Source of the DNA: an uncultured bacterium
GTDB taxonomy: Bacteria; Acidobacteriota; Thermoanaerobaculia; Multivoradales; J023
Assembly: GCA_965366625.1 (NCBI GenBank)
Contig: CBDUGP010000003.1
Coordinates: forward strand, 50,549-114,548
Direction of reading: 5' to 3'
Length of the DNA stretch: 64,000 bases
Shown: one piece after another, positions 1 to 64,000 of the stretch
How positions within the stretch are numbered: position 1 is the first letter of the stretch
How the letters are laid out: the number at the start of each line of letters is the position of its first letter
Program-made: the position numbers and the translations under genes
Notes under the pieces: model-generated
Database searches by the model: none
The model's input: only the letters and a program-made list of their open reading frames with translations
Told to the model about the DNA's origin: nothing

Positions 1-11
1 AGCGCCAATTC

Positions 12-1178
12 GTGCGCGCCTTGAAAGCTGCCGGCGCGACGGTCACCGGTATCGGTGAGATTCCCACGGAATCGTTGCCGGACGAGATCAAGGGTTGGTT
101 GACCCACTACGAGCAAGTGCCGAGTGTGGTCCATAAGCCATCGATGATGGAAGCGGTCAAGAAAGTCCAATCTTTGGGTTGGGTCGATCGCCTCGAGGCC
201 ACCGTGGAGGCCCACATCATGGCTGCGGCTGAGGTCCGGGAGGCCCGAGGCATTCCCGGTACCAGCGTGAGGACGTCCCACCTATGTCGCGACAAACCCG
301 CGATGAAAGAAGCTCTGCGCGAGGCGGGCATCCCGTGCGCCCAAAGCCTGGGCACCGATTCGGCGGCCGATTGCCGCGAGTTTGTCGCCTCGGTCGGATA
401 TCCGGTGATCATCAAACCGAGAGACGGCGCCGGCGCCGCCGGAACCTACAAATGCAGCAACGACGAGGAGCTGGAAAACGCGATCGTCGAAAGCCGCTTA
501 GCCGATGGCGCCAATGTCGCCGTTGAGGAATTCATTGAAGGTCACGAGGGTTTCTTCGACACCATCTGTGTGGACGGAGAGATCATGCACCACTTCATCA
601 CCCACTACTATCCGGGTGTGCTCGAGGCCATGCGCACTCGTTGGATTTCGCCCCAATTTATTGCCACCAATCGCGTGGCAGCCGAGGGATACGACGAGGT
701 GAGGGAAATGGGCAAGAAGGTGATCGACGCCCTCGGCATCGGCACCTCGGCGACCCACATGGAGTGGTTCTACGGCCCAAAGGGCCTCAAATTCTCAGAG
801 ATCGGATGCCGCCCCCCGGGAGTAGGCGCTTGGGATCTGTATTGCGCGGGCAATGAGATGGACGTGTACAAGGAGTGGGCTATGGCCATCGTCCACGGTC
901 GCCCCTCTCAGCAGCCCAGCCGGCGCTATTCGGCCGGTTTGATCAATCTCAGACCCGACCGCGACGGCAGAATCACCGCCTACGACGGGATCGAGCTGCT
1001 CGACCAAATTTCTGAGAACATTATCGACCATCACCTGCCGCCTGTGGGGGCCTCGACCCAGCCCGTCGAGGCCGGTTATATGGCCAACGCCTGGATTCGT
1101 GTCCGGCATCCCGACTACGACGGTCTGCGTCATATCCTGAATACCATTGGCGAGAAAGTTAAGCTCCGAGCCCGGTGA
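12..1178 (+). CDS. ATP-grasp domain protein (possibly 5'-truncated by window edge; frame open to nt 3)
   Basis: 388-aa ORF with ATP-grasp-like Gly-rich and catalytic region (GYPVIIKPRDGAGAAG ... EEFIEGHEG ... SEIGCRPPG); no stop upstream of GTG at 12. Confidence 0.55.
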   Translation: MRALKAAGATVTGIGEIPTESLPDEIKGWLTHYEQVPSVVHKPSMMEAVKKVQSLGWVDRLEATVEAHIMAAAEVREARGIPGTSVRTSHLCRDKPAMKEALREAGIPCAQSLGTDSAADCREFVASVGYPVIIKPRDGAGAAGTYKCSNDEELENAIVESRLADGANVAVEEFIEGHEGFFDTICVDGEIMHHFITHYYPGVLEAMRTRWISPQFIATNRVAAEGYDEVREMGKKVIDALGIGTSATHMEWFYGPKGLKFSEIGCRPPGVGAWDLYCAGNEMDVYKEWAMAIVHGRPSQQPSRRYSAGLINLRPDRDGRITAYDGIELLDQISENIIDHHLPPVGASTQPVEAGYMANAWIRVRHPDYDGLRHILNTIGEKVKLRAR

Positions 1179-1188
1179 AATCGAGACC

Positions 1189-1851
1189 ATGGCGCTTTTT
1201 CTGACCTTCGAAGGGCTCGACGGCAGTGGCAAGTCAACCCATTTAATGCGCGCGGCCGAGTGGCTCCGCGCGCGAGGTGAGAGGGTTGAGACCACTCGGG
1301 AGCCGGGGGGCACCCCCTTAGGTGACGCCATTCGGGAGGTCTTTTTGGACCCCAAATGGGGTGAGATCGACGGCCGAGTAGAGGCCCTGATGGTTTTCGC
1401 CAGTCGGCGGCAGCACCTGCTCGAGCACATCGAGCCTACGCTCGCCGCCGGTGCCCACGTACTTTGTGATCGCTTCACGGATTCCTCGCTGGCCTACCAA
1501 GGCCACGGTCGCTCCCTGGGCTCCAGCTGGATCCATCGACTGGATCTGTTGGCGACCGAAGGCCGCCGGCCGGACAAGACGTTATTATTCGATTTGCCGC
1601 CGGAAATTGCCCAAGGACGTGGGCAGAAGAAGGATCGGAGCAAAGGGCCGCCGGATCGCATAGATGTGGAAGGCCTGGCGTTTTACACCCGGGTTAGAGA
1701 GGCCTTTTTGAAATTGGCCGAGGAAAATTCCGATCGTTTTGTGGTCGTCGACTCCGGTGGGGAAGCCGGCGCTACTTGGGCTCAAGTTGAGACCGTTTTG
1801 GAAGGTCTGTTTGAGAACGCGGATTCCACGGGTGCGGGAGCAAAGCTGTGA
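1189..1851 (+). CDS. tmk: thymidylate (dTMP) kinase
   Basis: P-loop FLTFEGLDGSGKSTH, DRF motif (LCDRFTDSSLAYQG); ATG at 1189 just after upstream stop; followed by holB as in the canonical tmk-holB pair. Confidence 0.85.
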   Translation: MALFLTFEGLDGSGKSTHLMRAAEWLRARGERVETTREPGGTPLGDAIREVFLDPKWGEIDGRVEALMVFASRRQHLLEHIEPTLAAGAHVLCDRFTDSSLAYQGHGRSLGSSWIHRLDLLATEGRRPDKTLLFDLPPEIAQGRGQKKDRSKGPPDRIDVEGLAFYTRVREAFLKLAEENSDRFVVVDSGGEAGATWAQVETVLEGLFENADSTGAGAKL

Positions 1852-2708
1852 CGGGGCTTGCCGAGCTAGTGGAAATCGCCCGTCGGGATCGGCTGTATCC
1901 CTCGACCATCCTTTACGGTGGTGAGGCTTCCGACCGTCGCCAAGCTGCGCTCACGGTGGCGAGGACGTTGTTGTGCGACAACGAGTCGGAGTTGAGAGGT
2001 TGCGACCCAGAAAGCCAGACGGCCTGTCGCCATTGTCGAAGGATCCTATGGCCGGAAAAAGGAGCCGATAGGTTTCACCCCGATTTGCACGTTCTGGAGC
2101 GGGACCTGCGAACCTCGACTTCTGTGGATGCCACGAAAGCTTTTGCGCGCTCGGCTATCTCCTCACCCTTCGAGGCCAGGGGGCAAGTCTTCGTCGTCGC
2201 TGAGGCCGAAACCCTCGGCGGAGGCGCGGCCGACGCGTTGCTCAAGCTCTTGGAGGAGCCGCCGGCGCGAACTCCACGCCACTTCCTATTGCTGACAGCT
2301 TCACGTTTAAGTTTGTTGACCACGTTACGGAGTCGAAGCCTGTCTGTTTTCTTGGGCGGCCACGGCCAACTGGAAGGCGAGGAGCTGGAGTCCGTGACCG
2401 CAGCGGTGGCCACCTCATTGGATGCATTCTTTTCCAGCAGATCGGCTCTATATCTCTTGACGACCGCGGAGGCATTGGCCGGAGCCAAGGGTTGGGAGGA
2501 TCCTCGAGCGCGACGGCCGTGGGCTACCGGAGCTTCGGCGCTGGTTGCTTACGCGCGACGAGAGGCCCTGGACGGCACGAAGAAAACGGCGCTGTTGAGG
2601 TTGGCCGAAGAGATGATGGATGCCCCGTCAATGCGCCGCCGGGGTATTGCCCATACGCGCATCTTGGAAGGACTGGTTTCTCGCCGGCTAGGAGCTTTGC
2701 CCCAATGA
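1848..2708 (+). CDS. holB: DNA polymerase III delta' subunit
   Basis: 286-aa ORF overlapping tmk stop; clamp-loader-like N-terminus with Cys cluster (C..C..CRHC) and AAA+ box remnants (VFVVAEAETL); classic tmk-holB synteny. Confidence 0.7.
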   Translation: MTGLAELVEIARRDRLYPSTILYGGEASDRRQAALTVARTLLCDNESELRGCDPESQTACRHCRRILWPEKGADRFHPDLHVLERDLRTSTSVDATKAFARSAISSPFEARGQVFVVAEAETLGGGAADALLKLLEEPPARTPRHFLLLTASRLSLLTTLRSRSLSVFLGGHGQLEGEELESVTAAVATSLDAFFSSRSALYLLTTAEALAGAKGWEDPRARRPWATGASALVAYARREALDGTKKTALLRLAEEMMDAPSMRRRGIAHTRILEGLVSRRLGALPQ

Positions 2709-3111
2709 ACCTGGGCTACGCCTGATGAACCTGGACTACGCCTAATAACCAGGGCTTTGCCGCTATGCTGACGTAGCAAATCACTAATTCAGTGGTTCTA
2801 CTTGAGAATTCTCGTAAGTTGAGGCAAAATCGCAGAAGCTTCCGCGACATGTTGATCATCCTTTGAAGCTTCCACTAGAGTCGCTGTCGCAGAAGGTTGC
2901 GCCCGAAACCTGGATAAGGGCACGGGCGCAGTGCCGGCTTGAGCTAGTAACGCCGAGCTGGAGATGCATTCGAAGTCTTGTTCGGCCACGAACATCGTGT
3001 CCGGCTTTTTCTATTTAGCCCGTGTTGTCAGTTGCCGGTTTCTTCGCAGCCAACGTGCGGGGCGCGAAGCTTCCTTATCCGGAAGCTGCCCAGGAGCTGC
3101 GATCACTGACA

Positions 3112-3756
3112 ATGGAGAGATCCATGCACGATCGGTCGGTCCCCCCTCAAACTGAAAATATTCGTCGAGCCTGTATGCTGGTCGCCAGCCTAACCATAGG
3201 AACCGTAATCTGGTTTCTGCTCGGAGATTCCGACAGCCTAGTGGCAGAGGAAACGCCTTCAAAACCGCCGCGCGCCGAGAGCGTGCTGGCGGAGGTGGGA
3301 GGTATTCCTGTGACCGAAGCCGAAGTTCGGAGTCTGGTTTCGGACGAGCTCGAATCGCTAGAAATCGAGCGTCGCCGGTTGTTGGAAGCTGCCCTCGAAG
3401 TCCGGGTTCGTGAGCTGATGGTCGAGGTGGCTGCAGCGGAGCGAGGCATTACACCTACCGAGCTGATCGCTTTGGAGGTTGACCAAAAGCTGGATCAAGT
3501 GGCCCAAACGGAGGTCGATGCCTTCATGGCTGCAGCCGGTCTGGCCGATACTCGAGAATTGGACCCCCTAATGGTCCGCCGTGGGATTCGAATGCAGAGC
3601 TTCATCCAAGAACTCGAGAGCCGCCCGGATGTTGAGCGACCATCCGCCGCCGCCCTCGCCGGCACCTCCTCCGAAGACAGCGTCTCAGAAGATGGTGTCT
3701 CCGAAGATGATGTCTCCGAAGATGGTGTCTCAGGAGATGACGTCTCAGAAGACTAG
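3112..3756 (+). CDS. hypothetical membrane-anchored protein with C-terminal acidic pentapeptide repeats (SEDxV)x5
   Basis: ORF frame 3022..3756; ATG at 3112 precedes a TM helix (CMLVASLTIGTVIWFLL); coiled/SurA-N-like middle; 3' end is a 15-nt tandem repeat encoding SEDSV-SEDGV-SEDDV-SEDGV-SGDDV-SED. Confidence 0.5.
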   Translation: MERSMHDRSVPPQTENIRRACMLVASLTIGTVIWFLLGDSDSLVAEETPSKPPRAESVLAEVGGIPVTEAEVRSLVSDELESLEIERRRLLEAALEVRVRELMVEVAAAERGITPTELIALEVDQKLDQVAQTEVDAFMAAAGLADTRELDPLMVRRGIRMQSFIQELESRPDVERPSAAALAGTSSEDSVSEDGVSEDDVSEDGVSGDDVSED

Positions 3757-3947
3757 GATTGCCGGTTATAGGCCGCGGACGGGAAAGTAGCCGAATAGGC
3801 GGAAGTCTCGCGCCAGCGAGAGCAGCGAATTTTTCGTCGAATCGAGGCGTGAAAACCGCAGGCGATTCGGGAATCGTCGAGGTTTTCCAACGAAGAGTCG
3901 GCGGAAAAGGCGTGCTCGCAGCGCGATGAGACTTCCGCCACAGCCTG

Positions 3948-4538
3948 CTAAATTTTAGACTTGAGTTCGGCGACCAGCTCGCCGACTCTAGCTTGCAGAT
4001 CTTCCAAAGAGCCGTCGTTCCAGAGGATTCGGTCCACCCCTCGCCTCCGCACCTCGCCGTCACCTTGGGCTTTAAGCCTGGAACGGGCGTCCGACTCGGA
4101 CATCCCCCGGCCCACGGCTCGTTTCAAGCGAATTTGCTCGTCCGCCTCCACCGACAAGGTGAGGTCGAATCCTCGGCTATGCCCCGATTCCACCAGCAAC
4201 GTTGCTTCGTAGACGATTACCCCGCTGAGGGTTTGGGCAATCTCGCGGAACCGCTGATGAACGAGGGGATGAATGGCCTTCTCGACCGCGCGGCGTTTGT
4301 CCGGGTTGGAAAAAATCGCTGCCGCCACTTTGGGTTTGTCGACCGCTCCCGAAGGGTCGAGTACCTCGGGGCCGAGCAGGCCCTTTAAGGCCTGGGCTCC
4401 CGAACCTCCCGGCGAGTAGAGGTCGGCAACCACCCGGTCGGCGTCGACCACATGGAAACCAGCCTCGCCGAGCATACGTACGACCGTAGACTTGCCGCCG
4501 GCCATTCCGCCGGTAATGCCCACCAGAAATCGGTTCAC
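3948..4538 (-). CDS. coaE: dephospho-CoA kinase
   Basis: P-loop GITGGMAGGKSTV, DADRVV motif, 196 aa typical CoaE size. Confidence 0.85.
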   Translation of the reverse strand: MNRFLVGITGGMAGGKSTVVRMLGEAGFHVVDADRVVADLYSPGGSGAQALKGLLGPEVLDPSGAVDKPKVAAAIFSNPDKRRAVEKAIHPLVHQRFREIAQTLSGVIVYEATLLVESGHSRGFDLTLSVEADEQIRLKRAVGRGMSESDARSRLKAQGDGEVRRRGVDRILWNDGSLEDLQARVGELVAELKSKI

Positions 4539-5494
4539 CGCGTTGTCTCGGGGTCACGGCCTTGTTTGCGCAGGGAAGCTCGCAAGGTGTTTGCGACCAC
4601 CATGGCGACCGTCAAAGGGCCGACTCCGCCCGGAACCGGGGTGATCGCCGACGCCTTTCCGAGCACCCGCTGGTAGTCTACGTCACCGGTCAAAATATAA
4701 CCCTTCTTGGCGAAGCGAGCCGCCCTCTTCTCGTTGCCGGGGTAAAGGCGTTGCACAGTTTCTGCGTCGTCGACTCGATTCATGCCGACATCGATCACGA
4801 CTGCTCCTTCAGAGACAAAATCGGCGTTTACCATGGCGGTCCGGCCCACGGCCGCGATCAAGATGTCAGCTCGACGACAGACGGCCGGCAGATCGTGGGT
4901 GCGTGAGTGGCAGATCGTGACGGTGCAGTTTTCCCGCAACAGCAGACCCGCCATGGGTTTGCCGACGATGTTGGAACGTCCGACGATCACCGCATGGCGA
5001 CCGGCCATGGGAACGTCACACCGGCGAAGCATCTCTACGATGCCCGAAGGGGTAGCCGGTGCCAGGCAATCTTCTCCGGTCCAAAGCCGTCCCACGTTGA
5101 CGGGGTGAAAACCGTCGGCGTCCTTTTCCGGTGCCACGAGCTCGAGAATCCGACGCTCGTCAATATGGGCCGGAAGTGGTAGCTGCACCAGGATTCCGTC
5201 TACTTCGGCGTCGAGATTAAGGCGGCTGATCTCCGACTCCAGTGATTCCTGAGTCACTTTCGCGTCTAACCTCAGGGTTTCGCCGGCCATGCCTACCTTC
5301 GCGCAAGTGCGGGCCTTGCTGCCCACATAGGCTGCCGAAGCGGGGTTGTCGCCCACCAGAACGGCCACAAGCTTGGGCTGCCGTCCGCCATCGGCGATCA
5401 GCTGCCGTACTTCTTTGGCCAGATCTTCGTGGATTTGGGAAGCGACGGACTTGCCGTCGAGAATAGTCGTGTCTTCTAGAGTGTCTACGGTCAC
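4535..5494 (-). CDS. folD: bifunctional methylenetetrahydrofolate dehydrogenase/cyclohydrolase
   Basis: FolD motifs (ILDGKSVA ... VGDNPASAAYV ... GRSNIVGKPMAGLL ... CHSRT ... PGGVGPLTVAML); ORF track start 5638 is over-extended; GTG at 5494 is preceded by GGAGG at 9 nt. Confidence 0.85.
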   Translation of the reverse strand: MTVDTLEDTTILDGKSVASQIHEDLAKEVRQLIADGGRQPKLVAVLVGDNPASAAYVGSKARTCAKVGMAGETLRLDAKVTQESLESEISRLNLDAEVDGILVQLPLPAHIDERRILELVAPEKDADGFHPVNVGRLWTGEDCLAPATPSGIVEMLRRCDVPMAGRHAVIVGRSNIVGKPMAGLLLRENCTVTICHSRTHDLPAVCRRADILIAAVGRTAMVNADFVSEGAVVIDVGMNRVDDAETVQRLYPGNEKRAARFAKKGYILTGDVDYQRVLGKASAITPVPGGVGPLTVAMVVANTLRASLRKQGRDPETTR

Positions 5495-5631
5495 GAAAAA
5501 AATTCCTCCGAGCGACGCTGCTCCTAGTGTATGCTCTGCCGGCCCCGAGCATATCCCGTGAGCGCCCATGCGTTCGATGGGAGATTCCCCCGGCACCAGA
5601 CAAGAAACTCCACGATCTAAGTACGGACCTC

Positions 5632-5660
5632 TTGACATCGCTGTTGGTGGTTCGTATTAT
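5632..5660 (+). promoter_or_regulatory. sigma70-type promoter for rplM-rpsI (TTGACA-N17-TATTAT)
   Basis: near-consensus -35/-10 with 17-nt spacer ~90 nt upstream of rplM ATG, in the divergent folD/rplM intergenic region. Confidence 0.55.
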
Positions 5661-5750
5661 CGGCCGCCCTTCGCAGCGCGAAGACTCGGTACTTTTGTGT
5701 TCGGCGATTCAAGCCAACCGCCTACAAGATCCCAGACGGAAACTCGGACG

Positions 5751-6197
5751 ATGAACAAGACTTATAGCCCGAAGATCGCCGATATTAATCGGCAGTGGTA
5801 TGTGGTTGACGCCACCGGATTGCGTCTGGGCCGACTTGCCTCGGTGGTCGCCAGCACTCTGCGCGGCAAGCACAAGACGATGTACACCCCACACGCAGAT
5901 ACCGGCGACTTCGTCGTCGTCGTCAACGCGGAGAAGGTGTTGCTTTCCGGTAACAAGGAAGATCAAAAGATCTATCGACGCCATACCGGACGCCCCGGAA
6001 GCATGACGGAGCAGACGGCCCGAGAGGTTCGCGCCAAGCATCCCCAGCGGCTGGTTGAGCTCGCGGTTAAGGGCATGTTGCCCAAGAATCGCCTCGGTCG
6101 TGCTCTGCATAGCAAGCTAAAGGTGTACGCCGGCCCAGATCACCCGCACCATTCGCAACAACCCCAGTCGTTGGATATGTCCCCGGCCCAGCTTTGA
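5751..6197 (+). CDS. rplM: 50S ribosomal protein L13
   Basis: [23 protein letters not shown]... typical L13 N-terminus; ATG 5751 (ORF track start 5568 over-extended). Confidence 0.9.
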
Positions 6198-6250
6198 GCC
6201 GATCGACTTCGGCGTGAGCCGGCGAGATTCAGCCCAGCGAGGAGAATGCT

Positions 6251-6643
6251 TTGAGCGAAGTTCAGTATTACGGCACAGGCCGCCGCAAGACCGCCACCGC
6301 GCGGGTCTACTTGCGTCCTGGGTCCGGAGAGGTCACCGTTAACAAACGGTCTTTAGACGACTTCTTCGCCAATGAAGTCCTAAAAATGATTGTCAAACAG
6401 CCTTTGGCTCTGACCGATACCGCCGAGCGATTCAATATCACGGTGACGGTCGTAGGTGGAGGCAACTCTGGTCAAGCCGGTGCCATTCGTCACGGGATTA
6501 CCCGCGCACTGATGGAATACAACGGTGAGCTTCGCCCCAAGCTCAAGGCAGCCGGCCTCGTCACTCGCGATCCTCGTCAGAAGGAACGCAAGAAATATGG
6601 CATGAAGGGCGCGCGTGCCCGTTACCAGTTCAGCAAACGGTAA
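6251..6643 (+). CDS. rpsI: 30S ribosomal protein S9
   Basis: TTG start with GGAG upstream; C-terminal [11 protein letters not shown] signature of S9. Confidence 0.9.
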
Positions 6644-6656
6644 GGGAGATAGAGCC

Positions 6657-7493
6657 GTGGTTGAACTCAGGATGCGTGACCTGCTCGAAGCAGGTGTCCA
6701 CTTTGGTCATCAGACCCGTCGTTGGAATCCGAAGATGCGTCGGTATATCTTCGGTAAACGCAACGGGATCTACATTATCGATCTGCAAAAGACCTTGCGT
6801 CGCTTCCACGAAGCTGCAGATTTCGTCTTCCGCCTTGGGCGTGATGGTCGGCGCGTGCTTTTCGTAGGCACCAAACGCCAAGCCCAAGAAGCGATTACCC
6901 AAGAAGCCAGGCGTTGCGGCCAGTTTTACGTCACTCACCGTTGGTTGGGGGGTACCCTGACCAACTATGTGACCATCCGCAACTCCGTCGACCGCTTGAA
7001 AGAGATCGAAGGGAAAATGGACGATGAGTCCACTCCTTTGATCAAAAAAGAGCGACTGCGTCTCGATCGCGAGCGCACGAAGCTGGACCGCAATCTCTCG
7101 GGTATCCGGGATATGGGCGGTTTGCCGGACGCGATCTTCATTGTCGACCCGAAGCGGGAAGCCATCGCGGTGGCCGAAGCCAATAAGCTGGGCATTCCCG
7201 TGATCGCGATCGTGGACACCAACTGCGATCCGGAGTTGGTGGACTATGTGATTCCCGGCAACGACGATGCGATTCGCACGATTCGTCTATTCTCTCGCAA
7301 GATCGCCGATGCATATCTCGCCGGCGCAGGAAAGCTGCAGGAAGAACAGATGATCGCCGGCAAGGATGCTCCTGCCGCGAAGCCTGCTGAGGCTGCACCG
7401 GTAGCAGCTGCTCCTGCTGAGCCGAAAGCGACTCCGAAAGCCGAAGAAGCTCCGGCGGCAGCGGCAGACGAGGCCGTCGCAGCACCGGAATAA
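6657..7493 (+). CDS. rpsB: 30S ribosomal protein S2 (with Ala/Pro-rich C-terminal extension)
   Basis: [19 protein letters not shown] signature; GTG at 6657 preceded by GGGAG; only 13 nt after rpsI stop. Confidence 0.9.
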
Positions 7494-7789
7494 GCGCAGG
7501 GGAAGCTATCGAATCGATCGGCCATCGAGGCCGTTTGGGAAGAGGTCAGACCGGCTTAAGATACGGTCTGGCCTCTTTGCATGTATATAGATATAGAAAA
7601 ACCGAGAAATCCCGTGAGCACCCACGATGTGGATTCGGCAAACGCCGATAAACCTGCAGGTCTCCTTGTTCGCAGATCTTCGATGATCTCATCGAGCTTC
7701 GATCCGACAGGTCCAATACGTTGCCTGGGTGAAATACGAGATAGCTGGGACGAAATCCAAGACGAGAATTGCCCGAGAAGGAGATAAAA

Positions 7790-8443
7790 ATGCAAATCAC
7801 CGCTCAGATGGTGAAAGAGCTTCGTGAGCGCACCAGCGCCGGCATGATGGACTGTAAGAAAGTGCTGCAAGAGTCCGAAGGCGATATGGAGAAGGCCGTC
7901 GACTTGTTGCGCAAGAAAGGTCTTGCTGCGGCCGAGAAGAAAGCCGGGCGAGTGGCGGCCGAGGGTGCCGTTGGTTCTTATATCCACGGAAACGGCTCGA
8001 TCGGTGTGTTGGTCGAAGTCAATTGCGAGACCGACTTCGTTGCTCGCACCGAAGACTTCCAGGGCCTGGTCAAAGATATCGCCATGCACATTGCCGCCGC
8101 GGACCCCGCCTTTGTTCGACGGGAAGAAGTCACCGCTTCCATTCTTGAAAAGGAAGCGGAGATCTACGCCGAGCAGATGCGCGCCGAAGGCAAGCCCGAG
8201 AAGATCATTCCAAACATCGTCAAGGGCAAGATCGAGAAGTACTACTCCGAGGCCTGCTTGCTCGAGCAGCCTTTCATCAAAGATTCGGACAAAACCGTCC
8301 AGCAAATGATCACCGAGAAAGTTGCGAAGATCGGCGAGAACATCCAAGTGCGACGTTTCGCTCGTTTCAAGCTCGGCGAAGGAATCGAGAAGAAGCAGGA
8401 AGATTTCGCCGCCGAGGTGGCGGCGCAAGTGGCTGGTAAGTGA
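7790..8443 (+). CDS. tsf: elongation factor Ts
   Basis: [29 protein letters not shown]... UBA-like N-terminus of EF-Ts; ATG 7790 with GAAGGAGA RBS. Confidence 0.9.
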
Positions 8444-8451
8444 GCCGGCCC

Positions 8452-9171
8452 ATGAGCGGTGATCTCGCCTACCGTCGGGTCCTGCTGAAGCTCTCCGGTG
8501 AGGCCCTGATGGGCGATAAAGGCTTCGGCCTCGATGAGGTCGTGGTCAATCAGATCGCGGACGAGCTGAAAGAGGTCTACAAGCTAGGTGTGCAGCTGTC
8601 GGTAGTCATCGGTGGCGGCAATATCGTTAGAGGGTTGGCAGTAGCAAAGCAAGGTATGGATCGTGTAACCGGCGACCACATGGGAATGCTGGCGACGGTG
8701 ATTAATGCCTTGGCGCTACAGGATGCGCTTGAACGCCGTAATGTGGTGACTCGAGTGCAGACCGCGATCGAGATCAAGGAGGTGGCGGAGTCCTATATTC
8801 GCCGTCGAGCCGTCAGGCATCTCGAGCGTGGGCGGGTGGTGATTTTCGGAGCCGGAACAGGCAACCCGTTCTTCACCACCGATAGCGCCGCCGCTCTTCG
8901 GTCCAGCGAGGTGAAGGCCGAGATCCTGCTCAAGGCCACCAAAGTGACGGGAATCTACAGCGCGGATCCGATGAAGGATCCCGATGCGGAACTCTTGCCG
9001 GAGGTGACATATCAACAGGTGCTGGAGCAGAACTTGCAGTTCATGGATGCCGCAGCCATCAGCTTATGCCGCGAGAACAACATTCCGATCCAGCTCTTCG
9101 ACTTGGCTATCAAAGGCAATATTTTGAGAGTTTTGCACGGTGAAAAGGTCGGATCTCGAGTTCGCGGTTGA
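8452..9171 (+). CDS. pyrH: UMP kinase
   Basis: [10 protein letters not shown] ... [10 protein letters not shown] ... [12 protein letters not shown]; alternative GTG start at 8440 overlapping tsf stop. Confidence 0.88.
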
Positions 9172-9358
9172 CTCACAGGATAGGTAGCAGCTCGGCTTTG
9201 CCGGCAAGGGAGGCGATGAGTAATGCTCGTCGCCTCTTTTCGCGTACAGGAGGCTGGGTCTACGTTGACAGTCAGAGCTTAGCGGGAGAGGATTCGCACA
9301 TCGACACGACCTACCCAGTCGAATTTCCCAGTCGAACGATTTGCTTCAAGGAGTTGTT

Positions 9359-9913
9359 ATGAAAGAGGTCTTCCGCGAAGTTGAGGATCAGATGAAAAAG
9401 GCGGTAGAGCATCTTCACCACGAGCTCAAGACTTTGCGCACGGGCCGCGCCTCGATCGCGATTTTGGATGGAGTTCAAGTCGAATACTACGGCACGCCGA
9501 CGCCGCTCAATCAGGTGGCGAATCTGTCGGTCGCCGATGCTCATCTGTTGACGGCACACCCGTGGGAACCGAGCATGATCGGCCCGATTGAAAAGGCCCT
9601 TCAAACCTCAGGTCTCGGCTTGAACCCCTCGAACGACGGCAAGGTTGTACGGATTCCGATCCCGATGCTGACCGAGGAAAGACGCAAGGAGATGGCGCGC
9701 AAAGCCCATGACATCGCCGAGAGCAGCCGAAACGGCGTTCGCCAGGCCCGTCGGGAGGGAAACGATCAGCTGAAGAAGCTGGAGAAGGATAAGAAGATCA
9801 GCCAGGACGACGAGCATCGGGGATTTGATGAAATCCAGAAGCTTCATGACCACTACATCGAGGAGATGAACAAGATTCTGGCCACTAAAGAGAAGGACAT
9901 CATGGAGGTCTAA
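9359..9913 (+). CDS. frr: ribosome recycling factor
   Basis: 185-aa ORF from ATG 9359 (RBS AAGGAG); RRF motifs (LRTGRASIAILDGVQVEYYG ... IPIPMLTEERRKEM). Confidence 0.9.
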   Translation: MKEVFREVEDQMKKAVEHLHHELKTLRTGRASIAILDGVQVEYYGTPTPLNQVANLSVADAHLLTAHPWEPSMIGPIEKALQTSGLGLNPSNDGKVVRIPIPMLTEERRKEMARKAHDIAESSRNGVRQARREGNDQLKKLEKDKKISQDDEHRGFDEIQKLHDHYIEEMNKILATKEKDIMEV

Positions 9914-9933
9914 AGACCTTTCCTGAGCATTCC

Positions 9934-10665
9934 ATGTTGGATCTTCCCAATCGACGGCAAGTTTTTGGCTTCCATCCTGTCCGTGAGCTGCTTCGGCATC
10001 GACCCCAAGAGGTTCTTGAGGTCGTTTGTAGCGCGCAGCGAGGCAAGCGCCGATCCGAGATCGAAGCCCTGTGTGAACGGCACGGTGTTGGGTTCAGGCC
10101 GGTGCCGGCCACTCAGTTGGACCAAATGGCCGCCGGGCAAACCCATAATGGTTTTGTCGCCGCCGCCGCCGAACAAGCATCGGCGACTCCGAATGGGCCG
10201 GATTCAGAGCTTCTAGTTTTGGTCGAGGATATCCAAGATGCTCGAAACCTAGGGGCTTTGCTGCGGGTTTGCGAAGGTGCCGGGGTGGGCAATGTGATGA
10301 TTCGTGATCGAGGCTCCGCTCCATTGACGGCCGGTGCGATCAAGACCTCTGCCGGAGCGGCAGAATGGCAATCCTTCGAACGAATAACCAATTCTTCGCT
10401 GGAGATAGAACGCCTGAAGGCCGAAGGTTTTTGGGTCTACGGGGCGGACGCCGCCGGCAAGCCTCCGTGGGAGATCGAGCTGACGGGCAAGGTGTTGTTC
10501 TGCGTCGGCGGCGAGTCCGGCGGCCTACGGGAGCGGACGCGAAAAAATTGCGACGAGCTGGTGGGTCTGCCCATGCGTGGTCGGGTCGGATCTCTCAACC
10601 TCGCAACCGCAGCCGCTGCGCTGCTCTATGAGGCAATTCGCCAGCGTTCAATCAGCTCCCAATGA
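9934..10665 (+). CDS. rlmB: TrmH/SpoU-family RNA 2'-O-methyltransferase (RlmB-like)
   Basis: SpoU substrate-binding N-domain and SPOUT motifs (LVLVEDIQDARNLGALLR ... GGESGGL ... GSLNLATAAAALLYE). Confidence 0.7.
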   Translation: MLDLPNRRQVFGFHPVRELLRHRPQEVLEVVCSAQRGKRRSEIEALCERHGVGFRPVPATQLDQMAAGQTHNGFVAAAAEQASATPNGPDSELLVLVEDIQDARNLGALLRVCEGAGVGNVMIRDRGSAPLTAGAIKTSAGAAEWQSFERITNSSLEIERLKAEGFWVYGADAAGKPPWEIELTGKVLFCVGGESGGLRERTRKNCDELVGLPMRGRVGSLNLATAAAALLYEAIRQRSISSQ

Positions 10666-10733
10666 TCCGTTGCCCACCGCCGACCGTGTAGCCGTAGCCG
10701 GTGGAAAGCGTTGAAAAAAGATCAGAAAACGCC

Positions 10734-10762
10734 TTGCGTACCCAAGGCAAGCTGGTTACAAT
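10734..10762 (+). promoter_or_regulatory. sigma70-type promoter for tRNA-tuf transcription unit (TTGCGT-N17-TACAAT) with GC-rich discriminator
   Basis: good -35/-10 with 17-nt spacing ~80 nt upstream of first tRNA; GC-rich stretch after -10 typical of stringently controlled stable-RNA promoters. Confidence 0.5.
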
Positions 10763-10843
10763 CCGTCCTCCGCCGGGCGCTGCATCGTAGCGTGACAGGT
10801 GCGACCGCGAAAGCTCTGGGTGGCAACACCTGCCGACGGACTG

Positions 10844-10919
<76 letters not shown>

Positions 10920-10957
10920 TCAGTCGGTGATTCCCCGGAATTGCGGGAAGATTTCGT

Positions 10958-11043
10958 GGAGGTGTGGCCGAGTGGACAAAGGCAGCAGACTGTAAATCTG
11001 CCCGCGAATGCGTACGGTGGTTCGAATCCACCCGCCTCCACCA
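10958..11043 (+). tRNA. tRNA-Tyr (anticodon GTA)
   Basis: 86-nt with long variable arm; anticodon loop ACTGTAAATC; TTCGAAT T-loop; encoded CCA. Confidence 0.9.
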
Positions 11044-11094
11044 ATAATTTCAAGCGGCTGCCAGCCGTCGACGGCTGGTTGGATTGGCCGAAAT

Positions 11095-11169
11095 GCGGGA
11101 GTAACTCAGGGGTAGAGTCACAGCCTTCCAAGCTGTTGGTCGCGGGTTCGAATCCCGTCTCCCGCTCCA
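11095..11169 (+). tRNA. tRNA-Gly (anticodon TCC)
   Basis: 75-nt GCGGGAGTAACTCAGGGGTAGAG...; anticodon loop CTTCCAA; TTCGAAT T-loop; encoded CCA. Confidence 0.9.
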
Positions 11170-11377
11170 TCTTTGCGAGTTAGAGGCGAGCTGGCGATAG
11201 CCCGTTCGCAGCTCACCGTAGACATGCGCGGCACTCTTTTGGTAGGGTCGCCGCCCTCTGCGTAGCTGTGAACTCAACGGCGTCGGTTTAGCCCGACTCT
11301 CCACAGAGTTCACGATTTGAAGAAAGTTTTCGGTAAGGCACGGCGTAGCCGTCCACCGGAGAGGTGTCAAGTTTCAA

Positions 11378-11452
<75 letters not shown>

Positions 11453-11551
11453 TGAAACTCTAGGTCGATCTACCTAGGAACCCTGTTTAGAACACCATCC
11501 CGAGCGATCCATGTAATTGTGGTGCCGCTCTTGAGGAGGCGTCTGAAGGTC

Positions 11552-12736
11552 ATGGCCAAAGAAAAGTTCGAGCGGAATAAGCCGCACGTCAACATCGGTA
11601 CTATTGGTCACGTCGACCACGGAAAGACCACCCTGACCGCTGCGATCACCAAGGTGCTCGCAGACAAAGGTCTGGCTGACTTTACCGCGTTCGACAACAT
11701 CGATAAGGCGCCGGAAGAGCGTGAGCGTGGAATTACGATCGCCACGGCCCATGTGGAGTATGAGACGGAAAACCGTCACTATGCCCACGTGGATTGCCCG
11801 GGCCACGCCGACTACGTGAAGAACATGATCACCGGTGCCGCCCAGATGGACGGCGCGATCCTGGTCGTGTCTGCCGCGGACGGTCCAATGCCGCAGACCC
11901 GCGAGCACATCTTGTTGGCTCGCCAGGTCGGTGTTCCGGCGTTGGTTGTGTTCATGAACAAATGCGACATGGTCGACGATGAGGAGTTGTTGGAGCTGGT
12001 GGAGATGGAGCTGCGTGAGCTGCTGTCGTCTTACGAGTATCCCGGCGACGATATCCCGGTGATTCGCGGCTCGGCGCTCAACGCGCTGAACGGCGAGGGT
12101 GATTGGGACAACAACATCATGGAACTCATGGGTGCAGTCGACGACTACATTCCAGAGCCCGAGCGTGTGTTGGATCAAGACTTCCTGATGCCGATCGAGG
12201 ATATCTTCTCGATTCAGGGTCGCGGTACGGTAGTTACGGGTCGCATCGAACGCGGCATCGTCAAGGTCGGTGAGACGGTCGAAATCGTTGGAATCCGCGA
12301 CACGACGAAAACTACCGTGACCGGCGTCGAGATGTTCCGCAAGTTGCTGGACGAGGGTCGCGCAGGCGACAATGTCGGCATCTTGCTGCGTGGCACGAAG
12401 AAAGACGACGTGGAACGTGGGCAAGTGCTCGCGAAGCCGGGTTCGATCAATCCTCACACGAAGTTCAAGGGCGAGGTGTACGTGCTGACGAAGGAAGAGG
12501 GTGGTCGTCACACTCCGTTCTTCAACGGCTATCGTCCCCAGTTCTATTTCCGCACGACAGATGTGACGGGTTCTTCGGCTTTGCCCGAAGGCACCGAGAT
12601 GGTGATGCCCGGAGACAACGTAAATATGTCGGTGGAGCTGATCGCTCCAATCGCAATGGAGAAGGGTGTTCGCTTCGCCATTCGCGAGGGTGGTCGCACC
12701 ATCGGTGCGGGCACTGTGACCGAGATCGTCGAATAA
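11552..12736 (+). CDS. tuf: elongation factor Tu (copy 1)
   Basis: 394-aa EF-Tu ([22 protein letters not shown]); ATG 11552; protein identical to copy 2 at 28944..30128. Confidence 0.95.
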
Positions 12737-12838
12737 GGTTGACGCCTGAACCTCGACGTTTTTCCCGCTTCCGCGACATGGACGCGGTAAGCACGTGCCC
12801 GAGGGCTCCGATAGGACCTTCGGGCATCCAAGTTATGT

Positions 12839-12914
12839 ACGGCAGTAGCTCAATTGGTAGAGCACCGGTCTCCAAAACCGGCGGTTGCGGGTTCAAGTCC
12901 CTCCTGCCGTGCCA
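12839..12914 (+). tRNA. tRNA-Trp (anticodon CCA)
   Basis: 76-nt ACGGCAGTAGCTCAATTGGTAGAGC...; anticodon loop CTCCAAA; one C-U mismatch in T-stem; classic tuf-tRNATrp-secE-nusG arrangement. Confidence 0.8.
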
Positions 12915-12938
12915 ATTTCGACTTATGAAGTAGGTTCG

Positions 12939-13145
12939 ATGGAAAAGATCAAGTACTTCTTCAACGAATTTCTTCCCGAGGTGAAAGCCGAATGGAAGAA
13001 AGTCACCACTCCGAATGCACAAGAGGTCACCCAGACCACAATCGTAGTGGTGGTGACCAGCTTCATTTTCGCTGTTTACCTCTGGTTGGCGGATGCCGCC
13101 ATCCAGTGGACCTACGAGAAGTTGTTCCAGGTTTTAGGTCTGTAA
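12939..13145 (+). CDS. secE: preprotein translocase subunit SecE
   Basis: 68-aa single-TM protein (VTQTTIVVVVTSFIFAVYLWLADAAI); ATG 12939; ORF track start 12885 runs into tRNA-Trp. Confidence 0.85.
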   Translation: MEKIKYFFNEFLPEVKAEWKKVTTPNAQEVTQTTIVVVVTSFIFAVYLWLADAAIQWTYEKLFQVLGL

Positions 13146-13678
13146 TGTCCGCCAAGCAATGGTACATCGTCCACACGTACTCCGGATTCGAGGAGAGGGT
13201 GGGTGAAACGCTCAAACAGCGCGCAGAAGCGTTGGACATGGCGGATGCCTTTGGCGAGGTGAGGATTCCGACCGAGACCATCGTCGAACTCAAAGGTGGG
13301 AAAAAGCGCGAGACTCAGCGCAAATTTTTCCCAGGCTATATTCTCGTCGAAATGGAAATGTCCGACCCGGCCTGGCATGTGGTGAAGAACACCCCGAAGG
13401 TCACAGGTTTCGTAGGAACGGGTAAGAAGCCCACTCCCTTGACGCAGGAGGACGTTGATCGAATTCTCGATCAAGTCACCTCGGCAAAGGAGAAGCCGAA
13501 ACCCAAATACGTGTTTGAGAAAGGTGAGCCGGTCAAGATCATTGACGGTCCTTTCAGCAACTTTACTGGTGTCGTGGAAGAGGTAAATCTCGACCGCGAT
13601 ACGCTGAAAGTGATGGTTACGATCTTCGGACGCCAAACGCCGGTCGAGCTGAACTTCCTTCAAGTTGAGAAGCTCTGA
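13145..13678 (+). CDS. nusG: transcription termination/antitermination factor NusG
   Basis: NGN domain (WYIVHTYSGFEERV) and KOW (GEPVKIIDGPFSNFTGVVEEV); ATG overlaps secE stop (TAATG). Confidence 0.9.
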   Translation: MSAKQWYIVHTYSGFEERVGETLKQRAEALDMADAFGEVRIPTETIVELKGGKKRETQRKFFPGYILVEMEMSDPAWHVVKNTPKVTGFVGTGKKPTPLTQEDVDRILDQVTSAKEKPKPKYVFEKGEPVKIIDGPFSNFTGVVEEVNLDRDTLKVMVTIFGRQTPVELNFLQVEKL

Positions 13679-13744
13679 CCAGAGCTCTAACGGGAGGGGA
13701 TCCGGTTCATCCGAGATCTCCGTCTGTACCGAGAGAGGCAATTA

Positions 13745-14170
13745 ATGGCAAAGAAAGTCGTCGGACAAATTAAGTTGCAGATTCCCGGCGGCCAAGCAAC
13801 CCCAGCTCCGCCCGTGGGTCCGGCGTTGGGTCAGGCAGGAGTCAATATTATGGACTTCTGTAAGGCCTTTAACGCTCGTACCCAGGAACACATGGGCACG
13901 ATCATCCCGGTGGTTATCACGGTTTACGCTGACCGCACCTATTCTTTCATTACCAAAACACCGCCCGCGGCCGTGTTGTTGATGAAAGCGGCCGGGCTCC
14001 AGAAGGGGTCCGGAGTTCCCAACCGAAATAAGGTGGGTAAGGTGACGTCAGCGCAGGTCGAAGAAATCGCCAAGACCAAAATGCCCGATCTCAACGCAGC
14101 TTCTGTTGAAGCCGCGATGCGGACCATCGCTGGAACAGCTCGTTCCATGGGTCTAGAGGTCGAGGGCTGA
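13745..14170 (+). CDS. rplK: 50S ribosomal protein L11
   Basis: [27 protein letters not shown] signature. Confidence 0.92.
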
Positions 14171-14185
14171 TCGGGGAGGTTTGGT

Positions 14186-14887
14186 ATGGCTAGGAAAACA
14201 AAAAATCATCGCAAGATAGCCGAAAAGGTGGAAGACCGTCCCTATGAGCTCGCGGAAGCGATCAAGCTCTTGCAAGACGTCAGCTACACCAAATTCGACC
14301 AGACCCTGGAGATCGCGCTCAATTTGGGTGTCGATCCAAAGCATGCGGACCAAATGGTCCGCGGAACGGTCGTTCTACCCCACGGCACAGGCCGCACGGT
14401 CCGCATCTTAGTTTTCGCCAGTGGCGAAAAAATCAAAGAAGCGGAAGAGGCCGGCGCCGATCACGTGGGTGGTGACGACTTGGCAAAGAAAATCCAGGAT
14501 GGTTGGGTCGATTTCGACGCGGTTATCGCGACCCCCGACATGATGCGGGTGGTCGGTCGACTTGGCAGAGTCCTCGGTCCACGTGGTTTGATGCCCAATC
14601 CAAAATCGGGCACCGTGACCATGGATGTGACCAAGGCGATCAACGACATCAAGGCCGGTAAAGTGGAGTTCCGGGTCGATAAGGCCGGTGTCCTCCACGC
14701 CCCCTTGGGCAAGCTTTCCTTCGACGCGGATAAGCTCCATGCGAACACAGTGAGTCTGGTACAAGCAGTGATGCGCGCCAAACCCGCTGTGGCCAAGGGC
14801 AAATATGTTCAAGGCGTGAGCATCTCCTCTACTATGGGGCCGGGTCTCAGGTTGGACGAAACTGTCCTACAGAGCCTGGAGGCATAG
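14186..14887 (+). CDS. rplA: 50S ribosomal protein L1
   Basis: 233-aa L1 family ([24 protein letters not shown]...). Confidence 0.92.
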
Positions 14888-14891
14888 CACC

Positions 14892-15413
14892 ATGGCAACT
14901 AGAAGCGAAAAGCAAGCGACGATCGAGAGCTATCAAGAAGGTATGGCCTCTGCGCCTCATGCATTCTTGGTCAGCTTCAAGGGCATTACGGTGCCTCAAG
15001 TGACGGAGCTTCGGGACAAGATCCGTGAAAGTGGCGGCAAATATGAGGTGGTCAAAAACACCTTGGCTTTGCGCGCGGTCGAGGGTAAAGGCCTCGAGCA
15101 CTTCAAAGACGAGTTCACGGGTCCCACGGCTGTGGCGTATATCGGAGACGATCCGGTGGCCTTGGCCAAGGCGTTGACCACGTTCCGCAAGGAAGCGCCG
15201 GTCATCGAGTTCAAGGGCGGCTTAGTCGACGGTAAACCCGTCAGCCCCGACGACCTTGAAGATATTGCCAACCTGCCGAGCCGTGAGGAGCTGATCGCCA
15301 AGCTGCTGTTCCTCCTGCAGTCGCCGATCACCAATATGGTCCGCACCTTGGCTGCGATTCCCAAGGGATTCGTGGTGGTGCTCGATCAGATCGCGCAACA
15401 AAAGGAAAGTTGA
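14892..15413 (+). CDS. rplJ: 50S ribosomal protein L10
   Basis: 173-aa L10; starts 4 nt after rplA stop with no intervening L10 leader. Confidence 0.9.
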   Translation: MATRSEKQATIESYQEGMASAPHAFLVSFKGITVPQVTELRDKIRESGGKYEVVKNTLALRAVEGKGLEHFKDEFTGPTAVAYIGDDPVALAKALTTFRKEAPVIEFKGGLVDGKPVSPDDLEDIANLPSREELIAKLLFLLQSPITNMVRTLAAIPKGFVVVLDQIAQQKES

Positions 15414-15530
15414 GCACGAGTTCGGACCCACACACCGTCCTGACACTGTCTGCAATGTCGGCTTGCGCCGATTTCAAGATTGATACGAGACAAGAAGATT
15501 TCGAAGACCGCCTTTCAAGGAGTAGAAGAC

Positions 15531-15908
15531 ATGGCCATCGTGACCGAAGACTTCATCAAGCAAATCGACGAGATGACCGTTCTCGAGCTGAACAATCTCG
15601 TCAAGGCCCTGGAAGATCACTACGGCGTCTCTGCCGCAGCGGTCGCTGTTGCTGCCGGCCCTGCCGGTGGTGGTGGTGATGCCGCCGCGGAAGAGCAGAC
15701 CGAATTCGACGTGGTCATGACCTCGTTCGGTGACAAGAAAATCAACGTCATCAAAGTGGTCCGTTCGATCACCAGCCTTGGCCTGAAAGAGGCTAAGGAA
15801 CTCGTCGAGGGTGTGCCTTCCCCGATCAAGGAAGGTGCCACCAAAGAAGAAGCCGAAGACATCAAGAAGCAGCTTGAAGAAGCCGGCGCTCAAGTCGAGC
15901 TCAAGTAA
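15531..15908 (+). CDS. rplL: 50S ribosomal protein L7/L12
   Basis: N-terminal dimerization domain, Ala/Gly hinge, C-terminal [20 protein letters not shown] domain; ATG 15531. Confidence 0.92.
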
Positions 15909-15930
15909 TTCGGTTTTCCGCACATGCTCG

Positions 15931-15963
15931 ACCACCCTTGAAAAGGGTGGTAAGCTGTTTTTT
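15931..15963 (+). terminator. candidate partial terminator/attenuator between rplL and rpoB
   Basis: hairpin ACCACCC-TTGAAAA-GGGTGGT followed 5 nt later by TTTTTT; 408-nt rplL-rpoB spacer, position analogous to the E. coli rplL-rpoB attenuator. Confidence 0.4.
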
Positions 15964-16316
15964 GAGGCCGTCCTCCATCGGGGCGGTCTCTTTCGAGCAT
16001 TGCGAGACACCGAAACGACCATGTTCCTCAAAACCGCGGCATTGCCGCGGGAGGGACATGGTGTCTTCTATTCTGGAAAGCCGATAGCCACCTACATGCA
16101 TAGTCGCCCCCGAAGAAGGTGAGCTCTTGAAGGATCGCAGCCTCGACTGCCTGGCTAGGTGGGTGAGGACTCGGCAAATGCCCTGCCCACCCTACGAGCT
16201 ATTGACTACAGCACTCCGCCCGAGTCCGGTGAAGGATGACTCGCCGAGTCGTCCCAGGTTTATTCCTACCCGTCCAAGCGGCGCCAAGCTCTTGCCGAAA
16301 GGAGCGTAGAGATTCT

Positions 16317-19300
16317 ATGAGCGAAGGGATCCAAACGCCAATCGCGCCACGCGAAGACTTCTCGCAGATTGAGACCACCCTGCCGATCCCAAATTTGATC
16401 GACGTGCAGCGGCGGTCTTATGAGCGTTTTCTGCAGATGAACCTGTTGCCCGAAGAACGGGGCAACCATGGTCTGCAAGCAGTCTTTACCAGCATCTTCC
16501 CCTTCTCTGATTTCCGGGAGACCTGTTCCCTGGATTTCGTGAAATACACTATCGGTGATTGGCAATGCAAATGCGGAACCCTGCAAGGTCTCGAATACCT
16601 GCGCATGGATTGTTCCAATTGCGGAGCCAAGATCATGACCGACCATCCTCTGGAAGAGGTCGTGTCGTGTCCTGAATGTGGTGCCGACAACAAGAATCGC
16701 GTCGTCCGCTGTGACATCTGTGGCGGCCCTGTCGAGCTACAGTTGAAGTACTCGATTTCGGAATGCCAAGAGCGTGGAATGACCTTCGCGGTGCCGCTCA
16801 AGGTGACATTCCGGCTCTTTGTTTACGACAAGGATCCGGAGACCGGAACGCGCATGATGCGCGATGCGAAAGAAGAAGAGGTCTACTTCGGTGAAATCCC
16901 GTTGATGACCGAGTACGGCACCTTCGTCATCAACGGTACTGAGCGGGTGATCGTCAGTCAGCTACACCGTAGCCCGGGCGTTTTCTTCACCAAGGACGGT
17001 AAGCGCACCTTCCTATCTAAAATTATTCCTTACCGCGGGTCTTGGGTCGAATTCGAATACGACCAAAAAGAGGTGCTTTCGGTCCGTATCGACCGCAAGC
17101 GCAAATTCCACGGCACGGTTTTCCTGCGGGCGTTGGGCCTCGAGTCCAACGAGGCAATTCTGCGCCAATTCTATGTCTCGGTGGGTTTGTCGATCCTAGG
17201 TGAGGGCCGGTACAAGCTCAACGCACCCTTCAAGGTTATCGAGCAAGAGCGTTTGCGTGATCGCTCCAGTCGCGGTGTCCGTCGCCACTACCAAATCTTT
17301 GCCGGAATTTCGATTCCGAAGGAGAAGGCGGATGAGATGGGCGCCGAGGACAACATCGAGCAAGACGTCTCCATGGCGGAACTCGAAAGGGCCTATTTCA
17401 TCGCTGACGTGGTGGACTTGGAGACCGGTGAAATTCTCTTCGAGGCCAACGATCTGGTCCCGGAAGATTTGGAGACTCGCCTCGACGGCCGTGACACCAC
17501 GGATCTGGAGGTCTTTTTCCCGGATTGGGAGCTGACCGGCAATCTCTTGACCAACACCTTGACCAAGGATCAAACGCGGAATTCCAAAGAAGCGTTGATG
17601 GAGATTTATCGCCGGATGCGTCCCGGAGATCCTCCTACCCTTGAGAGTGCTCGGTCACTGTTCTACGGCATGTTCTTCGATGCCAAGCGCTACGACTTCT
17701 CGCGTGTCGGCCGGTTCAAGTTCAACATTAAGCTCGACACCGAAGTTCCGGTGGAGCAGAAGACCCTCTCTGCCGACGACTTCTACCGTGTGATCGAGTA
17801 CTTGCTCCGACTGCACAAAGACATCGGCCGGGTCGACGACATCGACAACCTCGGTAACCGTCGTGTTCGAGCCGTGGGTGAGCTGTTGGAGAACCAATTC
17901 CGCATTGGTCTGGTTCGCATGGAAAGGGCCATCAAGGAAAAGATGTCCGTGCATCAGGACATCGACTCCGCTATGCCTCACGATTTGATCAACTCTAAGC
18001 CGGTAATTGCCGCGATCAAAGAGTTCTTCGGCTCGTCGCAGCTGTCTCAGTTCATGGATCAGACCAATCCCTTGTCGGAGGTGACCCACAAACGCCGTCT
18101 CTCCGCTCTGGGACCGGGTGGTCTCTCCCGTGAGCGGGCCGGCTTCGAGGTGCGTGACGTTCACGCCTCCCACTACGGTCGAATCTGCCCGATTGAGACC
18201 CCTGAGGGACCGAACATCGGCTTGATTTCTTCCCTGGCAACCTTCGCTCGCATCAACGATTACGGCTTTATCGAGAGTCCGTATAAGTTGGTGCAAGGCG
18301 GCCGGGTCTTGGATCACTTCCGGGTGGTTCGTACCGGCGGCTCGAATAAGAGGTTGGGACAGGTGCTCACCGGTGACGACCTGAAAGAGGTCAACGGTCA
18401 GCTGAAGAAGGACGGCAAGCGGCTGATCGAGGTCGAGCCTCACGCCTTCTACCTGACCGCATGGGAAGAAGAGAAATACGTCATCGCTCAGGCGAATGCC
18501 ACCGTCGACGAAAACGGTTGGTTCCATGACGAGCGAGTGATCGCCCGGTCCGGGGGTGATTTCATCACCGTTGAACGCGAGCGCGTGGAATACATGGATA
18601 TCAGCCCGAAGCAGTTGGTTTCGGTGGCAGCGGCGCTGATTCCTTTCCTTGAGCATGATGACGCCAACCGGGCGCTCATGGGCTCCAACATGCAGCGCCA
18701 AGCCGTGCCTTTGTTGCGAAGTGACTCGCCGGTGGTAGGTACGGGGCTCGAAGGCACGGTAGCTCGGGATTCCGGTGCCGTGGTCAGCGTTCGTCGAGCG
18801 GGCATGGTCGATCTGGTCGACGCGGAGCGCATCATCGTGCGCGTCGAGGCCGAGGACGATCAAACCGGTGAGGCGAAGGACTTCGGTGCTGATATCTACC
18901 AGCTGACGAAGTTCCGTCGGTCGAACCAAAACACTTGCATCAACCAAAAGCCCATCGTCAAAGAAGGGCAGAGGGTGAGCAAGGGTGATGTGCTGGCGGA
19001 CGGCCCCTGTACTGAACTCGGTGAACTCGCTCTGGGTCGCAACGTGCTGGTGGCGTTTATGCCTTGGCGTGGATACAACTTCGAGGATGCGATTTTGATC
19101 TCCGAGAAGATGGTCAAGGAGGACTACTACACCTCTATCCATATCGAGGAATTCGAAATTGAAGCTCGGGATACCAAGTTGGGACCGGAAGAAGTAACCC
19201 GCGACATCCCCAATGTGTCCGAGGCTGCGCTCAAGGACCTCGACGAGTCGGGTATCGTTCGGATCGGCGCCAACGTCAAAGCGGGCGATATCTTGGTCGG

Positions 19301-20570
19301 CAAGGTCACGCCGAAGGGCGAGACCCAGCTGACGCCTGAAGAAAAGCTGTTGCGCGCCATCTTCGGTGAAAAAGCCGGTGACGTTCGCGACGCCTCCCTG
19401 AAGGTTCCGCCCGGCATCGATGGCACGGTAGTAGACGTCAAGATCTTCTCGCGCAAGGGCGTGGAGAAGGATCAACGTGCGCTCGAGATCGAGGATGCGG
19501 AAATCTCCCGGATGAAGAAAAACATCAAGGATGAGATTCGCATTCTGACCGAAGAGCGGAACAAGAAGATTCGCGACCTGCTCGACGGCCACGAAGCTAT
19601 GGCTGATGTGGTCAATCGGGACGGTGAGACCGTGCTTCAAAAAGGTGACAAGGTCAGCCATGACGCCTTGATGAAGCTAAATCGCCAAGAGATTCTTCGT
19701 CTGCCTCTCAAGGGCAACTCGGTCCACGAGCAGGTAGAGAAGGTCTATCGCAAGACCGACTCCCACATCGATGTCCTGCACAAGGTCAACGAGGAACGGG
19801 TGGCGCTGTTGCAAAAAGGCGACGAGCTACCCCCGGGCGTGATCAAGTTGGTGAAAGTCTTCGTCGCCATGAAGCGTAAGCTCCAGGTGGGCGACAAGAT
19901 GGCCGGACGTCACGGTAACAAAGGTGTGATCTCGCGGATTCTTCCCGAGGAAGACATGCCTTACCTGCCCGACGGCACGCCAGTAGAGATCGTGCTCAAC
20001 CCCTTGGGTGTTCCCAGTCGTATGAACGTTGGGCAGATCTTGGAAACCCATCTCGGTTGGGCGGGTATGGCCCTAGGGGTGAAATTCGCCACACCGGTCT
20101 TCGACGGCGCTAGCGAGGAATCCTTGAAGGGATTCTTGGTTCAAGCGGGTTTGCCGACTTCTGGAAAAACCCAGCTGTATGACGGCATGACCGGTGAGCA
20201 GCTGGAGAACCAAGTCACCGTCGGATACATCTATATGTTGAAGTTGTCTCATTTGGTAGACGACAAGATTCACGCTCGTTCCATCGGGCCGTACTCGTTG
20301 ATTACCCAGCAACCATTGGGCGGTAAAGCGCAATTCGGTGGTCAGCGTTTCGGTGAGATGGAGGTCTGGGCCCTAGAAGCCTACGGCGCGGCGTACACTC
20401 TTCAAGAGTTGCTCACCGTCAAATCGGATGATGTCGAAGGCCGTTCCAAGGTCTATGAGTCCATCGTGAAGGGAGCAGTTCCGGACGATCCGGGTCTCCC
20501 CGAATCGTTCAACGTGTTGGTACGTGAGCTTCAAAGCTTGTGCCTTGACGTCGAGCTCTTGCAGGCCTGA
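16317..20570 (+). CDS. rpoB: DNA-directed RNA polymerase subunit beta (with Cys-rich insertion near N-terminus)
   Basis: 1417-aa RpoB (ATG 16317, GGAG RBS); conserved blocks throughout; ~66-aa insertion with four CxxC/CxC pairs at residues ~82-147. Confidence 0.95.
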
Positions 20571-20601
20571 TCCGGATATTCGAAAATCGAAGGAGGCACC
20601 T

Positions 20602-23600
20602 TTGCAGCCAGTCAACTTTTTCGAGAAGCCCCAGTCGTTGAAAGATTTCAACGCGATCCGGATCTCTGTCGCATCACCTGAAAAGATCGGTGCGTGGAGC
20701 TACGGTGAGGTAACGAAAGCAGAAACCATCAACTACCGCACCTTCAAACCGGAGCGGGACGGTCTCTTCTGCGCCAAAATTTTCGGTCCGATCACGGACT
20801 GGGAATGCTTGTGCGGAAAATACAAACGCATGAAACACCGCGGTGTGGTGTGCGACAAATGTGGAGTCGAGGTGACTCGCTCCAAAGTTCGCCGTGAGCG
20901 GATGGGTCACATCCAACTCGCCAGCCCGGTCTCCCATGTTTGGTTCTTCAAGGGCCTGCCGAGTCGCATCGGCCATTTGTTGGACCTCTCTCTGCGGGAC
21001 CTGGAGCGGATTCTCTACTTTGAAAGCTACGTCGTCATCGATCCCGGTGATACGGAGCTGAAAGAGAACGAGCTGCTCTCCGAAGAGCGTTATCGCGAGC
21101 TACGGGACGAGTACGGTGAGGATGCTTTCGAGGCTCGCATGGGCGCGGAGGCGATCAAAGATCTGCTGTCACGCATCGACCTTGACGAGCTGGCGGAAGA
21201 GCTACGTATCGTCATGAAAACCGATACGAGCCAGATCCGTCGCCTCAAGGCCGCCAAACGTCTTAAAGTAATCGACGCCTTCCGTCGCTCCGGTCATCGC
21301 CCGGAGTGGATGATCCTGGAAGTGATTCCGGTCATTCCGCCGGAGCTTCGGCCGTTGGTGCCTTTGGACGGTGGCCGTTTTGCCACTTCGGACTTGAACG
21401 ACCTATACCGACGGGTCATCAACCGAAACAATCGCTTGAAGAAACTGCTCGAGCTACGTGCGCCCGAAGTCATCGTGCGCAATGAGAAGCGCATGCTTCA
21501 AGAGGCGGTGGACGCGCTGTTCGACAATGGTCGTCGGGGCCGCGTGCTCAAGGGATCCAACAATCGACCTTTGAAATCGTTGTCCGACACCCTCAAGGGC
21601 AAGCAGGGGCGTTTCCGACAAAACCTGTTGGGCAAACGTGTCGATTACTCCGGTCGTTCCGTGATCGTCGTCGGTCCGGAGCTGCGCCTGAGCCAATGTG
21701 GTTTGCCCAAGAAGATGGCCCTGGAGCTGTTCAAACCGTTCATTTATAACCGTCTCGAGGATAAGGGTTTGGTGGGCACCATCAAGGCCGCTAAAGAGAT
21801 GGTTGAGCGAGAAGAAGACGCCGTTTGGGACGCCTTAGAAGAAGTGATTCAGGATCACCCGGTGTTGCTCAATCGCGCACCTACCCTGCATCGCCTCGGG
21901 ATTCAAGCGTTCCAGCCGACCCTGATCGAAGGTAAAGCGATTCAGATCCATCCGTTGGTTTGTGCGGCGTTCAACGCCGATTTCGACGGTGATCAGATGG
22001 CGGTCCACGTGCCGCTGTCGCCGAAGGCACAAATCGAATCCAAGATTCTAATGTTGGCTTCGAACAACCTTCTGTCACCGGCCAACGGCAAGCCGTTGGC
22101 GGTTCCCAGTCAAGATTTGGTCTTGGGTGGTTATTACCTAACCCTGGAAAAAACTGGATCCCTGGGCGAGGGCCGGCTCTTCCCGGACTTCGACTCGGTG
22201 CTTTTGGCGCTGCACGCCGAAGATGTCGAGACCCAGACTCGAATCAAGGTTCGCTACACGGGTGATCTGATCGATCTGACCAAGCAGTACAACGATCAAG
22301 ACGTAGTTCACGCCGAAATGGAAGACGTGCGCAACACCTTGATCGACACCACAGTCGGTCGCGTGATTTTCAATATGCAGCTGCCCGACGAGATGCCGTT
22401 CATCAACGGTTTGCTCAAGAAGAAGGGCTTGCAGAATTTGGTGAGCTACTCGTTCATCCGTTTCGGTAACGACAAGACCGTGACGATGCTCGACGAAATG
22501 AAGGAGATCTCCTTCTTCTACGCCACCAAGGCCGGTATTTCCATCGGCATTGACGACATGGTTGTGCCGTCGACGAAGATCGAGATTATCGACACCGCCC
22601 GTAACGAGGTGGTGGAGATCGAGAAGCAGCGCACCGCGGGTGTGATCACCGCCGGCGAGCGCCACAACAAAATCATCGATATCTGGCACCGTGTGACCGA
22701 GAACGTCTCCGAGGAAATGTTCAAGGAGATGTCGAGAGAAGAGCAAATCAGCAACGTCTTCAATCCGATTCGCGTGATGGCAGATTCGGGCGCCCGTGGC
22801 TCTCGTGAGCAGGTGCGCCAGTTGGCCGGTATGCGTGGTTTGATGTCGAAACCTTCTGGTGAGGTGATCGAAACGCCGATTACCTCCAATTTCCGCGAAG
22901 GCTTGACGGTGTTGCAGTACTTCATTTCCACCCATGGCGCTCGAAAGGGTTTGGCGGATACTGCGTTGAAAACCGCGGACTCCGGTTACTTGACCCGCCG
23001 CTTGGTGGACGTGGCCCAGGACGTGATCGTCTCTGAGGACGACTGTGGCACCATCGACGGTATTTACGTGTCGGCGATCATGGAGGGTGGAGACATTCTC
23101 GAGCCGTTGCGCGATCGCATCGTCGGTCGGGTGAGCCAGGAAGAGATCTACGATCCCATGACCGGAGAGCTACTCCTGGGTCTGGCCGAGGAGATCACCG
23201 TCGAGATGGGGGCGAAGGTCCAAGAGGCCGGCATCGAGCGGGTGAAAATCCGGTCGGTGCTCACCTGTGAGTCGCGCCGGGGCGTCTGCATCAAATGTTA
23301 CGGCCGCAACCTGGCCACTGGTAAGACGGTCGACATTGGTGAGGCTGTTGGCGTTATCGCTGCACAGTCGATCGGTGAGCCGGGAACCCAGCTGACCATG
23401 CGTACCTTCCACTATGGTGGTACCGCAAGCCGCGTCTCGGAGGAGTCGAAGCACGCTTCGCGCAATGCCGGTACGGTGAAGTTCATCAACGTGTCTACCG
23501 TCGATTCCAAAGACGGCGCCTTGGTGGTCGTCAACCGTAACGGCAAGATCGTGTTGATGGACCCCAAGGGTCGTGAACTCGAGCGCTACGCAGTGACTTA

Positions 23601-24786
23601 CGGCTCACATCTCCAAGTGCGGGAGGGGCAAGAGGTCGAGCCGGGCACCGAGTTGGTGATATGGGATCCCTTCACCTCTGCGGTTCTGACCGAAATCGCG
23701 GGTCAAGTGGAGTTTCAGGACATCGTCGAAGGCGAGAATGTCCGCGAGGAGACCGATAGGGTCACGGGTCTCTCCCAACGGATCATCGTTGAGGCGTCGG
23801 CAAACGAGAAACGTGCACCTGCAATCGTCATCAAAGGCGACGGCACGGAGCGACGTTATTTGCTTCCGTCTGGCTCCCACTTGGTGGTCGGAGACGGGCA
23901 AAAGGTTTACCCCGGCGACACGCTGGTCAAGATCCCGCGCGAAACCACGAAAACCAAGGACATCACGGGTGGTTTGCCTCGGGTGGTCGAGCTGTTTGAA
24001 GCACGTACACCAAAAGAGCCGGCGATCATTTCCGAGATCGACGGCACGGTGCGATTGGGCGACATTCACAAAGGCATGCGTAAAGTGCTGGTGGAGTCGG
24101 ATCACAACGAGGTTCGGGAATACCTGGTTCCACGCTATATCCATGTCAACGTGCAAGACGGCGAGCGAGTGCGAGCCGGCGAGCCGTTGATCGACGGTCC
24201 GATCAACCCGCACGATGTTCTGACCGTGCTGGGCGAGAAGGAGCTGCAGCGATACTTGGTCGACAAGATTCAAGAGGTCTATCGCTCCCAATCGGTGGCC
24301 ATCAACGACAAGCACATCGAGGTGATCGTTCGCCAAATGATGCGCTCGGTGAAAATCGAGGAAGTGGGAGATACCAACTTTCTTATCGACGAGCAGGTGG
24401 ATCGGTTCCGCTTCCAAGAAGAGAACGAACGTGTGGTGGTCGCCGGCGGACGCCCGGCCATCGGACGCCCGCTGCTCTTGGGTATTACGAAGGCGTCGCT
24501 GTCGACCGACAGCTTCATCTCCGCGGCTTCCTTCCAGGAAACCACTAGGGTGCTCACCGAAGCTGCGATCAGCGGTAAGGTGGACTACCTGCGTGGTCTG
24601 AAGGAAAATGTGATTGTCGGCCGATTGATCCCAGCTGGAACGGGTCTGCACCACTACCATGATTTCCACATGGAAGAAGAGACGTACCAGGACGACAACC
24701 TGAACGAGGACGAGGAGCTTTACCTCCAATTCCGCGAGGAAGACATCAGGTCGTTGCCGGCCGGCGCTACCGCTAGTAAAGACTGA
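20602..24786 (+). CDS. rpoC: DNA-directed RNA polymerase subunit beta'
   Basis: 1394-aa RpoC; TTG start at 20602 with AAGGAGG RBS 5 nt upstream; canonical Zn-binding [20 protein letters not shown] and NADFDGD catalytic motif. Confidence 0.95.
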
Positions 24787-24837
24787 AGACCGGGCCAAGC
24801 CCCACGGCGTCACTCTCTGAGTCACACCGGGGGTTTC

Positions 24838-24883
24838 GGCAAGAAAAAACCCGCTGCTGTGAGGCAGCGGGTTTTTTCTTGCC
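24838..24883. terminator. bidirectional rho-independent terminator (20-bp perfect stem)
   Basis: GGCAAGAAAAAACCCGCTGC-tgtgag-GCAGCGGGTTTTTTCTTGCC; A-run/T-run flanks give U-tracts on both strands; lies between convergent rpoC and the minus-strand orphan gene. Confidence 0.85.
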
Positions 24884-24972
24884 CGGATGAGTGGGCTATG
24901 AGGTCGGCGAGATTCCGTTGAGGCAATCGAATCGAATCAGAGGCCGCCCAGGAGCGCCGTCGGCGGCAATCG

Positions 24973-25332
24973 TCAATGGACGGTACCTGGAGAATGCTGA
25001 GAAGGGTCTTCCTCGAAGCCGTGGGTCATGACGAAGGCATAGGCGGCAAATCGTTCGGTGGGTCCTTCCGCGATGGCCTCGAAGACGTGCTCACCCTCGC
25101 GCTCTTCGCCCAAGTCCTGCACGTAGGAAATATGTTCCGGCGAGATCAAAAGCTCGGCCATCATCCTCTTGCCCTTGAGCATTTGAGCTACCAGGTCCTC
25201 TTGAGCGGGACCGATATACCAATGGCAATCGTCATCGTCGTAAACTGCAGCGTCCGGCGTAGATACACGGACAATGCAATTCGGATGCAGCTGGAGCCAA
25301 GCCCAGAATTGGTCGAAAGGGATCGTCGTCAT
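24973..25332 (-). CDS. hypothetical protein (119 aa, acidic, no recognisable domain)
   Basis: clean ORF antisense to the ribosomal superoperon, inserted between rpoC terminator and rpsL promoter. Confidence 0.45.
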   Translation of the reverse strand: MTTIPFDQFWAWLQLHPNCIVRVSTPDAAVYDDDDCHWYIGPAQEDLVAQMLKGKRMMAELLISPEHISYVQDLGEEREGEHVFEAIAEGPTERFAAYAFVMTHGFEEDPSQHSPGTVH

Positions 25333-25570
25333 GGATCGAACCTACCAAGGTCCGGCCCGCAGGAAAACCCCCTTAGCCAATTGGTCCGATGGTTAGGCTG
25401 ACAGGCCGATGCCTGCGAAAGACAGAAAACCTCAGAAAACCTCCTCGAAAGCCTTGGCAGAACCGGGTGGTTCGGTTACCATACGGATCTCACAGCGGCG
25501 CCCTCTGCGCCGTAAGAAAAAACGAGATCGTCACCTCAAATCGATGCAAAGTCGGTTTTGAGAAAAAAGC

Positions 25571-25599
25571 TTGACGCAATTTTCGCGCTTTGCTACGAT
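25571..25599 (+). promoter_or_regulatory. sigma70-type promoter of str operon (TTGACG-N17-TACGAT) with A/T-rich UP-like region
   Basis: strong -35/-10 with 17-nt spacer, preceded by A-rich tract; ~200-nt leader to rpsL ATG. Confidence 0.55.
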
Positions 25600-25798
25600 C
25601 CCGCTTCCGCGGCGAGACCGGTAGGTTCAGTCGAGAGAAGTCCTCTCGATGATGGCCAAGACTGACCCCCAGTTCAGCCCTGACATAGAATTCTCAGTCT
25701 GCATGGTGCATCCCTTTTGGGTAATGCCCGTGAATAACGGACTGGTCCCAGACTCTGACGCTCGGCATTGATGCGCGAGCTACTAGGAGAGTGGTGGA

Positions 25799-26173
25799 AT
25801 GCCGACGATTCATCAGCTGGTGCGCAAAGGGCGCGTCCGCCAAAAGGCGAAGACTAAGAGTCCAGCCCTCCAGTCCTGTCCGCAGCGACGTGGTGTTTGC
25901 GTTCGCGTATACACGCAGACGCCCAAGAAGCCGAATTCGGCTCTGCGCAAAGTTGCCCGTGTGCGTCTGACCAACGGAATTGAGGTCACAACCTACATTC
26001 CCGGTGTCGGGCACAACCTTCAAGAGCACTCGATCGTTTTGGTCCGAGGTGGTCGTGTGAAGGATCTTCCGGGTGTTCGTTACCACGTGGTTCGTGGCAC
26101 CCTAGACGCAGTAGGCGTCGACGGTCGCCGTCAAGGACGCTCCAAATACGGGGCCAAGCGGCCCAAGGGCTGA
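25799..26173 (+). CDS. rpsL: 30S ribosomal protein S12
   Basis: [12 protein letters not shown] ... [19 protein letters not shown] signature. Confidence 0.95.
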
Positions 26174-26212
26174 TGCCCAAGATTGATAACGAGCTCGAAA
26201 GGCGAATGACAG

Positions 26213-26683
26213 ATGCCAAGGCGCCGTGAAGTTCCGAAGCGGGATATTCTTCCCGATCCGCTCTACAATTCTCAGTTGGTCACCAAGTTCGTCAATGTCG
26301 TCATGAGTGACGGCAAGAAGTCCGTGGCTGAGCAACTCCTTTACCGGGCTCTGAGAACGATTGAAGAGCGCACTCAAGAAGATCCGATGAAAGTTTTCAA
26401 GAAGGCAGTTGACAACGTCAAGCCCCAGGTCGAAGTTAAATCTCGACGTGTTGGTGGCTCGACCTATCAGGTGCCGATCGAAGTTCGGCCCTCCAGGCGT
26501 TTGGCTTTGTCCATGCGCTGGTTGATCGCCTCGGCCAAGGCCAGGGGTGAGAAGACCATGGATGTCCGCCTGGCGAACGAATTCATGGACGCAGCGCAGA
26601 ATCGCGGTAACGCCATGAAGAAGAAAGACGATACCCACCGAATGGCAGAGGCCAATAAAGCCTTCTCCCACTATCGCTGGTGA
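26213..26683 (+). CDS. rpsG: 30S ribosomal protein S7
   Basis: 156-aa S7 ([20 protein letters not shown]...). Confidence 0.93.
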
Positions 26684-26819
26684 GCCCAGTTCTTTAGCTT
26701 TAGCAACGCTCTTAATAGCGTTTCAAAATAGACGGCAGCCGCAGAGCGGTAGAAAGCTGTCAGCGGATTCCCCCTGAGCCGATAGATTGCCGGGATGGAT
26801 TCCGCACGGAGCACGAGTC

Positions 26820-28895
<2,076 letters not shown>

Positions 28896-28943
28896 CGGAG
28901 TTAACAATTTCCTAGGATTTCCAACGATTCCTCGGAGGAAGAG

Positions 28944-30128
28944 ATGGCAAAAGAAAAGTTCGAGCGGAATAAACCGCACGTCAACATTGGCACCATTGGT
29001 CACGTCGACCACGGAAAGACTACCCTGACCGCCGCGATCACCAAGGTGCTCGCAGACAAAGGTCTGGCTGACTTCACCGCGTTCGACAACATCGATAAGG
29101 CGCCGGAAGAGCGCGAGCGTGGAATCACGATCGCTACGGCTCACGTAGAGTACGAGACGGAAAATCGTCACTATGCTCACGTGGACTGTCCGGGTCACGC
29201 CGATTACGTGAAAAATATGATCACCGGTGCCGCCCAAATGGACGGCGCGATCTTGGTGGTCTCGGCTGCGGACGGTCCTATGCCGCAGACCCGTGAGCAC
29301 ATCTTGCTGGCCCGCCAAGTGGGCGTTCCGGCGTTGGTTGTGTTCATGAACAAATGCGACATGGTCGACGATGAGGAGTTGTTGGAGCTGGTGGAGATGG
29401 AGCTGCGTGAGCTGCTGTCGTCTTACGAGTATCCCGGCGACGATATCCCGGTGATTCGCGGCTCGGCGCTCAACGCGCTGAACGGCGAGGGTGATTGGGA
29501 CAACAACATCATGGAACTCATGGGTGCAGTCGACGACTACATTCCAGAGCCCGAGCGTGTGTTGGATCAAGACTTCCTGATGCCGATCGAGGATATCTTC
29601 TCGATTCAGGGTCGCGGTACGGTAGTTACGGGTCGCATCGAACGCGGCATCGTCAAGGTCGGTGAGACGGTCGAAATCGTTGGAATCCGCGACACGACGA
29701 AAACTACCGTGACCGGCGTCGAGATGTTCCGCAAGTTGCTGGACGAGGGTCGCGCAGGCGACAATGTCGGCATCTTGCTGCGTGGCACGAAGAAAGACGA
29801 CGTGGAACGTGGGCAAGTGCTCGCGAAGCCGGGTTCGATCAATCCTCACACGAAGTTCAAGGGCGAGGTGTACGTGCTGACGAAGGAGGAGGGTGGTCGA
29901 CACACTCCGTTCTTCAACGGTTATCGTCCTCAGTTCTACTTCCGTACGACGGATGTGACGGGTTCTTCGGCTCTGCCCGAAGGCACCGAGATGGTGATGC
30001 CCGGGGACAACGTAAATATGTCGGTGGAGCTGATCGCTCCTATCGCCATGGAGAAGGGTGTTCGCTTCGCGATCCGCGAAGGTGGCCGCACGATTGGTGC
30101 GGGCACTGTGACCGAGATCGTTGAGTGA
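28944..30128 (+). CDS. tuf: elongation factor Tu (copy 2)
   Basis: 394-aa protein identical to copy 1; nucleotide sequence diverged at synonymous sites in first ~380 and last ~240 nt, identical in the central 563 nt. Confidence 0.95.
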
Positions 30129-30169
30129 TCAGCCGAAAGACGTAGGCCCGAGGGCAAGAAGGAAGCACG

Positions 30170-30478
30170 ATGGTCAACGAGAAGATCCGTATCCGGCTCA
30201 AAGCCTTCGATTACCGAATCTTGGATACTTCGGCGAATGAGATTGTCGACACGGCTCGACGCACTGGTGCAAAAGTGGTGGGTCCTATTCCGCTGCCGAC
30301 GCACATCTCTCGCTACACCGTGAATCGCTCGCCGCATGTAGACAAGAAGTCGCGAGAGCAATTCGAAATCCGCACCCACAAACGCCTGCTCGACATCTAC
30401 GAGTCCACCAGCCACACGGTTGATGCACTCATGAAACTCGAGCTTCCGGCTGGAGTGGACGTGGAGATCAAGCTCTGA
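30170..30478 (+). CDS. rpsJ: 30S ribosomal protein S10
   Basis: [29 protein letters not shown] signature. Confidence 0.95.
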
Positions 30479-30498
30479 AGCCCAGGGGGAATGAGCCG

Positions 30499-31128
30499 AT
30501 GAAAGGCATCCTCGGTAAGAAAGTTGGAATGACCCAAATCTTCGCGGACGACGGAAGAGTCGTCCCGGTGACGGTGGTCAAAGCAGGCCCTTGTTTGGTG
30601 GTTCAACGTAAGACCAGCGATAGTGACGGCTACGACGCCGTTCAGCTGGGATTGGTTGAAGACGCCGGACCCAAGAAGGTCACAAAAGCTATGCGTGGAC
30701 ATTTCGATAAGGCGGCAGTGTCGCCGATGCGAGAGATCGTCGAGTTTCAGGTGGAAGGCGACGACCCCGCGCAGCCTGGAGATCAAGTGAAAGCTTCGAT
30801 CTTTGAAGAGAACGACTACGTAGATGTAGTCGGTACCTCAAAAGGCAAGGGCTTTCAGGGTGTGATCAAGCGCCACGGCTTTGGTGGTGGCCGCGCGACA
30901 CACGGTTCGATGTTTAAAAGAGCGCCGGGCTCTATCGGACAATCCGCTTATCCGTCTCGCGTGTTCCCTGGAGTTAAGCTTCCGGGGCGCATGGGCGGCA
31001 AGCGGATCACAGTGAAGAACCTCCAGGTCGTCAAGGTCGACGATGAGGAGAACCTCATCTACCTGCGCGGTGCCATTCCGGGCGCTCGTAACAGCTACGT
31101 CACCCTAAAACCGGCGAAGCGGGGCTGA
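30499..31128 (+). CDS. rplC: 50S ribosomal protein L3
   Basis: [15 protein letters not shown] ... L3 family. Confidence 0.93.
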
Positions 31129-31142
31129 AGGGGTTCATAAAC

Positions 31143-31766
31143 ATGAAGATCACAGTTAAAAACCTCACCGGCACGGATGTGCGCGAGATCGAGGTGGCCG
31201 ACGATGTCTTCGCTTACCCGTACAAAGAGCATTTGATCCACCTCGCGGTCAAATCCTACCTTGCAGCAAAGCGGGCAGGCACCCATAAGACTAAGACCCG
31301 GGCTGAAGTTCGGGGTTCCGGCAAGAAGCTTTGGCGGCAGAAAGGCACTGGACGCGCTCGTATGGGCAGTGTGCGGAGCCCGATCTGGCGCAAAGGTGGA
31401 GTCGTCCACGGCCCTCAGCCTCGTTCGTATCAGGACAAGCTTTCAGTGCGTGAAAAAAAGAATGCGCTGAAGTCTGCCCTGTCTCGAAAGCTGGCGGACG
31501 AACAGATCACCGTGGTTGAGAGCTTGGACATCGACAGCCCGAAGACGAAGGCCTTGGTCGGCGCTCTGAATGGCTTGGGTGTTGAGCGTAAGGCACTCCT
31601 TGTGGACTCTCGCGAAAACGAGAATCTGCAGCTGGCGTCACGCAACAATCCGAAGCTCAAGGCGGTTGACGCTCTGGCGCTCAACGTCTACGACGTCGTA
31701 GATCGGGACCGAGTGATCCTCTCCGAAGCGGCTTTGAACCGTATTCTGGAGGTCCTGGCGTCATGA
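31143..31766 (+). CDS. rplD: 50S ribosomal protein L4
   Basis: 207-aa L4 family, S10-operon position. Confidence 0.9.
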   Translation: MKITVKNLTGTDVREIEVADDVFAYPYKEHLIHLAVKSYLAAKRAGTHKTKTRAEVRGSGKKLWRQKGTGRARMGSVRSPIWRKGGVVHGPQPRSYQDKLSVREKKNALKSALSRKLADEQITVVESLDIDSPKTKALVGALNGLGVERKALLVDSRENENLQLASRNNPKLKAVDALALNVYDVVDRDRVILSEAALNRILEVLAS

Positions 31767-32053
31767 GAATCCAAGACGTGATCCGGCGACCGCTGATCAC
31801 CGAGAAGGCGACCATCCAGCGTGAGTTGGCTGATACCTACGCCTTCGAGGTGGCCCGCGACGCCAACAAAATTCAGGTCAAAAAAGCTGTCGAAGCTCAA
31901 TTCGGCGTCAAAGTGGCCGAAGTTCGGGTCGCGGTGATGCACGGGAAAGAGCGCCGTCAAGGTCGCTTCTTCGGTCGCCGACCCGATTGGAAGAAAGCGT
32001 ACGTACGGCTGAAAGACGGCGAGAAACCGATCGAGTTCTTTGAGGGCGTTTGA
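31763..32053 (+). CDS. rplW: 50S ribosomal protein L23
   Basis: 96-aa L23, overlaps rplD stop. Confidence 0.9.
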   Translation: MRIQDVIRRPLITEKATIQRELADTYAFEVARDANKIQVKKAVEAQFGVKVAEVRVAVMHGKERRQGRFFGRRPDWKKAYVRLKDGEKPIEFFEGV

Positions 32054-32089
32054 GCCCTAGGCTGAGCCGGATATCGAGGAAAGAGCGAC

Positions 32090-32923
32090 ATGGCAATCAA
32101 AAAATATCGTCCGACTAGCCCGGGCACCCGTTTTCGGACGGGATCGACCTTCGAAGAGCTGACTCCGGGAAAAAAACCCGAGCGGAAGCTCACCAAGGGC
32201 AAAAAGCGGATCGGCGGCCGAAACAATTCGGGCCAGACCACCATCTGGTTCCGAGGCGGTGGGCACAAGCGGCGATACCGGACCGTCGACTTCAGACGTC
32301 ACGACAAAGTCGGCGTGCCGGCCAAAGTTGCGGCTGTGGAGTACGATCCAAACCGGTCCGCTAGGCTCGCGCTGCTTCACTATGCAGATGGTGAGAAGCG
32401 TTACATTCTTTGGCCTGCCAAAGTGCAAGTCGGGAACACGGTCGTCGCCGGTCCGGATTCTGAAATCAATCCCGGTAATGCCCTGCCCTTGCGCAACATT
32501 CCTCTGGGTACTCTCGTCCACAACATCGAACTCAAAATCGGTAAAGGTGGGCAGATGGTTCGCAGTGGCGGAACGTCGGCGCAGCTGATGGCGAAAGACG
32601 GCGACTACGCCCAGATCAAGCTCCCTTCCGGCGAGGTTCGCAAGGTGCATCTGAATTGTTACGCCACCATTGGTGAGTTGGGCAATTCCGAGCACGCTGG
32701 TGTCTCCGGCGGTAAGGCCGGACGTAGCCGGTGGAAGGGCCGTCGTCCCCACAACCGTGGTGTGACGATGAATCCCGTGGATCACCCAATGGGTGGTGGT
32801 GAGGGCCGGTCTTCCGGTGGTCGCCACCCTTGTACTCCCTGGGGTGTTCCGACGAAGGGCTACAAAACTCGTAACAACAAGCGCACGGACGACATGATCG
32901 TACGGCGTCGTAACCGGAAATAA
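32090..32923 (+). CDS. rplB: 50S ribosomal protein L2
   Basis: 277-aa L2 ([15 protein letters not shown] ... GGGEGR ...). Confidence 0.95.
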
Positions 32924-32937
32924 GGGGCGGATCTGTC

Positions 32938-33222
32938 ATGGCAAGGTCGCTCAAAAAAGGGTTCTTCGTTGATCCTTCGTTGTCGAAGAAGATCGATGCG
33001 ATGAACGAGTCGGGCCAAAAGCGCGTGATCAAGACCTGGTCGCGCCGGTCCACGATCACCCCCGACATGGTGGGTCACACCCTGGCGGTCCACAACGGAA
33101 TCAAATTTATTCCGGTTTATGTCAGCGAGAACATGGTCGGGCACAAGCTCGGTGAGTTCGCGATGACCCGGACCTTCCGCGGTCACTCCGGTAAAAAAGA
33201 GAAGATGGCGGGGAGGAGGTAA
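32938..33222 (+). CDS. rpsS: 30S ribosomal protein S19
   Basis: [12 protein letters not shown] ... HNG signature. Confidence 0.95.
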
Positions 33223-33225
33223 GTC

Positions 33226-33591
33226 ATGGAATATATGGCCAGACTCCGCCACCTTCAGTCATCCCCGCAAAAAGTTCGGCTGGTTGCCGACCTGATCCGC
33301 GGCAAGGATGTGGAAGAGGCGGCGATCATCCTGAAACTTACTAAGAAGCGCGCCGCGGGGCCCCTTGAAAAGCTCTTGAAGTCCGCCGTAGCCAACGCCG
33401 AAAATCGCGACGAAAACGTGGACGTGGAAGATCTCTACGTCAAAGAAGTCTTCGTTGATGGGGGCCCGGCGATGAAACGCATCTGGTTCACCACGATGGG
33501 GCGCGCCTACCGCAAGCTCAAACGCCAAAGCCATGTGACGATCAAATTAGACACCCGGCCCGAGGGTGATGATCGCGGCAGGAGGAACTGA
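33226..33591 (+). CDS. rplV: 50S ribosomal protein L22
   Basis: [22 protein letters not shown] signature. Confidence 0.92.
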
Positions 33592-33593
33592 TC

Positions 33594-34241
33594 GTGGGAC
33601 AGAAGACTCATCCCTATGGCTTCAGGTTGGCCTACAACAAGACCTGGCATTCTCGCTGGTACGCCGACCAGGATTATGCAAAAACTTTGCACCAAGATTT
33701 GAAGCTAAGGGCCAGCTTGAAAAAGCGTTTGTCTCACGCTGGTGTGAGTGAGATCGACATCGAGCGGGCGGCAGATCGCCTGCGCGTAACGATCTACACC
33801 TCTCGCCCTGGCATCATCATCGGCCGGAAAGGCGCTGAAGTCGACAGACTTCGCGACGATCTCCGCAAGATGACCGGACGCGAGGTGCACATCAATATCC
33901 AAGAGATCCAGCGCCCGGAACTCGATGCCCAATTGGTAGCGGCCAATATCGCTGGACAGCTGATTCGCCGAGTTTCATTCCGTCGCGCCATGAAGAAGGC
34001 GATGGAATCGGCGTTTCGCTTCGGAGCTAAAGGCATCAAGATTATGGTCTCAGGCCGCCTCGGCGGAGCAGAGATTGCGCGAACGGAGTGGTATCAGGAA
34101 GGCCGTCTACCGCTACACACGCTGAAAGCCGACATCGATTACGGATTCGCAGAGGCCGGCACCACCTATGGCGTCATCGGCGTCAAGGTCTGGGTCTATA
34201 AAGGTGATCTGCTGAAGGAAAAAGCCCGCCGCGCGGGTTGA
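33594..34241 (+). CDS. rpsC: 30S ribosomal protein S3
   Basis: GTG start with AGGAGGA RBS; [24 protein letters not shown]-domain S3. Confidence 0.95.
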
Positions 34242-34256
34242 TAGAGGGCAAACACC

Positions 34257-34676
34257 ATGTTGATGCCAAAAAAGGTCAAGTATCGCAAGCGCCATCGTGG
34301 GCGCATGCGGGGTCGAGCCAAGGGTGGAGACCGAATTACATTCGGTGATTACGCCCTTCAGGCCCTTGAGCCGGGTTGGATCACTTCGCGGCAGATCGAA
34401 GCCGCCCGTATCGCGATCACCCGTCACATCAAGCGTCAGGGAAAAGTGTGGATTCGCATTTTCCCAGACAAGCCGATCACCAAGAAACCTCTCGAAACCC
34501 GTATGGGTAAGGGTAAAGGTAGCCCGGAAGGTTGGGTCGCGGTGGTGAAACCGGGACGAATCCTCTACGAGCTTGAGGGTGTCGGACACGAGCTCGGTAA
34601 GGAAGCGATGCGGTTGGCCTCTCACAAGTTGCCGATCAAAGTGAAATTCATTGCCCGGCACGAGCCGCAGGATTAG
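34257..34676 (+). CDS. rplP: 50S ribosomal protein L16
   Basis: [19 protein letters not shown] signature. Confidence 0.95.
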
Positions 34677-34687
34677 GAGCACGCATC

Positions 34688-34879
34688 ATGAAGGCGTCCG
34701 AGTTGAGAGAGCTCACAGTTGAAGAACTGGGCGGTCGGGAAGCCGAGTTGTCCCAGCAGCTGTTCAACCTGCGGCTACAGCAGGTAACACAGGGTCAGCT
34801 CGACAACCCGGCCAAGATGCGAGAGGCCCGAAGAGACCGGGCTCGCGTTCTGACCGTACTGCGTGAGAAGCAGGGTTGA
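34688..34879 (+). CDS. rpmC: 50S ribosomal protein L29
   Basis: 63-aa MKASELRELTVEEL ... L29. Confidence 0.9.
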   Translation: MKASELRELTVEELGGREAELSQQLFNLRLQQVTQGQLDNPAKMREARRDRARVLTVLREKQG

Positions 34880-34910
34880 AGCCTGACGGCTCACACGGGA
34901 GTAAGTCGAG

Positions 34911-35183
34911 ATGACGGACAATATTCAGACGGAACGAAGTCGCAGGCAGGTTCTTTCGGGAACCGTGGTCAGCGACAAGATGGACAAGACCGTCACCATC
35001 AAGGTGGAACGGACGGTCATGCACCCGCTTTACAAGCGGTTCATGAAGAAGTCGCAGAAGTACGTGGCCCACGATGAAACCAATGATTGCAATATTGGTG
35101 ATCGCGTGGTGATCACAGCCTGCCGGCCCCTTTCGAGGAGCAAGCGTTGGCGGGTGACCGAAATTGTCGAACGTGCTACCTAA
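34911..35183 (+). CDS. rpsQ: 30S ribosomal protein S17
   Basis: 90-aa S17 (GTVVSDKMDKTVTIKVER ...). Confidence 0.92.
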   Translation: MTDNIQTERSRRQVLSGTVVSDKMDKTVTIKVERTVMHPLYKRFMKKSQKYVAHDETNDCNIGDRVVITACRPLSRSKRWRVTEIVERAT

Positions 35184-35198
35184 GGGAGGGAGTGAGCC

Positions 35199-35567
35199 AT
35201 GATTCAAATGGGAAGCGTCCTTGAGGTAGCAGACAATTCTGGTGCTAAACGGATCGGTTGTATCACGGTACTTGGCGGGTCTACAGGCAGGACTGCCGGC
35301 GTGGGCGACGTCATCACAGCTTCGGTCAAGGAGGCCCTGCCGGACGGCACGGCCAAGAAAGGCCAGGTTGTGAGGGCGGTCATCGTCCGGACCCGTAACG
35401 CCACCCGTCGTAAAGACGGTAGCTACATCCGCTTCGACACTAATTCTGCGGTGTTGATCGATGCAAACAACGAGCCCATCGGCACTCGTGTCTTCGGTCC
35501 GATTGCCCGCGAACTTCGCGAGCGTCGGTTCATGAAGATCGTGTCTCTGGCGCCCGAGGTTCTTTGA
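35199..35567 (+). CDS. rplN: 50S ribosomal protein L14
   Basis: [22 protein letters not shown] signature. Confidence 0.95.
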
Positions 35568-35602
35568 GCCTCTGCTCGTCTGGAGCCGAGGAGGAATACA
35601 CG

Positions 35603-35938
35603 ATGGCCAAGCTGAAGATCAAAAAAGGTGACATGGTCAAGGTGATCGCCGGGAAAGATCGAGGAACCGAGGCAAAGGTGCTGAGGGTCGATCAAAAATC
35701 CGGAAAAGCGATTGTCGAGCAAGTCAACCTGGTCAAAAAGCATACGCGCCCGAATCCACAGCGTCAGATTCAAGGCGGCATTTTGGATCGTGAGGCTCTG
35801 ATCGAGCTTTCCAATCTGATGCTGATTTGTCCTGAGACCCGAAAGCCGACCCGCGTCGGTCGAAAGGTGCGCGAGTTGGACGGCGGCAAGAAGAAGATCG
35901 TTCGGGTCGCCAAGGTTTCCGGGACGATCCTGGACTGA
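35603..35938 (+). CDS. rplX: 50S ribosomal protein L24
   Basis: [24 protein letters not shown] motif; ATG 35603 (ORF track start 35564 over-extended). Confidence 0.92.
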
Positions 35939-35960
35939 GCGCGGACTGGAGAGTTTCGAC

Positions 35961-36524
35961 ATGGCGACTAAACAATACGTACCGCGATTGAAGGCTCAGT
36001 ACCGAGACGAGGTAGTGCCCAAGATCAAAGCGGAATTCGGCATCGACAACATCATGGCCGTACCGAAGCTGGAAAAAATCAGCATCAACATCGGCCTGGG
36101 TGAGGCGAGCCGGAATTACAAGCTACTCGAGGTGGCGCAGAAAGAGCTGACGGCAATCGCCGGTCAGTATGCGACCATCACGAAAGCGAAGAAATCAATC
36201 GCAGCTTTTAAGCTGCGTGAGGGAATGCCGATCGGCACCCGCGTAACCTTACGGGGAGCCCACATGTGGGAGTTCCTCGATCGGTTGATCGCTACCGCGC
36301 TACCGCGTGTTCGTGATTTTCGGGGAGTCCCAAACAAGAGCTTCGACGGCCGAGGGAATTACACTCTCGGAGTTCGTGAGCATACGATTTTCGCCGAGGT
36401 GGATGCCACCAAGGTGGATTTCATTAAAGGTCTCAACATCACGATCGGCACGACCGCTGAAAACGACGAGCAAGCACGATTTATGTTGCGCGAGCTCGGA
36501 ATGCCCTTCGCTAAGAACAACTGA
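35961..36524 (+). CDS. rplE: 50S ribosomal protein L5
   Basis: 187-aa L5 family. Confidence 0.93.
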
Positions 36525-36588
36525 CCGCGCAGAGGAGTGTGTCGCTGCGGATCGATCGAGATCCGAACGGGCGCACGGGAGAAACGAG

Positions 36589-36987
36589 ATGAGCATGACC
36601 GATCCAGTCGCGGATCTCCTCACTCGCATCCGCAACGCTTTGCTGGCCAAACACGACCGTCTGGACGTGCCGGCCTCCAAACTGAAGCGGAACATTGTGG
36701 CCCTCCTGAAAGCAGAGGGTTACATCGAGGACTTCGAGATCATCGAGAATACGCCGCAAGACACGTTGCGTGTCTTCCTGCGCTACAGTCAGCAGGGAGT
36801 TCCAGCCATGCGCCGGGTCTACCGGGTTTCCAAACCTGGACGCCGGGTCTACCGAGGGGCGGACGACATCAAACCGGTTCTCAACGGTTTGGGTACCGCG
36901 ATCGTTTCCACGTCCAAGGGACTCTTGACCGACAGGCAAGCTCGCGAGATGCGGGTCGGCGGCGAGATCCTTTGCGAGATGTGGTGA
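36589..36987 (+). CDS. rpsH: 30S ribosomal protein S8
   Basis: MSMTDPVADLLTRIRNA S8 N-terminus; ATG 36589 with GGGAGAAACGAG RBS; ORF track start 36307 is a spurious 5' extension; no S14 gene between rplE and rpsH. Confidence 0.93.
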   Translation: MSMTDPVADLLTRIRNALLAKHDRLDVPASKLKRNIVALLKAEGYIEDFEIIENTPQDTLRVFLRYSQQGVPAMRRVYRVSKPGRRVYRGADDIKPVLNGLGTAIVSTSKGLLTDRQAREMRVGGEILCEMW

Positions 36988-37000
36988 GGAGGGACTAACG

Positions 37001-37543
37001 ATGTCACGTATCGGAAAAGCCCCAATCGATGTGCCGGCTGCCGCGAAGGTGAAAATCGAAGGCGATGTTTTCACCGCTGAAGGGCCGAAAGGCAAAGTGT
37101 CCGAGCGCATTTTCCCGGCCGAATGTCCGGTGGAGATCGAGGGCAACGTCATCCGGGTGACCCGGGTTAATGACAGCGGCTCGGTCCGCGCTAAGCACGG
37201 TTTGATCCGTGCCCTGCTCGCCAACGCGGTCACCGGCGTGGTAGAAGGGTTCGTCAAGAATCTGGAAATCGTCGGCGTCGGCTACCGTGGCGAAGTGAAG
37301 GGTAAGGAATGCCATTTCGCTCTCGGCTTCTCCCATCCGGTGGTCTTCTCGATCCCAGATGGAATAAACGTCGAGATCGATAAGAACAATAAGATCAACA
37401 TCTCCGGAGCGGACCGTCAGCAAGTCGGTCAAGTCGCGGCGGAGATCCGCAGTTTACGGCCACCAGATCCCTACAAAGCGAAGGGTATTCGGTACAGCGG
37501 TGAGCAAATCCGTCGTAAGGTCGGTAAAGCGGGCGCCCGCTGA
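37001..37543 (+). CDS. rplF: 50S ribosomal protein L6
   Basis: [18 protein letters not shown]6 signature. Confidence 0.93.
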
Positions 37544-37575
37544 TCCCAGCGAGCCTAAGAGTCACGGAGCAAGCG

Positions 37576-37962
37576 ATGAGCAACTCGCACTCAAAGAAGA
37601 TCAAGGCCAAGCGGATGCGTCGTCAACGTGCCCATTTGCGGGTTCGCAATCGGGTGCAAGGTACGGCAGAACGCCCCAGGCTGGCGATATACAAGAGCCT
37701 GCGTTATGTGTATGCCCAGGTCATCGACGATCTGAGCGGCACAACTCTGGCACAGGCGAACTCCCAAGAAGCGGATATCCGCAGTGGCTTGGATGCCTCG
37801 GCAGGCAGCAAAGAAGCTGCCGCCGCGGTCGGCAAGCTGGTGGGAGAGAGAGCCAAAGATAAAGGGGTCGAGCAAGTGGTGTTCGATCGTGGCGGGTTCA
37901 TTTATCACGGTAAAGTGAAAGCGGTGGCAGAAGCCGCCCGCGAAGCTGGACTCAAGTTCTAA
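37576..37962 (+). CDS. rplR: 50S ribosomal protein L18
   Basis: 128-aa L18 ([19 protein letters not shown] ...). Confidence 0.92.
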
Positions 37963-38027
37963 GAATGAAGTGAGGACGGGCATGATCCGTCAAATATGGC
38001 AAGGCGTAGCCTCGAAGGAGAAGCGTT

Positions 38028-38546
38028 GTGGCTAGGGATTTCGATCGCGACCCTGAGTTCGTAGAGCAGGTCGTTCACATCAACCGCGTGACCAAAGTGG
38101 TCAAGGGCGGTAAGAACTTCTCCTTCTCGGCCCTTGTGGTGATTGGTGACCAAAATGGACGGGTTGGTTATGGAACCGGCAAAGCCAAAGAGGTTCCGAT
38201 CGCCATTCGTAAGGGCATTGATGAGGCGAAGAAGAACATGATCCAGGTGCCCATGGACGGATCCACGATCCCCCATGAAACCATTGGAATTTTCAGCGCA
38301 GGAAGAGTGTTGCTGAAACCGGCCTCCCCAGGTACCGGTGTAATTGCCGGCGGCCCGGTCCGTGCGGTGATCGAGGTGGCGGGTATTCAGGACATCCTGA
38401 CGAAGTCCCTGGGTTCCACCAACCCACAGAATGTTGTGAAGGCTACCTTCCAGGGACTCTTGGACCTTCGAGACGAAAATACCATTCGTCGCGAGCGTGG
38501 CCTGCCCCCGATTGAAAAAAGCGAGCCTTCCCCGGCCTCGGCCTGA
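38028..38546 (+). CDS. rpsE: 30S ribosomal protein S5
   Basis: GTG start after GAAGGAG; [27 protein letters not shown] signature. Confidence 0.93.
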
Positions 38547-38583
38547 GGGCGAGTGACCGGAAGCACGCGCGGAGATTAGAACC

Positions 38584-38775
38584 ATGGCGAACGAAAAGAA
38601 AAGCATTCGCATCGAGCAGCACTCAAGCCCGATCGGATATCCAAAGAAGCAACGAGAGCAGCTTCGTGGGCTCGGATTGCGTCGAATTCGGCACGTCGTG
38701 GAGCGGGAGGATACTCCGGCAAACCGCGGCATGGTCAACAAGATCCCGCACTTGGTGCGTATCATCGAGGATTGA
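38584..38775 (+). CDS. rpmD: 50S ribosomal protein L30
   Basis: 63-aa L30 ([30 protein letters not shown]). Confidence 0.9.
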
Positions 38776-38780
38776 AGGTC

Positions 38781-39221
38781 ATGAAGCTGCACGATTTGTC
38801 TCCGGCTAAAGGAAGCACCAAAGCTAAGAAGAGAGTTGGACGTGGACCAGGCTCCGGATTGGGTAAAACCGCCGGACGAGGTCATAACGGTCAACGCTCT
38901 CGGGCGGGTTTCAGCCAACGTTTCGGATTTGAGGGTGGTCAGATGCCCTTGGTTCGTCGAGTGCCGAAAAGAGGTTTTACCAATCTCTTTCGCACCGAAT
39001 ATGCGGTGGTCAACCTGCGAGACCTCGGCCGCGTCGAGGGTGAAGAGATTAATCCCGACAATCTCCAGGCCAACGGTTTGGTTCGTCGCGGGATGTTGGT
39101 CAAAATTCTCGGTGAAGGCGATGTCTCCGGTGCTTTGAAGGTCAAGGCCCACAAATTCAGCAAGTCGGCGCGAGAGAAGATCGAAGCCGCCGGCGGTAGC
39201 TGCGAGGAGTTGGGCTCGTGA
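38781..39221 (+). CDS. rplO: 50S ribosomal protein L15
   Basis: [30 protein letters not shown] signature; ATG 38781 (alternative TTG 38772). Confidence 0.92.
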
Positions 39222-40597
39222 TCGACAGTTTCCGTAACATCTTCGCGATCCCCGAGCTTCGAAAGCGGATCGCCTTCACCTTCGCGCTCCTCGCGGTTTA
39301 TCGCGTGGGGTGCGTTTTGCCGGTGCCCGGGGTGAACCCTGATGCGCTGCTCGAGGTGATGGCCGCCGCGCGGCAAACGATGCTCGGCTTTCTGAATACG
39401 TTCACCGGCGGCAGTATCGAAAGGGCGGCGATCTTCGCCTTGGGCATCATGCCCTACATCACCTCTTCGATTATCTTGCAGCTATTGACCGTGGTCGTAC
39501 CCTATTTGGAGAAGCTCTCCAAAGAAGGTGAGCTCGGGCGGCGGAAGATCACCCAATATACCCGCTACGGTACATTGGTGGTGTCTCTGATCCAGTCCGC
39601 GGGCATCTCGTTCACCATCGAACGAGTGACGACGCCCGGTGGAATGTCGTTGGTGAACAACCCCGGCTGGGGTTTCCGTCTGATGACGATCCTGACCTTG
39701 ACCACGGGTTGCGCTTTCGTCATGTGGTTGGGTGAGCAGATCAGTGAACGAGGTATCGGCAACGGTATCTCCCTGATCATTTTTGCCGGTATCGTGATCG
39801 GCCTGCCGAGCGCCATCGCCAGCACCTTCACCAAGCTTCAGTCCGGTCAGCTCTCGCCGATCTTGATCGCCCCCTTGGTGATCTTTATGGGTTTGGTGAC
39901 GGCTTTCATCGTGTTCATGGAGCGGGCTCAACGACGAATTCCGGTGCAGTACGCAAAACGGGTCGTTGGGCGCAAGGTTTACGGTGGCCAGAATACCTAT
40001 CTACCGCTTCGCGTGAACACCGGCGGCGTGATTCCGGTGATCTTCGCCAGCTCGGTGGTGATGGTCTTTCCGACCCTCGCCGGACTGGTGGATTGGGAAC
40101 CGCTGCGTCGGCTGGCTGAGATGATCAGCTGGGGGCAGCCGCTCTACTACTTGATCTACGTCACGACGATCATCTTCTTTTGCTACTTCTACGTGTCGAT
40201 CATCTTCAATCCGCAAGATACGGCCGAGAACATGCGCAAGTACGGCGGTTTCATCCCTGGAATTCGTTCCGGGCGACGAACTGCCGAGTACATCGATAAG
40301 ATTCTGACCCGTTTGACTCTGATCGGTTCCCTCTACCTGGCAGCCGTATCTGTTCTGCCGGAGCTGATGCTGTTTGGTTTCAAAGTCGGGGGCCTGCCAT
40401 TCATCGGCGATACTCTCGACCGAGTGGCGCCGGATTGGATCTCCCAGGGAATGGGTATCGACTTCTACTTCGGCGGCACCTCGCTGCTGATTATCGTCGG
40501 TGTGGCGATGGATTTTGTCCAGCAGGTAGAAAGCCAGCTCGTCATGCGTAACTACGACGGCTTCCTGAAAAAAGGGCGCATCCGTGGCCGACGCTAA
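39218..40597 (+). CDS. secY: preprotein translocase subunit SecY
   Basis: 459-aa 10-TM SecY; GTG overlapping rplO stop. Confidence 0.93.
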
Positions 40598-41147
40598 GAG
40601 AATCGTATTCCTGGGCCCACCCAACTCGGGCAAGGGAACCCAAGCCGTACGCCTGGCGCAAGCGTTGGGCATTCCGGCTATTTCAACCGGGGAGATGTTG
40701 CGTGCGGCAGTGGCCGCCGGAACGGCTCTCGGTCGTAGGGTTTCCGATGTCATGGATCGAGGTGAGCTAGTCTCCGACGATCTGATGGCGGAAGTGGTTC
40801 AAGCACGACTGGGGGAAGCCGATGCCAAAGCCGGTTTCTTGCTCGACGGCTATCCGAGAACCTTGCCTCAAGTGGCGACCTTGGATTCGATTCTCAGCGG
40901 CATTGACGCCTCAATAGATCACGTGGTGATGATCGATGCGCCAGTGCACATTCTGGTCGAGCGGGCTCTGGGTCGCGGTCGCAAGGACGATACGGTCGAG
41001 GTGGTGAAAATCCGACTCGAAGAATATCGTTCGAAAACGGAGCCTTTGGTCGGACACTACCGGTCCCTTGGGCTCCTGCGCGAGATCGACGGCAACCGGA
41101 GCATGGATGAAGTTCAACAAGCCATCATGGATGCGGTAAGAAGCTAG
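40584..41147 (+). CDS. adk: adenylate kinase (short-LID type, no Zn-binding lid)
   Basis: P-loop GPPNSGKGTQA, LLDGYPRT; only ~8 residues where long-LID Adk has ~35; 187 aa. Confidence 0.9.
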   Translation: MADAKRIVFLGPPNSGKGTQAVRLAQALGIPAISTGEMLRAAVAAGTALGRRVSDVMDRGELVSDDLMAEVVQARLGEADAKAGFLLDGYPRTLPQVATLDSILSGIDASIDHVVMIDAPVHILVERALGRGRKDDTVEVVKIRLEEYRSKTEPLVGHYRSLGLLREIDGNRSMDEVQQAIMDAVRS

Positions 41148-41965
41148 TGAGCAAAGCAATCCTCAAAACCCCTGGCGAAATCGAGCTTATGCACGAGGCA
41201 AATGCCATCGTGCATCGAATTCTCGCGGGTCTCGAGGATCGCATCGAGGCCGGTATCACCCCGAAAGCTTTGGATCGTTGGGCCGAGCAAACGATTCGTG
41301 ATGCAGGTGGCGTACCAGCCTTCTTGAATTATAAGGGCTATCCTGCGACACTATGCACCGCGCTGAACGACGTGATCGTTCACGGCATTCCCGATGACCG
41401 TCCTTTAGAAGAGGGCGACATCATCGGTTTTGACTGCGGAGTTCAGTACAAAGGGTATATTGGCGACGCGGCCCGCACCTATTCGGTGGGCCAGATTTCC
41501 GACGACGCTGCTTTGCTTCTGAAAGTGACACGTGAGTCCCTGATGCTGGGTGTCCAGCAAGTTCGTCCGAACGGACGTCTGGGGAATATCGGTCACGCCG
41601 TACAATCCCACGTTGAGGCTAAGGGCTTTTCCATCGTCCAGCAATTTGTTGGACACGGGGTGGGAATGTCTCTGCATGAAGAGCCTCAAGTACCAAATTT
41701 TGGCAAACCGGGTAAGGGCCTGCGCCTGCGCCCGGGGCTTGTGTTGGCCATCGAGCCGATGGTTAACGCGGGCAGCCACAAAGTGAAGACCGACGCCGAT
41801 GGTTGGACGTCCCGTACTTTAGACGGAGCGCTTTCGGCGCATTTTGAGTACTCGGTGGCTGTCACCGAGCGAGGACCGAGGATTCTGGGCGTCGACGAGG
41901 CGGAAAACAACCGGATTCTCACCTTCCAGGCCGCCGACGACAATGTCGTCGCTGCCAGGGCCTAG
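41147..41965 (+). CDS. map: type I methionine aminopeptidase
   Basis: 272-aa pita-bread fold (FLNYKGYPATLCTALNDVIVHGIP ... D ... H ... E motifs). Confidence 0.9.
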   Translation: MSKAILKTPGEIELMHEANAIVHRILAGLEDRIEAGITPKALDRWAEQTIRDAGGVPAFLNYKGYPATLCTALNDVIVHGIPDDRPLEEGDIIGFDCGVQYKGYIGDAARTYSVGQISDDAALLLKVTRESLMLGVQQVRPNGRLGNIGHAVQSHVEAKGFSIVQQFVGHGVGMSLHEEPQVPNFGKPGKGLRLRPGLVLAIEPMVNAGSHKVKTDADGWTSRTLDGALSAHFEYSVAVTERGPRILGVDEAENNRILTFQAADDNVVAARA

Positions 41966-41986
41966 AAACCGACAAAGGGATTAACT

Positions 41987-42208
41987 TTGGCCAAGGAAGA
42001 CGCGATCGAAGTAGAAGCGGTGGTGAGTGAAACCCTGCCCAACGCCATGTTCCGAGTGGAGCTGGAGAACGGACATCAGGTTTTGGCACACATCTCCGGA
42101 AAGATGCGCAAGCATTTCATTCGTATTTTGCCGGGTGATCGGGTGCGAGTCGAATTGTCTCCTTATGATTTGAGCCGCGGACGGATCACGTATCGGCTAA
42201 AGGGTTAA
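41987..42208 (+). CDS. infA: translation initiation factor IF-1
   Basis: 73-aa S1-like ([41 protein letters not shown]); TTG start. Confidence 0.92.
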
Positions 42209-42259
42209 TCCCTAAACGGAACCCTCAACCGGAACTAGTAGTTAGCGAGGAACCGAAGC

Positions 42260-42373
42260 ATGAAAGTCCGAGCATCGGTCAAACGAATGTGTTCGAAGTG
42301 CAAAGTCATTCGACGACATGGTGTCGTCCGTGTGATTTGCGAGAACCCAAAGCACAAGCAGCGTCAGGGTTAA
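42260..42373 (+). CDS. rpmJ: 50S ribosomal protein L36 (Zn-ribbon C-x2-C-x12-C-x4-H type)
   Basis: 37-aa [37 protein letters not shown]; below ORF-track length cutoff; found by direct translation between infA and rpsM. Confidence 0.9.
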
Positions 42374-42377
42374 GAAG

Positions 42378-42758
42378 ATGGCACGTATTTCTGGTGTCGA
42401 CCTGCCACCGAACAAACAGGTCTGGATCGGGCTCACTTACATTCACGGCATCGGCCGGACTGTATCCTACGCGATTCTTGAAGCCGCCAAGGTCGATCCC
42501 ACGACCCGGGTGAAGGATCTTACGGAAGACGAGGCCCGTCGTATTCGTCAGGATATCCTGGATAACCATCGTGTCGAAGGTGATTTGCGCAAGGAAGTGA
42601 ACCAGAATATCCGTCGTTTGATGGAGATTGGTTGCTACCGCGGCGTGCGTCATCGTCGAGGCCTGCCGACCCGGGGACAGCGGACCCACACCAACGCGCG
42701 GACTCGCAAGGGACCGAAGCGTGTGCAGGTGACCGGTAAGAAGAAAGTCCGCAAGTAG
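42378..42758 (+). CDS. rpsM: 30S ribosomal protein S13
   Basis: [26 protein letters not shown] signature. Confidence 0.95.
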
Positions 42759-42771
42759 GTAGTGTAGAAAA

Positions 42772-43170
42772 ATGGCAAAAACCAACAAAGAAAAGCGTAG
42801 CGGGAAGAAGAAGGATCGCCGCGTCGTACCCCACGGCGTTGCGTACATCCAGGCTACTTTCAACAACACCTTGGTTTCGGTGGCCGATCCGGAAGGAAAC
42901 GTCATCGCTTGGGCCTCGTCCGGCAAAGCTGGATTTAAGGGCTCACGTAAAGGCACGCCGTTCGCCGCCCAGATGGCTGGTCGAGACGCGGGCATGACGG
43001 CCAAGGAGCGCGGCGTGCGAAGCGTCGACGTGATGGTCAAAGGTCCTGGCGGTGGACGCGAGTCCGCCATCCGCGCGCTTCAAGGCTGTGGCTTGCAAGT
43101 CCAGTCGATCAAAGATTTGACTCCGATTCCGCACAACGGCTGCCGTCCGCGTAAGCGTCGGCGCGTTTGA
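42772..43170 (+). CDS. rpsK: 30S ribosomal protein S11
   Basis: 132-aa S11 ([18 protein letters not shown] ...). Confidence 0.95.
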
Positions 43171-43341
43171 CGGGTATCGGACCCTCCAAACCCATTCACC
43201 TTCGGACGAATCGCGAGTTCGGGGTTGCCTTCAGGTGGCCCTCGTCGAGTCGTCGAATATCGAAGAATTCGTGTCCTGTAGCTTCAGGGCGAGGTAGGAC
43301 AGCGTACGCCGTCCTATCCAATCCAACGAAGGAGTAGAACG

Positions 43342-43971
<630 letters not shown>

Positions 43972-44012
43972 GGTGAATGGGGCTTCTTCGAAAGCCCCAG
44001 GAAGGAGATTCC

Positions 44013-45005
44013 ATGCTCTGGAAAGGTTTTCAACGGCCGAAGCGTGTCGATATCGACAAAGAAACGGCTTCGCCGACGTCCGCAACTTTCTCGGCGCAAC
44101 CCTTTGAACGGGGTTTCGCTACGACTGTCGGCAATGCCTTGCGCCGGTCGCTGCTGTCCTCCATTGAGGGGGCTGCAGTAACGGCTATCCACATCGAAGG
44201 TGTACTGCACGAGTTTTCGTCGGTACCCGGAGTTGTAGAAGATGTGACCGACATCATTCTCAACCTGCGTCAGGTTCCGATTCGCATCGTGGGTGAAGAA
44301 CCCAGGTTCTTGACCCTCGATGTCAAAGGTCCGGGTGCGGTCACCGCCGGCCATCTCGAAGGGGATCCGTCGGTCACCATCGTCGATCCGGACCTGCCCA
44401 TCGCAACCCTCAACGAAGAGGGTCACATGCGGATGCAGATCCAGGTGAAGCAGGGACGCGGCTATGTGACCGCCGACAAGAACTTCGACGAAACCATGGG
44501 TATCGGCTGGATTCCGATCGACTCGGTGCACTCACCGGTCAAACGGGTCAACTTCCGAGTCGAGGCAGCCCGTGTGGGTCGTGCCACCGACTACGAGAAG
44601 CTGTCTTTAGACATCCACACCAACGGTACCGTGGCTCCGGATGAATCCCTGTCGTTGGCGGCCATGTTGTTGCGCGACCAATTGGGTATCTTCACCCATG
44701 CCGAAGAGAGCATGCGTGAGGAGGCTCCGGCCGCTCAATCCGAAGAGCTGTCGACCCTCGACAAGCTGCTGGCCAAGTCCATCGATGAGCTCGACTTATC
44801 GGTTCGGTCCGCTAATTGCTTGAAGAACGCAAATATCCATACTCTCCGGGATTTGGTTCGTCGGGCGGAAAAAGAGATGCTCGAAACCAAAAACTTTGGC
44901 AAGAAGTCGCTCGAAGAGCTCCAGGACGTCCTGGGCAAGCTCGGATTGAGCTTCGGCATGGACGTTCCCGAGCATCCGCCCGCCGGGCTCGAGTTGTCGG
45001 CCTGA
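44013..45005 (+). CDS. rpoA: DNA-directed RNA polymerase subunit alpha
   Basis: 330 aa; NTD (PFERGFATTVGNALRRSLLSS) and CTD (LDLSVRSANCLKNANIHTLRDLV); ATG 44013 after AGGAGA. Confidence 0.93.
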   Translation: MLWKGFQRPKRVDIDKETASPTSATFSAQPFERGFATTVGNALRRSLLSSIEGAAVTAIHIEGVLHEFSSVPGVVEDVTDIILNLRQVPIRIVGEEPRFLTLDVKGPGAVTAGHLEGDPSVTIVDPDLPIATLNEEGHMRMQIQVKQGRGYVTADKNFDETMGIGWIPIDSVHSPVKRVNFRVEAARVGRATDYEKLSLDIHTNGTVAPDESLSLAAMLLRDQLGIFTHAEESMREEAPAAQSEELSTLDKLLAKSIDELDLSVRSANCLKNANIHTLRDLVRRAEKEMLETKNFGKKSLEELQDVLGKLGLSFGMDVPEHPPAGLELSA

Positions 45006-45024
45006 GTTCTGAGGAGATAGGAAA

Positions 45025-45411
45025 ATGCGTCATTCAATTCGTGGAAAACGACTTGGCCGGACGACGGCCCACCGTCGCGCCCTTTTCCGGAACCAGCTCT
45101 CCTCCTTGGTGCTGCACGGTCGCATCACGACGACTTTGCCCAAGGCCAAGGAGCTGCAGCCGATCTTCGAGAAGTGCGTTACCAAAGGAAAACGCGGAAC
45201 GGTCCATGCCCGTCGCCAAGTGCGTCAATGGATCAGCAGTCGCGAGCTGGTAAAGAAGCTTTTCGACGACATCGCTCCCCGCATGGAAGACCGAAATGGC
45301 GGATATACCCGAGTTCTCAAACTCGGTCCCCGTAAAGGTGACGGTGCGGAAATGGCGATTCTCGAGTTGGTGGACTACGAGCCCGCCATGAGTTCTGACG
45401 ACGACGAATAA
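45025..45411 (+). CDS. rplQ: 50S ribosomal protein L17
   Basis: MRHSIRGKRLGRTTAHRRALFRNQ signature. Confidence 0.95.
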   Translation: MRHSIRGKRLGRTTAHRRALFRNQLSSLVLHGRITTTLPKAKELQPIFEKCVTKGKRGTVHARRQVRQWISSRELVKKLFDDIAPRMEDRNGGYTRVLKLGPRKGDGAEMAILELVDYEPAMSSDDDE

Positions 45412-45454
45412 GCGCTCGTCGCAGGAAACCGGTGATCGGTGCCGGCTTGCTGAG

Positions 45455-45494
45455 AATAAAAAAAGGGTCGCCCTTCCGGGTCGGCCCTTTTTTT
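45455..45494. terminator. rho-independent terminator after rplQ (A-run, GC hairpin, T7 run)
   Basis: AAAAAAAGGGTCGCCCTTCCGGGTCGGCCCTTTTTTT, 44 nt after rplQ stop. Confidence 0.75.
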
Positions 45495-45546
45495 GTTCGC
45501 GATTATTTCGACTAGATCCCTGTCCTTTGCCTCGCAAAACCCTTAT

Positions 45547-45575
45547 TTGCGAGGCTTAAGTGATTTGTATATAGT
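45547..45575 (+). promoter_or_regulatory. candidate promoter for PBP gene (TTGCGA-N17-TATAGT)
   Basis: -35 lies in the 3' arm of a 9-bp inverted repeat (CCTCGCAAA/TTTGCGAGG); 35 nt upstream of ATG 45610. Confidence 0.35.
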
Positions 45576-45609
45576 CGCACCTTCCGACTGGAAGGTAGAA
45601 AATTCGCGC

Positions 45610-47394
45610 ATGAATGAAAGACCCCCCGCCTACTTCAAGATTCGTCGCCTTGTGCTTTGGATCCTGCCCCTCTTTGTGGGTCTTGGGATCCTCTTTGGCC
45701 TCCGTCTACTGGAGGCGCGGGCTGCTATCGGCCAGGCCGAGCAGCTGTTGGCCGAAGGCGATTATCGAGGGGCAAAGGAGCGATTGTTGCCCTGGCGCGG
45801 GCACTCGCTGGAAGGTCCCCGGGTGCGGGCCGGCTTGAAAATCGCCTCTGCTTTCGCCGAGGACGCTGCGGCCACTCTGACGGCTGAAGAGCAAGCGGGG
45901 ATAGACGCGGGCGATTTTGACCTACCGCTGATTATTCGCGCCGCTTTTGAGCGGGCTGAATTCGGTGCTGTTCTACGTCTTACAGACCTTGCTGAAGCCC
46001 TCTCACGCCCTACCATTCCTTGGGTCACGGTCGCGGCACACATAGAAAGTGGTGATGAAGCGTCCGCCAAGCTGCGTTCATCGAACCTCGACATTAAGCT
46101 GGCGCGCGAATCAACGGGTCAGAGCCTTTTGGTTCAAAGAGTTGCCCATCACTTGGGCCAGAGCGTAGCCGGCGTGGCCGTGCGGGATCGCAGGGGCCTG
46201 CCCTTGGGTTGGTTGGAAGACGGCCGTCTCGAGGTCAGTCAGGGGATTCGTCCCGAATGGATTCCCAAGGACTTGGCCAACCACGTGGTTGCGCATTTTG
46301 AGGCCGGTTCTGTTCGAACCAGCCTCGATCTCGAGCTGTCTAAGCTCGCTTATGAGTCCTTCGGACGGTTTAAGGGCTCCATCGTTTTGGTGGACCCTAT
46401 GACCGGAGAGATTCTGGCGGCAGTGAGCGATCGCCGAACTTACCGACGTGAGACCTCTACTCCGGCCTTCGAACAGGGGCGTGAGCCGGCCTCTATCGCC
46501 AAGCTGATCACCACCGCCGCTTATATGCGAAGTGGTTTGGATCCGGATCGTGCTTTTCGCGGTATGAGGTGCCGAGGGCACGAGTTCTACGACGGTACTC
46601 CGCTCTACTGTCCGGTCATCGCAGGAAAGCTGCGCAGCTTAGATCGTGCTTTGGCCGTATCTTGCAACGTTGGTTTTGCCAATTTGGCCGCGGAGATCGG
46701 TCGTCCCAGGGTTCTCGAAGAGTTCCGGCGGTTTGGATTTAACCAGCCTTTGGGACCGTTCAAAGGCGGCAAGATCCTCCAAGCCCTCGGTGACGAGCGG
46801 CAGCTGGCCGATCTCGCAATCGGACTGGAAGCGACGGAAATCACCCCGTTACATGCGGCCCTTTTAGCGGCGACGGTGGCCAACGGCGGACTCATGCCGG
46901 AACCGACCCTCCTCCATTCCAAGGACGGCAAATTGGGGTTGCATCCCCAGCTATTGCCTCGGGGGATGGATCGACGGGTCTTGGAGCCGGAGACCGTTGA
47001 GGCGCTGACCCACAGCATGATCTCGGTTGTGGAGCGCGGAACGGCCATGCGCGTGCGCACTCGGGGCTTTCCGGTGGCCATGAAAACCGGGACCGCCTCA
47101 GACCCCCGCTACGGCTTTCATGTGAACTACATTGGGTTCGGTCCGCTGCCGGAGGCGAGAGTCGCGTTTTGCGTGCGCATCACTCATCAAGGTACCTCTC
47201 GGCGGGTCCGTATGGCCGCAGTCGAGGTGACGGCCCGGCTTCTTCGCAAGCTGAGGGCTGTTTCCAAGAAACGAGGTTGGGATACGCCCCATCCGGCAGA
47301 CGACACCTCAGGTTCCCGTTTGGTAAAATTGGGGGATCGTCTGTCGGCTAGCGAAGTCGCTGAAATACAGCCGACCACCCGCCTGCGCCGTTAG
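45610..47394 (+). CDS. penicillin-binding protein, transpeptidase domain (class B-like)
   Basis: N-terminal TM; SxxK (ASIAK), SxN (SCN) and KTGT motifs in order. Confidence 0.8.
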   Translation: MNERPPAYFKIRRLVLWILPLFVGLGILFGLRLLEARAAIGQAEQLLAEGDYRGAKERLLPWRGHSLEGPRVRAGLKIASAFAEDAAATLTAEEQAGIDAGDFDLPLIIRAAFERAEFGAVLRLTDLAEALSRPTIPWVTVAAHIESGDEASAKLRSSNLDIKLARESTGQSLLVQRVAHHLGQSVAGVAVRDRRGLPLGWLEDGRLEVSQGIRPEWIPKDLANHVVAHFEAGSVRTSLDLELSKLAYESFGRFKGSIVLVDPMTGEILAAVSDRRTYRRETSTPAFEQGREPASIAKLITTAAYMRSGLDPDRAFRGMRCRGHEFYDGTPLYCPVIAGKLRSLDRALAVSCNVGFANLAAEIGRPRVLEEFRRFGFNQPLGPFKGGKILQALGDERQLADLAIGLEATEITPLHAALLAATVANGGLMPEPTLLHSKDGKLGLHPQLLPRGMDRRVLEPETVEALTHSMISVVERGTAMRVRTRGFPVAMKTGTASDPRYGFHVNYIGFGPLPEARVAFCVRITHQGTSRRVRMAAVEVTARLLRKLRAVSKKRGWDTPHPADDTSGSRLVKLGDRLSASEVAEIQPTTRLRR

Positions 47395-47467
47395 GTTTGT
47401 ATCCGTTCCCGACCGATCCGCGGCGTGCCCTGCCTGGAGATGCGGCGATGCTTTTAGGAGCCGCCGC

Positions 47468-48166
47468 TCAAAGTTCGTCGCGCATGAAAGCCGTTGCCAA
47501 CGCGTCGGCGTATTCATTCCACCGGGAACCGTTGTGAGCCTTGATCCACTGCAGGGTGACCCCGGGATGCCGTTGCGATAGTTGAAAGGCTTCTTTCACC
47601 AAGTCGAGGTTTTCCACCGGGCCGGTTTTTCGCCGCCAACCCCGCTTCTTCCAACCCGCGGCCCACTCGTTGATCGTCCGAACACAGAGGTTCGAGTCGC
47701 TCCAGATGTCGACTGCCGCGTCGTCGGGCAGCATGGAGTAGGCGGCGATCAGGGCGCGGAGTTCCATTCGGTTGTTGGTGGTGCGGTCCTCGTGACCGTA
47801 GTCTTGTTGGAGCACCTCGTTGTTGCGCACCCAAACGGCTCCCCATCCACCGGGCCCCGGGTTGCCCGAACATGCTCCATCGGTAAAAACACCGTCGAAT
47901 GGACCGTCAGAATATTTTTCCAAGACGGCGGCCACCGGCAGTAGATCTTCTTTCGGCGAGCCCTTTTGGCGCGTGGATCGACGGGGACGTTTTTGCGCCG
48001 GGCGACCTTTGGTGCCGGAACTCGAGCGCTTCGCCGAAGGTCCACGGCTCTTATCTCTGCATTTCAAACAGATGGTGGGGGTCCATCCGGGATATCTAGC
48101 CAGCACCTCAGTCTTAAGCGTGAATTCGTCGCCGCAGCTTTTGCAGGTATAGGTCTTGACCGTCAT
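47468..48166 (-). CDS. rnhA: ribonuclease HI with N-terminal Cys4 zinc-ribbon and basic linker
   Basis: C-terminal 150 aa is RNase H-like (TDGACSGNPGPGGWGAV ... NNRMELRALI ... DSNLCV ... IKAHNG ... NEYADALA); N-terminal CKSCG ... CLKCR followed by K/R/S-rich linker. Confidence 0.75.
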   Translation of the reverse strand: MTVKTYTCKSCGDEFTLKTEVLARYPGWTPTICLKCRDKSRGPSAKRSSSGTKGRPAQKRPRRSTRQKGSPKEDLLPVAAVLEKYSDGPFDGVFTDGACSGNPGPGGWGAVWVRNNEVLQQDYGHEDRTTNNRMELRALIAAYSMLPDDAAVDIWSDSNLCVRTINEWAAGWKKRGWRRKTGPVENLDLVKEAFQLSQRHPGVTLQWIKAHNGSRWNEYADALATAFMRDEL

Positions 48167-48312
48167 CTCAATTGAATCCTCTCCGAGGTTTTCTCCAAGG
48201 TCGCCGTCTGTTCAAGAACGATTTGCAGGCTAGCCCAACACCACTGAAAAAGCATCCTCGTTGGGGACCGAAGTGTTGCGGGGGCAGTGAGTGCTACCAA
48301 GGGCCATTGGCG

Positions 48313-51300
48313 TCAAGGGGTGTCAGGGGTGTCTTTCAGCATTGGGTCCTGCAGCAAATCCCGGGAACAGTCCGGGCACACGCCATGGGTGAAGGCGGCC
48401 TCGGAATGTTGATCTATATATTGTTCGATGTCTTCCCAATACCCCTCGTCATCACGGATCTTCTTGCAGCATGAACAGATCGGGAGAAGACCGCCCAACA
48501 CTTTGATTTGGGAAAGTTTCTCTTGTACCTGGGCTGCCATTCGCCGATACGCGAAGACCAGCTCGAGATGGGGGCGAAGGCGCGTGACGAGTTCATGGTG
48601 GCCGATGGGTTTGGGCAGGTAGTCGTTGGCACCCAGTGCCAAGCCTTTCTGGGTGTCCTCCGCCTTGGTCTTGGCACTGAGAAAGATGATCGGCAACTGC
48701 CAGAATGAGAATTTGGATCGTAGCTCCCGACAGACTTCATATCCTGAAACTTCGGGCATCATGATGTCCAGCAGCACCAGATCGAATTCTTGTTTTGCGA
48801 TTACGTCCAGGGCCTCCTTGCCGTGGGTGGCACTGGTGACCCGGAAGTCGAAAATGGAGAGGTAGCTGGTCAGAATCAGCAAATTGGTGGGCTCATCATC
48901 GACGGCGAGAATTCGTGCGTGTTTTGCCTCTTCGGAGAGCTGGAGATCGGCAAAAGAATTAGAGCCCATCTGTCGGTTTCGCGATTCCTGCAGCGGTCGA
49001 ACATTGAAGGTTTCTAGGCGCCTTTGCGCAGCAGCGGCGAGGTGCGAGCGTGGCGGCATTTGATCGGCGAGAGTCCCGGCTCTCGATGGCTCTGAGCGAG
49101 CTGTTTGCTCTCTTTGGCCTGAATACACTGGAATCTCGAAGGCAAAAGTCGAGCCTTGTCCCGGACTCGAAGTGACGGCCAAAGAACTGCCGTGCAGCTG
49201 GACGAGGCGATTTGCGATCGTCAACCCCAATCCGGTGCCGCTGTGGGAGCGGATGTCAGAGCCGTCGGCCTGCTCGAAAGCCTGAAGTATTCGCTCAACT
49301 TCTGAGGTTGCGATGCCTACTCCAGAGTCACTGATCTCGATCCGCAACCGTGGGCTCGGGAGGCAAGTCTCATCAGACCCTTGAGTTTGCTTGGGCTTCG
49401 GGCTGGTGGGAGTTGTCGTCGACTGGACCCGAACCTGAACAAAACCGGCATCGGTGAACTTGATTCCGTTCTCCACTAGGTTGAAAACGACTTGGAAGAG
49501 TCGATTTTCGTCCGCGAAAATCGGTGGCAGGTCTTGGGGCACCTCCGTGGTTAAGTGCAGTCCTTTTTGTTGAGCTGCAGGACGGGTCAGGGCCACGACC
49601 TCCTCCAGAATCGATTCCAGTCGACATTGTCTCGGATGAAGCCGGAAGCCATCGTGGCGAATGTTCGAAAAATCGAGAACAGCTTCGACTAAACGGCTGA
49701 GACGATGACCACTGGCGGCGATCATGGAGAGGTCGAGCAGGGCTTCGGCGTGGATCGGCCCGCGCATGCCGTCGATCAACCCCTCTGCCAAGCCGGTGAT
49801 GCCGTAGAGAGGAGTTCTGAGTTCATGGGAGGTGTTGGCAATGAATTCGTCTTTTTGGCGTTCTGCTGCCCGTAGCCTTTGATTGATGGAGCGCTCTCGG
49901 TTGTATCTTTGCTGAGACCAATAGAGCGACGCTGCAACAAGAGCGAGTACAAGAATCGAGTAAAGGCCGTAGGCGGCTGGGCTTCGCCATGGTGCTGGGG
50001 CGACCAGGATCGCCATCGTCGCTGCCTCCTCACTCCAGACCCCATCCGGGCTTCGGGCTTTAACTTGGAATCGGTAACGACCGGGATCGATGTTGGTGTA
50101 GCGGGCTGACCTGTGCTCGGCATCGGTTTCGATCCAGTGCTCGTCGAACCCTTCCAGTCGATAGAGGAATCGGACCTTTTTGGGGTTGGCGAAGTGGAGA
50201 GCGGTAAAGCCGATCTCAAAGGTCCTGTGAAGATGGTTGAGGGCCAAGCTTTCGGTGCCGGAGAGGGCGTGTTGAAGGGGCGAGCCCGGCACACCGATCT
50301 CAACGGGAGCGCCGTTTAGGAGTAGGTGGGTCAGCACGATGGCCGGTGGATGAGGGCTAAATCGAAGATTGCTCGGATCGAAGTAGGTCAATCCACGGTT
50401 GCCCCCGAAGATCATCTCCCCGGTGCTGGACCTCAAGGCAGTTCCGGTAAAAAACACATTGTTGTGGAGACCGTCTTCGATATCGAAGTTGTGAAAAACT
50501 CCGGCTTCAGGATCGAAATGGCTGATTCCGTGCTGAGTGCTGAGCCACAGAGTTGATCTGTCGTCTTCGAGCACTCCGGCGATGGTGCCGCTCGGCAATC
50601 CCTCTCCGACGTTCCAACGTTGGATCTTAGTGTCGTCTTCGCCCCGCTTGCGGATTAATCCGCCGTCGCGCAGGCCGATCCAGAGGTCATTCCTGCTGTC
50701 TTGGTAGAGGGAGAAGACTTCGTCTTGGATATCCGACAAATTTGCCGCCGGCCGGCGAATCCGAAGATCGCGGTCGAGGATCCTCAAACCGCGCGTGGTA
50801 CCGATCCAAATCCTGTCTTTGTGGTCGAGGCTGAGAGCCAGAATTTGACCGGTTTCGAATCGCCGCCGCTCCCTGCCGCTGTCGTCGAGCAGGGAAAGGC
50901 CCGCGAGACTGCCCATCCACAGTCTGTCTTCAGGGTCTTCGATCAGAACTCGGATTCCCTTGGGAGCGGTTGGGCTGAGGTCGGTCGGAGACAGCTGTGC
51001 GGTGATCTGGTCGAATTGGAATAGGCCTTGGGCCGCACCCAACCAGAGCTTCTTGCGACTACGATCAAAGAAAATTGCTTTGATCGAGGTAATGGGGCCA
51101 TCGTCGTCGCTGAGAGGAAAGCGCTCGAATGCTTGACTGGCTGGATGCCAAACGGTTAGCCAGTCGTTGCCGGCGATCCACCAGCGACCGTCAGGCGTCT
51201 CACCGAGCGCGCTGACGTTGGCACTGGCCAAGCCCCAGCGCGAGTCGAGGCTGCGGCGCAAAGTCCTAAATTGCTGCCGATCGAGATCAGTGAGATCCAG

Positions 51301-52335
51301 GCCGTTGCGGGTGCAGGACCAGAGAATGCCGGAGCGGTCGATGTACAGACCGTAGACAGACTTGCTGCTGGGGCCGGTGGGATCCCCATCTCGCATTTCC
51401 ACATGCTGGGCCGAATCCGGCTCCTCGCCGGAAATTGCACCGACCATACGGGCCAGACCTTCTGAGTTGCTGCCGATCCAGAGGTCGTCTCCGTGGCTCA
51501 TCAGGCTGTGAATGTCACCATTTATCGGGCGGGCGTAGAGACGGAATAGGGGAGGCCCTCGGCCCGGGGCAGTGGACCGATAGAGAGAGCCGTTAAAGGA
51601 CCCTATCCACAGATTGCCGAGCGGATCTCGATAGCTGATGGTGGGTCGGTTCTTTTCTCTGGAGAGGCCGGCTGTGTTCCCATGAAGAAAGGGAGAATCG
51701 ATGGATTCTGTGGCGGAGGTGGTTGGGTCGAAAATAAAAAGGCGCCCGTCGGAGGTGGCGAGCAGCAATCCGCTGTCTAAGGCTTCCAAAGTCAGCGGTT
51801 GGAAAGTGGGGAGGGCTACATCTTCGCTACCGAGATCCACCGTGATCGATTCGAAGCGGCGAGCTTGGCGGTTGAGCCGAAGAAGACCTCGATCCGTCAG
51901 GGCCCACAGATCCGACCCAAGCTCACGGAAACGGATGCCGTCGGGAGACAAGCTCAGCGAAAGCGGGATGCGTTCGAATCGTTCGAGCGCAGGGTCGTAG
52001 CGGTTGAGGCCGCGGTTCCTGGACGCGAGCCACAATGAGCCGTTCCGATCTTCGAACGCTCCAAAAGTCTCGTTGGCGCTGACGGTCGTCGGGTCTGCTG
52101 GATCGTGGGCAAAGGTCGTCAGGTGAGAGCCGTCAAAACGCTGTAGCCCACCCTCGGTGCTTATCCAAATGAAACCCTGTCGGTCCTGGGTCAAGTTCCA
52201 GACGGTGCTGTGGGCGAGCCCGTCGTCAGTGCTCAGGTGTCTGAATTGGAGGAATTCGGCTGCTGCGCTGGAGGTCGATACCAGGCAGAGTAAACTCAGA
52301 AAAGCGATGCGGTTTCGTTTGACTTGGTGTCCCAC
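48313..52335 (-). CDS. hybrid sensor histidine kinase/response regulator with periplasmic beta-propeller sensor and Cys-rich C-terminal module
   Basis: signal peptide; repeated propeller/Y_Y_Y-like repeats; TM; HisKA (SHELRTPL) and HATPase (GTGLGLTIANRLV); REC (ILAVDDEPTN ... DLVLLDIMMP ... LSAK); C-terminal LPICSCCKKIRDDEGYW ... HGVCPDC. Confidence 0.8.
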   Translation of the reverse strand: MGHQVKRNRIAFLSLLCLVSTSSAAAEFLQFRHLSTDDGLAHSTVWNLTQDRQGFIWISTEGGLQRFDGSHLTTFAHDPADPTTVSANETFGAFEDRNGSLWLASRNRGLNRYDPALERFERIPLSLSLSPDGIRFRELGSDLWALTDRGLLRLNRQARRFESITVDLGSEDVALPTFQPLTLEALDSGLLLATSDGRLFIFDPTTSATESIDSPFLHGNTAGLSREKNRPTISYRDPLGNLWIGSFNGSLYRSTAPGRGPPLFRLYARPINGDIHSLMSHGDDLWIGSNSEGLARMVGAISGEEPDSAQHVEMRDGDPTGPSSKSVYGLYIDRSGILWSCTRNGLDLTDLDRQQFRTLRRSLDSRWGLASANVSALGETPDGRWWIAGNDWLTVWHPASQAFERFPLSDDDGPITSIKAIFFDRSRKKLWLGAAQGLFQFDQITAQLSPTDLSPTAPKGIRVLIEDPEDRLWMGSLAGLSLLDDSGRERRRFETGQILALSLDHKDRIWIGTTRGLRILDRDLRIRRPAANLSDIQDEVFSLYQDSRNDLWIGLRDGGLIRKRGEDDTKIQRWNVGEGLPSGTIAGVLEDDRSTLWLSTQHGISHFDPEAGVFHNFDIEDGLHNNVFFTGTALRSSTGEMIFGGNRGLTYFDPSNLRFSPHPPAIVLTHLLLNGAPVEIGVPGSPLQHALSGTESLALNHLHRTFEIGFTALHFANPKKVRFLYRLEGFDEHWIETDAEHRSARYTNIDPGRYRFQVKARSPDGVWSEEAATMAILVAPAPWRSPAAYGLYSILVLALVAASLYWSQQRYNRERSINQRLRAAERQKDEFIANTSHELRTPLYGITGLAEGLIDGMRGPIHAEALLDLSMIAASGHRLSRLVEAVLDFSNIRHDGFRLHPRQCRLESILEEVVALTRPAAQQKGLHLTTEVPQDLPPIFADENRLFQVVFNLVENGIKFTDAGFVQVRVQSTTTPTSPKPKQTQGSDETCLPSPRLRIEISDSGVGIATSEVERILQAFEQADGSDIRSHSGTGLGLTIANRLVQLHGSSLAVTSSPGQGSTFAFEIPVYSGQREQTARSEPSRAGTLADQMPPRSHLAAAAQRRLETFNVRPLQESRNRQMGSNSFADLQLSEEAKHARILAVDDEPTNLLILTSYLSIFDFRVTSATHGKEALDVIAKQEFDLVLLDIMMPEVSGYEVCRELRSKFSFWQLPIIFLSAKTKAEDTQKGLALGANDYLPKPIGHHELVTRLRPHLELVFAYRRMAAQVQEKLSQIKVLGGLLPICSCCKKIRDDEGYWEDIEQYIDQHSEAAFTHGVCPDCSRDLLQDPMLKDTPDTP

Positions 52336-52400
52336 TGACGGCGCCCTAACGAAGATGCGCGCGGAGCGTTGTGCTCGGCCTTGCGCGCAGGCCGAGGCAA

Positions 52401-52751
52401 TTAATCGTCAGATTCGGCAAATGAGGTAATGGCGTCGCCTTCGCTCTGATAGACGTCCAGCAACGGTAACAACTGTGATAGCTCCAGGATGCGCAAGACT
52501 TGACCCTTGACGTTCAGCAATCGGGCATCACAACCAAAGCGCCGGGCAAGCTTCACGGAAGCCATCAGCTCGCCGATTCCTGCGCTGTCGATCTTGCTGA
52601 CTTTCGAGAGATTCAGGAGAATTTTCTTCCAATCGTCGGCAACCAGCTGGTTCATCGCCTCTTGGAGCACGGTGTCGCCGATACCGGCCGTCAGGCGGCC
52701 TGTCATGTCGAGGATGATGACGTCCTCAACCTTTCTTAAATCGATTTCCAT
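52401..52751 (-). CDS. STAS-domain protein (anti-sigma factor antagonist-like)
   Basis: 116-aa SpoIIAA-like fold (VIILDMTGRL ... LSKVSKIDSAGIGEL ... LNVKGQVLRILEL). Confidence 0.75.
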   Translation of the reverse strand: MEIDLRKVEDVIILDMTGRLTAGIGDTVLQEAMNQLVADDWKKILLNLSKVSKIDSAGIGELMASVKLARRFGCDARLLNVKGQVLRILELSQLLPLLDVYQSEGDAITSFAESDD

Positions 52752-52851
52752 TGCGATTCCTTTGGAGATCTCAATTTGCCCTGGCTTGGCTTTGTCTTCG
52801 TAGATCTAGAGGCTGTGAATCTTTGGGTTGCCGACCCTCGGGGAGGCAAAA

Positions 52852-54027
52852 TCATAACATGTCGGGGGCACTCAATTCTTCGGCTGTCAAGGAGCAACCA
52901 CGCAGCTGGGCGTCGGTCGCACGGCCTAGGAGGAAGAATCCCGTAGCATCTTTCTCGCTGCGGGGGCTGTCCAAGATGCCGAGATCTTGGGTGATCACAT
53001 GAATCGCGGATCCCACGTTGCTGAGATCGAAGAAAGAAACCAGCCCGGGCTCACCCGCAGGCACCTCGGTCAAAGTTTCGGGCTCCAGCATCCGGACGCG
53101 CATGAACGGCGGTACGACGAAGCGATCCGGATGGCCTCCGCGCAAGACGTCCGTGTAGAAGTGGCCGGTCAGCTCGGTCATGCCGTATTCGCGGACAACT
53201 GCTTCAGAGGGTAGGCCCAACAGCCGATGGACGCGCCCCAGCAGTTCTTCTCTTTGAAGCTCCCGAACTCGGCCTTTAAATCCACCGGTTTCGAAAAGGG
53301 TCGATCCGAGAGGCAGCTCTTTCTTCAGACCGGAGGATTCGAGGGCTTCGAGCCAATAAGACAGCGCAAAAGCTGTGGTCAGCACGGTCCCGGGGCGGCC
53401 CCTCAAGCCGTCGACCCAACCATTTGCCGCGTCGGGGTCGAGGCCTGCATTTCCCAAGGCGACCACCGAGTCGGGGGCCCCGAATTGATTCAAAATGTGC
53501 TCACACATGAAACCCAAGCTCGAATCGGGCACCGTAGTCCGGGACGGCACGAGTGAGAGCATGGGACGGCGGCCGGGAGCGCGGTCGGCCGGCAGGCAGG
53601 CGTCGGCGAAGGTGGCGTCGATAACCTGTCGATAGAGCGCAGGGAAGGGGTGATAATGCACGCTCCGCTCTTGTTGACCGCCGGTGGTTCCGCTAGATCG
53701 GAAGATTTCCCGGGCCTCGGCCGCGTGGAGTTTTTGGTGACGAAATGCCATCACCGGCACCGCCGGAATCCGGGTCCAATCGAACGGGTCTAGGGACTCG
53801 GGAGTGATTCCCCGATGATCACAGAGGCGCTGAAAAGGAAGGACTCGTTGGTATTGGAAAGCGAACACGTCACGGGCCAATGCGTCAAAAGACCCTTCAC
53901 TTCGGGTGATGAAAGCCGAAACGCGTTGTACGAGCTGCTCAGATTCGCGGACTCCGAACTCAGAGTGAGCAGAAGATGGGGTTGGTTTCATCCCGCCATT
54001 TTGACGACTGTGAGCCTGAGTCGACAA
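52852..54027 (-). CDS. adenylate-forming enzyme, LuxE acyl-protein synthetase/PaaK-like (ANL superfamily)
   Basis: FRSSGTTGG (A3-like motif lacking the usual Lys) and EYGMTE (A5 motif); ~390 aa, LuxE-size. Confidence 0.45.
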   Translation of the reverse strand: MSTQAHSRQNGGMKPTPSSAHSEFGVRESEQLVQRVSAFITRSEGSFDALARDVFAFQYQRVLPFQRLCDHRGITPESLDPFDWTRIPAVPVMAFRHQKLHAAEAREIFRSSGTTGGQQERSVHYHPFPALYRQVIDATFADACLPADRAPGRRPMLSLVPSRTTVPDSSLGFMCEHILNQFGAPDSVVALGNAGLDPDAANGWVDGLRGRPGTVLTTAFALSYWLEALESSGLKKELPLGSTLFETGGFKGRVRELQREELLGRVHRLLGLPSEAVVREYGMTELTGHFYTDVLRGGHPDRFVVPPFMRVRMLEPETLTEVPAGEPGLVSFFDLSNVGSAIHVITQDLGILDSPRSEKDATGFFLLGRATDAQLRGCSLTAEELSAPDML

Positions 54028-54166
54028 GGGCTCTGGGCGTGGGTTTCTGGAGGGTCATGGAGGAGAGCTGGACGTCTGTCATCGGCTGTGTCGGCTGAGT
54101 TTTCCGACCGGGGGTCTGATAAAGTCTCGCCTCATCGAGTGAAATCCTCATCTCACGGTTTCCAGT

Positions 54167-54182
54167 CCACCGAATTCGGTGG
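54167..54182. promoter_or_regulatory. 16-bp perfect palindrome CCACCGAATTCGGTGG abutting RBS of receptor gene
   Basis: perfect dyad immediately 5' of GGGGAG RBS and ATG 54198; candidate operator. Confidence 0.3.
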
Positions 54183-54197
54183 CGGGGAGTGATCGGA

Positions 54198-56837
54198 ATG
54201 GCCAAGCAATCCAAGGCGAAGAAATTAACCCCGGGCGTTCCGGCCCAGGGCGGTGCCCAAACCGCCAAAAAGCCGAGAGGCTCGGGAGCGGTCAAGCTGG
54301 CGCTGATGCTCGTGCTTTTGGTGGCCTTGGTGGCAGGGGTCATCGCCGGAAGCACCACTTGGGCCACCGCGACCGCAAGGGCGGAAACCGCCGGTAAGGC
54401 CATCGATAAGATTCTTAACGGCAGCAACAGGGCTCTCTCGATTCTCCAGCGGCAGCGCTATCTACGACTGAACCTGATTTCCCGTATTTTTCGGACGGAT
54501 CAGGTGCTGACCTCGTATTTAGTTGCCGCCGCCCAGGCCCGAGACGAGGCCGCAATCTTGGCATCGGTGGAGGAATACCAAGACCTACTGACTTTTGATT
54601 TGGCGGTGGTGCTGGATCGCAACGGCGTGGTTTTAACCCGCACCGACGATCGGTCAGCGAGTGGCGAGGACTTGGCCGCGACCCCGTTGGTGGCCGTCGC
54701 CCTCGAAGAGAGCAAGGCGTCAGGGGTGTGGCAGCAGAATGACCAGCTCTACAATGCGCTCGCCGAGCCGCTAGTGCGCCAATTCGAGCTCGTGGGATAT
54801 ATCGCCGTCGCTTATTCAATCAACAACACCCTAGCGGCTGATATCAAGCGCACGGGCGGCGCGGAGATTGTTTTCCTTGCCGAATCTGGGGTTGGGCCTG
54901 CACCTGTCGCGTCGACCCTCGATGACGGCATGTCGCAGGAGCTTGTGGAGGCACTTCGAAAACAAGGGGATGTGCTCGGTTTGGTGATGGAGGAGGGGGA
55001 TGTCGTCGACCGGGTCGAGCTGGAGTTCGGTGGTGAAAAGTGGACGGCGTCCTTGGCACCGTTGAGGGATGCCGCAGGCGGCTCGGTGGGAGCTGCCATT
55101 GCCCTGACTTCCTTGGGTGACACCCGGCAAAGCTTCAACAACATCCAGAAGGCCACTTTGGTCGCGGGCGGACTCTCTCTCCTGGTGGGAGCCATTTTGG
55201 CGTTCGCCTTGGCCAAATGGGTTTACCGGCCCTTTACTCGCCTGGCCGACGCCGTAACCCAAGGGGTCCAAGGCCATTGGGATGTCCAAATGCCGACCGG
55301 CAGTGGGGACGCCAAACGCATCTCGGAAGCGGTGAGAGATCTCTTCACCCAGCTCAGGGAGAAGGCCGCGGTGGAATTCGTGGTCGGCCGGGTGTCTCGG
55401 CTGCTGCCCGAACCCGCGAAAGAGAGCGCTCAAGGCGTGGCTAAGGCCCAGCATCTTTGTGTGGTCGGGGTTGAGATGCGCCGCTACGCCGATCCTAAGG
55501 TCGGCTACGACGCCGAGGAGAATATGGCCCGTCTGGATCGTGACGTCCAAAAGATTTCCACCTCCACGCGCACCCAAAAAGGTGAGGTGGTGTCGATGTT
55601 CGGGCATCGAGTTTTGCTCAGCTTCGAAGGTGAGCATTGCACCTGGCGGGCCCTGTGCGCGGCCACCGAGATCATGCTCACCCTGTCGGAACGGGACAGC
55701 GTGTTCGACGAACCCAGCCCGCCGGTGGTTGCCCTTTCTAGTGGCCCGATGATCAACGGCACCATCTCGTCCGGCCTGGTGGTGGCGGGTGTTCCGGTTC
55801 AGATTCTCGAAAGCTTGATGCGTGAGGCGTCACCCGGCGGGCTTTACTTCTCGAAACAGGTTTATGCGGAGTTGGGCGAACTCTTCCAGCGGGCTCAGGT
55901 GCAAGTGAAGGGGCAGCGGGGAATCCTCAGTCCGCAACCTCTGTATCTGGTCGACGCCGAATCGGCGAGTCGAATGACCGGAGTCCAAGCCTTGACCGAC
56001 GGTGGGGACGGAGGCGAGGGACGAGGTCTTTCAGATCTGCGGCGCGGTGTGCTGCTGGCGGGTCGCTTCGACATGCTCGACGAGCTGGGCGCGGGTCGGA
56101 TGGGAATTGTTTGGAAGGCCCAAGATCGCGACTTGGGCGATTTGGTCAGTCTCAAGATGCTGCGTCCGGAAGTGATGCAAGACGCCGCGCTCTTCGAACG
56201 GTTGAAGAGGGCGGTGGCCAAGGCGCGCTCGATCCGCCACCCCAACGTCTTGAGCGTCTTGGATTTCGGCGAGGCCGAGCGCCTGCCGTATATCGAAATG
56301 GAATTTGCCCGCGGATTCACATTGGCCTATCTCCTGGAGCAAGCACGCCAAGTGCCGGTGGTGGCCGGGGTCCGATTCGCGCGCGAAATCGCCCGTGGGC
56401 TGGCCGCCGCCCACAATCAGCAGCTCATGCACAGCGGGCTCAAACCGGAGAACATCCTAATCGACACCTTGGGTTTGGTGAAGGTGATGGACTTTGGTCT
56501 GGGTATGCCGGTAAGAGCCGGGGCCGCCGTGGAAGCGCCTGGATACCTCGCTCCCGAGCAGCTGGAGGCGCGCGAGCCCGATTCCCGCGCCGATTTCTTC
56601 AGCTTTGGGGCGGTGGTGTATTCCATGTTGACCGGAAAACTGCCTTACCCGGGGTCCACCTCGGACGAGATCCGTCGCAAGATGGCCGAAGGCGGTCCTG
56701 AGGTCCCCACCTCACTAGTGGCTGAGATCCCACCCAAACTGGAAGAGATTCTCTTGAAATGCCTCCAGATCACACCGGACCAACGATACGCGTCGGCCGA
56801 CGAACTCGTGGCGGATTTGGAAGACATCTCCATCTAG
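54198..56837 (+). CDS. membrane receptor: extracytoplasmic sensor-TM-HAMP-degenerate cyclase-homology domain-Ser/Thr pseudokinase
   Basis: two TM segments flanking ~300-aa sensor; cyclase-like motifs with catalytic residues substituted (GEVVSMFG, VQILESLMREASPGGLYFS); kinase domain with GxGxxG, VSLK, DFG, APE but HRD replaced by HSG (MHSGLKPEN); alternative GTG start 54189. Confidence 0.7.
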   Translation: MAKQSKAKKLTPGVPAQGGAQTAKKPRGSGAVKLALMLVLLVALVAGVIAGSTTWATATARAETAGKAIDKILNGSNRALSILQRQRYLRLNLISRIFRTDQVLTSYLVAAAQARDEAAILASVEEYQDLLTFDLAVVLDRNGVVLTRTDDRSASGEDLAATPLVAVALEESKASGVWQQNDQLYNALAEPLVRQFELVGYIAVAYSINNTLAADIKRTGGAEIVFLAESGVGPAPVASTLDDGMSQELVEALRKQGDVLGLVMEEGDVVDRVELEFGGEKWTASLAPLRDAAGGSVGAAIALTSLGDTRQSFNNIQKATLVAGGLSLLVGAILAFALAKWVYRPFTRLADAVTQGVQGHWDVQMPTGSGDAKRISEAVRDLFTQLREKAAVEFVVGRVSRLLPEPAKESAQGVAKAQHLCVVGVEMRRYADPKVGYDAEENMARLDRDVQKISTSTRTQKGEVVSMFGHRVLLSFEGEHCTWRALCAATEIMLTLSERDSVFDEPSPPVVALSSGPMINGTISSGLVVAGVPVQILESLMREASPGGLYFSKQVYAELGELFQRAQVQVKGQRGILSPQPLYLVDAESASRMTGVQALTDGGDGGEGRGLSDLRRGVLLAGRFDMLDELGAGRMGIVWKAQDRDLGDLVSLKMLRPEVMQDAALFERLKRAVAKARSIRHPNVLSVLDFGEAERLPYIEMEFARGFTLAYLLEQARQVPVVAGVRFAREIARGLAAAHNQQLMHSGLKPENILIDTLGLVKVMDFGLGMPVRAGAAVEAPGYLAPEQLEAREPDSRADFFSFGAVVYSMLTGKLPYPGSTSDEIRRKMAEGGPEVPTSLVAEIPPKLEEILLKCLQITPDQRYASADELVADLEDISI

Positions 56838-56945
56838 CCGGTTGAAGGTAGACGGGAGCGTGTCGCCTGCGACGCGCGCAAGCCATCGACGAGAAATTTC
56901 AATTTTTTCGCGCAGGAAATTCCACGTCTAAGTGTTTCAAGAGCT

Positions 56946-57557
56946 GTGACGCAGTCTGCCGAAGTCCTGCCGGACCCCGACCTCCCGATTTTGCTTCGCG
57001 TTGCCGATGGGGACGTGGAGTCGTTCGGTGTGTTGGTGGAACGTCATCAGGCGAGGCTGTGGCGATTGTGCGAGCGAATGTTGGGCAGCGCTGAGGACGC
57101 CAGTGAGGCGACCCAAGAAGTCTTCCTCAAGGCCTACCGTGGCTGCTCCGCCTTTCGCCCGACCGCCAAGGTGTATACGTGGCTCTATCGGATCGCCGTC
57201 AACCATTGTTTAAACCGCTTGCGGCGCCGAAAGTTGGCGAGCTTCCTCTCGTTGGCGGAGCTGGCACCGGCAGCCAAGGGCGACGATGGAACAGGCGACC
57301 ACCGCAGAGAGGCGGAATGGGATCCGGCGGACTCCGGACCCGACGCGGAGCGTCGCCTAGCGGACCGTCGACGTTGGGCTGTAGTGAGAGCGGCGATCGA
57401 TCGCCTGCCGGTGAATCAACGGGCGGTTTTGGTCTTGGCGAAGCTCGAAGGGTTGTCCTATCGGGAGATTTCCCAGGCCTTGGGCATCACGGAGAGCGCG
57501 GTAGAAAGCCGGTTGGTGCGTGCCATGCGCCGGTTGCACGCCCTCGAAACTCAGTAA
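56946..57557 (+). CDS. ECF (group IV) RNA polymerase sigma factor
   Basis: sigma-70 region 2 (EATQEVFLKAYRG ... VYTWLYRIAVNHCLNRLRRRK) and region 4 (NQRAVLVLAKLEGLSYREISQALGITESAVESRLVRAMRRL). Confidence 0.85.
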   Translation: MTQSAEVLPDPDLPILLRVADGDVESFGVLVERHQARLWRLCERMLGSAEDASEATQEVFLKAYRGCSAFRPTAKVYTWLYRIAVNHCLNRLRRRKLASFLSLAELAPAAKGDDGTGDHRREAEWDPADSGPDAERRLADRRRWAVVRAAIDRLPVNQRAVLVLAKLEGLSYREISQALGITESAVESRLVRAMRRLHALETQ

Positions 57558-57567
57558 GGGGTTGGAC

Positions 57568-58086
57568 ATGACCGTTAGAGATCAAGAGCCGGCACAGCTG
57601 ATGCGCTATTTGGCCGGTGAACTCGACGAGCCGGCTCGACGGCAACTCGAGCAGCGGCTCGAAAGCGAAACTCGGCTGCGTGATGCCCTAGGAAGATTGG
57701 AAACCACGTGGGCCGCACTTTCACCGCCGAGCCCCGAGTCGGAAGCGCCCGATCAAACCCTTGCGATCATGGCGAAGATTCGGCGCGAAAGCGCCCAGGT
57801 CGGCGGTGAACTCGCTTGGTCTGCGGCCCCGATGTGGGTCAAAACGGGATCTTTGGCCTCGCTTGCCGCCGGTTTGTTGATCGGCGTGTTCATAGCTCCA
57901 GAGCATGCGACGAGCCTAGATCCTGGCCGCTCGGGGATAGTGGAACCGCCGTGGGGCTTCGAGGCCGAGCGGCTTTCGACAGACGACCTCTTTCAAACGG
58001 CGGAGCCGACCTCAGCGGATCTATATTGGCGAGCTCTGGAAGCCTCCAGCGGCCGATTGGATGAAGAGCAGGAGGACGGATCGTGA
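57568..58086 (+). CDS. putative anti-sigma factor (single TM)
   Basis: immediately downstream/overlapping ECF sigma; short cytoplasmic N-domain, TM (LASLAAGLLIGVFI), small extracytoplasmic domain. Confidence 0.55.
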   Translation: MTVRDQEPAQLMRYLAGELDEPARRQLEQRLESETRLRDALGRLETTWAALSPPSPESEAPDQTLAIMAKIRRESAQVGGELAWSAAPMWVKTGSLASLAAGLLIGVFIAPEHATSLDPGRSGIVEPPWGFEAERLSTDDLFQTAEPTSADLYWRALEASSGRLDEEQEDGS

Positions 58087-58709
58087 GCCGTCAGATGGTG
58101 AATAAGCGATGGGGGTTGGTTTGGGTGCTGATGCTGTCGGTGGGTCTCAATTTCGGCTTGCTGGTCAGCTGGATGGTCGCGAAATCCAGGAGCGAACACA
58201 CGGATCCGGCAGTTGAGCAAACCGAAGGTGATCCGGGTCATGGATCTGAGGGCGTCGCCGGGACCTTGCAAAGATCGGATCTCGGCATAGCACCCAGGCG
58301 CCTGGAACGTATCGTCGGCCGGATGGCCGATGAGTTGGGATTGGAGGGTGAGAGAAGAGAGGTCTTCTTGGGCGTCCAAGGAGAATTTTTTCATCGATCC
58401 GTGGCGGGACGAGATCGTCTCAAAGCAGCCCGGGCCGGGTTGCGAAGGGAGTTGACTGCATCGTCGCCCGATCGAGCTCGGGCGGAGCATTGGGCTGGGG
58501 AGCTGGGAAAGGCTCAGTCGGAGCTGGAGGAGGCCTTTGTCGCCAATTACTTTTCCACCCGCGAGCTGTTGGATCCGGAGCAAGACAGGAGATTTCGCCG
58601 ATTCATGGGCAGAATCCACAAGATGCGTCGCCAGCTGATGGAGCAGGGCGAGACGCCCAGGGAACCGTTCCGTCCTAGACGACCCAGGCGAGGCAGACCT
58701 AGGGGATGA
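58083..58709 (+). CDS. Spy/CpxP-family (LTXXQ-like) periplasmic stress protein
   Basis: signal/TM then helical protein with LDPEQDRRF (LTXXQ-like) motifs and basic C-terminus; co-operonic with ECF sigma/anti-sigma. Confidence 0.5.
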   Translation: MSRQMVNKRWGLVWVLMLSVGLNFGLLVSWMVAKSRSEHTDPAVEQTEGDPGHGSEGVAGTLQRSDLGIAPRRLERIVGRMADELGLEGERREVFLGVQGEFFHRSVAGRDRLKAARAGLRRELTASSPDRARAEHWAGELGKAQSELEEAFVANYFSTRELLDPEQDRRFRRFMGRIHKMRRQLMEQGETPREPFRPRRPRRGRPRG

Positions 58710-58804
58710 TCCTGCCGACGGCTTCCTTGCATCGTCGGCGAAGTGGGCAGAAACTAGTCGCCCCAAGGGTTGAAGGCCTCTAAGAATTACAGGCAAAGCA
58801 AGCC

Positions 58805-58839
58805 GCCGGGCCCGTGTAGGGCCCGGCTGCCGCCATTTT
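58805..58839 (+). terminator. candidate terminator after ECF operon
   Basis: GCCGGGCCC-gtgta-GGGCCCGGC 9-bp stem followed within 8 nt by ATTTTG. Confidence 0.35.
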
Positions 58840-58972
58840 GAGTTGCTCAAGTCTCAGAAGGGTGTACGATCGTTCAGTGCCCGCCGTCTAGTCGGCCCAA
58901 ACCGACGACCCGGCCGCCGATGTTGAGCCCACGCCACCGCAAACCATCAAAGCAAGTGCCTAAATAATCACC

Positions 58973-60091
58973 GTGTCGAAACCATCCGGCCTCAAAATAG
59001 CCCTGCTGGGCAGCCGTGGAATTCCCGCCCGCTATGGTGGTTATGAAACGTTCATGGAAGAGATCGCGGGCCGGCTGGTCGCCCAGGGGCATGAAGTTAC
59101 GGTCTATTGCCGATCCCATTACACCCGTCCAGATGAGCGGGAGCATCTAGGCGCTCGGTTGGTCGTGTTGCCTACGCTCAAGACCAAATATCTCGACACC
59201 CCGGTCCATACGTTCCTTTCTAGCCTGCATGCCGCTTTCGCCCGTTACGATGCAGCGCTGGTGGTCAACTCCGCCAACGCCCTCTTTGTGCCCATCACTC
59301 GGTGGACAGGGATTCCCACGGCCCTTCATGTCGACGGAATCGAGAAACGGCGGGCTAAGTGGGGAGCCCTCGGGCGATGGGTCTACGCTCTGTCGGAGCG
59401 CCTGGCTTGCATTCTGCCTACGGTGTTGGTCACCGACGCCGATGTCATCCAGGCCCATTACCAAAGCCGCTACGGAGCGGACTCTTGGATGATTACCTAC
59501 GGCGTGGATCCGCGACCGCCGTCGACCCAGTCCGTTTTAGACGAGCTAGGGTTGGAGTCGGGCAAATTCTTTCTCTACGTAAGTCGCTTTGAGCCCGAAA
59601 ACAATCCCGACAAATTGGTGGCCGCTTACCGGCAAGTATCCGGCGATTTGCCTTTGGTGATGGTGGGTGACGCGCCCTATGCCGACGATTTCATCCGTTC
59701 GTTCCGCGAGCGGGCAGATCCTAGGGTGCTTTTCCCCGGTGCCATCTACGGCGAAGGCTATCGGCAGCTGCAATCCGGGGCTTTGGCCTACATTCAAGCT
59801 ACCGAAGTCGGCGGCACCCATCCTGCTTTGGTCGAAGCCATGGGCTACGGGAATTGTCTATTGGTCAACGACGCTCCCGAGAACCGGGAAGTGGCCGGTG
59901 AGGCTGCCCTTTACTTCCAAGCCCAGCAGCCGGAGTCCCTGAGCCGAGGATTGCAGTGGGTCCTCGACAATCCTGAAGAGGCCGAGCAACGAGGTCGCAG
60001 GTCAGCGGAGAGGGCTAAAGAGCTTTATTCATGGGATGCGGTGACCGGCGAGTATCAACGGCTCTTTCTGGAGATGGCCGGCCGGACGTGA
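58973..60091 (+). CDS. glycosyltransferase family 4 (GT-B, group 1)
   Basis: KIALLGSRGIPARYGGYETFMEEIA N-terminus and C-terminal EX7E-like region (GGTHPALVEAMGYGNCLLVND). Confidence 0.75.
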   Translation: MSKPSGLKIALLGSRGIPARYGGYETFMEEIAGRLVAQGHEVTVYCRSHYTRPDEREHLGARLVVLPTLKTKYLDTPVHTFLSSLHAAFARYDAALVVNSANALFVPITRWTGIPTALHVDGIEKRRAKWGALGRWVYALSERLACILPTVLVTDADVIQAHYQSRYGADSWMITYGVDPRPPSTQSVLDELGLESGKFFLYVSRFEPENNPDKLVAAYRQVSGDLPLVMVGDAPYADDFIRSFRERADPRVLFPGAIYGEGYRQLQSGALAYIQATEVGGTHPALVEAMGYGNCLLVNDAPENREVAGEAALYFQAQQPESLSRGLQWVLDNPEEAEQRGRRSAERAKELYSWDAVTGEYQRLFLEMAGRT

Positions 60092-60265
60092 GTTCTATGC
60101 TTCAAAAGCATTCCCATTCCTATTCGTTTGAGTTAGAATTTTTGCAAGAGGGGCTGCGCCCACACCCAAAAATTGACTTTTTCTCGATCCTGAGAGTGTT
60201 TAGGTTAGGATTCTTCAAGTGCTAATTCAACGAAGTGGACCTATTTCGGCTCGATCGAGACGGCA

Positions 60266-61738
60266 ATGGCTCGGAGCAAAGCCATGCTAAAAGAGCAATC
60301 TCGCCTCATTGCAATCTGCGTTTTCCTCGTCGACCTAATGTTGGTCGTGGCGGCGTTCTTTTGTGCATGGTGGTTGCGGGCGATCGGATTGCCGTCGATG
60401 TTTGTGGGCTCGTTTCCCGCCCCCTTTTATCCACTAGCCACCTACCTGCCCCTTTTGCCCTTCGTGATCCTGGTTTGGGGGCCTTTGCTGCTCGGCTCTG
60501 ACACCTACCGTTCTCACCGTACGGTTCCGTTGGTGGAAGAGTCGAAGGGCATCCTGAAGGTCTGCGCCCTCGGCGTGGCGATTTTCGCCTTGACCATCTT
60601 CTTGCTGCGCTTGGACCGCATGGTCCTGGGTACCGACGAGCTGAGCCGGCTGTGGATTTTCTTGGTCGGTGCGCTGAGCTTTGTTTTCCTGCTGACCGAA
60701 AAGCTGGCTCTGCGGATTCTTTCCCGCTACGTCCGGTATCGGGGTTTCAACTATCGAACGGTTTTGATCGTCGGCACCAGCCCGGGGGCGGTCGACCTCG
60801 CCGATTCGATCCAGCAGCATCGCTTTTGGGGTTTCAAGATCCTTGGTTTCGTGGCGCATCCCAACGCAGGCAAAGATCGGTTCCCTTCCCGATATCCTCT
60901 CCTGGGGACCATCGACGACATCCCGAAGCTGGTGGAAAATCTTGTCGTCGACGACGTGCTCTTCTGCGTCAGCCGGCGCGAACTCGATCGCATGGAGGAT
61001 CTCTTCCTCGCCTTGCACGAGCAAGGGATTCGGACCCGTTTCGCCCTCAACCTCTTCCCCCACGTCAAAACCCGGACCCGAATGGAAGAGCTCGACGGCG
61101 TGCCGCTGCTGACCTTTTCCACCGCTCCCGAAGGCCCCTTGGCGTTGTCGGTCAAACGATCGATGGACGTCATTCTGGCGTCGAGCTTGATCATGCTTTC
61201 ATTGCCGGTCATCGCGGGCATCGCGTTGTTGATCAAGCTCACTGAAGGCGGCCGGGTGCTCTACACCCAGACCCGTTGTGGCCTGAACGGTCGTCGATTC
61301 ACCATGTACAAGATTCGCACCATGGTCGAGGGCGCGGAGAGCCGACAGGGTGATCTTCTGCATCTAAACGAGATGGACGGTCCGGTCTTCAAGCTCAGGC
61401 AAGATCCGCGGGTCACCAATTTGGGCCGATTCCTGCGTCGGTTCAGCCTCGACGAGCTGCCCCAGCTGCTCAACGTCTTAAGGGGCGATATGAGCCTGGT
61501 CGGACCTAGGCCACCGATCCCCGACGAGGTGGCCCGTTACCAACGCTGGCAGCGCCGACGCCTGTCGATGAAACCGGGTCTCACCTGCCTGTGGCAAATC
61601 AGCGGTCGCAATCAATTGGATTTCGACCGGTGGATGGAACTCGATCTTCAATACATCGACAGCTGGTCCCCATGGCTCGATCTGAAGATCCTTCTCAAGA
61701 CGGTACCCGCGGTTCTCACCGGTCGCGGCGCTTCCTGA
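60266..61738 (+). CDS. polyprenyl-phosphate sugar phosphotransferase (bacterial sugar transferase, WbaP/EpsB-like)
   Basis: 4-5 N-terminal TMs; C-terminal catalytic domain (KRSMDVILAS ... MYKIRTM ... DELPQLLNVLRGDMSLVGPRP). Confidence 0.85.
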   Translation: MARSKAMLKEQSRLIAICVFLVDLMLVVAAFFCAWWLRAIGLPSMFVGSFPAPFYPLATYLPLLPFVILVWGPLLLGSDTYRSHRTVPLVEESKGILKVCALGVAIFALTIFLLRLDRMVLGTDELSRLWIFLVGALSFVFLLTEKLALRILSRYVRYRGFNYRTVLIVGTSPGAVDLADSIQQHRFWGFKILGFVAHPNAGKDRFPSRYPLLGTIDDIPKLVENLVVDDVLFCVSRRELDRMEDLFLALHEQGIRTRFALNLFPHVKTRTRMEELDGVPLLTFSTAPEGPLALSVKRSMDVILASSLIMLSLPVIAGIALLIKLTEGGRVLYTQTRCGLNGRRFTMYKIRTMVEGAESRQGDLLHLNEMDGPVFKLRQDPRVTNLGRFLRRFSLDELPQLLNVLRGDMSLVGPRPPIPDEVARYQRWQRRRLSMKPGLTCLWQISGRNQLDFDRWMELDLQYIDSWSPWLDLKILLKTVPAVLTGRGAS

Positions 61739-62000
61739 AGAATGTTATCGTTGCATCCTTAGAGGTTCTATTTCCTCGACTGGAGGTAAGAGATGATCAG
61801 GCGGTTTTTGACGGGGTCGGAGTTGGACGAAAAAGTTCTTGGGGTAGTGGGCACCTCAGGGAGTCCAATCAAGACCTATGCGATTTTCGATCGGCTGAAC
61901 GGCTCCACACCAGTACAACCTCATGAAGTCACCCGATCAGTCTGGCGTTTGGTGGAGCGCGGCAAAGTCACGGTTCGAGCTGGGCAAGGTGTTTCCATGA

Positions 62001-63326
62001 AAGGGCAGCCAGCTGGATAGTGCAGAATTCCTTGCTGAGAGGCGGCATTCCGAGTCGGAGGCAGAGGACCAGCGTTCTGAATTCCAGCGTGATCGGGATC
62101 GGCTCCTTTATTCCGACGCGCTGAGACGTCTCCAGGGAGTGACGCAGGTCATTTCTGCGGATGAGGGCTGGATCTTCCACAATCGCCTGACCCATTCGAT
62201 CAAGGTGTCTCAGGTAGCTCGGCGAATCGCCGAGCATTTGATCACCATCACAGATCCAGGCGATTTGAGCGCTGCGGGCGGATTGGATGTAGATGTCGCC
62301 GAGGCCGCCGGGTTGGCCCATGATCTAGGGCATCCGCCATTTGGTCATGTAGCGGAAGAGAAGCTCAATGAGCTAGTCGGTGACCCTTTCGGGTTCGAAG
62401 GCAACGCGCAGTCTTTTCGCATCGTCACCAAGCTGGAGCCCCACCACCCCAATTATCGTGGTCTTGACCTAACTCGCTCAACACTCAACGGTCTTTTGAA
62501 GTACCCGTTTCCACGGTACGGTGGACCGCATAAAAATCCCAAGTTTGGTTTCTATGCGGAGTCAGAAGAGAAGGATTTCGAATTTGCTCGCGCGCGCGAA
62601 GCGCCAAGCAGCAGCAATCGCTCACTGGAAGCCGAGATTATGGACTTCGCAGACGACGTTACGTTTGCGGTCCACGATACCGAAGACTTCTATCGGGCCG
62701 GCATGATTCCACTCCACGAACTCTATCGCCACGATGGATCGGAGTTTCCCAGGCTGATCGAAAGTATCCCAAAACGATGGGAAGAACAGGGGCGGCCGGC
62801 GGTCGACGATTGGGAAGGCCATGTGGAAGCGCTGAGAGAGGTTCTTTCTAATCTAGTTTCTGTGAATACCGCATATCGTGGATCACAGGAGGAGCGTATC
62901 GCTCTGAGGGTAGCGGCCGGCGGAATTATTGGCGACTATGTGGTTCACGGTGTTCGTGTTGCCAACGCCGAGAGCGCCGGCAGTCGAATTCAGCTCCATC
63001 CAGCGATTCGTATGCAGATTAAGATGCTGAAGGAGTTGGTGTGGGAGTACGTGATCGACCGCCCGTCTCTGGCAACCCAGCAGGCTGGGCATAAGGTGAT
63101 CGTCGAGAAGTTGTTCGAGCACTTCAAGGGGGCTCTAGACGCAGGTCGGCTTCAGCTGCTGCCGCCACAATTCGCCGAGCTGGTGCTCAGCCGGGACGTG
63201 GCAAAGGAATCCAATGCAAGGCTCGCCGCCGACATGATTTGCTCGTTGACTGACCGTCAAGCGCTGATCCTTTATCGTCGAATCACGGGTTTAGATCCTG
63301 GGGCCATGGCACCCTTCGCGCTCTAA
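62001..63326 (+). CDS. dgt: dGTP triphosphohydrolase-like HD-domain protein (start codon unresolved; possible frameshift at 61997-62005)
   Basis: HD motif (HSIKVSQVAR ... LAHDLGHPPFGH); conserved N-terminal block SEFQRDRDRLLYSDALRRLQ lies upstream of first canonical start (GTG 62139) and is in frame back to stop at 61998; ATG 61997 with AAGGTG RBS is +1 out of frame. Confidence 0.7.
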   Translation, partial: KGSQLDSAEFLAERRHSESEAEDQRSEFQRDRDRLLYSDALRRLQGVTQVISADEGWIFHNRLTHSIKVSQVARRIAEHLITITDPGDLSAAGGLDVDVAEAAGLAHDLGHPPFGHVAEEKLNELVGDPFGFEGNAQSFRIVTKLEPHHPNYRGLDLTRSTLNGLLKYPFPRYGGPHKNPKFGFYAESEEKDFEFARAREAPSSSNRSLEAEIMDFADDVTFAVHDTEDFYRAGMIPLHELYRHDGSEFPRLIESIPKRWEEQGRPAVDDWEGHVEALREVLSNLVSVNTAYRGSQEERIALRVAAGGIIGDYVVHGVRVANAESAGSRIQLHPAIRMQIKMLKELVWEYVIDRPSLATQQAGHKVIVEKLFEHFKGALDAGRLQLLPPQFAELVLSRDVAKESNARLAADMICSLTDRQALILYRRITGLDPGAMAPFAL

Positions 63327-63362
63327 CCGACGGTCGATCGATCCTGCTAGAATCTGCGGCCC

Positions 63363-64000
63363 ATGGCCGCCCCCATCCCAAACGCTGACGGTCCCTTCGA
63401 GAGACCCTCCACCGAACGCCTCATCGAGCTCGTCGACCGTTTTCGCGGACGCCCGGTTTTGATGTTGGTGGATTTGGTGGCGGATCGATTCATTTCCGGA
63501 ATTCCCAAGCGCATCAGCCGCGAGGCGCCGGTGTTGATCCTGAGTCTCGAAAGCGAAACCACGATCCCCGGTGGAGGCGCCAATGCGGTGGCCAATGTGG
63601 CGGCCCTCGGTGGTGACGCCAAACCCTTGGGCGTGGTCGGAGATGATCTGGCCGGCCGCGAGCTGATCGAGATTTTCGAGCAGCGGGGCATTGATACCGG
63701 TGGGATTTTGATCCGTTCCGACTATCGGACCCCCACCAAGACCCGCGTCCTGGGCGGTGGGCGCCACGCCATCAAACAACAGATCGTGCGCTACGACCTG
63801 GAAGACGAATGGCATCCCACCGCGGAAGACCTCGAAGCTCTGATGACCTTCGCCCGCAAGCATTGCGAAGGCAGCCGTTCGGCGATCATGTCCGACTATG
63901 GTTACGGCGCCGTACGTCCGGAAATGATCGAAACCTTCCGCCGGGCGCTTACCGCAGACGCTTCCCAGGCCGGCCCGCCACCGGCGATCCTGGGAGACAG
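63363..64000 (+). CDS. pfkB-family carbohydrate kinase, RfaE/HldE domain I-like (3'-partial at window end)
   Basis: direct translation from ATG 63363 (in-frame stop 63348): VLMLVDLVADRFISGIPKRISREAPVLIL ... GGGANAVANVAALGG typical of heptose-7-phosphate kinase; not in ORF track because it runs off the window; minus-strand ORF 63291..63863 judged antisense artefact. Confidence 0.6.
   Translation, partial: MAAPIPNADGPFERPSTERLIELVDRFRGRPVLMLVDLVADRFISGIPKRISREAPVLILSLESETTIPGGGANAVANVAALGGDAKPLGVVGDDLAGRELIEIFEQRGIDTGGILIRSDYRTPTKTRVLGGGRHAIKQQIVRYDLEDEWHPTAEDLEALMTFARKHCEGSRSAIMSDYGYGAVRPEMIETFRRALTADASQAGPPPAILGD

Follow-up and report, generated by a model that had tools for sequence, protein, structure and literature searches.

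We analyzed a 64-kb stretch of DNA (64,000 nt; referred to here as the window) from a soil Acidobacteriota species that is uncultured. The window contains two tuf genes (Table 1), each an ORF of 1185 nt, with a start-to-start distance of 17,392 nt from copy 1 to copy 2. Pfam matches to GTP_EFTU (PF00009, 2.3e-66), D2 (PF03144, 2.3e-20), and D3 (PF03143, 7.7e-40) identified the products as EF-Tu. Copy 1 occupies a neighborhood in the order tRNAs-tuf-tRNA-Trp-secE-nusG-rplK-rplA-rplJ-rplL-rpoB-rpoC. Copy 2 is the final gene of rpsL-rpsG-fusA-tuf and is followed by rpsJ and the S10 operon, with Pfam matches to S12, S7, and EF-G upstream and to S10 downstream. The segment separating the two copies encodes tRNA-Trp, secE, nusG, rplK, rplA, rplJ, rplL, rpoB, rpoC, an unassigned 141-aa ORF, rpsL, rpsG, and fusA.

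Table 1. Positions of the two tuf copies, their segments, and neighboring features in the window
Feature	Position	Strand	Description	Source
tRNA cluster Thr(TGT)-Tyr(GTA)-Gly(TCC)-Thr(GGT)	10844..11452	+	5' of tuf copy 1	ARAGORN, Rfam
tuf copy 1 (tufB-equivalent)	11552..12736	+	394-aa EF-Tu, stop TAA	ORF translation, Pfam
5' diverged segment, copy 1 (gene nt 1-381)	11552..11932	+	36 synonymous differences, dS 0.59, dN 0	
Identical tract, copy 1 (gene nt 382-944)	11933..12495	+	563 nt, 100% identical to 29325-29887	
13-SNP sub-block (gene nt 651-793)	12202..12344 and 29594-29736	+	two haplotypes, 13 silent sites, 9.1%	
3' diverged segment, copy 1 (gene nt 945-1185)	12496..12736	+	20 differences including the stop codon, dS 0.40, dN 0	
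Inter-repeat segment	12737..28943	+		L001 gene calls, Pfam on window ORFs
tRNA-Trp	12839..12914	+	between tuf copy 1 and secE	ARAGORN
ORF with fusA (EF-G)	26787..28895	+	directly 5' of tuf copy 2	Pfam
tuf copy 2 (tufA-equivalent)	28944..30128	+	394-aa EF-Tu, stop TGA	ORF translation, Pfam
Identical tract, copy 2	29325..29887	+	563 nt, 100% identical to 11933-12495	
rpsJ (S10)	30170..30478	+	3' of tuf copy 2, first in S10 operon	Pfam

These gene contexts are those of a tufB-type/tufA-type paralog pair, and the arrangement is identical in relatives. The operon contexts of tufB and tufA in enteric bacteria, with the tRNA order thrU-tyrU-glyT-thrT, have been described (PMC6735719), and the contexts in the window are the same, including the order of the tRNAs. 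Homology between the two copies is limited to the coding sequence (i.e., from ATG to the stop codon), and the flanking sequences are unrelated. The tuf pair is the sole long repeat of the 64-kb window and constitutes its one direct-repeat family; no inverted repeats were found across the window.

Several other features of the locus were recorded. The Thr-Tyr-Gly-Thr tRNA cluster is also present in four related sequences (L084, L086, L001, and L004). The cluster is tightly packed except for a 208-nt spacer between tRNA-Gly(TCC) and tRNA-Thr(GGT) (positions 11170-11377), which had no Rfam match; the corresponding spacer measured 208 nt in L001, 234 nt in L084, and 329 nt in L004. Rfam searches around the locus returned five tRNAs only, and a promoter/terminator scan near copy 1 yielded nothing exceeding the shuffled expectation. 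The spacer between rpoC (ending at 24786) and rpsL (starting at 25799) is unusually long (~1 kb) and contains the 141-aa ORF (24976-25401, + strand), which lacks a Pfam match. Antisense ORFs lie opposite both tuf genes (11474-12511, - strand, 345 aa; 28476-29903, - strand, 475 aa). Long antisense ORFs are frequent artefacts facing GC-rich, codon-biased genes.

Pairwise alignment of copies 1 and 2 revealed 56 nucleotide differences, comprising 52 at third codon positions, three at first positions (all synonymous Leu/Arg changes), and one in the stop codon. Their distribution was that of a mosaic: 36 differences in nt 1 to 381 of the gene, none in nt 382 to 944, and 20 in nt 945 to 1185. The ends diverged by 9.4% (5') and 8.3% (3'), and identity in sliding 100-nt windows was 88 to 96% in the ends and 100% in the center. 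Both edges of the central tract were abrupt, with five differences packed into nt 364 to 381 on the 5' side, and nt 945, immediately past the tract, already differing on the 3' side. After the 563-nt tract, the next-longest identical runs between the copies were 41, 38, and 35 nt. The absence of nonsynonymous change in the ends (dN = 0) is consistent with strong purifying selection. The original prediction, made from the sequence, had described identical 394-aa proteins, a central block of 563 identical nucleotides, and diverged ends. Translation of both ORFs bore out the first of these points, and alignment reproduced the block to the nucleotide; the sliding-window profile displayed a single contiguous block rather than uniformly spread differences.

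We assessed the tract statistically by shuffling the 55 differing codons over the 378 degenerate codons of the gene in 200,000 trials. The longest identical run observed (187 codons) far exceeded the permuted runs (mean, 30; maximum, 91), and none of the 200,000 trials reached 187 codons. The flanks have 0.276 differences per degenerate codon; were this rate to hold in the center, its 179 degenerate codons would all be free of differences with a probability of ~7e-26. A chance origin of the 563-nt gap in differences is excluded. The run is longer than expected by permutation, i.e., a contiguous tract as left by interlocus gene conversion.

The exact EF-Tu protein is on record on five NCBI/ENA contigs, the longest of which is 220,565 nt. 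Three ENA metagenome contigs that encode it, from three other samples, were compared with the window; L001 has the gene context of copy 1, and L002 and L003 have that of copy 2. All three are low-coverage short-read contigs (3-6x), which do not allow a repeat of >500 nt to be phased. Their flanks were 99.8 to 100% identical to the window, with L001 aligning to positions 7306-22736 at 99.83% identity and without gaps. The 36 and 20 locus-specific end differences are carried by L001-L003 without any change. The boundaries at nt 381/382 and 944/945 thus recur in all three contigs, and the mosaic is not peculiar to the assembly of the window; being common to all sampled strains, these boundaries are older than the strain divergence.

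Strain variation was concentrated inside the otherwise identical tract. Over 15.4 kb, 14 of the 26 mismatches between L001 and the window fell within the 563 nt (background, 0.08%; Poisson P, 1e-16), as did 13 of 15 mismatches for L003 and 2 of 3 for L002, making strain variation ~30-fold denser inside the tract. Most of this variation resides in one sub-block with two haplotypes (Table 1; positions 4897-5039 of L001 and 1535-1677 of L003), which is the main strain-level difference over a region of >15 kb that is otherwise 99.9% identical. Both tuf copies of the window have haplotype H1; H2 was found in L001 (copy 1) and L003 (copy 2), which come from different samples. In addition, SNP 876A is shared by L001 (copy 1) and L002 (copy 2). 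The divergence between H1 and H2 equals that of the unconverted ends, and both haplotypes have derived states; a search for an H2 donor among the sampled lineages found none. It is plausible that the block is leftover paralog divergence that was resolved oppositely in different strains. The distribution of variants in the tract suggests ongoing or repeated exchange between the loci, and the sharing of variants across loci may also be an assembly effect or a product of short-read chimeras.

Given that both tuf copies were recovered by assembly, the central identity could be an artefact of assembly or polishing, in which real centers that differ were homogenized by a collapsed-repeat consensus or by mis-mapped reads. 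Against this explanation, L001-L003, which were assembled independently from three other samples, have the same boundaries and share the central sequence except for one 143-nt block and two SNPs, whereas ~50 differences would be expected at the divergence level of the ends. The assembler did separate the copies, since the ends stayed distinct, and homogenization is even more complete in two relatives whose tuf loci lie on contigs of 525 kb and 434 kb, probably long-read assemblies to judge from the contig names. In favor of an artefact, related data contain misassemblies at tuf (i.e., the L088 join and the internal duplications of P0002 and P0010, see below), and a repeat of >500 nt is beyond phasing by short-read contigs. 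On balance, we consider an artefact very unlikely.

To place the window among its relatives, we used protein searches and contig searches with EF-Tu. The protein search returned thousands of EF-Tu homologs, with 97% identity for the top non-self match, and the closest named relatives were uncultured Acidobacteriota MAGs; no JGI protein in the search was >89% identical to the window EF-Tu. The contig matches covered many phyla, the best being 87% identical among the matches listed, and were the source of L004. The nearest relative, P0003 (97% EF-Tu identity), has both tuf loci on one 525-kb contig, 17.3 kb apart. Three genomes with both tuf loci were therefore available for comparison: the window, the P0003 genome, and MAG MFD05684. 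A further five sequences (P0004, P0005, P0007, P0008, and P0028) with one tuf locus each were used as outgroups and not as within-genome pairs.

The mosaic pattern differed in each of the three genomes. In the window, all 56 paralog differences are at the gene ends. The P0003 paralogs, which encode identical proteins, have 21 scattered differences (6, 12, and 3 across the 5' segment, center, and 3' segment), and the MFD05684 paralogs have nine, seven of which lie in nt 12 to 135. Between genomes, the tuf genes differed by at least 122 to 132 nt. In segment trees, the paralogs clustered by genome and not by locus (i.e., the pattern of concerted evolution). The two contexts (tRNAs-tuf-tRNA-Trp-secE and fusA-tuf-rpsJ) were kept in all relatives examined.

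The ends were also compared with the outgroups. At the 56 differing sites, seven outgroup sequences matched copy 1 and copy 2 approximately equally, regardless of the locus to which they themselves belong. This even split indicates that the ends of both copies carry derived changes, and an end dS of only 0.4 to 0.6 indicates that the ends are not remnants of the ancient duplication. The possibility that the ends track locus orthology was rejected: across lineages, the stop codon alone follows the locus, and this correspondence is restricted to the three closest lineages. Copy 1 terminates in TAA (12734-12736) and copy 2 in TGA (30126-30128), an arrangement shared by the P0003 lineage; L086 likewise has TAA at the end of its copy-1 gene. 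MFD05684, with TGA in both copies, and L093, with TAA in copy 2, are exceptions. A locus-tracking stop codon fits an escape of the extreme gene end from conversion.

A second alternative is that the copies started out identical and one of them later had its ends replaced with DNA from a sister lineage, on fragments spanning the flanking genes and ending inside tuf. At least two such imports would be required, one per side and both stopping within the gene, and no sampled lineage matches either end (the nearest being 16 to 37 differences away). The ~9% end divergence does equal the distance to the nearest sampled lineage, the ancestral/derived test fits in-place divergence and import from a sister lineage alike, and the 13-SNP block shows that short recombined patches happen in the tract; the strain-contig flanks are nevertheless 99.8 to 100% identical to the window, without any mosaic outside tuf. 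Import of the ends is very improbable, and even under this scenario the initial identical state would still stem from gene conversion.

A third explanation invokes stronger silent-site selection in the center (e.g., on codon usage or mRNA structure), without any transfer of sequence between the copies. EF-Tu is very highly expressed and codon biased, and the first 170 nt of the gene evolve more slowly among paralogs (4.7%) and lineages (4 to 5%) alike. Divergence between the window and the P0003 lineage, however, was 10.6 to 16.8% per bin in the center (dS, 0.70 to 0.79) and 4 to 13% per bin in the ends (dS, 0.34 to 0.59); the center is the region that diverges most between lineages. It also contains 14 of the 26 strain SNPs found over 15 kb. 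In the four end bins, paralog divergence (4.7, 13.3, 7.6, and 8.9%) tracked the between-lineage values bin by bin, while in the center it was 0%, exactly where between-lineage divergence peaks. The fastest-evolving part of the gene is therefore free to change, and something erased the paralog differences there. On the basis of this dS comparison, silent-site constraint fails to explain the identity, as expected if the center has been converted, and we give this explanation almost no weight. We also rejected nt 1 to 170 as an older conversion tract: the dip in divergence recurs between lineages and so reflects constraint.

That one tuf copy is a recent or assembly duplicate and not an old paralog, as the identical proteins could suggest, is scarcely credible, because both contexts are conserved in every relative examined and match the enteric tufB/tufA operons, homology ends exactly at the start and stop codons, and the dS of the ends excludes a very recent copy.

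The mosaic of the tuf pair is thus very probably the product of interlocus gene conversion within concerted evolution. This agrees with the original prediction of a gene-conversion signature: chance and central constraint are excluded, paralogs group by genome, and the boundaries recur in other strains. The prediction had called the conversion recent. Conversion itself is supported, and a single recent event is probably too simple a reading; the boundaries predate the sampled strains, and the variation in the tract suggests repeated events.

In the history that we propose, an ancient tuf pair has been retained, with both genes in the same orientation, and its members evolve in concert by homologous recombination, probably of the non-reciprocal kind. 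When one copy is broken, it would be repaired off the other copy, and a contiguous stretch would thereby be overwritten. With homology confined to the 1185-nt coding sequence, tracts would begin and finish within the gene, so that the center would be converted most and the ends least. The last whole-gene homogenization was probably about contemporary with the split from the P0003 lineage. The ends would since have gained ~9% silent divergence, with amino acids kept unchanged through purifying selection, and the central 563 nt would have been re-homogenized later, probably more than once. Lacking any identical run of >41 nt, the ends are probably poor substrates for strand exchange and may be policed by mismatch repair, which would hold the boundaries sharp and stable.

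Several steps of this scheme (i.e., repair of a break, dependence on RecA and mismatch repair, and a self-reinforcing boundary) are carried over from the Salmonella model and would apply here by analogy. In the 1185-nt tuf genes of Salmonella, conversion tracts are >96% contiguous, initiation is approximately uniform along the gene, and extension is processive over ~500 nt in each direction and aborts on reaching the end of homology; the frequency of conversion declines towards the ends of the gene from its middle, and mismatch repair results in shorter tracts and fewer events (PMC5485169). Abortion at the end of homology accounts for the residual differences lying mostly or partly at the ends in the three Acidobacteriota genomes. 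The Paulsson model (PMC5485169) gives a gentle drop, with ~86% of the central rate at nt 362, and no step. A step would require one final event or a barrier set up by divergence. In the window, the sharp edges would accordingly record where the last event or events stopped, or a possible barrier arising from the ~9% divergence of the ends, in which the longest identical run is 41 nt.

The arrangement of the two copies determines the rearrangements that they could mediate. Both are on the + strand, and we detected no inverted tuf orientation as would be needed for inversion of the Salmonella type. As direct repeats, the tuf copies would on crossover duplicate or delete the segment from secE to fusA, and deletion would presumably be lethal. 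The earlier suggestion that the repeat could rearrange the rpoBC segment therefore holds for duplication and not for inversion; duplication or deletion is the repeat-mediated rearrangement to be expected here.

The 563-nt perfect direct repeat sits within a 1.2-kb repeat whose copies are 95% identical, on either side of rpoBC and the ribosomal protein genes used as phylogenetic markers. It had been flagged as an assembly hazard, and related metagenome assemblies provide examples, in which the repeat is a visible source of chimeric contigs and duplicated EF-Tu predictions. Positions 1-5941 of L088 (ENA ERZ27264655 k141_199863, assembled with MEGAHIT), whose EF-Tu (P0006) is 93% identical to the window protein, have the order rpsL-rpsG-fusA-tuf-tRNA-Trp-secE-nusG-rplK, i.e., copy-2-type sequence upstream of tuf and copy-1-type sequence downstream. 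This join of fusA-tuf to secE is more probably a chimera through the tuf repeat than a tandem-duplication junction. Two EF-Tu predictions near the window protein, P0002 (471 aa) and P0010 (491 aa), contain internal duplications (e.g., a 23-residue segment present twice) and probably reflect mixed strains or misassembly across tuf repeats. In this species, strain typing and SNP calling based on tuf would be misled, since most of the local variation lies in the tract, where short reads do not reveal the locus of origin.

Reports that duplicated tuf genes evolve in concert through gene conversion date back to the 1990s. Abdulkarim & Hughes in 1996 and Hughes in 2000 reportedly described tufA/tufB gene conversion in Salmonella enterica and Escherichia coli, and Lathe & Bork in 2001 and Kondrashov et al. 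in 2007 are said to have reported that concerted evolution of duplicated tuf genes is long lasting and extends across bacterial phyla.

As in Salmonella and E. coli, the window has two 1185-nt genes with identical proteins, one linked to tRNAs and the other to rpsL-rpsG-fusA; identity is likewise in contiguous tracts, with the center favored and homology ending at the gene borders. The Salmonella genes are inverted and 761 kb apart, and recombination between them inverts the chromosome (PMC6735719). In contrast to that ~760-kb separation, the window copies are direct and 17.4 kb apart within one tufB-secE-rpoBC-str-S10 cluster, so that a crossover would duplicate or delete the rpoBC segment instead of inverting the chromosome. 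The Salmonella copies differ at 12 dispersed sites, whereas those of the window differ at 56, all in the ends. Homogenization by homologous recombination is shared with rRNA operons (PMC8022953), which are also dispersed, highly expressed repeats of the translation apparatus. The rRNA operons are noncoding and multicopy, while the window has two protein-coding copies, in which conversion acts together with purifying selection.

Concerted evolution by interlocus gene conversion is already published for tuf, with Acidobacteria among the six phyla concerned and the copies recognized by their contexts (Wang & Chen 2018, PMC6053082), and the window is another instance. The ancient duplication and the two conserved contexts are common to the window and to this phylum-wide pattern. 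The earlier studies of that group were tree based and addressed whole genes, whereas the window resolves one tract at the nucleotide level and, unlike those studies, is accompanied by strain-level metagenome contigs with variation concentrated in that tract. Its biological weight is small: it is a clean, nucleotide-resolved case of a textbook process in a phylum where the process was already reported. A more far-reaching reading, which we put forward tentatively as possible rather than probable, is that the tuf center is a zone shared between the two loci in wild strains, with two-way conversion inside fixed boundaries. If true, concerted evolution in this species would be stable and domain limited, with two-way conversion observable in nature, and the locus would offer a natural system in which to estimate the ratio of conversion rate to mutation rate in an uncultured bacterium.

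Follow-up and report, generated by a model that had tools for sequence, protein, structure and literature searches.

Background

Lineage-specific inserts shape the regulation of RNA polymerase (RNAP) differently among bacteria, as exemplified by SI1 and SI3 of Escherichia coli, Si3 of the cyanobacteria and β′-i1 of the actinobacteria. To our knowledge, almost all characterized inserts of the β subunit have the BBM2/BEAN fold. The catalogue of Lane & Darst 2010 is said to have numbered β inserts i1–i3, N-terminal to i4. The Acidobacteriota are a dominant phylum in soil and sediment, and we know of no structural work on their transcription machinery. Acidobacteria have been reported with the β inserts i4, i9 and i11, to which length also points, and were taken into the catalogue of Lane & Darst (Opalka 2010, PMC2939025), so an earlier listing of the insertion analysed here at the sequence level is plausible. 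A 2024 survey of BEAN/HABAS β insertions lists five sites, among which neither the site of this insertion nor a zinc fold appears (PMC11515920). The inserts β-i4/SI1, β-i9/SI2 and β-i11 represent the same phenomenon, namely a clade-specific domain in a surface loop that is inherited vertically, but they have BEAN/BBM2 or SBHM folds, whereas metal-stabilized ribbons are predicted for the insertion described below. Its position in the N-terminal β1/uD1 region likewise coincides with none of the five surveyed sites. The insertion was described in no paper found by our full-text literature search, outside which Lane & Darst 2010 falls.

Archaeal and eukaryotic RNAPs also use zinc ribbons as rigid parts of their surface or as adaptors, such as Rpb12/RpoP, Rpb9/A12.2 and the C-terminal Zn site of Rpb2. 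These are separate subunits or C-terminal elements rather than inserts of the protrusion, and the weak profile and fold matches of the insertion to Rpb12, RpoP and A12.2 come with no sign of homology. Closer in kind is the zinc-binding domain (ZBD) of β′ (C70/C72/C85/C88 in E. coli), which is, like the insertion with its predicted metal, a Cys4 zinc-type module in a large RNAP subunit. The β′ ZBD consists of two knuckles and lies on the RNA-exit/clamp side of β′, whereas the insertion has four knuckles and lies on the β protrusion. Here, we analysed this insertion in a window of 64,000 nucleotides, i.e., the whole stretch of DNA under study, and in its relatives from public genomes.

Results

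The rpoB gene and the extent of the insertion

The rpoB gene of the window lies between the L7/L12 gene and rpoC in a canonical tuf-nusG-rplKAJL-rpoBC cluster, and its product is a full-length member of NCBIfam TIGR02013 (1806.8 bits, cut-off 801). The open reading frame as called comprises 1444 codons (16236–20570). A start at M28 is likely, with the Shine-Dalgarno sequence AAAGGAG located 8 nt upstream of 16317 and with homologues that open about 10–20 residues ahead of the R-x-DFS-x-I motif; residues of RpoB are counted from M28 throughout. The features of the locus, all on the plus strand, are as follows:

16317–20570 (+), coding sequence of rpoB, with 1417 aa when read from M28, the likely start; the in-frame ATG at 16236 would add 27 codons
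16524–16559 (+), upstream stalk strand of the host β-hairpin, 12 residues of the conserved β1/protrusion core, aligned to LQYVSYRLGE of PDB chains
16560–16742 (+), insertion with eight Cys, W82–Q142, 61 aa, unaligned in comparison with all solved β subunits and conserved in 80/80 loci
16560–16577 (+), knuckle K1, W-Q-C84-K-C86-G, with W82, C84 and C86 invariant in 71 aligned loci; proposed outer site with K4
16611–16625 (+), knuckle K2, C99-S-N-C102-G, invariant in 71 loci, AF2 hairpin strands 96–98/105–107; proposed inner site with K3
16668–16682 (+), knuckle K3, C118-P-E-C121-G; proposed inner metal site with K2
16710–16724 (+), knuckle K4, C132-D-I-C135-G, invariant in 71 loci; proposed outer metal site with K1
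16743–16778 (+), stalk and helix that follow downstream in the host domain, 12 residues, aligned to (P)KYDVEEC or FDVKEC of PDB chains
20806–20862 (+), canonical β′ zinc-binding domain of rpoC, 19 residues, found by regular expression and used as comparator

When aligned to every solved bacterial β subunit, RpoB residues 82–142 remain unaligned opposite two to three target residues, which amounts to a net gain of about 58–59 aa relative to an E. coli-type β with 2–3 residues at the same position. No solved RNAP in this alignment has the insertion. The translation of 16560–16757 is identical to the peptide given there, and the insertion of about 66 aa is real, but its proper extent is 61 aa since LKYSI aligns as conserved flank with the solved β subunits. 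Translation also bears out the four Cys pairs (CxC, CxxC, CxxC, CxxC), each of which is followed by Gly: CKC(G), CSNC(G), CPEC(G) and CDIC(G). The insertion site is the tip of the first β-hairpin in the β1/protrusion domain (Pfam Rpb2_1 region) and not the β2 lobe, on which the module had first been placed. In the AF2 model, the upstream stalk forms a strand (70–79) that runs on into 81–83, while the downstream stalk forms a strand (140–142) and a helix (147–153), and the stalk pairs 81–83 with 140–142. Base composition is unremarkable (GC 0.557 for the insertion vs 0.561 for the whole rpoB).

The rpoC open reading frame contains CLCG-x12-CDKC at residues 95–113 and C841/C915/C922/C925; with both Cys sets present, the canonical Zn sites of β′ are retained in this genome, as had been noted initially.

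Distribution and conservation

As to its taxonomic spread, a check that was first suggested, the insertion occurs phylum-wide in hundreds of public genomes, with at least 596 species-representative genomes carrying it. The 80 genomes listed comprise Thermoanaerobaculia, Holophagales, Terriglobia, Bryobacterales, Solibacteraceae, Vicinamibacterales, Acidobacteriaceae, unclassified Acidobacteriota and two with other labels (‘Hyphomicrobiales’ and ‘uncultured bacterium’); all 80, together with the homologues from Aminicenantia and Blastocatellia, carry an Acidobacteriota label or are best assigned to that phylum. The Aminicenantia and Blastocatellia copies have 8/8 Cys, and the most divergent copies (GCA_942492175.1 and GCA_053994155.1) are placed beside Aminicenantia by their best matches. 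A search among 1.84 billion representatives gave matches at E ≤ 1e-3 in only 374 clusters (50% identity), most of them N-terminal fragments of RpoB. The whole phylum Acidobacteriota, Aminicenantia among them, shares the insertion as a synapomorphy, and it is not peculiar to one genome.

The initial annotation would have been undone by close relatives with the same segment and no conserved Cys. All eight Cys occur in 80/80 genome loci and in 280 of the 304 copies that are near-complete, and a dN/dS of 0.10 (vs 0.05 for the flanks) was found for the insertion, which together put the Cys pattern far beyond chance. The module is under purifying selection throughout the phylum. Invariant residues other than Cys in the 71 aligned loci are W82, G91, L95, R96, G122 and V139, with N125 at 99%. 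The stretch from flank to flank measures 80–82 aa, a length that is nearly fixed across classes. Depending on the lineage, the module carries a net charge between −5 and +5.

Misassembly, which had also been named as something that would overturn the finding, was considered together with frameshifted read-through and a recent mobile or intein-like insertion, and we give such an artefact practically no credence. It could draw on a few public sequences (P0009, P0026, P0033, P0127, P0014, P0015 and P0024) in which the segment or its vicinity is truncated or has lost residues in frame, but the deletion variants are singletons of raw-read assemblies, and P0452, the 90%-identity cluster mate of P0127, has the insertion. 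The genomes in which the segment is in frame are independent and include multi-Mb contigs and chromosomes; their number, the Cys found in every listed locus, the normal composition and the strength of purifying selection rule out misassembly or a recent mobile insertion.

Predicted fold

The insertion is real, conserved and rich in Cys, and it is predicted to be of the double-zinc-ribbon kind because of its matches to Pfam DZR, a confident AF2 model and fold-search neighbours that are all small Zn domains. DZR (PF12773) was matched by 19/20 relatives at E ≤ 0.01 (best E 2.8e-8), whereas the copy in the window scored 19.3–20.9 bits against a gathering score of 27.3. The two zinc-ribbon knuckles initially proposed are therefore backed by the relatives and by the model, and the window copy itself stays under the gathering score. 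In the profile search, no Pfam family reached its gathering score for this copy, and its assignment to one specific Pfam family was rejected, every match lying under that score. The AF2 model of the insertion is confident (pLDDT about 78–91; 78–89 within residues 1–623; mean 85.6 for the segment alone) and contains four knuckle hairpins. According to DSSP, the paired Cys of the four C-x(1,2)-C-G knuckles sit in β-hairpin turns, with four 6-residue loops that are each closed by a β-bridge (83/90, 98/105, 117/124 and 131/138). The insertion is probably a two-zinc mini-domain, a putative assignment that would set it within the zinc β-ribbon superfamily (DZR, eS27, LysW and eL40), though embedded in RpoB rather than standalone, and with a likely ribbon nested in a second Cys4 clasp instead of a tandem pair.

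Other folds fared less well. Neither BBM2/BEAN nor SBHM domains occurred among the fold-search neighbours of the insertion, and its site is not listed in PMC11515920; the initial contrast between this module and the SBHM or BBM2 folds of known inserts is thus upheld. A fold search with the 623-residue model returned only RNAP β chains and is uninformative on the insertion. The only rubredoxin-type match was RUBY_RBDX (E 0.04), with none among the fold matches. A RanBP2-type finger (PF00641) is approached by K3–K4 in spacing and in its Asn, but the signature Trp is absent and the score amounts to 22.7–23.2 bits vs 27.

Likeness to the β′ ZBD and the RanBP2 finger

K1–K2 and the β′ ZBD have an identical CxC-x12-CxxC spacing and a common D-W-[EQ]-C-x-C-G motif, and the profile similarity of the two extends beyond the Cys pattern. 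An unbiased profile search against the sequences of the PDB matched positions 8–41 only to the ZBDs of β′ and γ (E 0.003–0.3). BLASTP of K1–K2 against the RpoC of the window gave 32% identity over 28 aa without gaps, and hhalign aligned K1–K2 with the β′ ZBD at a probability of 96.4%. The hhalign score was 37.1; column shuffles in which the Cys/Gly knuckles were kept fixed scored 21.2 ± 3.9, and 1 of 200 shuffles reached the observed value. The second half of the insertion, K3–K4, has the exact C-x2-C-x3-N-x6-C-x2-C spacing of the RanBP2 finger, with N125 as its conserved Asn; it is matched by the ZnF of RBM10 (E 0.0027) and scores 22.7 bits, under the gathering threshold, with Pfam Zn_ribbon_RanBP.

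A natural variant of the Cys pattern

Among the 304 near-complete copies, the only recurrent pattern of Cys loss is SSCCCCDC, which occurs 10 times, in sequences from NCBI MAGs with the label Thermoanaerobaculia, from JGI and from several SRA runs. In this clade, both Cys of K1 are replaced by Ser and C132 by Asp, while K2 and K3 are intact. Because K1 is lost and K4 half lost together while K2 and K3 are kept, we predict from these sequences that the metal sites are probably nested, with K1 and K4 forming an outer and K2 and K3 an inner site; the natural variants suggest separate metals for K1 and K2. The co-loss argument is not airtight, since Asp at position 132 can itself ligate Zn, and the alternative, sequential pairing also finds backing in the sequence likenesses of K1–K2 to the β′ ZBD and of K3–K4 to RanBP2 spacing.

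Discussion

The explanation that we favour, at chances somewhat better than even, is a lineage-specific insertion domain of the Acidobacteriota RNAP β subunit in which two nested Cys4 sites make a rigid knob for interaction on the protrusion. For this module, we infer metal binding, nested pairing and function as follows. The 61-residue excursion leaves the tip of the first β-hairpin of the β1/protrusion domain, has almost no hydrophobic core and would be kept in shape by two tetrahedral metal sites of four Cys each, probably with Zn, with each C-x(1,2)-C-G knuckle forming a tight hairpin. K2 and K3 (C99, C102, C118 and C121) would build a distal ribbon similar to those of eS27 and LysW, and K1 and K4 (C84, C86, C132 and C135) a proximal clasp by which the excursion is fastened at its base to the stalk. 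The resulting knob, rigid and exposed to solvent, may offer a lineage-specific surface to a transcription factor or to upstream nucleic acid and would not be catalytic. The protrusion flanks upstream DNA and also serves as a docking site for CarD-RID. Mfd-RID and Mfd-TD2 dock on it as well (PMC7864632), and it carries a secondary site for the NGN domain of NusG (PMC9963633). The charge of the module is not conserved, which argues against a conserved nucleic-acid-binding surface.

Pairing the knuckles in sequence instead would make the module a second ZBD, with K1+K2 as a copy of the β′ ZBD and K3+K4 as a RanBP2-like ribbon, in contact with upstream or promoter DNA or with nascent RNA, like the β′ ZBD itself. 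The spacing, motif, profile, BLASTP and hhalign results for K1–K2, the shuffle control included, speak for it, as do the RanBP2 spacing with N125 and the RBM10 match of K3–K4 and a net charge of ribbon A that is always positive (+1 to +4). Yet the basic residues of the β′ ZBD (KYKRxKHRG), which form its nucleic-acid-contacting loop, are replaced in the insertion by the conserved leucines L89, L92 and L95, the charge of the whole module varies, and the RanBP2 likeness falls short in its missing Trp and its low score; K3 and K4 also probably belong to different metal sites, unlike the Cys of a RanBP2/NZF finger. In the SSCCCCDC clade, sequential pairing would damage both sites and still leave an orphan K2 under selection. 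Because of this co-loss pattern and the fold search, we keep the sequential arrangement as a rival that we consider unlikely, without adopting it. Slightly less credible still is a broader proposal that builds on the same likeness, in which the β protrusion would carry two extra metal centres throughout this globally abundant phylum, the module would be at least in part a copy of the β′ ZBD of the neighbouring rpoC, and RNAP would gain a hitherto unrecognized binding site, whose ligand would be upstream DNA, nascent RNA or a factor specific to the Acidobacteriota, possibly modulating the docking of NusG, Mfd or CarD. On this proposal, the bacterial β subunit would be a metalloprotein in this lineage.

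That the module only stabilizes or shields the protrusion, for instance to aid assembly or stability, and has no specific partner is about as improbable as that proposal. Its conserved residues other than Cys are indeed mostly Gly or hydrophobic (G87, L89, G91, L92, L95, G103, G122, G136, P138, V139 and L141), its surface charge drifts between lineages and one clade tolerates the loss of one presumed site. Against mere filling stand the near-fixed length across classes, the low dN/dS and the polar residues K85, R96, N125 and N127, whose conservation of 94–100% is unusual for functionless decoration. We regard as very unlikely that the Cys4 sites, as Zn-thiolate or rubredoxin-like Fe centres, act as a redox or metal-sensing switch that is oxidized or demetallated under stress and thereby alters RNAP. 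Regulation through Zn-thiolate switches is well established, eight thiols cluster on an exposed module, and knuckles of the C-P-x-C-G type are found in rubredoxins too, in keeping with the weak RUBY_RBDX match; however, the insertion bears no specific likeness to known redox-switch domains and is equally conserved in classes with anaerobic and with aerobic members. The anaerobic members belong to Thermoanaerobaculia and Aminicenantia.

The nested two-site domain favoured here differs from known inserts in that it is probably metal-dependent, occupies a site absent from the 2024 survey and is fixed across the Acidobacteriota. The resemblance to the β′ ZBD raises the question of how RNAP domains are recruited. 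The insertion provides a clean molecular synapomorphy that unites Aminicenantia with the other Acidobacteriota and a concrete target on the protrusion, the docking domain of Mfd, NusG and CarD. Two extra Zn per β would be expected, and one in the SSCCCCDC clade.

Extent of the insertion

When the window RpoB is aligned with all solved bacterial beta subunits, its N-terminal part falls into two pieces, between which residues 82-142 face only 2-3 target residues; the insertion proper is therefore 61 aa long (16560-16742). The initial annotation had described a 66-aa insertion from 16560-16757, the translation of which is identical to the peptide it gave. The insertion is present, but the terminal LKYSI belongs to the conserved flank. 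Its eight cysteines form four knuckles, each followed by a glycine:

K1, 16560-16577 (from W82): C84-K-C86-G
K2, 16611-16625: C99-S-N-C102-G
K3, 16668-16682: C118-P-E-C121-G
K4, 16710-16724: C132-D-I-C135-G

The rpoB open reading frame (16236-20570, 1444 codons; 1807 bits to TIGR02013 of NCBIfam) lies downstream of nusG, rplK, rplA, rplJ, and rplL and upstream of rpoC and fusA. Residues are counted from M28 (ATG 16317), most likely the true start of RpoB, because homologues begin at the same place and the ATG is preceded, at a distance of 8 nt, by a Shine-Dalgarno sequence (AAAGGAG); for the same reasons, the 27-codon extension to an upstream in-frame ATG (16236-16316) is probably untranslated.

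Distribution and conservation

A degenerate pattern, run against a single genome from each GTDB species, yielded at least 596 confirmed loci. The feature is phylum-wide in the Acidobacteriota and not unique to this genome. The 80 loci listed are labeled Thermoanaerobaculia (the closest, 75-89% identity), Holophagales, Terriglobia, Bryobacterales, Solibacteraceae, Vicinamibacterales, Acidobacteriaceae, or unclassified Acidobacteriota, except for two (L036, “Hyphomicrobiales”, and L051, “uncultured bacterium”); all eight Cys are retained in every one of them and the length is almost fixed. A search started from the copy that diverges most also recovered the eight-Cys insert in Candidatus Aminicenantes/Saccharicenans and Blastocatellia. 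Among 1.84 billion cluster representatives, the insert profile matched only 374 clusters at E ≤ 1e-3, mostly N-terminal pieces of RpoB that share these flanks, the remainder being generic tandem Zn-ribbon repeat proteins.

Mean pairwise identity is 63% in the insertion versus 74-75% in the flanks, with dN/dS of 0.10 versus 0.05. Besides the cysteines, W82, G91, L95, R96, G122, and V139 are invariant, and conservation reaches at least 94% at K85, L89, L92, N125, N127, G136, P138, and L141. Base composition resembles the remainder of rpoB. The number of loci, the retained cysteines, the low dN/dS, and the normal composition rule out an origin by misassembly, by read-through, or from recent mobile DNA.

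Several aberrant records were encountered. High-identity, Acidobacteriota-type RpoB with the insertion occurs in L036 (JBLMXB010000142.1) and in proteins labeled “Candidatus Rokuibacteriota” (P0053) and “Candidatus Dormibacteraeota” (P0432); all three are likely mis-binned contigs, the label of L036 being probably a binning error, and the insertion could serve as a contamination flag for MAGs. Four proteins from raw SRA assemblies (P0009, P0026, P0033, P0127) have in-frame deletions of K2+K3, K1+K2, or the entire insertion at short repeats (KCG.../CGK, KYSI...KYSI); they probably arose as errors of assembly or sequencing, since all are singletons and P0452, a 90% cluster mate of P0127, has the complete insertion. 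The initial homologue search favored short proteins, and split or truncated RpoB fragments therefore predominated. In L081 (3001-6387; GCA_942492175.1, 1.13-Mb contig) and in P0014, P0015, and P0024 (138-211-kb contigs), rpoB is divided between two ORFs or cut short, inside the insertion or shortly past it, probably through frameshift errors.

Predicted fold

AlphaFold2 gave the insert a pLDDT of 78-89 within RpoB 1-623 (73-sequence alignment) and a mean of 85.6 on its own (80 sequences). DSSP of the predicted model delineates four equivalent tight hairpins, in which a bridge (83/90, 98/105, 117/124, and 131/138) closes the 6-residue loop of each knuckle, and a two-stranded stalk (81-83 paired with 140-142) that extends the host hairpin. 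Foldseek against the PDB reached a best E of 0.31, as is typical of tiny domains, and its neighbors (Csl4, LysW, A12.2, RBR domains, beta' ZBD, RanBP2 fingers, ribosomal ribbons) are all small Zn domains. Among 20 diverse relatives, Pfam matched DZR (“double zinc ribbon”) in 19 (best E 2.8e-8), Zn_Ribbon_1 in 14, and DUF7577 in 10. The zinc-ribbon class first proposed is thus upheld, and a zinc beta-ribbon is well supported as a prediction; membership in a specific family is not supported, as the window copy reached no Pfam threshold.

Pairing of the cysteines

Sequence similarity supports every adjacent knuckle pair as a candidate unit. K1-K2 has the same CxC-x12-CxxC spacing as the canonical zinc-binding domain (ZBD) of beta', and the window rpoC does carry both canonical Zn sites, as the initial annotation stated. 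Over the K1-K2 stretch, an unbiased profile search of PDB sequences matched only beta' and gamma ZBDs (E 0.003-0.3), and BLASTP against the window's own RpoC gave 32% identity over 28 ungapped aa, aligning rpoB 16554-16637 (IGDWQCKCG-x12-CSNCGAKI) with rpoC 20806-20862 (ITDWECLCG-x12-CDKCGVEV). The hhalign score of 37.1 (96.4% probability) was reached by 1 of 200 controls with shuffled non-knuckle columns (21.2 ± 3.9), and the similarity is greater than the Cys pattern alone would give; it may reflect intra-operon duplication or convergence. K2-K3 resembles eS27 and LysW. The spacing in K3-K4, C-x2-C-x3-N-x6-C-x2-C with a conserved Asn, is of the RanBP2 type, and RBM10 ZnF was matched at E 0.0027 in the PDB profile search.

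In 304 near-complete copies, SSCCCCDC alone recurs as a departure from CCCCCCCC (10 sequences, from NCBI MAGs labeled Thermoanaerobaculia, JGI, and several SRA runs), where both K1 Cys and the first K4 Cys are lost and K2 and K3 are untouched. On a parsimonious reading, one putative site is gone and the other intact, and this real sub-lineage would be a natural one-site knockout of a putative two-site module. We therefore favor an arrangement that is probably nested rather than tandem, in which K1+K4 would form an outer clasp at the module base and bear an inner K2+K3 ribbon. Nested sites would leave the K1-K2 likeness to the ZBD without explanation; the likeness could be convergent or a vestige of the module's origin. 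The Asp found at residue 132 in the SSCCCCDC variant could still coordinate a metal. Sequences of this variant (...GDWKSRSG...TIDEVCG...) include P0112, P0116, P0119, P0150, P0444, P0446, P0447, and P0449, and the named ones are labeled as Thermoanaerobaculia MAGs.

Position on RNA polymerase and possible role

The insertion lies in the beta1/protrusion domain, where its host element is the first beta-hairpin (about G64-V67 of E. coli beta, in the Rpb2_1 region of Pfam), and not in the beta2 lobe to which it had been assigned. It is absent from all solved RNAP structures. The corresponding yeast Rpb2 loop (about residues 71-89) is presumably a disordered surface loop. The protrusion flanks upstream DNA, and CarD-RID docks on it. 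It also anchors Mfd-RID and contacts Mfd-TD2 (PMC7864632), and the NGN domain of NusG has its secondary site there (PMC9963633).

A rigid, metal-stapled surface knob would offer a lineage-specific interaction surface, and we suggest such a role with less than even confidence, a protein partner being more likely than nucleic acid. Net charge ranges from -5 to +5 across lineages, while the K1-K2 half, the part resembling the ZBD, is always +1 to +4; a ZBD-like nucleic-acid contact is one rival. Only a few polar residues are conserved (K85, R96, N125, N127). The module may instead be structural without a partner, or act as a redox or metal switch through its putative metal sites.

Relation to known inserts

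A 2024 survey of beta/beta' insertional domains places five lineage-specific beta sites, none in the N-terminal beta1/uD1, assigns most beta inserts a BEAN (BBM2) fold, and nowhere mentions zinc (PMC11515920). Full-text literature searches found no description of the insertion. A bare sequence-level listing may exist in Lane & Darst 2010, since that work, as represented in PMC2939025, numbers the inserts beta-i1 to i3 on the N-terminal side of i4 and includes Acidobacteria in its alignment. We regard the insertion as a lineage-specific RNAP insert at an undescribed site, with an unusual, putatively metal-dependent fold and a mechanism that we infer, but not as categorically new; it is a clean phylum marker and, for the structural biology of RNAP, a solid lead that would be cheap to test. 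In public records, insertion-bearing proteins go under the plain name “DNA-directed RNA polymerase subunit beta”. One RpoB N-terminal fragment (P0121, JGI contig, 759 aa) is called “ribosomal protein S27AE”, presumably a mis-annotation set off by the putative zinc ribbons or inner ribbon.

Genomic surroundings

Upstream of rplKAJL-rpoBC, 10844-12914 has the usual arrangement for this operon:

10844-12914: tRNA cluster Thr(TGT)-Tyr-Gly(TCC)-Thr(GGT), then tuf (11519-12736) and tRNA-Trp; nusG follows

The mechanical rpoC ORF begins at GTG 20524, overlapping the rpoB end by 47 nt; TTG 20602 is the more likely start, GAAGGAGG lies at about 20589-20596, and TIGR02386 matches the ORF from residue 44 onward. 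Two large ORFs downstream of the ribosomal protein region lie at 48313-52335 (-, 1340 aa) and 54189-56837 (+, 882 aa).

Follow-up and report, generated by a model that had tools for sequence, protein, structure and literature searches.

Absence of the ribosomal protein S14 gene from the spc operon in a subclade of Thermoanaerobaculia

In the canonical spc operon the gene for ribosomal protein S14 lies between rplE and rpsH. In the window (the whole 64 kb stretch of DNA analyzed here, from a member of the Acidobacteriota), neither tblastn nor a profile HMM finds S14 at this position, which raises the questions of whether the gene is really missing, in which lineage it was lost and from where the ribosome of this organism is supplied with S14. 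Loss of the Zn-ribbon, gene duplication and horizontal transfer are all well known from ribosomal protein S14, which is a textbook example of such changes. In cyanobacteria and plastids, rps14 is found outside the spc-like cluster, at an unlinked locus, and the turnover of C+ and C− paralogues of ribosomal proteins was reportedly described by Makarova et al. in 2001 and by Brochier et al. in 2000. Among surveyed Firmicutes and Tenericutes, 52% have S14 twice, in a short form within spc and in a long form at another site, and in S. pneumoniae the long S14 has replaced the short form in situ (PMC8046335). Furthermore, rpsN was deleted from spc in one clade of the Leuconostocaceae (event F81), with a copy located elsewhere in each species (Brandis 2021, PMC8046335).

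In this study, the rplE–rpsH junction of the window was analyzed together with the corresponding loci of relatives in public genome and metagenome collections. The loci are referred to by the prefix L and a number where they need to be told apart.

The rplE–rpsH junction

The features at the junction are the following.

35199–40597, + strand: run of spc-operon genes around rplE–rpsH, defined by open reading frames (ORFs), Pfam on identical contigs and intergenic gaps
35961–36524, + strand: rplE, ribosomal protein L5, 187 amino acids; ORF with the stop codon TGA at 36522–36524
36525–36588, + strand: rplE–rpsH intergenic spacer, 64 nt, non-coding, at the site of rpsZ (Zn-ribbon S14) in relatives
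36589–36987, + strand: rpsH, ribosomal protein S8, 132 amino acids, beginning MSMTDPVADLL...; ORF

Both flanking reading frames are unbroken. The L5 protein has an exact record in NCBI, Logan and ENA, and Pfam Ribosomal_L5 and L5_C are recorded for the identical protein on the contigs L001–L005; Pfam Ribosomal_S8 is recorded for the identical S8 protein, the N-terminal start of which, ATGAGCATGAC, is kept among relatives. The earlier note on this DNA had placed the end of rplE at 36524 and the start of rpsH at 36589, with 64 nt and no gene between them, and the ORFs, tblastn and the HMM agree with this description. A gap of 64 nt is ordinary for the cluster, as the rplR–rpsE gap measures 65 nt.

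S14 was sought across the window by two methods. Four S14 queries covering the long and the Zn-ribbon types were used in tblastn (word size 2, E up to 100), and no match in the 64 kb was better than E = 0.2. An S14 profile HMM made from 33 sequences of both types was run with filters off against six-frame, stop-to-stop fragments of at least 20 amino acids; the best match in the window had E = 0.72. Since the same HMM recovers S14 in 87 of the 87 fetched loci that have one, the absence is real at the sequence level. The note had stated that neither the spc operon nor the remainder of the window contains S14, which is confirmed by both methods, and it had allowed for an S14 coding sequence in 36525–36588 that would emerge on correction of a sequencing error; tblastn and the HMM detect none there. 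In addition, S14 was not found in the flank of ∼5 kb that adjoins the window on the right; the protein at the left end, as delimited here, has no database record. A divergent or frameshifted S14 in the window was considered as a separate candidate, and neither tblastn nor the filter-free six-frame HMM search found one.

The junction is reproducible. The same L5–S8 junction with the same spacing occurs in six independent metagenome assemblies (L001–L006; ENA and Logan), the exact S8 protein is present on about a dozen contigs (NCBI, ENA and Logan), and rplE is directly followed by rpsH in the window, in L001–L007, which come from this organism or a nearly identical one, and in L011. Of these, L007 is a GenBank MAG (Thermoanaerobaculia bacterium Co_bin.310, contig JAUIJL010000004.1) with an S8 that is 98% identical to that of the window and a window-like spacer minus 3 nt. 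Sample ERZ25043437 contains the window organism as well as another, more abundant Thermoanaerobaculia organism with L5–S14–S8 intact, and because this relative assembles with its S14 the assembler does not drop the gene. An S14 that is present in reality and was collapsed or lost in metagenome assembly or sequencing might be suspected, given that the window and all of its relatives are metagenome assemblies and that a GATC-rich palindrome lies within the spacer, but the identity of the junction across assemblies that differ in run and in pipeline (SPAdes NODE contigs from ENA, and Logan), its near-identical form in a separate MAG (a 3 nt indel), its diverged 79 nt version in L011, the correctly assembled S14 of the related organism in the same sample and the intact flanking frames leave this reading with practically no probability. 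It is effectively refuted, and the rplE–rpsH junction of the window is not an artefact.

Several other genes for ribosomal proteins and translation factors in the window were recorded alongside the junction.

11552–12736 and 28944–30128, + strand: two tuf genes
12737–12940: interval between the first tuf and secE, containing tRNA-Trp (12839–12914)
42260–42373, + strand: rpmJ, ribosomal protein L36, 37 amino acids, Zn-binding C+ form (CxxC...CxxxxH), in the 169 nt infA–rpsM gap
43171–43341: rpsK–rpsD gap, 171 nt; no other truly non-coding interval between the clustered ribosomal-protein genes is as long
43342–43971, + strand: rpsD, ribosomal protein S4, with the N-terminal cysteines C9, C12, C26 and C31 of the Zn-binding form

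The rpmJ gene is uncalled on the identical public contigs, which show nothing annotated from infA to rpsM. The two tuf genes encode identical EF-Tu proteins; their DNA is 95.3% identical (1129/1185 nt) and their flanks are unrelated. The first of them follows a four-tRNA cluster (Thr-Tyr-Gly-Thr) and precedes tRNA-Trp, secE and nusG. Because tRNA-Trp is the only gene in the tuf–secE interval and rpmG is not found there, L33 must be encoded outside the window. Furthermore, since L36 and S4 keep their Zn-binding forms, the change in S14 does not belong to a wholesale loss of Zn-ribbons from the ribosomal proteins.

Phylogenetic position of the loss

The comparative set was obtained by an S8 scan over GTDB species representatives, which returned 76 loci with both L5 and S8. 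S14 lies between L5 and S8 in 70 of these 76 loci. The six exceptions are L007 and L011 (Thermoanaerobaculia, Acidobacteriota), L041 and L080 (Bacteriovoracaceae) and L052 and L078 (Gemmatimonadales). The nearest S14-bearing relatives of the window, L008 and L009, which show 74–77% identity over L5 and S8, carry a 61-amino-acid Zn-ribbon S14 (CxxC...CxxC; ...RNRCxVCGRPR...) between the two genes. In a neighbour-joining (NJ) tree of L5 and S8, the window, L007 and L011 form one clade that is sister to L008/L009 and is nested inside the S14-bearing Thermoanaerobaculia, whereas the pairs L041/L080 and L052/L078 are each monophyletic within their own phyla.

The S14 gene has thus been deleted from the spc operon of a clade that sits within the S14-bearing Thermoanaerobaculia. 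Because the S14-less clade is nested among relatives that all carry S14, the simplest reading of these sequences would be a single recent deletion in the ancestor of the subclade. Likewise, the losses in the Bacteriovoracaceae and the Gemmatimonadales would most simply be taken as two independent, parallel events. The note had described the arrangement as typical of cyanobacteria and plastids, at a locus that is otherwise non-cyanobacterial. The latter part holds, as the closest genomes are Thermoanaerobaculia (Acidobacteriota) MAGs; the former is too narrow, as the arrangement has, according to the locus comparison and the NJ tree, also arisen independently in the Thermoanaerobaculia subclade, in the Bacteriovoracaceae and in the Gemmatimonadales.

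The S14-less pairs outside the Acidobacteriota were also inspected individually. Both the Bacteriovoracaceae pair and the Gemmatimonadales pair are nested among S14-bearing relatives. Their rplE–rpsH spacers measure 16–17 nt in the Bacteriovoracaceae (L041, 9984–10000; L080, 4569–4584) and 10 and 47 nt, respectively, in the Gemmatimonadales (L052, 9991–10000; L078, 6300–6346). S14 was not found in the 10 kb flanks on either side of these four loci. At the L5–S8 position of the Gemmatimonadota-type loci, the Zn form of S14 is present in L048 and L085, a long form of 101 amino acids in L063, L069, L072 and L084, and no S14 in L052 and L078; these three states suggest that active paralogue replacement may be under way in the group.

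Some of the public labels deserve comment. L063 is labelled just 'uncultured bacterium', and its S14 is a close match to that of L069. L016 (CAXMQZ010000061.1) is titled Polyangiaceae, yet it groups with the Thermoanaerobaculia on L5 and S8 and its S14 motif is typical of that clade. L046 (JAIWFS010000003.1) is titled 'archaeon', yet it has a bacterial L5–S14–S8 arrangement with the gene spacing of L045 and L083. L016 and L046 are likely to be taxonomic mislabels of public MAGs.

The 64 nt spacer and its hairpin

Three features were distinguished within the spacer.

36537–36576, + strand: predicted extended stem-loop with the outer stem GUGUGUC/GGCGCAC, without statistical support
36548–36565, + strand: inner perfect 6 bp hairpin, CGGAUC (36548–36553) paired with GAUCCG (36560–36565), loop GAUCGA
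36577–36581, + strand: Shine–Dalgarno-like GGGAG, 7 nt before the rpsH ATG, unpaired in the predicted fold

Global alignment of the window spacer with the S14–S8 spacer of L008 reveals a weak resemblance (z = 2.8, p = 0.007 against shuffles), part of which is the common ribosome-binding site, GGAG...AACGAG-ATG. L008, L011 and L016 have a GGAG element in the corresponding place. The resemblance is no more than suggestive of an event in which rpsZ and the L5–S14 spacer may have been excised and the downstream spacer, with the ribosome-binding site of rpsH, kept. Neither a promoter-like nor a terminator-like site was found in 36525–36588, and the GGGAG element precedes the ATG; rpsH is therefore read as part of the operon transcript, with an initiation signal of its own.

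The hairpin CGGATC/GATCCG that the note had pointed out is indeed present at 36548–36565. The function proposed for it, that of an S8-binding translational operator by which rpsH would be autoregulated, fares differently. The proposal draws on a perfect 6 bp hairpin that can be extended to an interrupted stem of 13 bp, 11–40 nt upstream of the rpsH Shine–Dalgarno sequence, and on the retention of the hairpin stem in L007 despite the 3 nt deletion in its loop. However, L007 is about 98% identical and its retention of the stem is uninformative, whereas the spacer of L011 is unrelated in sequence at the hairpin position, where the hairpin is not conserved. The predicted minimum free energy of the region, −22.9 kcal/mol, is at the level of shuffled sequences (mean −22.3; z = −0.22; 81 of 200 dinucleotide shuffles are as stable), a second shuffle test of the hairpin region gave z = −0.75, and the folds of the spacers of L007, L011, L008, L016 and L078 are also shuffle-like, with all z values above −1. 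A permissive Rfam scan of 35100–37100 (E up to 10) returned only tRNAs or chance-level matches, as did a scan of the whole window at the gathering thresholds, and the hairpin matches no Rfam family.

The S8 operator has been characterized only in E. coli, where it overlaps the translation start of rplE and imitates the S8 site of 16S rRNA, which is irregular (PMC3616713). The two are alike in being RNA elements inside the spc transcript, but the hairpin of the window lies downstream of the rplE stop codon and upstream of rpsH, and it is a regular helix without statistical or comparative support. A role as an S8 operator is accordingly judged very unlikely.

Three GATC sites fall within 15 nt of the window spacer, at 36549–36563 (GGATCGATCGAGATCC), in the hairpin; L007 has two. 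This clustering is probably due to chance.

The source of S14 and the significance of its displacement

Since S14 is universal and essential, it is presumably encoded at another locus of the window genome. With considerable confidence, the arrangement is explained by a lineage-specific deletion of rpsZ from spc in the ancestor of the Thermoanaerobaculia subclade, with S14 supplied from elsewhere. According to this explanation, rpsZ, encoding the 61-amino-acid Zn-ribbon S14, and the short L5–S14 spacer would have been lost in one deletion in the common ancestor of a small subclade that includes the window organism. The residual non-coding spacer would probably be mostly the old S14–S8 intergenic region and, because it keeps the Shine–Dalgarno sequence of rpsH, S8 and the downstream genes would still be translated from the same operon transcript. 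The ribosome would be supplied by an S14 gene elsewhere that most likely predates the deletion; it may be an additional copy of paralogous or xenologous origin, frequently of the long, Zn-independent type, the Leuconostocaceae being an example, or else a relocated copy.

Paralogue turnover of this kind is consistent with the Gemmatimonadota loci, in which the L5–S8 position is occupied by the Zn form, by the long form or by no S14. Against the paralogue step, a second S14 copy of either type was found in none of the 105 fetched loci, those of the Thermoanaerobaculia included, and these loci thus give no direct sign that the Thermoanaerobaculia once had two. Of a Zur-regulated pair, in which a Zn-ribbon S14 would be accompanied by a Zn-independent copy behind a Zur box, neither member is present in the window.

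A simpler course of events would be a translocation in which the same Zn-ribbon rpsZ moved to another locus, where it would still be the sole S14, without any pre-existing paralogue. This possibility, which is considered to be unlikely but is not to be neglected, fits every observation in the window, and the retention of the Zn-ribbons of L36 and of S4, with its four cysteines, does not point to a broad abandonment of Zn binding. The moved orthologue would be expected to be ∼85% identical to the S14 of L008 and L009 and hence to rank within the best 120 matches. When the S14 of L009 was used as the query against protein records, 2087 matches were obtained, and among the best 120 of these, which were considered, there is none of the Zn type that is attributable to the window organism; as an argument against translocation this is weak. 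Three candidates from the search (P0056, P0120 and P0035) all lie in the ordinary L5–S14–S8 context, and in a scan of JGI metagenomes with a Thermoanaerobaculia S14 alignment S14 adjoins S8 in 80 of 80 loci of this S14 type. Moreover, in the published precedent the loss is preceded by a pre-existing second copy (PMC8046335). A search with a long-type S14 profile returned only Gammaproteobacteria, mostly Halomonas, and is uninformative. Taken together, the database searches speak weakly against a closely related, relocated copy of the Zn type and say nothing about a long or foreign copy.

In two short JGI contigs, S14 or the C-terminus of L5 runs in frame into unrelated sequence. The partner in L148 (5–889) is an upstream sequence of no assigned identity, and in L154 (601–873) it is an unrelated N-terminus joined to ...ARFLLKEMGMPFGSR. 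Both fusions are most likely to be chimeric assemblies.

It is extremely improbable that the window clade truly lacks a recognizable S14, its ribosome working without uS14 or with a substitute diverged beyond recognition: the gene was not found in the window, in the right flank of ∼5 kb or, in the databases, among neighbours of the type to be expected, but the DNA covered amounts to ∼70 kb of a genome of several megabases, S14 belongs to the universal ribosomal proteins and, in all documented cases of an spc operon without S14, the gene lies at another locus (PMC8046335). Just as little likelihood is given to the wider proposition that the 30S head of the Thermoanaerobaculia subclade, and perhaps of the Bacteriovoracaceae and Gemmatimonadales clades too, is built without S14 or with an unrelated or divergent substitute.

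Deletion of rpsZ with S14 supplied from another locus can be compared with three known situations. The closest is that of the Leuconostocaceae, where rpsN/rpsZ was likewise lost between rplE and rpsH in one clade among relatives with the short Zn-type gene, and where the remaining spc operon is intact, as it is in the window. The two differ in that the surviving long copy outside spc is known in the Leuconostocaceae, whereas a surviving copy in the window organism is inferred, and in that the former belong to the Bacillota and the latter to the Acidobacteriota. Cyanobacteria and plastids also have S8 directly after L5, with an S14 that is unlinked there and presumably so here; however, the cyanobacterial arrangement is an ancient, phylum-wide trait, whereas that of the window clade arose recently, in a small subclade whose sisters retain rpsZ. 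Finally, the recurrent duplication, Zn-ribbon loss, displacement and horizontal transfer of S14 that characterize C+/C− turnover are matched by the three states of the Gemmatimonadota loci; in the Thermoanaerobaculia the paralogue step is a presumed one, and none of their fetched loci has a further S14, whether Zn-ribbon or long.

These results are of practical consequence because S14 (PF00253) and the L5–S14–S8 adjacency serve as universal single-copy markers and as synteny anchors. An S14 gene located outside the operon can depress estimates of completeness and can confuse phylogenies for which the ribosomal proteins are taken from the spc contig. A new mechanistic question would arise only if the genome proved to be entirely without S14. 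The loss of S14 from spc is otherwise an ordinary rearrangement, specific to its lineage, and similar ones are known from other phyla. It adds the Acidobacteriota, as well as the Bacteriovoracaceae and the Gemmatimonadales, to the lineages in which S14 has been excised from a highly conserved operon, and it supports the notion that turnover by paralogues and xenologues affects S14 to an unusual degree.

Follow-up and report, generated by a model that had tools for sequence, protein, structure and literature searches.

Four genes lie on the minus strand of the window, the whole 64-kb stretch of acidobacterial DNA that was analysed, and they encode a LuxE-family acyl-protein synthetase, a single-domain STAS protein, a hybrid sensor histidine kinase and an RNase HI (Table 1). 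All data come from metagenome-assembled sequences, and gene neighbourhoods were read over the flanks of each locus and over the window. All four ORFs (4/4) are present at the coordinates and on the strand that a sequence-only reading had given, its domain assignments are each backed by HMM results, and the motifs it had named (SSGTTGG, YGMTE and the sequence of the kinase tail) were all found where expected. The same reading had described the genes as tightly packed, which holds in that they are close, but they do not overlap and are separated by gaps of 100, 65 and 146 bp. Because hairpins follow the stops of the LuxE-like and STAS genes and a terminator-like hairpin follows the kinase, a single operon for the four genes is not assured; read-through transcription across the short intergenic gaps could occur. 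Hairpins resembling the stem-loop behind the LuxE-like gene were also found in two related loci (L001 and L084).

The RNase HI carries the motifs FTDGAC, NRMEL, WSDS and EYADA, scores 140 bits with NF001236 against a cut-off of 160, and is matched weakly at its N-terminus by zinc-ribbon models. Its link to STAS is seen in five lineages, and the zinc-ribbon RNase HI is probably a housekeeping enzyme. On the plus strand, four genes form a divergent context unit (54189..58709), whose ECF/anti-sigma/Metal_resist trio adjoins the LuxE-like gene in about 71-75 of 85 loci. Within Thermoanaerobaculia, long-range synteny surrounds the locus and takes in the ECF unit, Trx, MauE and a UvrA-like gene.

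Table 1. Coordinates of genes, domains, residues and hairpins in the region.
Feature	Position	Strand	Detail or basis
RNase HI, 232 aa	47468..48166	-	PF00075 3e-34
RNase H domain	47489-47890	-	preceded by a basic linker
N-terminal zinc ribbon of RNase HI	48059-48145	-	CxxC-x21-CxxC
Terminator-like hairpin with T-run, kinase stop to RNase HI start	48246..48273	-	consensus scan
Hybrid sensor histidine kinase, 1340 aa	48313..52335	-	Reg_prop, Y_Y_Y, HisKA, HATPase_c, Response_reg (Pfam)
Cys4(His) zinc-type module	48367-48486	-	C1287, C1290, H1317, C1320, C1323
Linker helix of kinase tail	48493-48561	-	
Receiver	48577-48912	-	Asp1190
HATPase_c of kinase	49126-49512	-	
HisKA	49657-49857	-	His837
Periplasmic propeller and Y_Y_Y sensor	49996-52248	-	
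Hairpin right after STAS stop	52374..52396	-	CTCGGCC-N9-GGCCGAG, read from sequence
Single-domain STAS, SpoIIAA/RsbV type, 116 aa	52401..52751	-	PF01740 3.7e-15
Phospho-acceptor Ser56 codon of STAS	52584-52586	-	
GC-rich stem-loop right after LuxE-like stop	52828..52849	-	folding of the LuxE-STAS spacer
LuxE-family acyl-protein synthetase, 391 aa	52852..54027	-	Pfam PF04443
Acyl-Cys C378	52894-52896	-	
R369	within 52918-52932	-	
YGMTE	53173-53187	-	
Catalytic K251	53275-53277	-	
P-loop-like SSGTTGG	53677-53697	-	
dCache_3–Hanks Ser/Thr kinase	54189-56837	+	Pfam
ECF sigma factor	56946-57557	+	Pfam
Anti-sigma-like protein	57520-58086	+	Pfam
Metal_resist (CnrX/CpxP-like) protein	58083-58709	+	Pfam

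The LuxE-like enzyme and its STAS neighbour

Domain searches keep 52852..54027 in the LuxE family, with a match to the Pfam LuxE model of 2e-15 (57 bits, cut-off 24.9), while the AMP-binding model stays under threshold. The start is ambiguous, either TTG at 54027 (391 aa) or ATG at 53991 (379 aa), the latter being the choice of the gene caller. The sole PDB relative of the family profile is LuxE (chain 7xc6_E, E=7e-21), aligned over nearly its full length, and K251, R369 and C378 align with LuxE Lys238, Arg355 and Cys364, the residues defined in PMC9157457; all three are invariant in 27 homologues. The earlier assignment to ANL-type adenylate-forming enzymes was right as to family and can be narrowed, as the enzyme is of the LuxE subtype, without the usual C-terminal subdomain. 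Since the Lys, the Arg and the acyl-Cys are kept, adenylation of a fatty acid and its loading onto the enzyme's own Cys378 are expected.

In 165 related loci, the gene after the LuxE-like gene is luxC in 96 and STAS in 11 distinct lineages, and both in none. STAS takes the position of luxC, and no luxC was found in the flanks of the STAS-type loci or in the 64-kb window. These loci represent distinct lineages, with pairwise LuxE identities of 52-74%; both flanks are reshuffled among them and the order LuxE-like to STAS alone is constant, across spacers of 76-130 bp that are unconserved in sequence and carry hairpins. In the LuxE tree, all STAS-type loci belong to a single basal group, in which two LuxC-type loci (L045 and L061) are interleaved, and therefore the partner gene was switched and did not drift. 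The adjacency thus recurs as the sequence-only reading had asked, but the four genes are not co-conserved: only the LuxE-like and STAS pair stays together across species, and the four genes are not one fixed unit.

The STAS protein scores 53.3 with TIGR00377, against a cut-off of 53.45. Its Ser56 aligns with SpoIIAA Ser58 and RsbV Ser56 and lies in a DSxGxG motif, with the surrounding RIDSAGIGEL invariant in the seven LuxE-linked STAS proteins that were aligned. Among these seven, no alternative conserved acceptor residue was found. It had been suggested that acyl or adenylyl modification of STAS replaces its phosphorylation; the canonical Ser56 and a single, unconserved Cys speak against it. 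The neighbourhood around STAS contains neither an Hpt protein nor a receiver-PP2C or an RsbW-like intermediary.

An inserted hybrid kinase with a widespread Cys-rich tail

The kinase begins with a signal/TM segment and has a second TM segment after the periplasmic sensor. The exact protein occurs only in same-species assemblies or contigs, and the homologues that come next share 31-34% identity with it. None of the other related loci carries the kinase, not even three that share the synteny STAS–RNase H–PBP–L17–RpoA or STK–LuxE–STAS–RNase H; in the syntenic relatives L001, L085, L092 and L093, STAS is directly followed by RNase HI after a gap of 26-62 bp. The window kinase is a recent lineage-specific insertion between STAS and RNase HI. 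The sequence-only reading had proposed one four-gene signalling module and had named a lack of co-conservation as evidence against it, and for the kinase such a lack is what the loci show. It had also called STAS beside a hybrid kinase atypical, which was overstated, because the HptB–HsbR–HsbA pathway is a known case of a STAS protein placed downstream of hybrid kinases (PMC5085249). In one further locus (L094), an unrelated PAS-type hybrid kinase lies directly 3' of STAS, and for this reason the kinase may be functionally tied to STAS instead of being an incidental insertion. The L094 kinase, together with STAS in the luxC position, therefore keeps a regulatory link of STAS with the kinase or with LuxE worth considering.

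The tail of the kinase gave the most interesting result, a very common signalling domain that is apparently undescribed. Its motif is a rigid C-x2-C-x29-C-x2-C, with the same span of 37 residues in every one of 160 instances. A profile search matched 24,406 representative clusters (20,048 at E<=1e-10), and the module is C-terminal in 87% of the instances examined. Its fusion partners are PAS, MASE6, REC, GAF, HAMP and propeller domains; in nearly every case it stands on the C-terminal side of sensor domains, and no other output domain accompanies it. Other propeller kinases have an AraC HTH, Hpt, GGDEF, cyclase or PP2C domain behind the receiver, and one protein (P0290) corresponds to the window kinase minus kinase core and receiver, with the same sensor joined straight to the tail module. 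Neither Pfam nor NCBIfam has a model for the module, the PDB yielded no relative (structural matches were insignificant), and we found no description of it in the literature; its AlphaFold2 model has a pLDDT of 82.6. The module is presumptively the output domain of the kinase, widespread among sensors. Its invariant cysteines suggest that it binds metal, and the earlier description of a Cys-rich, probably metal-binding tail without an assignable function is upheld as a probable metal site. Zinc probably stabilises it as a module for interaction or dimerisation, which the preceding helix would drive.

A composite of three units and its alternatives

With moderate confidence, we read the region as a composite of three units and not as one four-gene module, and the sequence-only reading as a whole is partly supported. 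The first unit would be the conserved pair, a LuxE-family synthetase with a SpoIIAA/RsbV-type STAS about 100 bp later. By homology, the enzyme would adenylate a fatty acid and then transfer it to its own Cys378, from which in most relatives the LuxC reductase encoded by the next gene would accept the acyl group; in this deep-branching lineage, no luxC adjoins the LuxE-like gene, and STAS stands where luxC would be. Most likely, STAS would act as a phosphorylation-dependent partner gating the LuxE-like enzyme or coupling it to neighbouring regulators, on the model of phospho-HsbA binding the enzyme HsbD. Candidates for the kinase acting on Ser56 are the neighbouring Hanks kinase and an RsbW-type enzyme from another part of the genome; luxC, rsbW-like or PP2C genes may be located elsewhere in these genomes. 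The inserted hybrid kinase would form a second, species-specific unit, a self-contained two-component system in one polypeptide in which the propeller/Y_Y_Y sensor is predicted to drive autophosphorylation of His837 and transfer to Asp1190 of its own receiver, followed by the linker helix and the 40-residue Cys4(His) zinc-type output module. The zinc-ribbon RNase HI would be the third unit.

It is very unlikely that the four genes are one module that receives its input from the hybrid kinase and has STAS acylated or adenylylated by the LuxE-like enzyme in place of being phosphorylated. The recurrent adjacency in 11 lineages, the mutually exclusive presence of STAS where LuxC, the normal acyl acceptor of LuxE, would sit, and a hybrid kinase after STAS in two lineages are consistent with such a module, but the kinase is missing in 9 of the 11 STAS-type loci and RNase HI in 6 of the 11. 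Moreover, the phospho-motif of STAS is canonical and its sole Cys unconserved, the RGCSL arm that bears the acyl-Cys is identical whether LuxC or STAS comes next, and hairpins lie between the genes. Unlikely as well is a coupling of STAS with the downstream hybrid kinase, modelled on the HptB-HsbR-HsbA or RsbK-RsbY-RsbV systems, in which interchangeable sensors would feed a phosphorelay setting STAS phosphorylation, with the LuxE-like enzyme as target. In its favour, unrelated hybrid kinases were inserted recently and independently at two loci (window and L094), on the same strand and immediately 3' of STAS, and neither is present in the nearest relative (74% LuxE identity). The documented hybrid-kinase control of a STAS partner switch (PMC5085249) is a further argument for it. 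Such a kinase is counted in 2/9 STAS-type loci vs 1/94 others (Fisher p≈0.02), a comparison of small numbers by a test chosen after the data were seen. On the other side, the intermediaries sought near STAS were not found, most STAS-type loci lack a kinase, and the window kinase has its own receiver and output module.

We also judge it improbable that there is no functional link at all, LuxE-STAS being inherited synteny in one clade and STAS serving a partner switch encoded elsewhere. The confinement of STAS-type loci to one basal group, the unconserved, hairpin-bearing spacers and the long-range synteny in Thermoanaerobaculia fit this; however, within that group the flanks are reshuffled while the pair stays constant at 52-74% identity, and the interleaved L045 and L061 indicate a switch of the partner gene.

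Comparison with known systems

The LuxC-LuxE reductase of Photobacterium phosphoreum (PDB 7xc6; PMC9157457) resembles the first unit in nearly full-length LuxE homology, in the missing ANL C-terminal subdomain and in the catalytic Lys/Arg and acyl-Cys in a flexible C-terminal motif, and in this bacterial class most members of the family have luxC as the next gene. In contrast, the window and the other STAS-type loci have STAS next and no luxC, there are no luciferase genes, the organism is an acidobacterium, and the window enzyme scores 66.8 with the NCBI LuxE equivalog, far under the cut-off of 550. The STAS protein is like SpoIIAA/RsbV and HsbA, single-domain with a phospho-Ser at position 56 in DSxGxG. 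In the HptB-HsbR-HsbA switch of Pseudomonas aeruginosa, hybrid kinases act upstream of the STAS protein, and phospho-HsbA binds a non-sigma enzyme, HsbD (PMC5085249). The present locus differs from both kinds of system, as it has no adjacent RsbW-type kinase, PP2C, Hpt or sigma/anti-sigma pair of that sort, and the gene that stays beside STAS encodes an adenylate-forming enzyme.

Hybrid two-component systems of the Bacteroides type combine a propeller/Y_Y_Y sensor, kinase, receiver and AraC HTH in one polypeptide. The window kinase shares their sensor architecture, full kinase core and receiver and an output fused after the receiver, but this output is the 40-residue Cys4(His) module and not an AraC DNA-binding domain. 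Two CxxC knuckles are common to the module, to zinc ribbons and treble-clef fingers (DUF3039, zf-C4pol, Zn_ribbon_HMPTM) and to the Zn(Cys)4 site of PerR/Fur; every Pfam match of the module stays under threshold and spans the knuckle alone, and structural matches are insignificant. Papillomavirus E6/E7 and GspE have the same 29-residue spacing (CxxC-x29-CxxC), a resemblance and not homology. HalOD2 and TackOD1 are Cys-rich archaeal response-regulator outputs whose function is not known (PMC5847659) and which are likewise small CxxC-based predicted zinc modules in the output slot after a receiver. No sequence similarity of the tail module to either was detected; HalOD2 has 20-25 residues between its CxxC pairs against the fixed 29 here, and TackOD1 has 11 Cys (PMC5847659). 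Both are archaeal, whereas the tail module is bacterial, far more abundant and carried mostly on PAS/MASE6 sensors instead of receivers.

A LuxE-type synthetase paired with a STAS protein

The best matches of the window were Thermoanaerobaculia/Holophagales MAGs, identifying it as acidobacterial, and the four-gene cluster sits just downstream of a ribosomal protein/rpoA/rplQ block. The four minus-strand ORFs lie where the sequence-only reading had placed them, and its domain calls were all confirmed by HMM, namely PF04443 for the LuxE-like enzyme, PF01740 for the STAS protein, Reg_prop, Y_Y_Y, HisKA, HATPase_c and Response_reg (Pfam) for the hybrid kinase, and RNase_H for RNase HI. Neighbouring genes do not overlap and are separated by 100, 65 and 146 bp. 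GC-rich hairpins are found 3' of the LuxE-like and STAS stops, while the kinase stop is followed by a terminator-like hairpin with a T-run; co-transcription is therefore possible, not implied. No Rfam family matched between 44 and 59 kb of the window, and the only defence matches given by PADLOC on the window were generic kinase-domain ones for the Ser/Thr kinase.

Coordinates of the cluster genes and of neighbouring or comparable features in related loci
Feature	Sequence	Position	Strand	Description
LuxE-like enzyme	window	52852-54027	-	
STAS protein	window	52401-52751	-	
Hybrid kinase	window	48313-52335	-	1340 aa
RNase HI	window	47468-48166	-	
RNase HI N-terminus	window	47468-48166, residues 8-36 and about 40-90	-	CxxC-x21-CxxC zinc ribbon and Lys/Arg-rich linker
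dCache_3 and Hanks-type Ser/Thr kinase	window	54189-56837	+	882 aa; divergent from LuxE-like
ECF sigma, overlapping anti-sigma-like ORF and Metal_resist (CnrX/CpxP-like)	window	56946-58709	+	CnrH-Y-X-like unit
p122	L083	6803-7171	-	122-aa protein between ECF sigma gene and LuxE-like; no Pfam match
Insertion between luxE-like and luxC	L083	9115-9973		HicA/HicB-type toxin-antitoxin pair and glyoxalase-like gene
Split STAS gene	L092	1920-2277		two ORFs by frameshift
Hybrid kinase after STAS	L094	7598-9517	+	PAS–PAS–HisKA–HATPase–REC

The LuxE-like enzyme scored 57 bits against PF04443 (cut-off 24.9), and a profile built from 27 of its homologues had a sole match in the whole PDB, 7xc6_E (E=7e-21, nearly full-length alignment), which is LuxE from the fatty acid reductase LuxC–LuxE of Photobacterium (PMC9157457). 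In that protein, Lys238 and Arg355 form the adenylation/thioesterification pair and the acyl acceptor is Cys364, located in a flexible C-terminal TRxxKGCxLS motif (PMC9157457). The aligned counterparts K251, R369 and C378 (RGCSL) are invariant across the 27 homologues, and, in keeping with LuxE, which does not have the usual ANL C-terminal subdomain (PMC9157457), the protein terminates 13 residues past C378. Considering the PDB profile match and the aligned catalytic residues, the assignment to LuxE acyl-protein synthetases holds at the family level: the enzyme is a genuine member, for which fatty-acid activation at the expense of ATP and self-acylation are predicted. Its score against the NCBIfam bioluminescence equivalog NF052244 (66.8 bits, cut-off 550) is far below threshold. 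A C-terminal extension, SxPDM[LV], was considered as a signature for recognition of STAS-type partners and rejected, as it is confined to the nearest relatives of the window.

We then compared gene neighbourhoods in 165 distinct loci, drawn from 80 species-representative genomes, 80 metagenome contigs and individual look-ups. In 96 loci the LuxE-like gene has LuxC (PF05893) downstream of it on its own strand, and in 11 it is followed by a STAS gene, the two never occurring together (0/165); neither the 64-kb window nor any flank of the STAS-type loci gave a LuxC match. The metagenome scan returned mostly soil LuxC-type loci and added one short STAS-type contig. Each of the 11 STAS-type loci represents a lineage of its own, with pairwise LuxE identities of 52–74%. 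In the LuxE tree they all belong to a single deep, long-branched group, in which two LuxC-type members are interleaved. In this group the flanks vary on both sides and the sole constant is the LuxE-like gene followed by STAS: after STAS, the window carries the kinase and then RNase HI on the same strand, L094 has a different kinase, also on the same strand, and L084, L008 and L037 have nothing or a convergent unrelated gene. Results therefore showed that the LuxE-like gene and STAS form a genuine conserved pair, with STAS in the position of LuxC, whereas the single four-gene signalling module proposed in the sequence-only reading is not a conserved entity. If confirmed, this places a STAS switch protein in LuxC's place beside a fully intact LuxE-type acyl-protein synthetase, linking a lipid-activating enzyme to partner-switching regulation, an arrangement for which no earlier description was found in the literature searched.

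In the LuxC-type locus L083, a HicA/HicB-type toxin-antitoxin pair and a glyoxalase-like gene separate luxE-like from luxC, so that the junction between LuxE and its partner tolerates insertions.

Neighbouring genes and control of the STAS protein

RNase HI lies downstream of STAS in five lineages, including the window, where the kinase stands between them. In the other four (L001, L085, L092 and L093) it is on the same strand and STAS abuts it, the measured gaps being 26–62 bp. The protein scored 118.5 bits against PF00075 and 140 against the equivalog NF001236, whose cut-off of 160 was not reached. Its RNase H domain is intact, with the motifs FTDGAC, NRMEL, WSDS and EYADA, which we take to correspond to D10, E48, D70 and D134 of E. 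coli. At its N-terminus the protein has the zinc ribbon and linker instead of the hybrid-binding domain of some RNases HI, and this region matches the orthologues of L001, L092 and L093 with 91%, 82% and 51% identity. We treated RNase HI as a housekeeping gene.

The STAS protein scored 56 bits against PF01740 (cut-off 22.6) and 53.3 bits against TIGR00377, for which the superfamily cut-off is 53.45. Ser56, in DSAGIG, aligns with the phospho-acceptors Ser58 of SpoIIAA and Ser56 of RsbV. Seven aligned orthologues share an invariant RIDSAGIGEL, including Ser56 and the DSxGxG motif, while the single Cys74 is replaced by Ser in two of them. With Ser56 invariant and Cys74 variable, there is no conserved alternative nucleophile, and the sequence gives no reason to prefer acylation over phosphorylation; the earlier proposal that STAS is acylated instead of phosphorylated is thus unsupported. 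In the related locus L092, from an assembly of 4x coverage, a frameshift divides the STAS gene; this probably reflects a sequencing error and not a pseudogene.

Is a kinase tied to STAS? The sensor and the tail of the window kinase were absent from every related locus examined, contrary to the idea that this protein belongs to a conserved module. Both the exact kinase sequence and the cluster at 90% identity that contains it are confined to assemblies with the same layout, and the best other homologues are only 31–34% identical. Base composition gave no sign of foreign origin (GC 0.557-0.587 against 0.55-0.61 in the flanks). Considering that the kinase is missing from the other loci and that STAS there abuts RNase HI, the kinase is a lineage-specific, recent insertion, its loss everywhere else being less parsimonious. 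A link between STAS and a kinase is nonetheless kept alive, as a rival reading, by a second lineage, L094, in which a hybrid kinase follows the LuxE-linked STAS by 41 bp. That kinase is unrelated to the one of the window (23% core identity), has no tail, and is absent from L084, the nearest relative of L094. Kinase cores occur within 4 kb downstream in 2/9 STAS-type loci compared with 1/94 others (Fisher p≈0.02), an excess that rests on small numbers and on a post-hoc test picked once the data had been seen. The one locus counted among the others, L173, had seemed to be a third such case and was rejected, as it has an ordinary separate kinase/regulator pair with other genes between it and the LuxE-like gene.

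The usual partners of such switches are not at hand: no RsbW-type kinase/anti-sigma factor and no PP2C was found among the neighbours, the scanned non-ribosomal window ORFs or the related loci examined, and no Hpt gene among the neighbours and non-ribosomal ORFs scanned around the window STAS. In Pseudomonas, three orphan hybrid sensors signal through HptB and HsbR to HsbA, whose phospho-site is Ser56; in its phosphorylated form HsbA binds the cyclase HsbD, a non-sigma enzyme (PMC5085249). Hybrid kinases therefore do control STAS switches. By analogy with HsbA and HsbD, we favor a model in which phosphorylated STAS would bind the LuxE-like enzyme. As an alternative, which we consider very improbable, the LuxE-like enzyme would transfer a fatty acyl group from its Cys378 arm to STAS, for example to the invariant Ser56; in lineages without an adjacent luxC, a partner switch controlled by lipidation would then replace the one controlled by phosphorylation, and interchangeable hybrid kinases would have been captured alongside as inputs.

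For the favored phosphorylation of STAS, a candidate Ser56 kinase is the divergently transcribed dCache_3 Hanks-type kinase, proposed by analogy with PknD and Rv0516c of M. tuberculosis. The gene is present in most STAS-type and some LuxC-type loci, and in the group of the window it is interposed between LuxE-like and the trio of ECF sigma, anti-sigma-like and Metal_resist genes. This trio adjoins LuxE-like on its upstream side in about 71–75 of 85 loci and could be the regulator of LuxE with LuxC or STAS. When an ECF-type promoter shared by LuxE-like and the ECF operon was sought upstream of both, dyad motifs were strongly enriched, an enrichment that is confounded by the conserved coding sequence of the small gene p122. 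About 38 loci carry p122 at the corresponding place, and it is absent from the window; across Thermoanaerobaculia loci it is 79-97% identical, far above its neighbours (about 50-55% for LuxE).

The Cys-rich module at the end of the kinase

The window kinase has all the elements of a hybrid kinase, with the H-box His837, the G-boxes, the receiver Asp1190 and the conserved Lys. Past the receiver it carries a Cys-rich tail (C1287, C1290, H1317, C1320 and C1323). The best Pfam-A match of this tail was DUF3039 (E=0.098), no model being above threshold, and NCBIfam gave no match. For 100 tail modules the best Pfam matches were DUF3039 (E=0.001) and Zn_ribbon_HMPTM (7e-4), all under gathering scores, and a module profile run on PDB sequences returned nothing relevant. 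An exhaustive search of 1.84 billion representatives with a profile of nine sequences, on the other hand, matched 24,406 proteins, with E≤1e-10 for 20,048. We surveyed the motif in the best ~150 of these matches, a sample biased to two-copy and short proteins. Among them the span of the motif is always 37 residues (160/160 instances), 87% of instances end at most 25 residues from the C-terminus, and in two-copy proteins the His is often lost from one copy, the four Cys never. As the His is often lost and the four Cys are kept, the site is most likely Cys4, with the pattern C-x2-C-x29-C-x2-C.

A Pfam census of 145 carriers among the best matches found PAS in ~46, MASE6 in 21 and REC in 11, and also GAF, HAMP, Cache, PocR and propeller/Y_Y_Y domains; the window protein was the only one with a kinase core. 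Members of the propeller-kinase family have AraC HTH, Hpt, GGDEF, cyclase, PP2C or HATPase_c_2 domains in the slot that follows the receiver. One representative carrier, P0290, aligns to residues 10–841 and then 1270–1337 of the window kinase, so that the same sensor and juxtamembrane helix are joined directly to the tail module, with neither kinase nor receiver. Taken together, the carrier census, the slot occupants and P0290 show a module that, judged by its sequence, is of zinc type and sits in output position, where it would be driven through the helix.

Gene contexts gave little on the role of the module. The three neighbourhoods inspected for stand-alone tail-module proteins are heterogeneous: one has a sigma-54 activator and MamS, another a propeller protein, and the third a hybrid kinase together with a response regulator-Hpt pair. 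The neighbourhood of P0290 told no more, and the sole match of the module on plasmids (tblastn) was an unannotated remnant next to a GAF gene disrupted by an IS. We also observed a recurrent architecture of ~500-550 aa (P0133-P0168), in which a MASE6 membrane sensor is combined with two zinc modules, one copy usually without the His.

No description of the module turned up in the literature, whether searched by motif, by spacing or for MASE6 or output-domain censuses. We regard the tail as a member of a very large family of zinc-type output domains, provisionally taken as undescribed from the literature, Pfam, NCBIfam and PDB searched. If confirmed, this would be an abundant signalling domain, with ~24,000 clusters at 50% identity, placed after PAS, MASE6, REC, GAF and propeller sensors, and a function, once assigned, would annotate tens of thousands of one- and two-component signalling proteins that now end in "nothing". 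Among known systems, Bacteroides HTCS are defined by an AraC-type HTH after the receiver; the window kinase, with no HTH_AraC match and the zinc-type module in that slot, falls outside this definition. Conceptually closest to the module are the archaeal HalOD2 and TackOD1, Cys-rich outputs of response regulators, which differ from it in spacing and sequence (PMC5847659).

Follow-up and report, generated by a model that had tools for sequence, protein, structure and literature searches.

A conserved bacterial receptor with cyclase-like and kinase-like domains, in whose relatives kinase defects go together with sigma-control neighbour genes

The window analysed here is a stretch of 64,000 nucleotides of DNA from an uncultured bacterium, and the features of its receptor gene and the surrounding genes are collected in Table 1. 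Directly downstream of the receptor gene, as originally predicted, lies an ECF sigma/anti-sigma pair, and a gene for a Spy-like protein (p208) completes a trio on the same strand. Region 2 of the sigma factor, as read from its translation, contains an ordinary ..SAED.. segment, and only the generic sigma70-ECF superfamily passes the NCBIfam cut-off for this gene. The anti-sigma-like gene, listed as an open reading frame from a GTG at 57520 and having an ATG at 57568, follows the sigma gene in every related locus that continues far enough, and in 12 of the 13 sigma-carrying loci, all those whose contig extends beyond the anti-sigma gene, the Spy-like gene comes third. The candidate promoter of the sigma operon, CGCAGGA-N14-GTGTTTCA, recurs before the sigma gene, its 14-nt spacing unchanged, in loci L001, L003, L005-L008, L010, L011, L013, L016 and L022. 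No copy of this motif precedes the receptor gene and, since the sigma operon seems to have a motif of its own, the receptor is not obviously a member of that regulon. On the other side of the receptor, a LuxE-like gene is found upstream in 14 of 24 loci, canonical-kinase loci among them, and the STAS protein encoded beyond it matches Bacillus subtilis SpoIIAA at E 2e-10 with its DSAG aligned to DSSG. Neither a GHKL anti-sigma kinase nor a PP2C phosphatase, with which STAS proteins usually work, was found in the subset of open reading frames scanned with Pfam between 38 and 64 kb.

An in-frame GTG occurs at 54189, upstream of the receptor ATG, and the translated receptor is identical to database protein P0001. 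The original prediction of a first membrane span, a sensor, a second span, a HAMP-like linker, a cyclase-like domain and a kinase domain, in that order, is borne out by Pfam, by hydropathy and by a full-length AlphaFold model (pLDDT 85) that has the same domain order. Its dimensions needed correction, as the protein has 879 rather than 880 residues and the extracytoplasmic part, put at about 300 residues, instead spans ~265 between the two hydrophobic segments. The dCache_3 match is above the Pfam gathering score (E 2.8e-7, 30.8 bits against 25.7) and is found in 43 of 44 orthologs; the corresponding region of the model consists of two alpha/beta modules. The linker of the window copy gives no match to PF00672 HAMP at E<=1, although 32 of the 44 orthologs do match it, the best at E 1e-10. 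In the model this region is a helix to residue 357, a connector and a second helix at 371-400.

Table 1. Positions of the receptor gene, its domains and key residues, and neighbouring features in the window
Feature	Position	Strand	Basis or remark
SpoIIAA-like STAS protein (anti-sigma-factor antagonist homolog)	52401..52751	-	Pfam STAS E 4e-15
LuxE-like acyl-protein synthetase, divergent from receptor gene	52852..54027	-	PF04443 E 2e-15; LuxE 7xc6 E 7e-12
Receptor gene	54198..56837	+	ATG start, 879 aa + stop; TM1, dCache_3, TM2, HAMP-like, degenerate cyclase-homology domain, predicted pseudokinase
TM1	54291..54359	+	residues ~32-54, Kyte-Doolittle segment; start of long helix in model
dCache_3 periplasmic double Cache sensor	54504..55091	+	residues 103-298, Pfam PF14827
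TM2	55149..55226	+	residues ~318-343, Kyte-Doolittle segment; unbroken helix 306-357 in model
HAMP-like linker	55227..55397	+	residues 344-400
Degenerate class III cyclase-homology domain	55443..55979	+	residues 416-594
E426, first metal-binding Asp position	55473..55475	+	aligned to Asp of LTSDLRGFT in 2w01
G469-H470-R471 replacing GDG (second metal Asp to His)	55602..55610	+	aligned to GDG of 2w01
Family-specific conserved loop SERDSVFDEPSPPV, consensus SERENVFDEPEPP	55686..55727	+	within cyclase-like domain
Q535 and S539, transition-state Asn and Arg positions	55800..55814	+	aligned to VNLTYR of 2w01
Hanks-type pseudokinase domain (predicted)	56073..56807	+	residues 626-870, Pfam Pkinase; PknB structures
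K653, beta3 (VAIK) Lys, kept	56154..56156	+	aligned to PknB K40
A672 at alphaC Glu position (lost)	56211..56213	+	PknB E59; RFRREAQ vs RLKRAVA
H745-S746-G747 replacing HRD (catalytic Asp lost)	56430..56438	+	PknB IIHRDVKPAN vs LMHSGLKPEN
DFG motif, kept	56490..56498	+	
Two-block DNA motif, candidate promoter of sigma operon	56911..56939	+	upstream of sigma gene
ECF sigma factor	56946..57557	+	Sigma70_r2 and r4_2, E 4e-18 each; TIGR02937 102 bits, above cut-off
Single-pass anti-sigma-like protein	57568..58086	+	NF052375 E 8e-8, below cut-off; weak zf-HC2
208-aa protein (p208), N-terminal hydrophobic segment, Metal_resist (Spy/CpxP-like)	58083..58709	+	PF13801 E 2e-5, below gathering score

The cyclase-homology domain has the class III fold with its beta-alpha-beta-beta-alpha-beta core. 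A profile of 24 family sequences of this domain picks up 2w01 (E 6.4e-10) and 6fht (E 7e-9), and class III cyclases make up nearly all of its matches as far as E 1. Pfam PF00211 Guanylate_cyc matches neither the window receptor (E<=1) nor any of 44 orthologs (E<=0.1) and, as this family shows, an entire class of degenerate cyclase domains escapes standard domain annotation. Among 131 full-length relatives the first metal position is still acidic in 128 (Glu or Asp), while the second is His in 110 and Asp in one; G469 and R471 are invariant and H470 is at least 90% conserved in 44 orthologs. The transition-state Asn position is Gln in 93 of the 131, position 539 is Ser in 70 and Arg in merely 16, and the purine-specifying position, four before the GDG Asp, is S466 here, Ala in the ortholog consensus and Glu in 2w01. 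The two metal Asp, the transition-state Asn/Arg and the purine-specifying Lys or Glu of a competent class III cyclase are therefore not in place. The domain is degenerate in essentially all 131 relatives, none of which has an intact site, and it is predicted to be non-catalytic across the whole family, canonical-kinase members included. The family-specific loop is nearly invariant in the pseudokinase group and gapped in many canonical-kinase relatives, yet it is present in some of the latter (L017, L019-L021).

The kinase domain matches Pfam Pkinase (E 2e-38; score 132.7 bits, cut-off 31.7) and PknB structures (E 3e-36). All of the motifs initially quoted for it were found, with LGAGRMG at residues 630-636, VSLK at 650-653, MHSGLKPENIL at 744-754, DFG at 765-767 and APE at 785-787. 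Residues were mapped by alignment to Mycobacterium tuberculosis PknB, which upholds the change of HRD to HSG with loss of the catalytic Asp, as PknB R137-D138 corresponds to S746-G747. In 42 of 44 orthologs this position is occupied by Gly, Ala or Ser, and H-x-[G/A/S] takes the place of HRD in all 42 orthologs down to ~43% identity. In contrast, K653, N752 and D765 are retained (PknB K40, N143 and D156), the beta3 Lys being present in 109 of 131 relatives. The loss of the alphaC Glu (PknB E59, Ala672 here) had been overlooked by the original prediction; the position is non-Glu in 66/66 members of the pseudokinase group and Glu in 38/38 canonical members. The activation loop after DFG is ~8 residues shorter than that of PknB and has no Ser/Thr, and the GT of the GT-x-x-Y-x-APE segment is missing, whereas canonical relatives retain GTPxYxAPE. 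Thus the Lys, Asn and DFG Asp of a competent Hanks-type kinase are present, while the HRD Asp, the alphaC Glu and an activation loop of the canonical kind are not. Some kinases that lack canonical residues keep weak or alternative activity, and loss of the alphaC Glu could weaken ATP binding. The receptor does not classify with the defence kinases (PD-T4-6, MADS, BREX PglW), as PADLOC and NCBIfam matches span the generic kinase domain only, with NCBIfam scores far under the curated cut-offs and no PADLOC match among the receptor's neighbours.

Full-length orthologs of the receptor number 46 (32-100% identity), with 184 cluster representatives found at E<=1e-10, and all named members among the 131 full-length relatives belong to the Thermoanaerobaculia/Acidobacteriota. 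Within these 131, the kinase is fully canonical in 38, lacks both the Glu and the Asp in 66, and is more degraded in ~20; the 38 canonical-kinase relatives share the same degenerate cyclase domain. It had been proposed that orthologs with intact catalytic residues would mark the window copy as recently pseudogenised. No relative has an intact cyclase site (0/131), and HRD together with the alphaC Glu is kept solely in distant paralogous members with <=38% identity. As judged from these alignments, the degenerate state is conserved and not a recent pseudogenisation. The description of the receptor as two dead enzymes stands in that both domains are without catalysis-defining residues, but the symmetry was overstated, as the kinase defects are a later, derived event in a family whose cyclase domain was, by its motifs, already non-catalytic throughout. 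Within the pseudokinase group the cyclase-like domain has the highest mean pairwise identity (50%), followed by the pseudokinase (45%), dCache (42%) and HAMP (32%), which argues for function and against decay; in canonical-kinase relatives the rank is reversed (kinase 57%, cyclase-like 28%). The family consequently offers a natural series of canonical, partly and fully degraded kinases within one receptor architecture and with the same non-catalytic type of cyclase domain, which lets one ask what a receptor kinase gains once it is no longer a kinase.

Gene neighbourhoods point to a testable answer, as the neighbours shift from none or an FHA-domain gene to sigma/anti-sigma and anti-anti-sigma genes. 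The sigma/anti-sigma/Spy-like trio lies downstream of the receptor in 13 of 24 loci and the STAS gene upstream in 10. One or both are found beside 17 of the 19 non-canonical-kinase loci versus none of the five canonical ones (a hypergeometric estimate of about 5e-4, which ignores kinship), and one canonical-kinase locus has an FHA-domain gene two genes downstream. Kinase defects therefore go together with sigma-control neighbour genes in relatives of this conserved receptor, while loss of the catalytic Asp by itself tracks these neighbours imperfectly: in L022 the trio accompanies an intact HRD, and L012 and L014 have HLD and neither trio nor STAS. The trio is missing from six, and STAS from nine, of the 19 non-canonical loci. 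The trio stays adjacent where the upstream side differs (L006, L008, L010), as does STAS where the downstream side differs (L002, L024, L025), and receptor identity among these loci is just 30-60%. The suggested sigma/STAS link is one of gene order within one bacterial class, where some of the synteny is inherited.

Our favoured reading, to which we assign a probability of roughly 60%, is that of a non-catalytic, ATP-binding-type pseudokinase receptor that feeds sigma-factor control. In its presumed host, a Thermoanaerobaculia (Acidobacteriota) bacterium, the receptor, presumably dimeric, would sense a ligand through its periplasmic double-Cache domain and pass the signal through TM2 and the HAMP-like linker to the class III cyclase-homology domain. 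The latter should be incapable of canonical two-metal synthesis of cyclic nucleotides and is most likely a dimeric transducer or platform, possibly with its old active-site pocket kept as a ligand site. From there the signal would reach the C-terminal Hanks-type domain, where nucleotide-binding residues are kept and the catalytic base and Lys-Glu salt bridge are gone, a combination that suggests an ATP-binding-type pseudokinase and is the pattern of eukaryotic ATP-binding pseudokinases. The motifs predict an absence of catalysis, and the kept Lys, Asn and DFG suggest ATP binding, so that the domain may serve as a conformational switch or docking surface and not as a phosphotransferase. Gene neighbourhood suggests a scaffolding or allosteric role linked to ECF signalling, the most likely output being sigma-factor activity via the trio and/or the SpoIIAA-like STAS protein. 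It is conceivable, though rather unlikely, that the non-canonical clade embodies a new sensor-to-sigma wiring, in which a dead cyclase dimer and an ATP-binding pseudokinase would form a ligand-controlled docking switch that captures or releases STAS and/or the anti-sigma cytoplasmic domain, replacing the GHKL role without phosphotransfer, and in which the cyclase pocket (Glu/His-Arg/Gln) could be a second, intracellular nucleotide input.

A less probable, tentative alternative is that the cyclase-like domain is not inert and that its remodelled pocket binds a nucleotide or second messenger or runs another reaction, making it the main regulatory or output module and the pseudokinase secondary. 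Its putative lining consists of Glu/Asp (metal site A), the invariant His-Arg, Arg428/Arg429, Lys434 and Gln535. The cyclase-like domain is indeed the most conserved domain of the pseudokinase group, its former active-site positions are nearly invariant rather than random, and there are precedents in an allosteric ATP site of the receptor guanylyl cyclase catalytic domain (PMC7615481) and in a crystallised Pseudomonas aeruginosa protein whose PDB title reads class III adenylyl cyclase-like ATP-binding protein (6yii). However, the domain context of 6yii is that of a transcriptional regulator, unlike the receptor, in which ligand binding is putative, and the same His/Gln pattern occurs in active-kinase members where the domain is far less conserved (28%).

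It is improbable, but not negligibly so, that the receptor is unrelated to the ECF sigma factor, with adjacency reflecting gene order inherited in Thermoanaerobaculia and the pseudokinase pairing with an active Hanks kinase elsewhere, as in a HER3/EGFR-like allosteric heterodimer, or with the LuxE, STAS and histidine-kinase genes of the opposite strand. Absence of the trio from 6/19 non-canonical loci, the separate motif of the sigma operon, the standing of LuxE as the most frequent neighbour, also beside canonical-kinase members, and further Ser/Thr kinase genes within 10 kb of the receptor in several loci all fit such independence. Less easily accommodated are the persistence of the trio or STAS while the opposite flank changes, the lack of both in the five canonical-kinase loci, and receptor identities at which neutral synteny would usually be expected to erode.

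Still less probable is an atypical but active protein kinase, or another ATP-dependent transferase, in which other residues would make up for the lost HRD Asp and alphaC Glu and which would modify, for example, the conserved Ser of STAS. Selection for Mg-ATP handling would lead one to expect the clade-wide conservation seen for the G-loop, beta3 Lys, catalytic-loop Asn, DFG Asp and APE, the STAS neighbour keeps a Ser aligned with the phosphorylated Ser of SpoIIAA, and M. tuberculosis PknD reportedly phosphorylates an anti-anti-sigma homolog. Additionally, bacterial pseudokinases with new chemistries exist in SidJ and SelO (PMC12599244). However, two independent catalytic elements are lost jointly in 66 relatives, the activation loop is shortened together with loss of the substrate-binding GT-x-x-Y-x-APE segment, the Asp is replaced by Gly, Ala or Ser with no conserved substitute acidic residue in the group comparison, and other members have also lost the Lys and DFG, as expected when catalysis is dispensable. 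Lastly, the idea that the gene is decaying like a pseudogene or is an error of annotation, as loss of catalytic residues from two domains at once might suggest, is contradicted by the intact 879-codon frame, the orthologs and cluster representatives, the high-confidence models and the strongly conserved family-specific motifs, and is exceedingly improbable.

To our knowledge, kinase-regulated ECF systems typically have no anti-sigma factor, in contrast to the conventional single-pass anti-sigma-like gene that follows the sigma gene here. The locus does share a transmembrane Hanks-type kinase gene beside an ECF sigma gene with ECF43 (EcfP/PknT, EcfK/PknS), ECF59-62, 217, 267 and 283 (PMC7826278, PMC13147305), but the kinase of those systems is active and phosphorylates the sigma factor, whereas the kinase-like domain here is without the catalytic base; the locus is thus not of the ECF43 type. 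With SpoIIAA/SpoIIAB and RsbV/RsbW it shares a SpoIIAA homolog in which the phosphorylatable Ser position is conserved, but in place of a GHKL kinase and PP2C phosphatase, the sole nearby kinase-like partner among the open reading frames scanned in 38-64 kb is a Hanks-type domain predicted to be a pseudokinase. Bacterial pseudokinases have been catalogued and are almost unstudied. Their families (ActPs1-3, GLW, CP1, DYD and DLHK; EssB/YukC, MviN) resemble the receptor in having a Hanks-type fold, missing catalytic-triad residues and conservation as a family, and several are membrane-associated (PMC12599244). However, the VAIK Lys is substituted in all seven catalogued families (bioRxiv 10.1101/2025.01.12.632604), while in the receptor family the Lys and DFG persist and it is the HRD Asp and alphaC Glu that are gone. 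Published motif descriptions thus set the receptor apart from ActPs1-3, GLW, CP1, DYD and DLHK, and the words cyclase, Cache, HAMP, sigma and Acidobacteria are absent from both publications (PMC12599244, bioRxiv 10.1101/2025.01.12.632604).

Compared with TM-HAMP-class III and other sensor-linked cyclases (Rv1625c, CyaB, Cya2, CyaC), the receptor has the second metal Asp, the Asn/Arg and the purine-specifying residue all replaced, is without a PF00211 match, and carries a kinase-like domain after the cyclase-like one. Mammalian adenylyl cyclase and soluble guanylyl cyclase also have non-catalytic, pseudo-symmetric sites, but these enzymes are heterodimeric with one active site left. In the animal receptors GC-A and GC-C a single chain likewise unites a class III cyclase-homology domain with an extracellular ligand-binding domain, a membrane span and an ATP-binding pseudokinase of allosteric function (PMC7615481). 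In contrast to these, the receptor has the reversed order of cyclase-like then kinase-like domain, its sensor is a bacterial dCache with HAMP, and its cyclase domain lacks catalytic residues, so that it is predicted to have no enzymatic output at all; the resemblance is thus one of analogy and not of membership. Fold matches of the cyclase-like domain include the GC-A intracellular-domain structures 9bcs and 9bcv.

The receptor gene is an intact open reading frame, and its product is identical to the metagenomic protein P0001 recovered by database search. The surrounding region is ordinary chromosome, with SecY, adenylate kinase, methionine aminopeptidase and RpoA encoded at 39-45 kb of the window and a penicillin-binding protein, RNase H and a large hybrid histidine kinase encoded upstream of the receptor. 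Two ORFs that adjoin the SecY-Adk-Map-RpoA cluster have no Pfam match at E<=0.001; given the GC-rich DNA, they may be spurious calls on the antisense strand. The sensor part consists of two hydrophobic segments on either side of a dCache_3 domain. The HAMP-like linker that had been predicted to follow does not reach a Pfam HAMP match in the window protein itself, but the linker does so in 32 of 44 orthologs (best E 1e-10). In the AlphaFold model of the whole protein (pLDDT 85) it forms a helix, a connector and a second helix, after which come two globular domains.

Coordinates of the receptor, its domains and associated features (L numbers denote loci carrying family members)
Feature	Sequence	Position	Strand	Remarks
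Receptor ORF	window	54198-56837	+	879 aa; intact; ATG start, in-frame GTG three codons upstream
Hydrophobic segments	receptor	~residues 32-54 and 318-343		flank dCache_3 match
dCache_3	receptor	residues 103-298		Pfam 30.8 bits, above gathering score; also in 43 of 44 orthologs
Cyclase-like domain, profile A2	receptor	residues 396-598		built from 24 family members
Pkinase	receptor	residues 626-870		Pfam, E 2e-38
Motif CGCAAGA-N14-GGGTTTCA	window	56911-56939		upstream of ECF sigma gene
Same motif	other loci	L001 10633; L003 7742, 8422; L006 11543; L007 11474; L008 11491; L010 11562; L011 2781, 3479; L013 5019; L022 1227
p208 gene	window	58083-58709	+	208 aa
Hybrid histidine kinase	window	48313-52335	-	1340 aa
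ORF near SecY cluster	window	37959-39152	-	397 aa
ORF near SecY cluster	window	42306-43070	-	254 aa
FHA-domain gene	L023	11973-12860	+	two genes downstream of receptor relative P0047
LuxE-like and LuxC genes	L020	3455-8023	-	~1.4 kb apart

The C-terminal domain is homologous to protein kinases, with M. tuberculosis PknB, S. aureus PknB, PknA and StkP as its nearest solved structures. The original prediction held that this kinase has lost the catalytic Asp of its HRD motif, and alignment agrees, with R137-D138 of PknB replaced by S746-G747. A second loss had been missed, as E59 of helix C in PknB corresponds to A672. Both losses are widespread, since 42 of 44 aligned orthologs combine H-x-[G/A/S]-L-K-P-E-N with a hydrophobic or small residue at the alphaC Glu position. 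The activation loop, shorter than that of PknB by eight residues, contains neither Ser nor Thr, and the G-T of the P+1 segment is missing. A pseudokinase is defined in the field as a kinase domain in which any of the beta3 Lys, HRD Asp or DFG Asp is absent (PMC12599244), and by this definition the domain without its HRD Asp is a pseudokinase, predicted to lack catalysis. PknB K40, N143 and D156 are retained as K653, N752 and D765, and a G-loop, Lys, Asn and DFG kept together are the pattern that would be expected if binding of a nucleotide were still selected.

To detect the domain between the linker and the kinase, a profile of the family and a structure model were needed. When single sequences were scanned with Pfam and NCBIfam, this segment gave no match at E<=0.1 in the window protein or in 44 orthologs, so the predicted cyclase fold is missed by a Guanylate_cyc-type search but stands on the other two approaches. 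Solved structures matched by profile A2 are almost exclusively class III cyclases, led by Cya2 (2w01, E 6.4e-10) and a phytochrome-cyclase fusion (7e-9), with weaker matches to photoactivated cyclases (~1e-4) and to CyaC, CyaB and Rv1625c (0.005-0.13). Additionally, AlphaFold models the domain with confidence (pLDDT 87, pTM 0.84), and the top 50 Foldseek matches of this model are all class III cyclases. The motifs are degenerate, as had been proposed. In the profile alignment the first metal Asp position is E426, the GDG Asp position is H470, the purine-specifying position is S466 and the transition-state Asn and Arg positions are Q535 and S539. Because these residues replace the hallmark ones, canonical two-metal cyclisation is not expected. 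H470 lies within G469-H470-R471, of which the outer residues are invariant and the His at least 90% conserved among orthologs. P0122, a family member with 50% identity, bears the JGI/IMG name 'class 3 adenylate cyclase/tRNA A-37 threonylcarbamoyl transferase component Bud32'; COG-based automated annotation thus picks up the cyclase similarity and the domain pair where Pfam misses the cyclase.

A word-indexed search returned 46 full-length orthologs at 32-100% identity; those with a named organism are Acidobacteriota MAGs, and the proteins are called merely 'protein kinase'. An exhaustive profile search with the cyclase-like domain identified 184 representatives of 50% identity clusters at E<=1e-10, most of them 850-900 aa long with the domain at the same position. 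In view of these numbers and the conserved motifs, we reject the reading that the window gene is a recent pseudogene. All 131 full-length members that were aligned have a degenerate cyclase-like domain: the second metal Asp is His in 110 and Asp in only one, the transition-state Asn is Gln in 93, and the first metal site is acidic in 128. The kinase domain is fully canonical in 38 members, which have Lys, Glu, HRD and DFG as well as a long activation loop containing GTPxYxAPE, while 66 resemble the window protein in retaining Lys and DFG with both Glu and Asp gone. About 20 are more degraded, having lost Lys or DFG too, and a few are intermediate, for example with HLD but without Glu. Both canonical and pseudokinase members occur in Thermoanaerobaculia. 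The simplest account is that the ancestor was a receptor kinase whose cyclase module was already non-catalytic, and that a large subclade later lost kinase catalysis.

Mean pairwise identity in the pseudokinase group (n=66) falls from the cyclase-like domain (50%) through the pseudokinase (45%) and dCache (42%) to HAMP (32%), and in canonical-kinase members from the kinase (57%) through HAMP (50%) and dCache (33%) to the cyclase-like domain (28%); the groups differ in depth, and only the rankings inside each are meaningful. These rankings show that the pseudokinase is still under constraint and that, in relative terms, the cyclase-like domain is constrained much more strongly where the kinase is dead. 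Comparison of the groups further shows that the NPK motif, the SERENVFDEPEPP loop and the QRGxLSPQP segment of the cyclase-like domain are conserved among pseudokinase members, in which the DE motif of HAMP is changed. The SERENVFDEPEPP loop is also found in some canonical members.

The predicted sigma/anti-sigma pair is present as well. It opens a trio of genes that starts 109 bp after the receptor gene, the ECF sigma gene being followed by one for a single-pass anti-sigma-like protein and one for the 208-aa protein p208. On the opposite strand, diverging from a 170-bp gap, are genes for a LuxE-like acyl-protein synthetase, a STAS protein and the hybrid histidine kinase. The STAS protein is SpoIIAA-like, and its DSAG falls opposite the phosphorylated DSSG of SpoIIAA in the alignment. 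The nearby ORFs that were scanned include neither a GHKL anti-sigma kinase nor a PP2C phosphatase. We scored 24 distinct loci (the window, 18 distinct among 20 genome hits, and 5 metagenome loci) by tblastn, local profile searches and gene calls on the encoding contigs. The trio always occurs as a unit and is directly downstream in 13 loci; STAS is upstream in 10 and LuxE in 14. The trio is kept with a different upstream side in three loci (L006, L008, L010), and STAS with a different downstream side in three others (L002, L024, L025). A strict link of these neighbours with loss of the HRD Asp fails, as L022 has HRD and the trio while L012 and L014 have HLD and neither. Restated as canonical versus non-canonical kinase, the association is that 17 of 19 non-canonical loci have the trio and/or STAS versus none of 5 canonical loci (hypergeometric estimate ~5e-4, uncorrected for shared ancestry). 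The 24 scored loci all come from a single bacterial class, in a family of ~180 clusters. LuxE is less informative since it stands beside both kinds of kinase. The FHA-domain gene near the canonical-kinase relative P0047 is a typical phospho-Thr reader context, unlike the sigma-related neighbours of pseudokinase members; a PAS-GGDEF-EAL protein is encoded after it. An anti-phage defence role was dismissed, as matches were to the generic kinase domain only and there are no defence neighbours.

In 12 of 13 sigma-carrying loci the two-block motif CGCAAGA-N14-GGGTTTCA lies 20-90 nt upstream of the sigma gene, and the 14-nt spacing is fixed in every upstream copy. L003 (N14) and L011 (N15) carry a further copy between their sigma and anti-sigma genes. 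The motif may be a promoter that this sigma factor itself targets, or the site of another regulator. It does not resemble the usual GGAAC/CGT type of ECF promoter, and no classical promoter of that type (GGAAC-N16-17-CGT) was seen by eye in the 109-bp gap. The motif is absent upstream of the receptor, LuxE and STAS genes, and thus the receptor is not evidently in its regulon. No intrinsic terminator is predicted between the receptor and sigma genes, so read-through is possible.

We propose that the receptor would be a dimeric dCache/HAMP protein, because HAMP and cyclase-homology domains are obligate dimers. The cyclase-like domain would act as a structural transducer or platform and the pseudokinase as a nucleotide-dependent conformational switch or docking surface, with the most likely output being sigma-factor control via the neighbouring anti-sigma and/or anti-anti-sigma proteins. 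In function the receptor would be most analogous to animal receptor guanylyl cyclases, in which an ATP-binding pseudokinase domain allosterically controls the cyclase domain of the same chain (PMC7615481), although in the window receptor the domain order is reversed and no enzyme would be left. The crystallised 'class III adenylyl cyclase-like ATP-binding protein' 6yii shows that the cyclase fold can be retained for binding alone. In known kinase-associated ECF groups, ECF43 and others, active kinases phosphorylate the sigma factor (PMC7826278, PMC13147305). The current atlas of bacterial Ser/Thr kinases has seven pseudokinase families, all with VAIK-Lys substitutions, and neither it nor a 2025 review mentions cyclase, Cache, HAMP, sigma or Acidobacteria. 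Literature searches found nothing specific on this architecture or on bacterial pseudo-cyclase/pseudokinase fusions, and no description of the receptor family. We rate the receptor as a combination of known kinds (bacterial pseudokinase, non-catalytic cyclase domain and Cache/HAMP receptor) and not as a new category.

Some neighbouring proteins have features of their own. The p208 protein has a hydrophobic segment at its N-terminus and matches Metal_resist (Spy/CpxP-like) weakly, and its gene is present in all sigma-carrying loci whose contig is long enough. If it works like CpxP, p208 could act in the periplasm to modulate either the anti-sigma factor or the Cache domain of the receptor. Beside a canonical-kinase member in L020, a LuxE-like gene lies close to a gene for LuxC (acyl-CoA reductase), which suggests a fatty-acid-reductase-like pair; LuxC was not found among the scanned window ORFs. 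The hybrid histidine kinase, whose gene appears to form an operon with LuxE and STAS, combines a Reg_prop/Y_Y_Y propeller with HisKA, HATPase_c and a receiver. Within its C-terminal ~60 residues it ends in the Cys-rich segment ICSCCKKIRDDEGYWEDIEQYIDQHSEAAFTHGVCPDC, which gave no Pfam match at E<=0.001 and may be a metal-binding output module.
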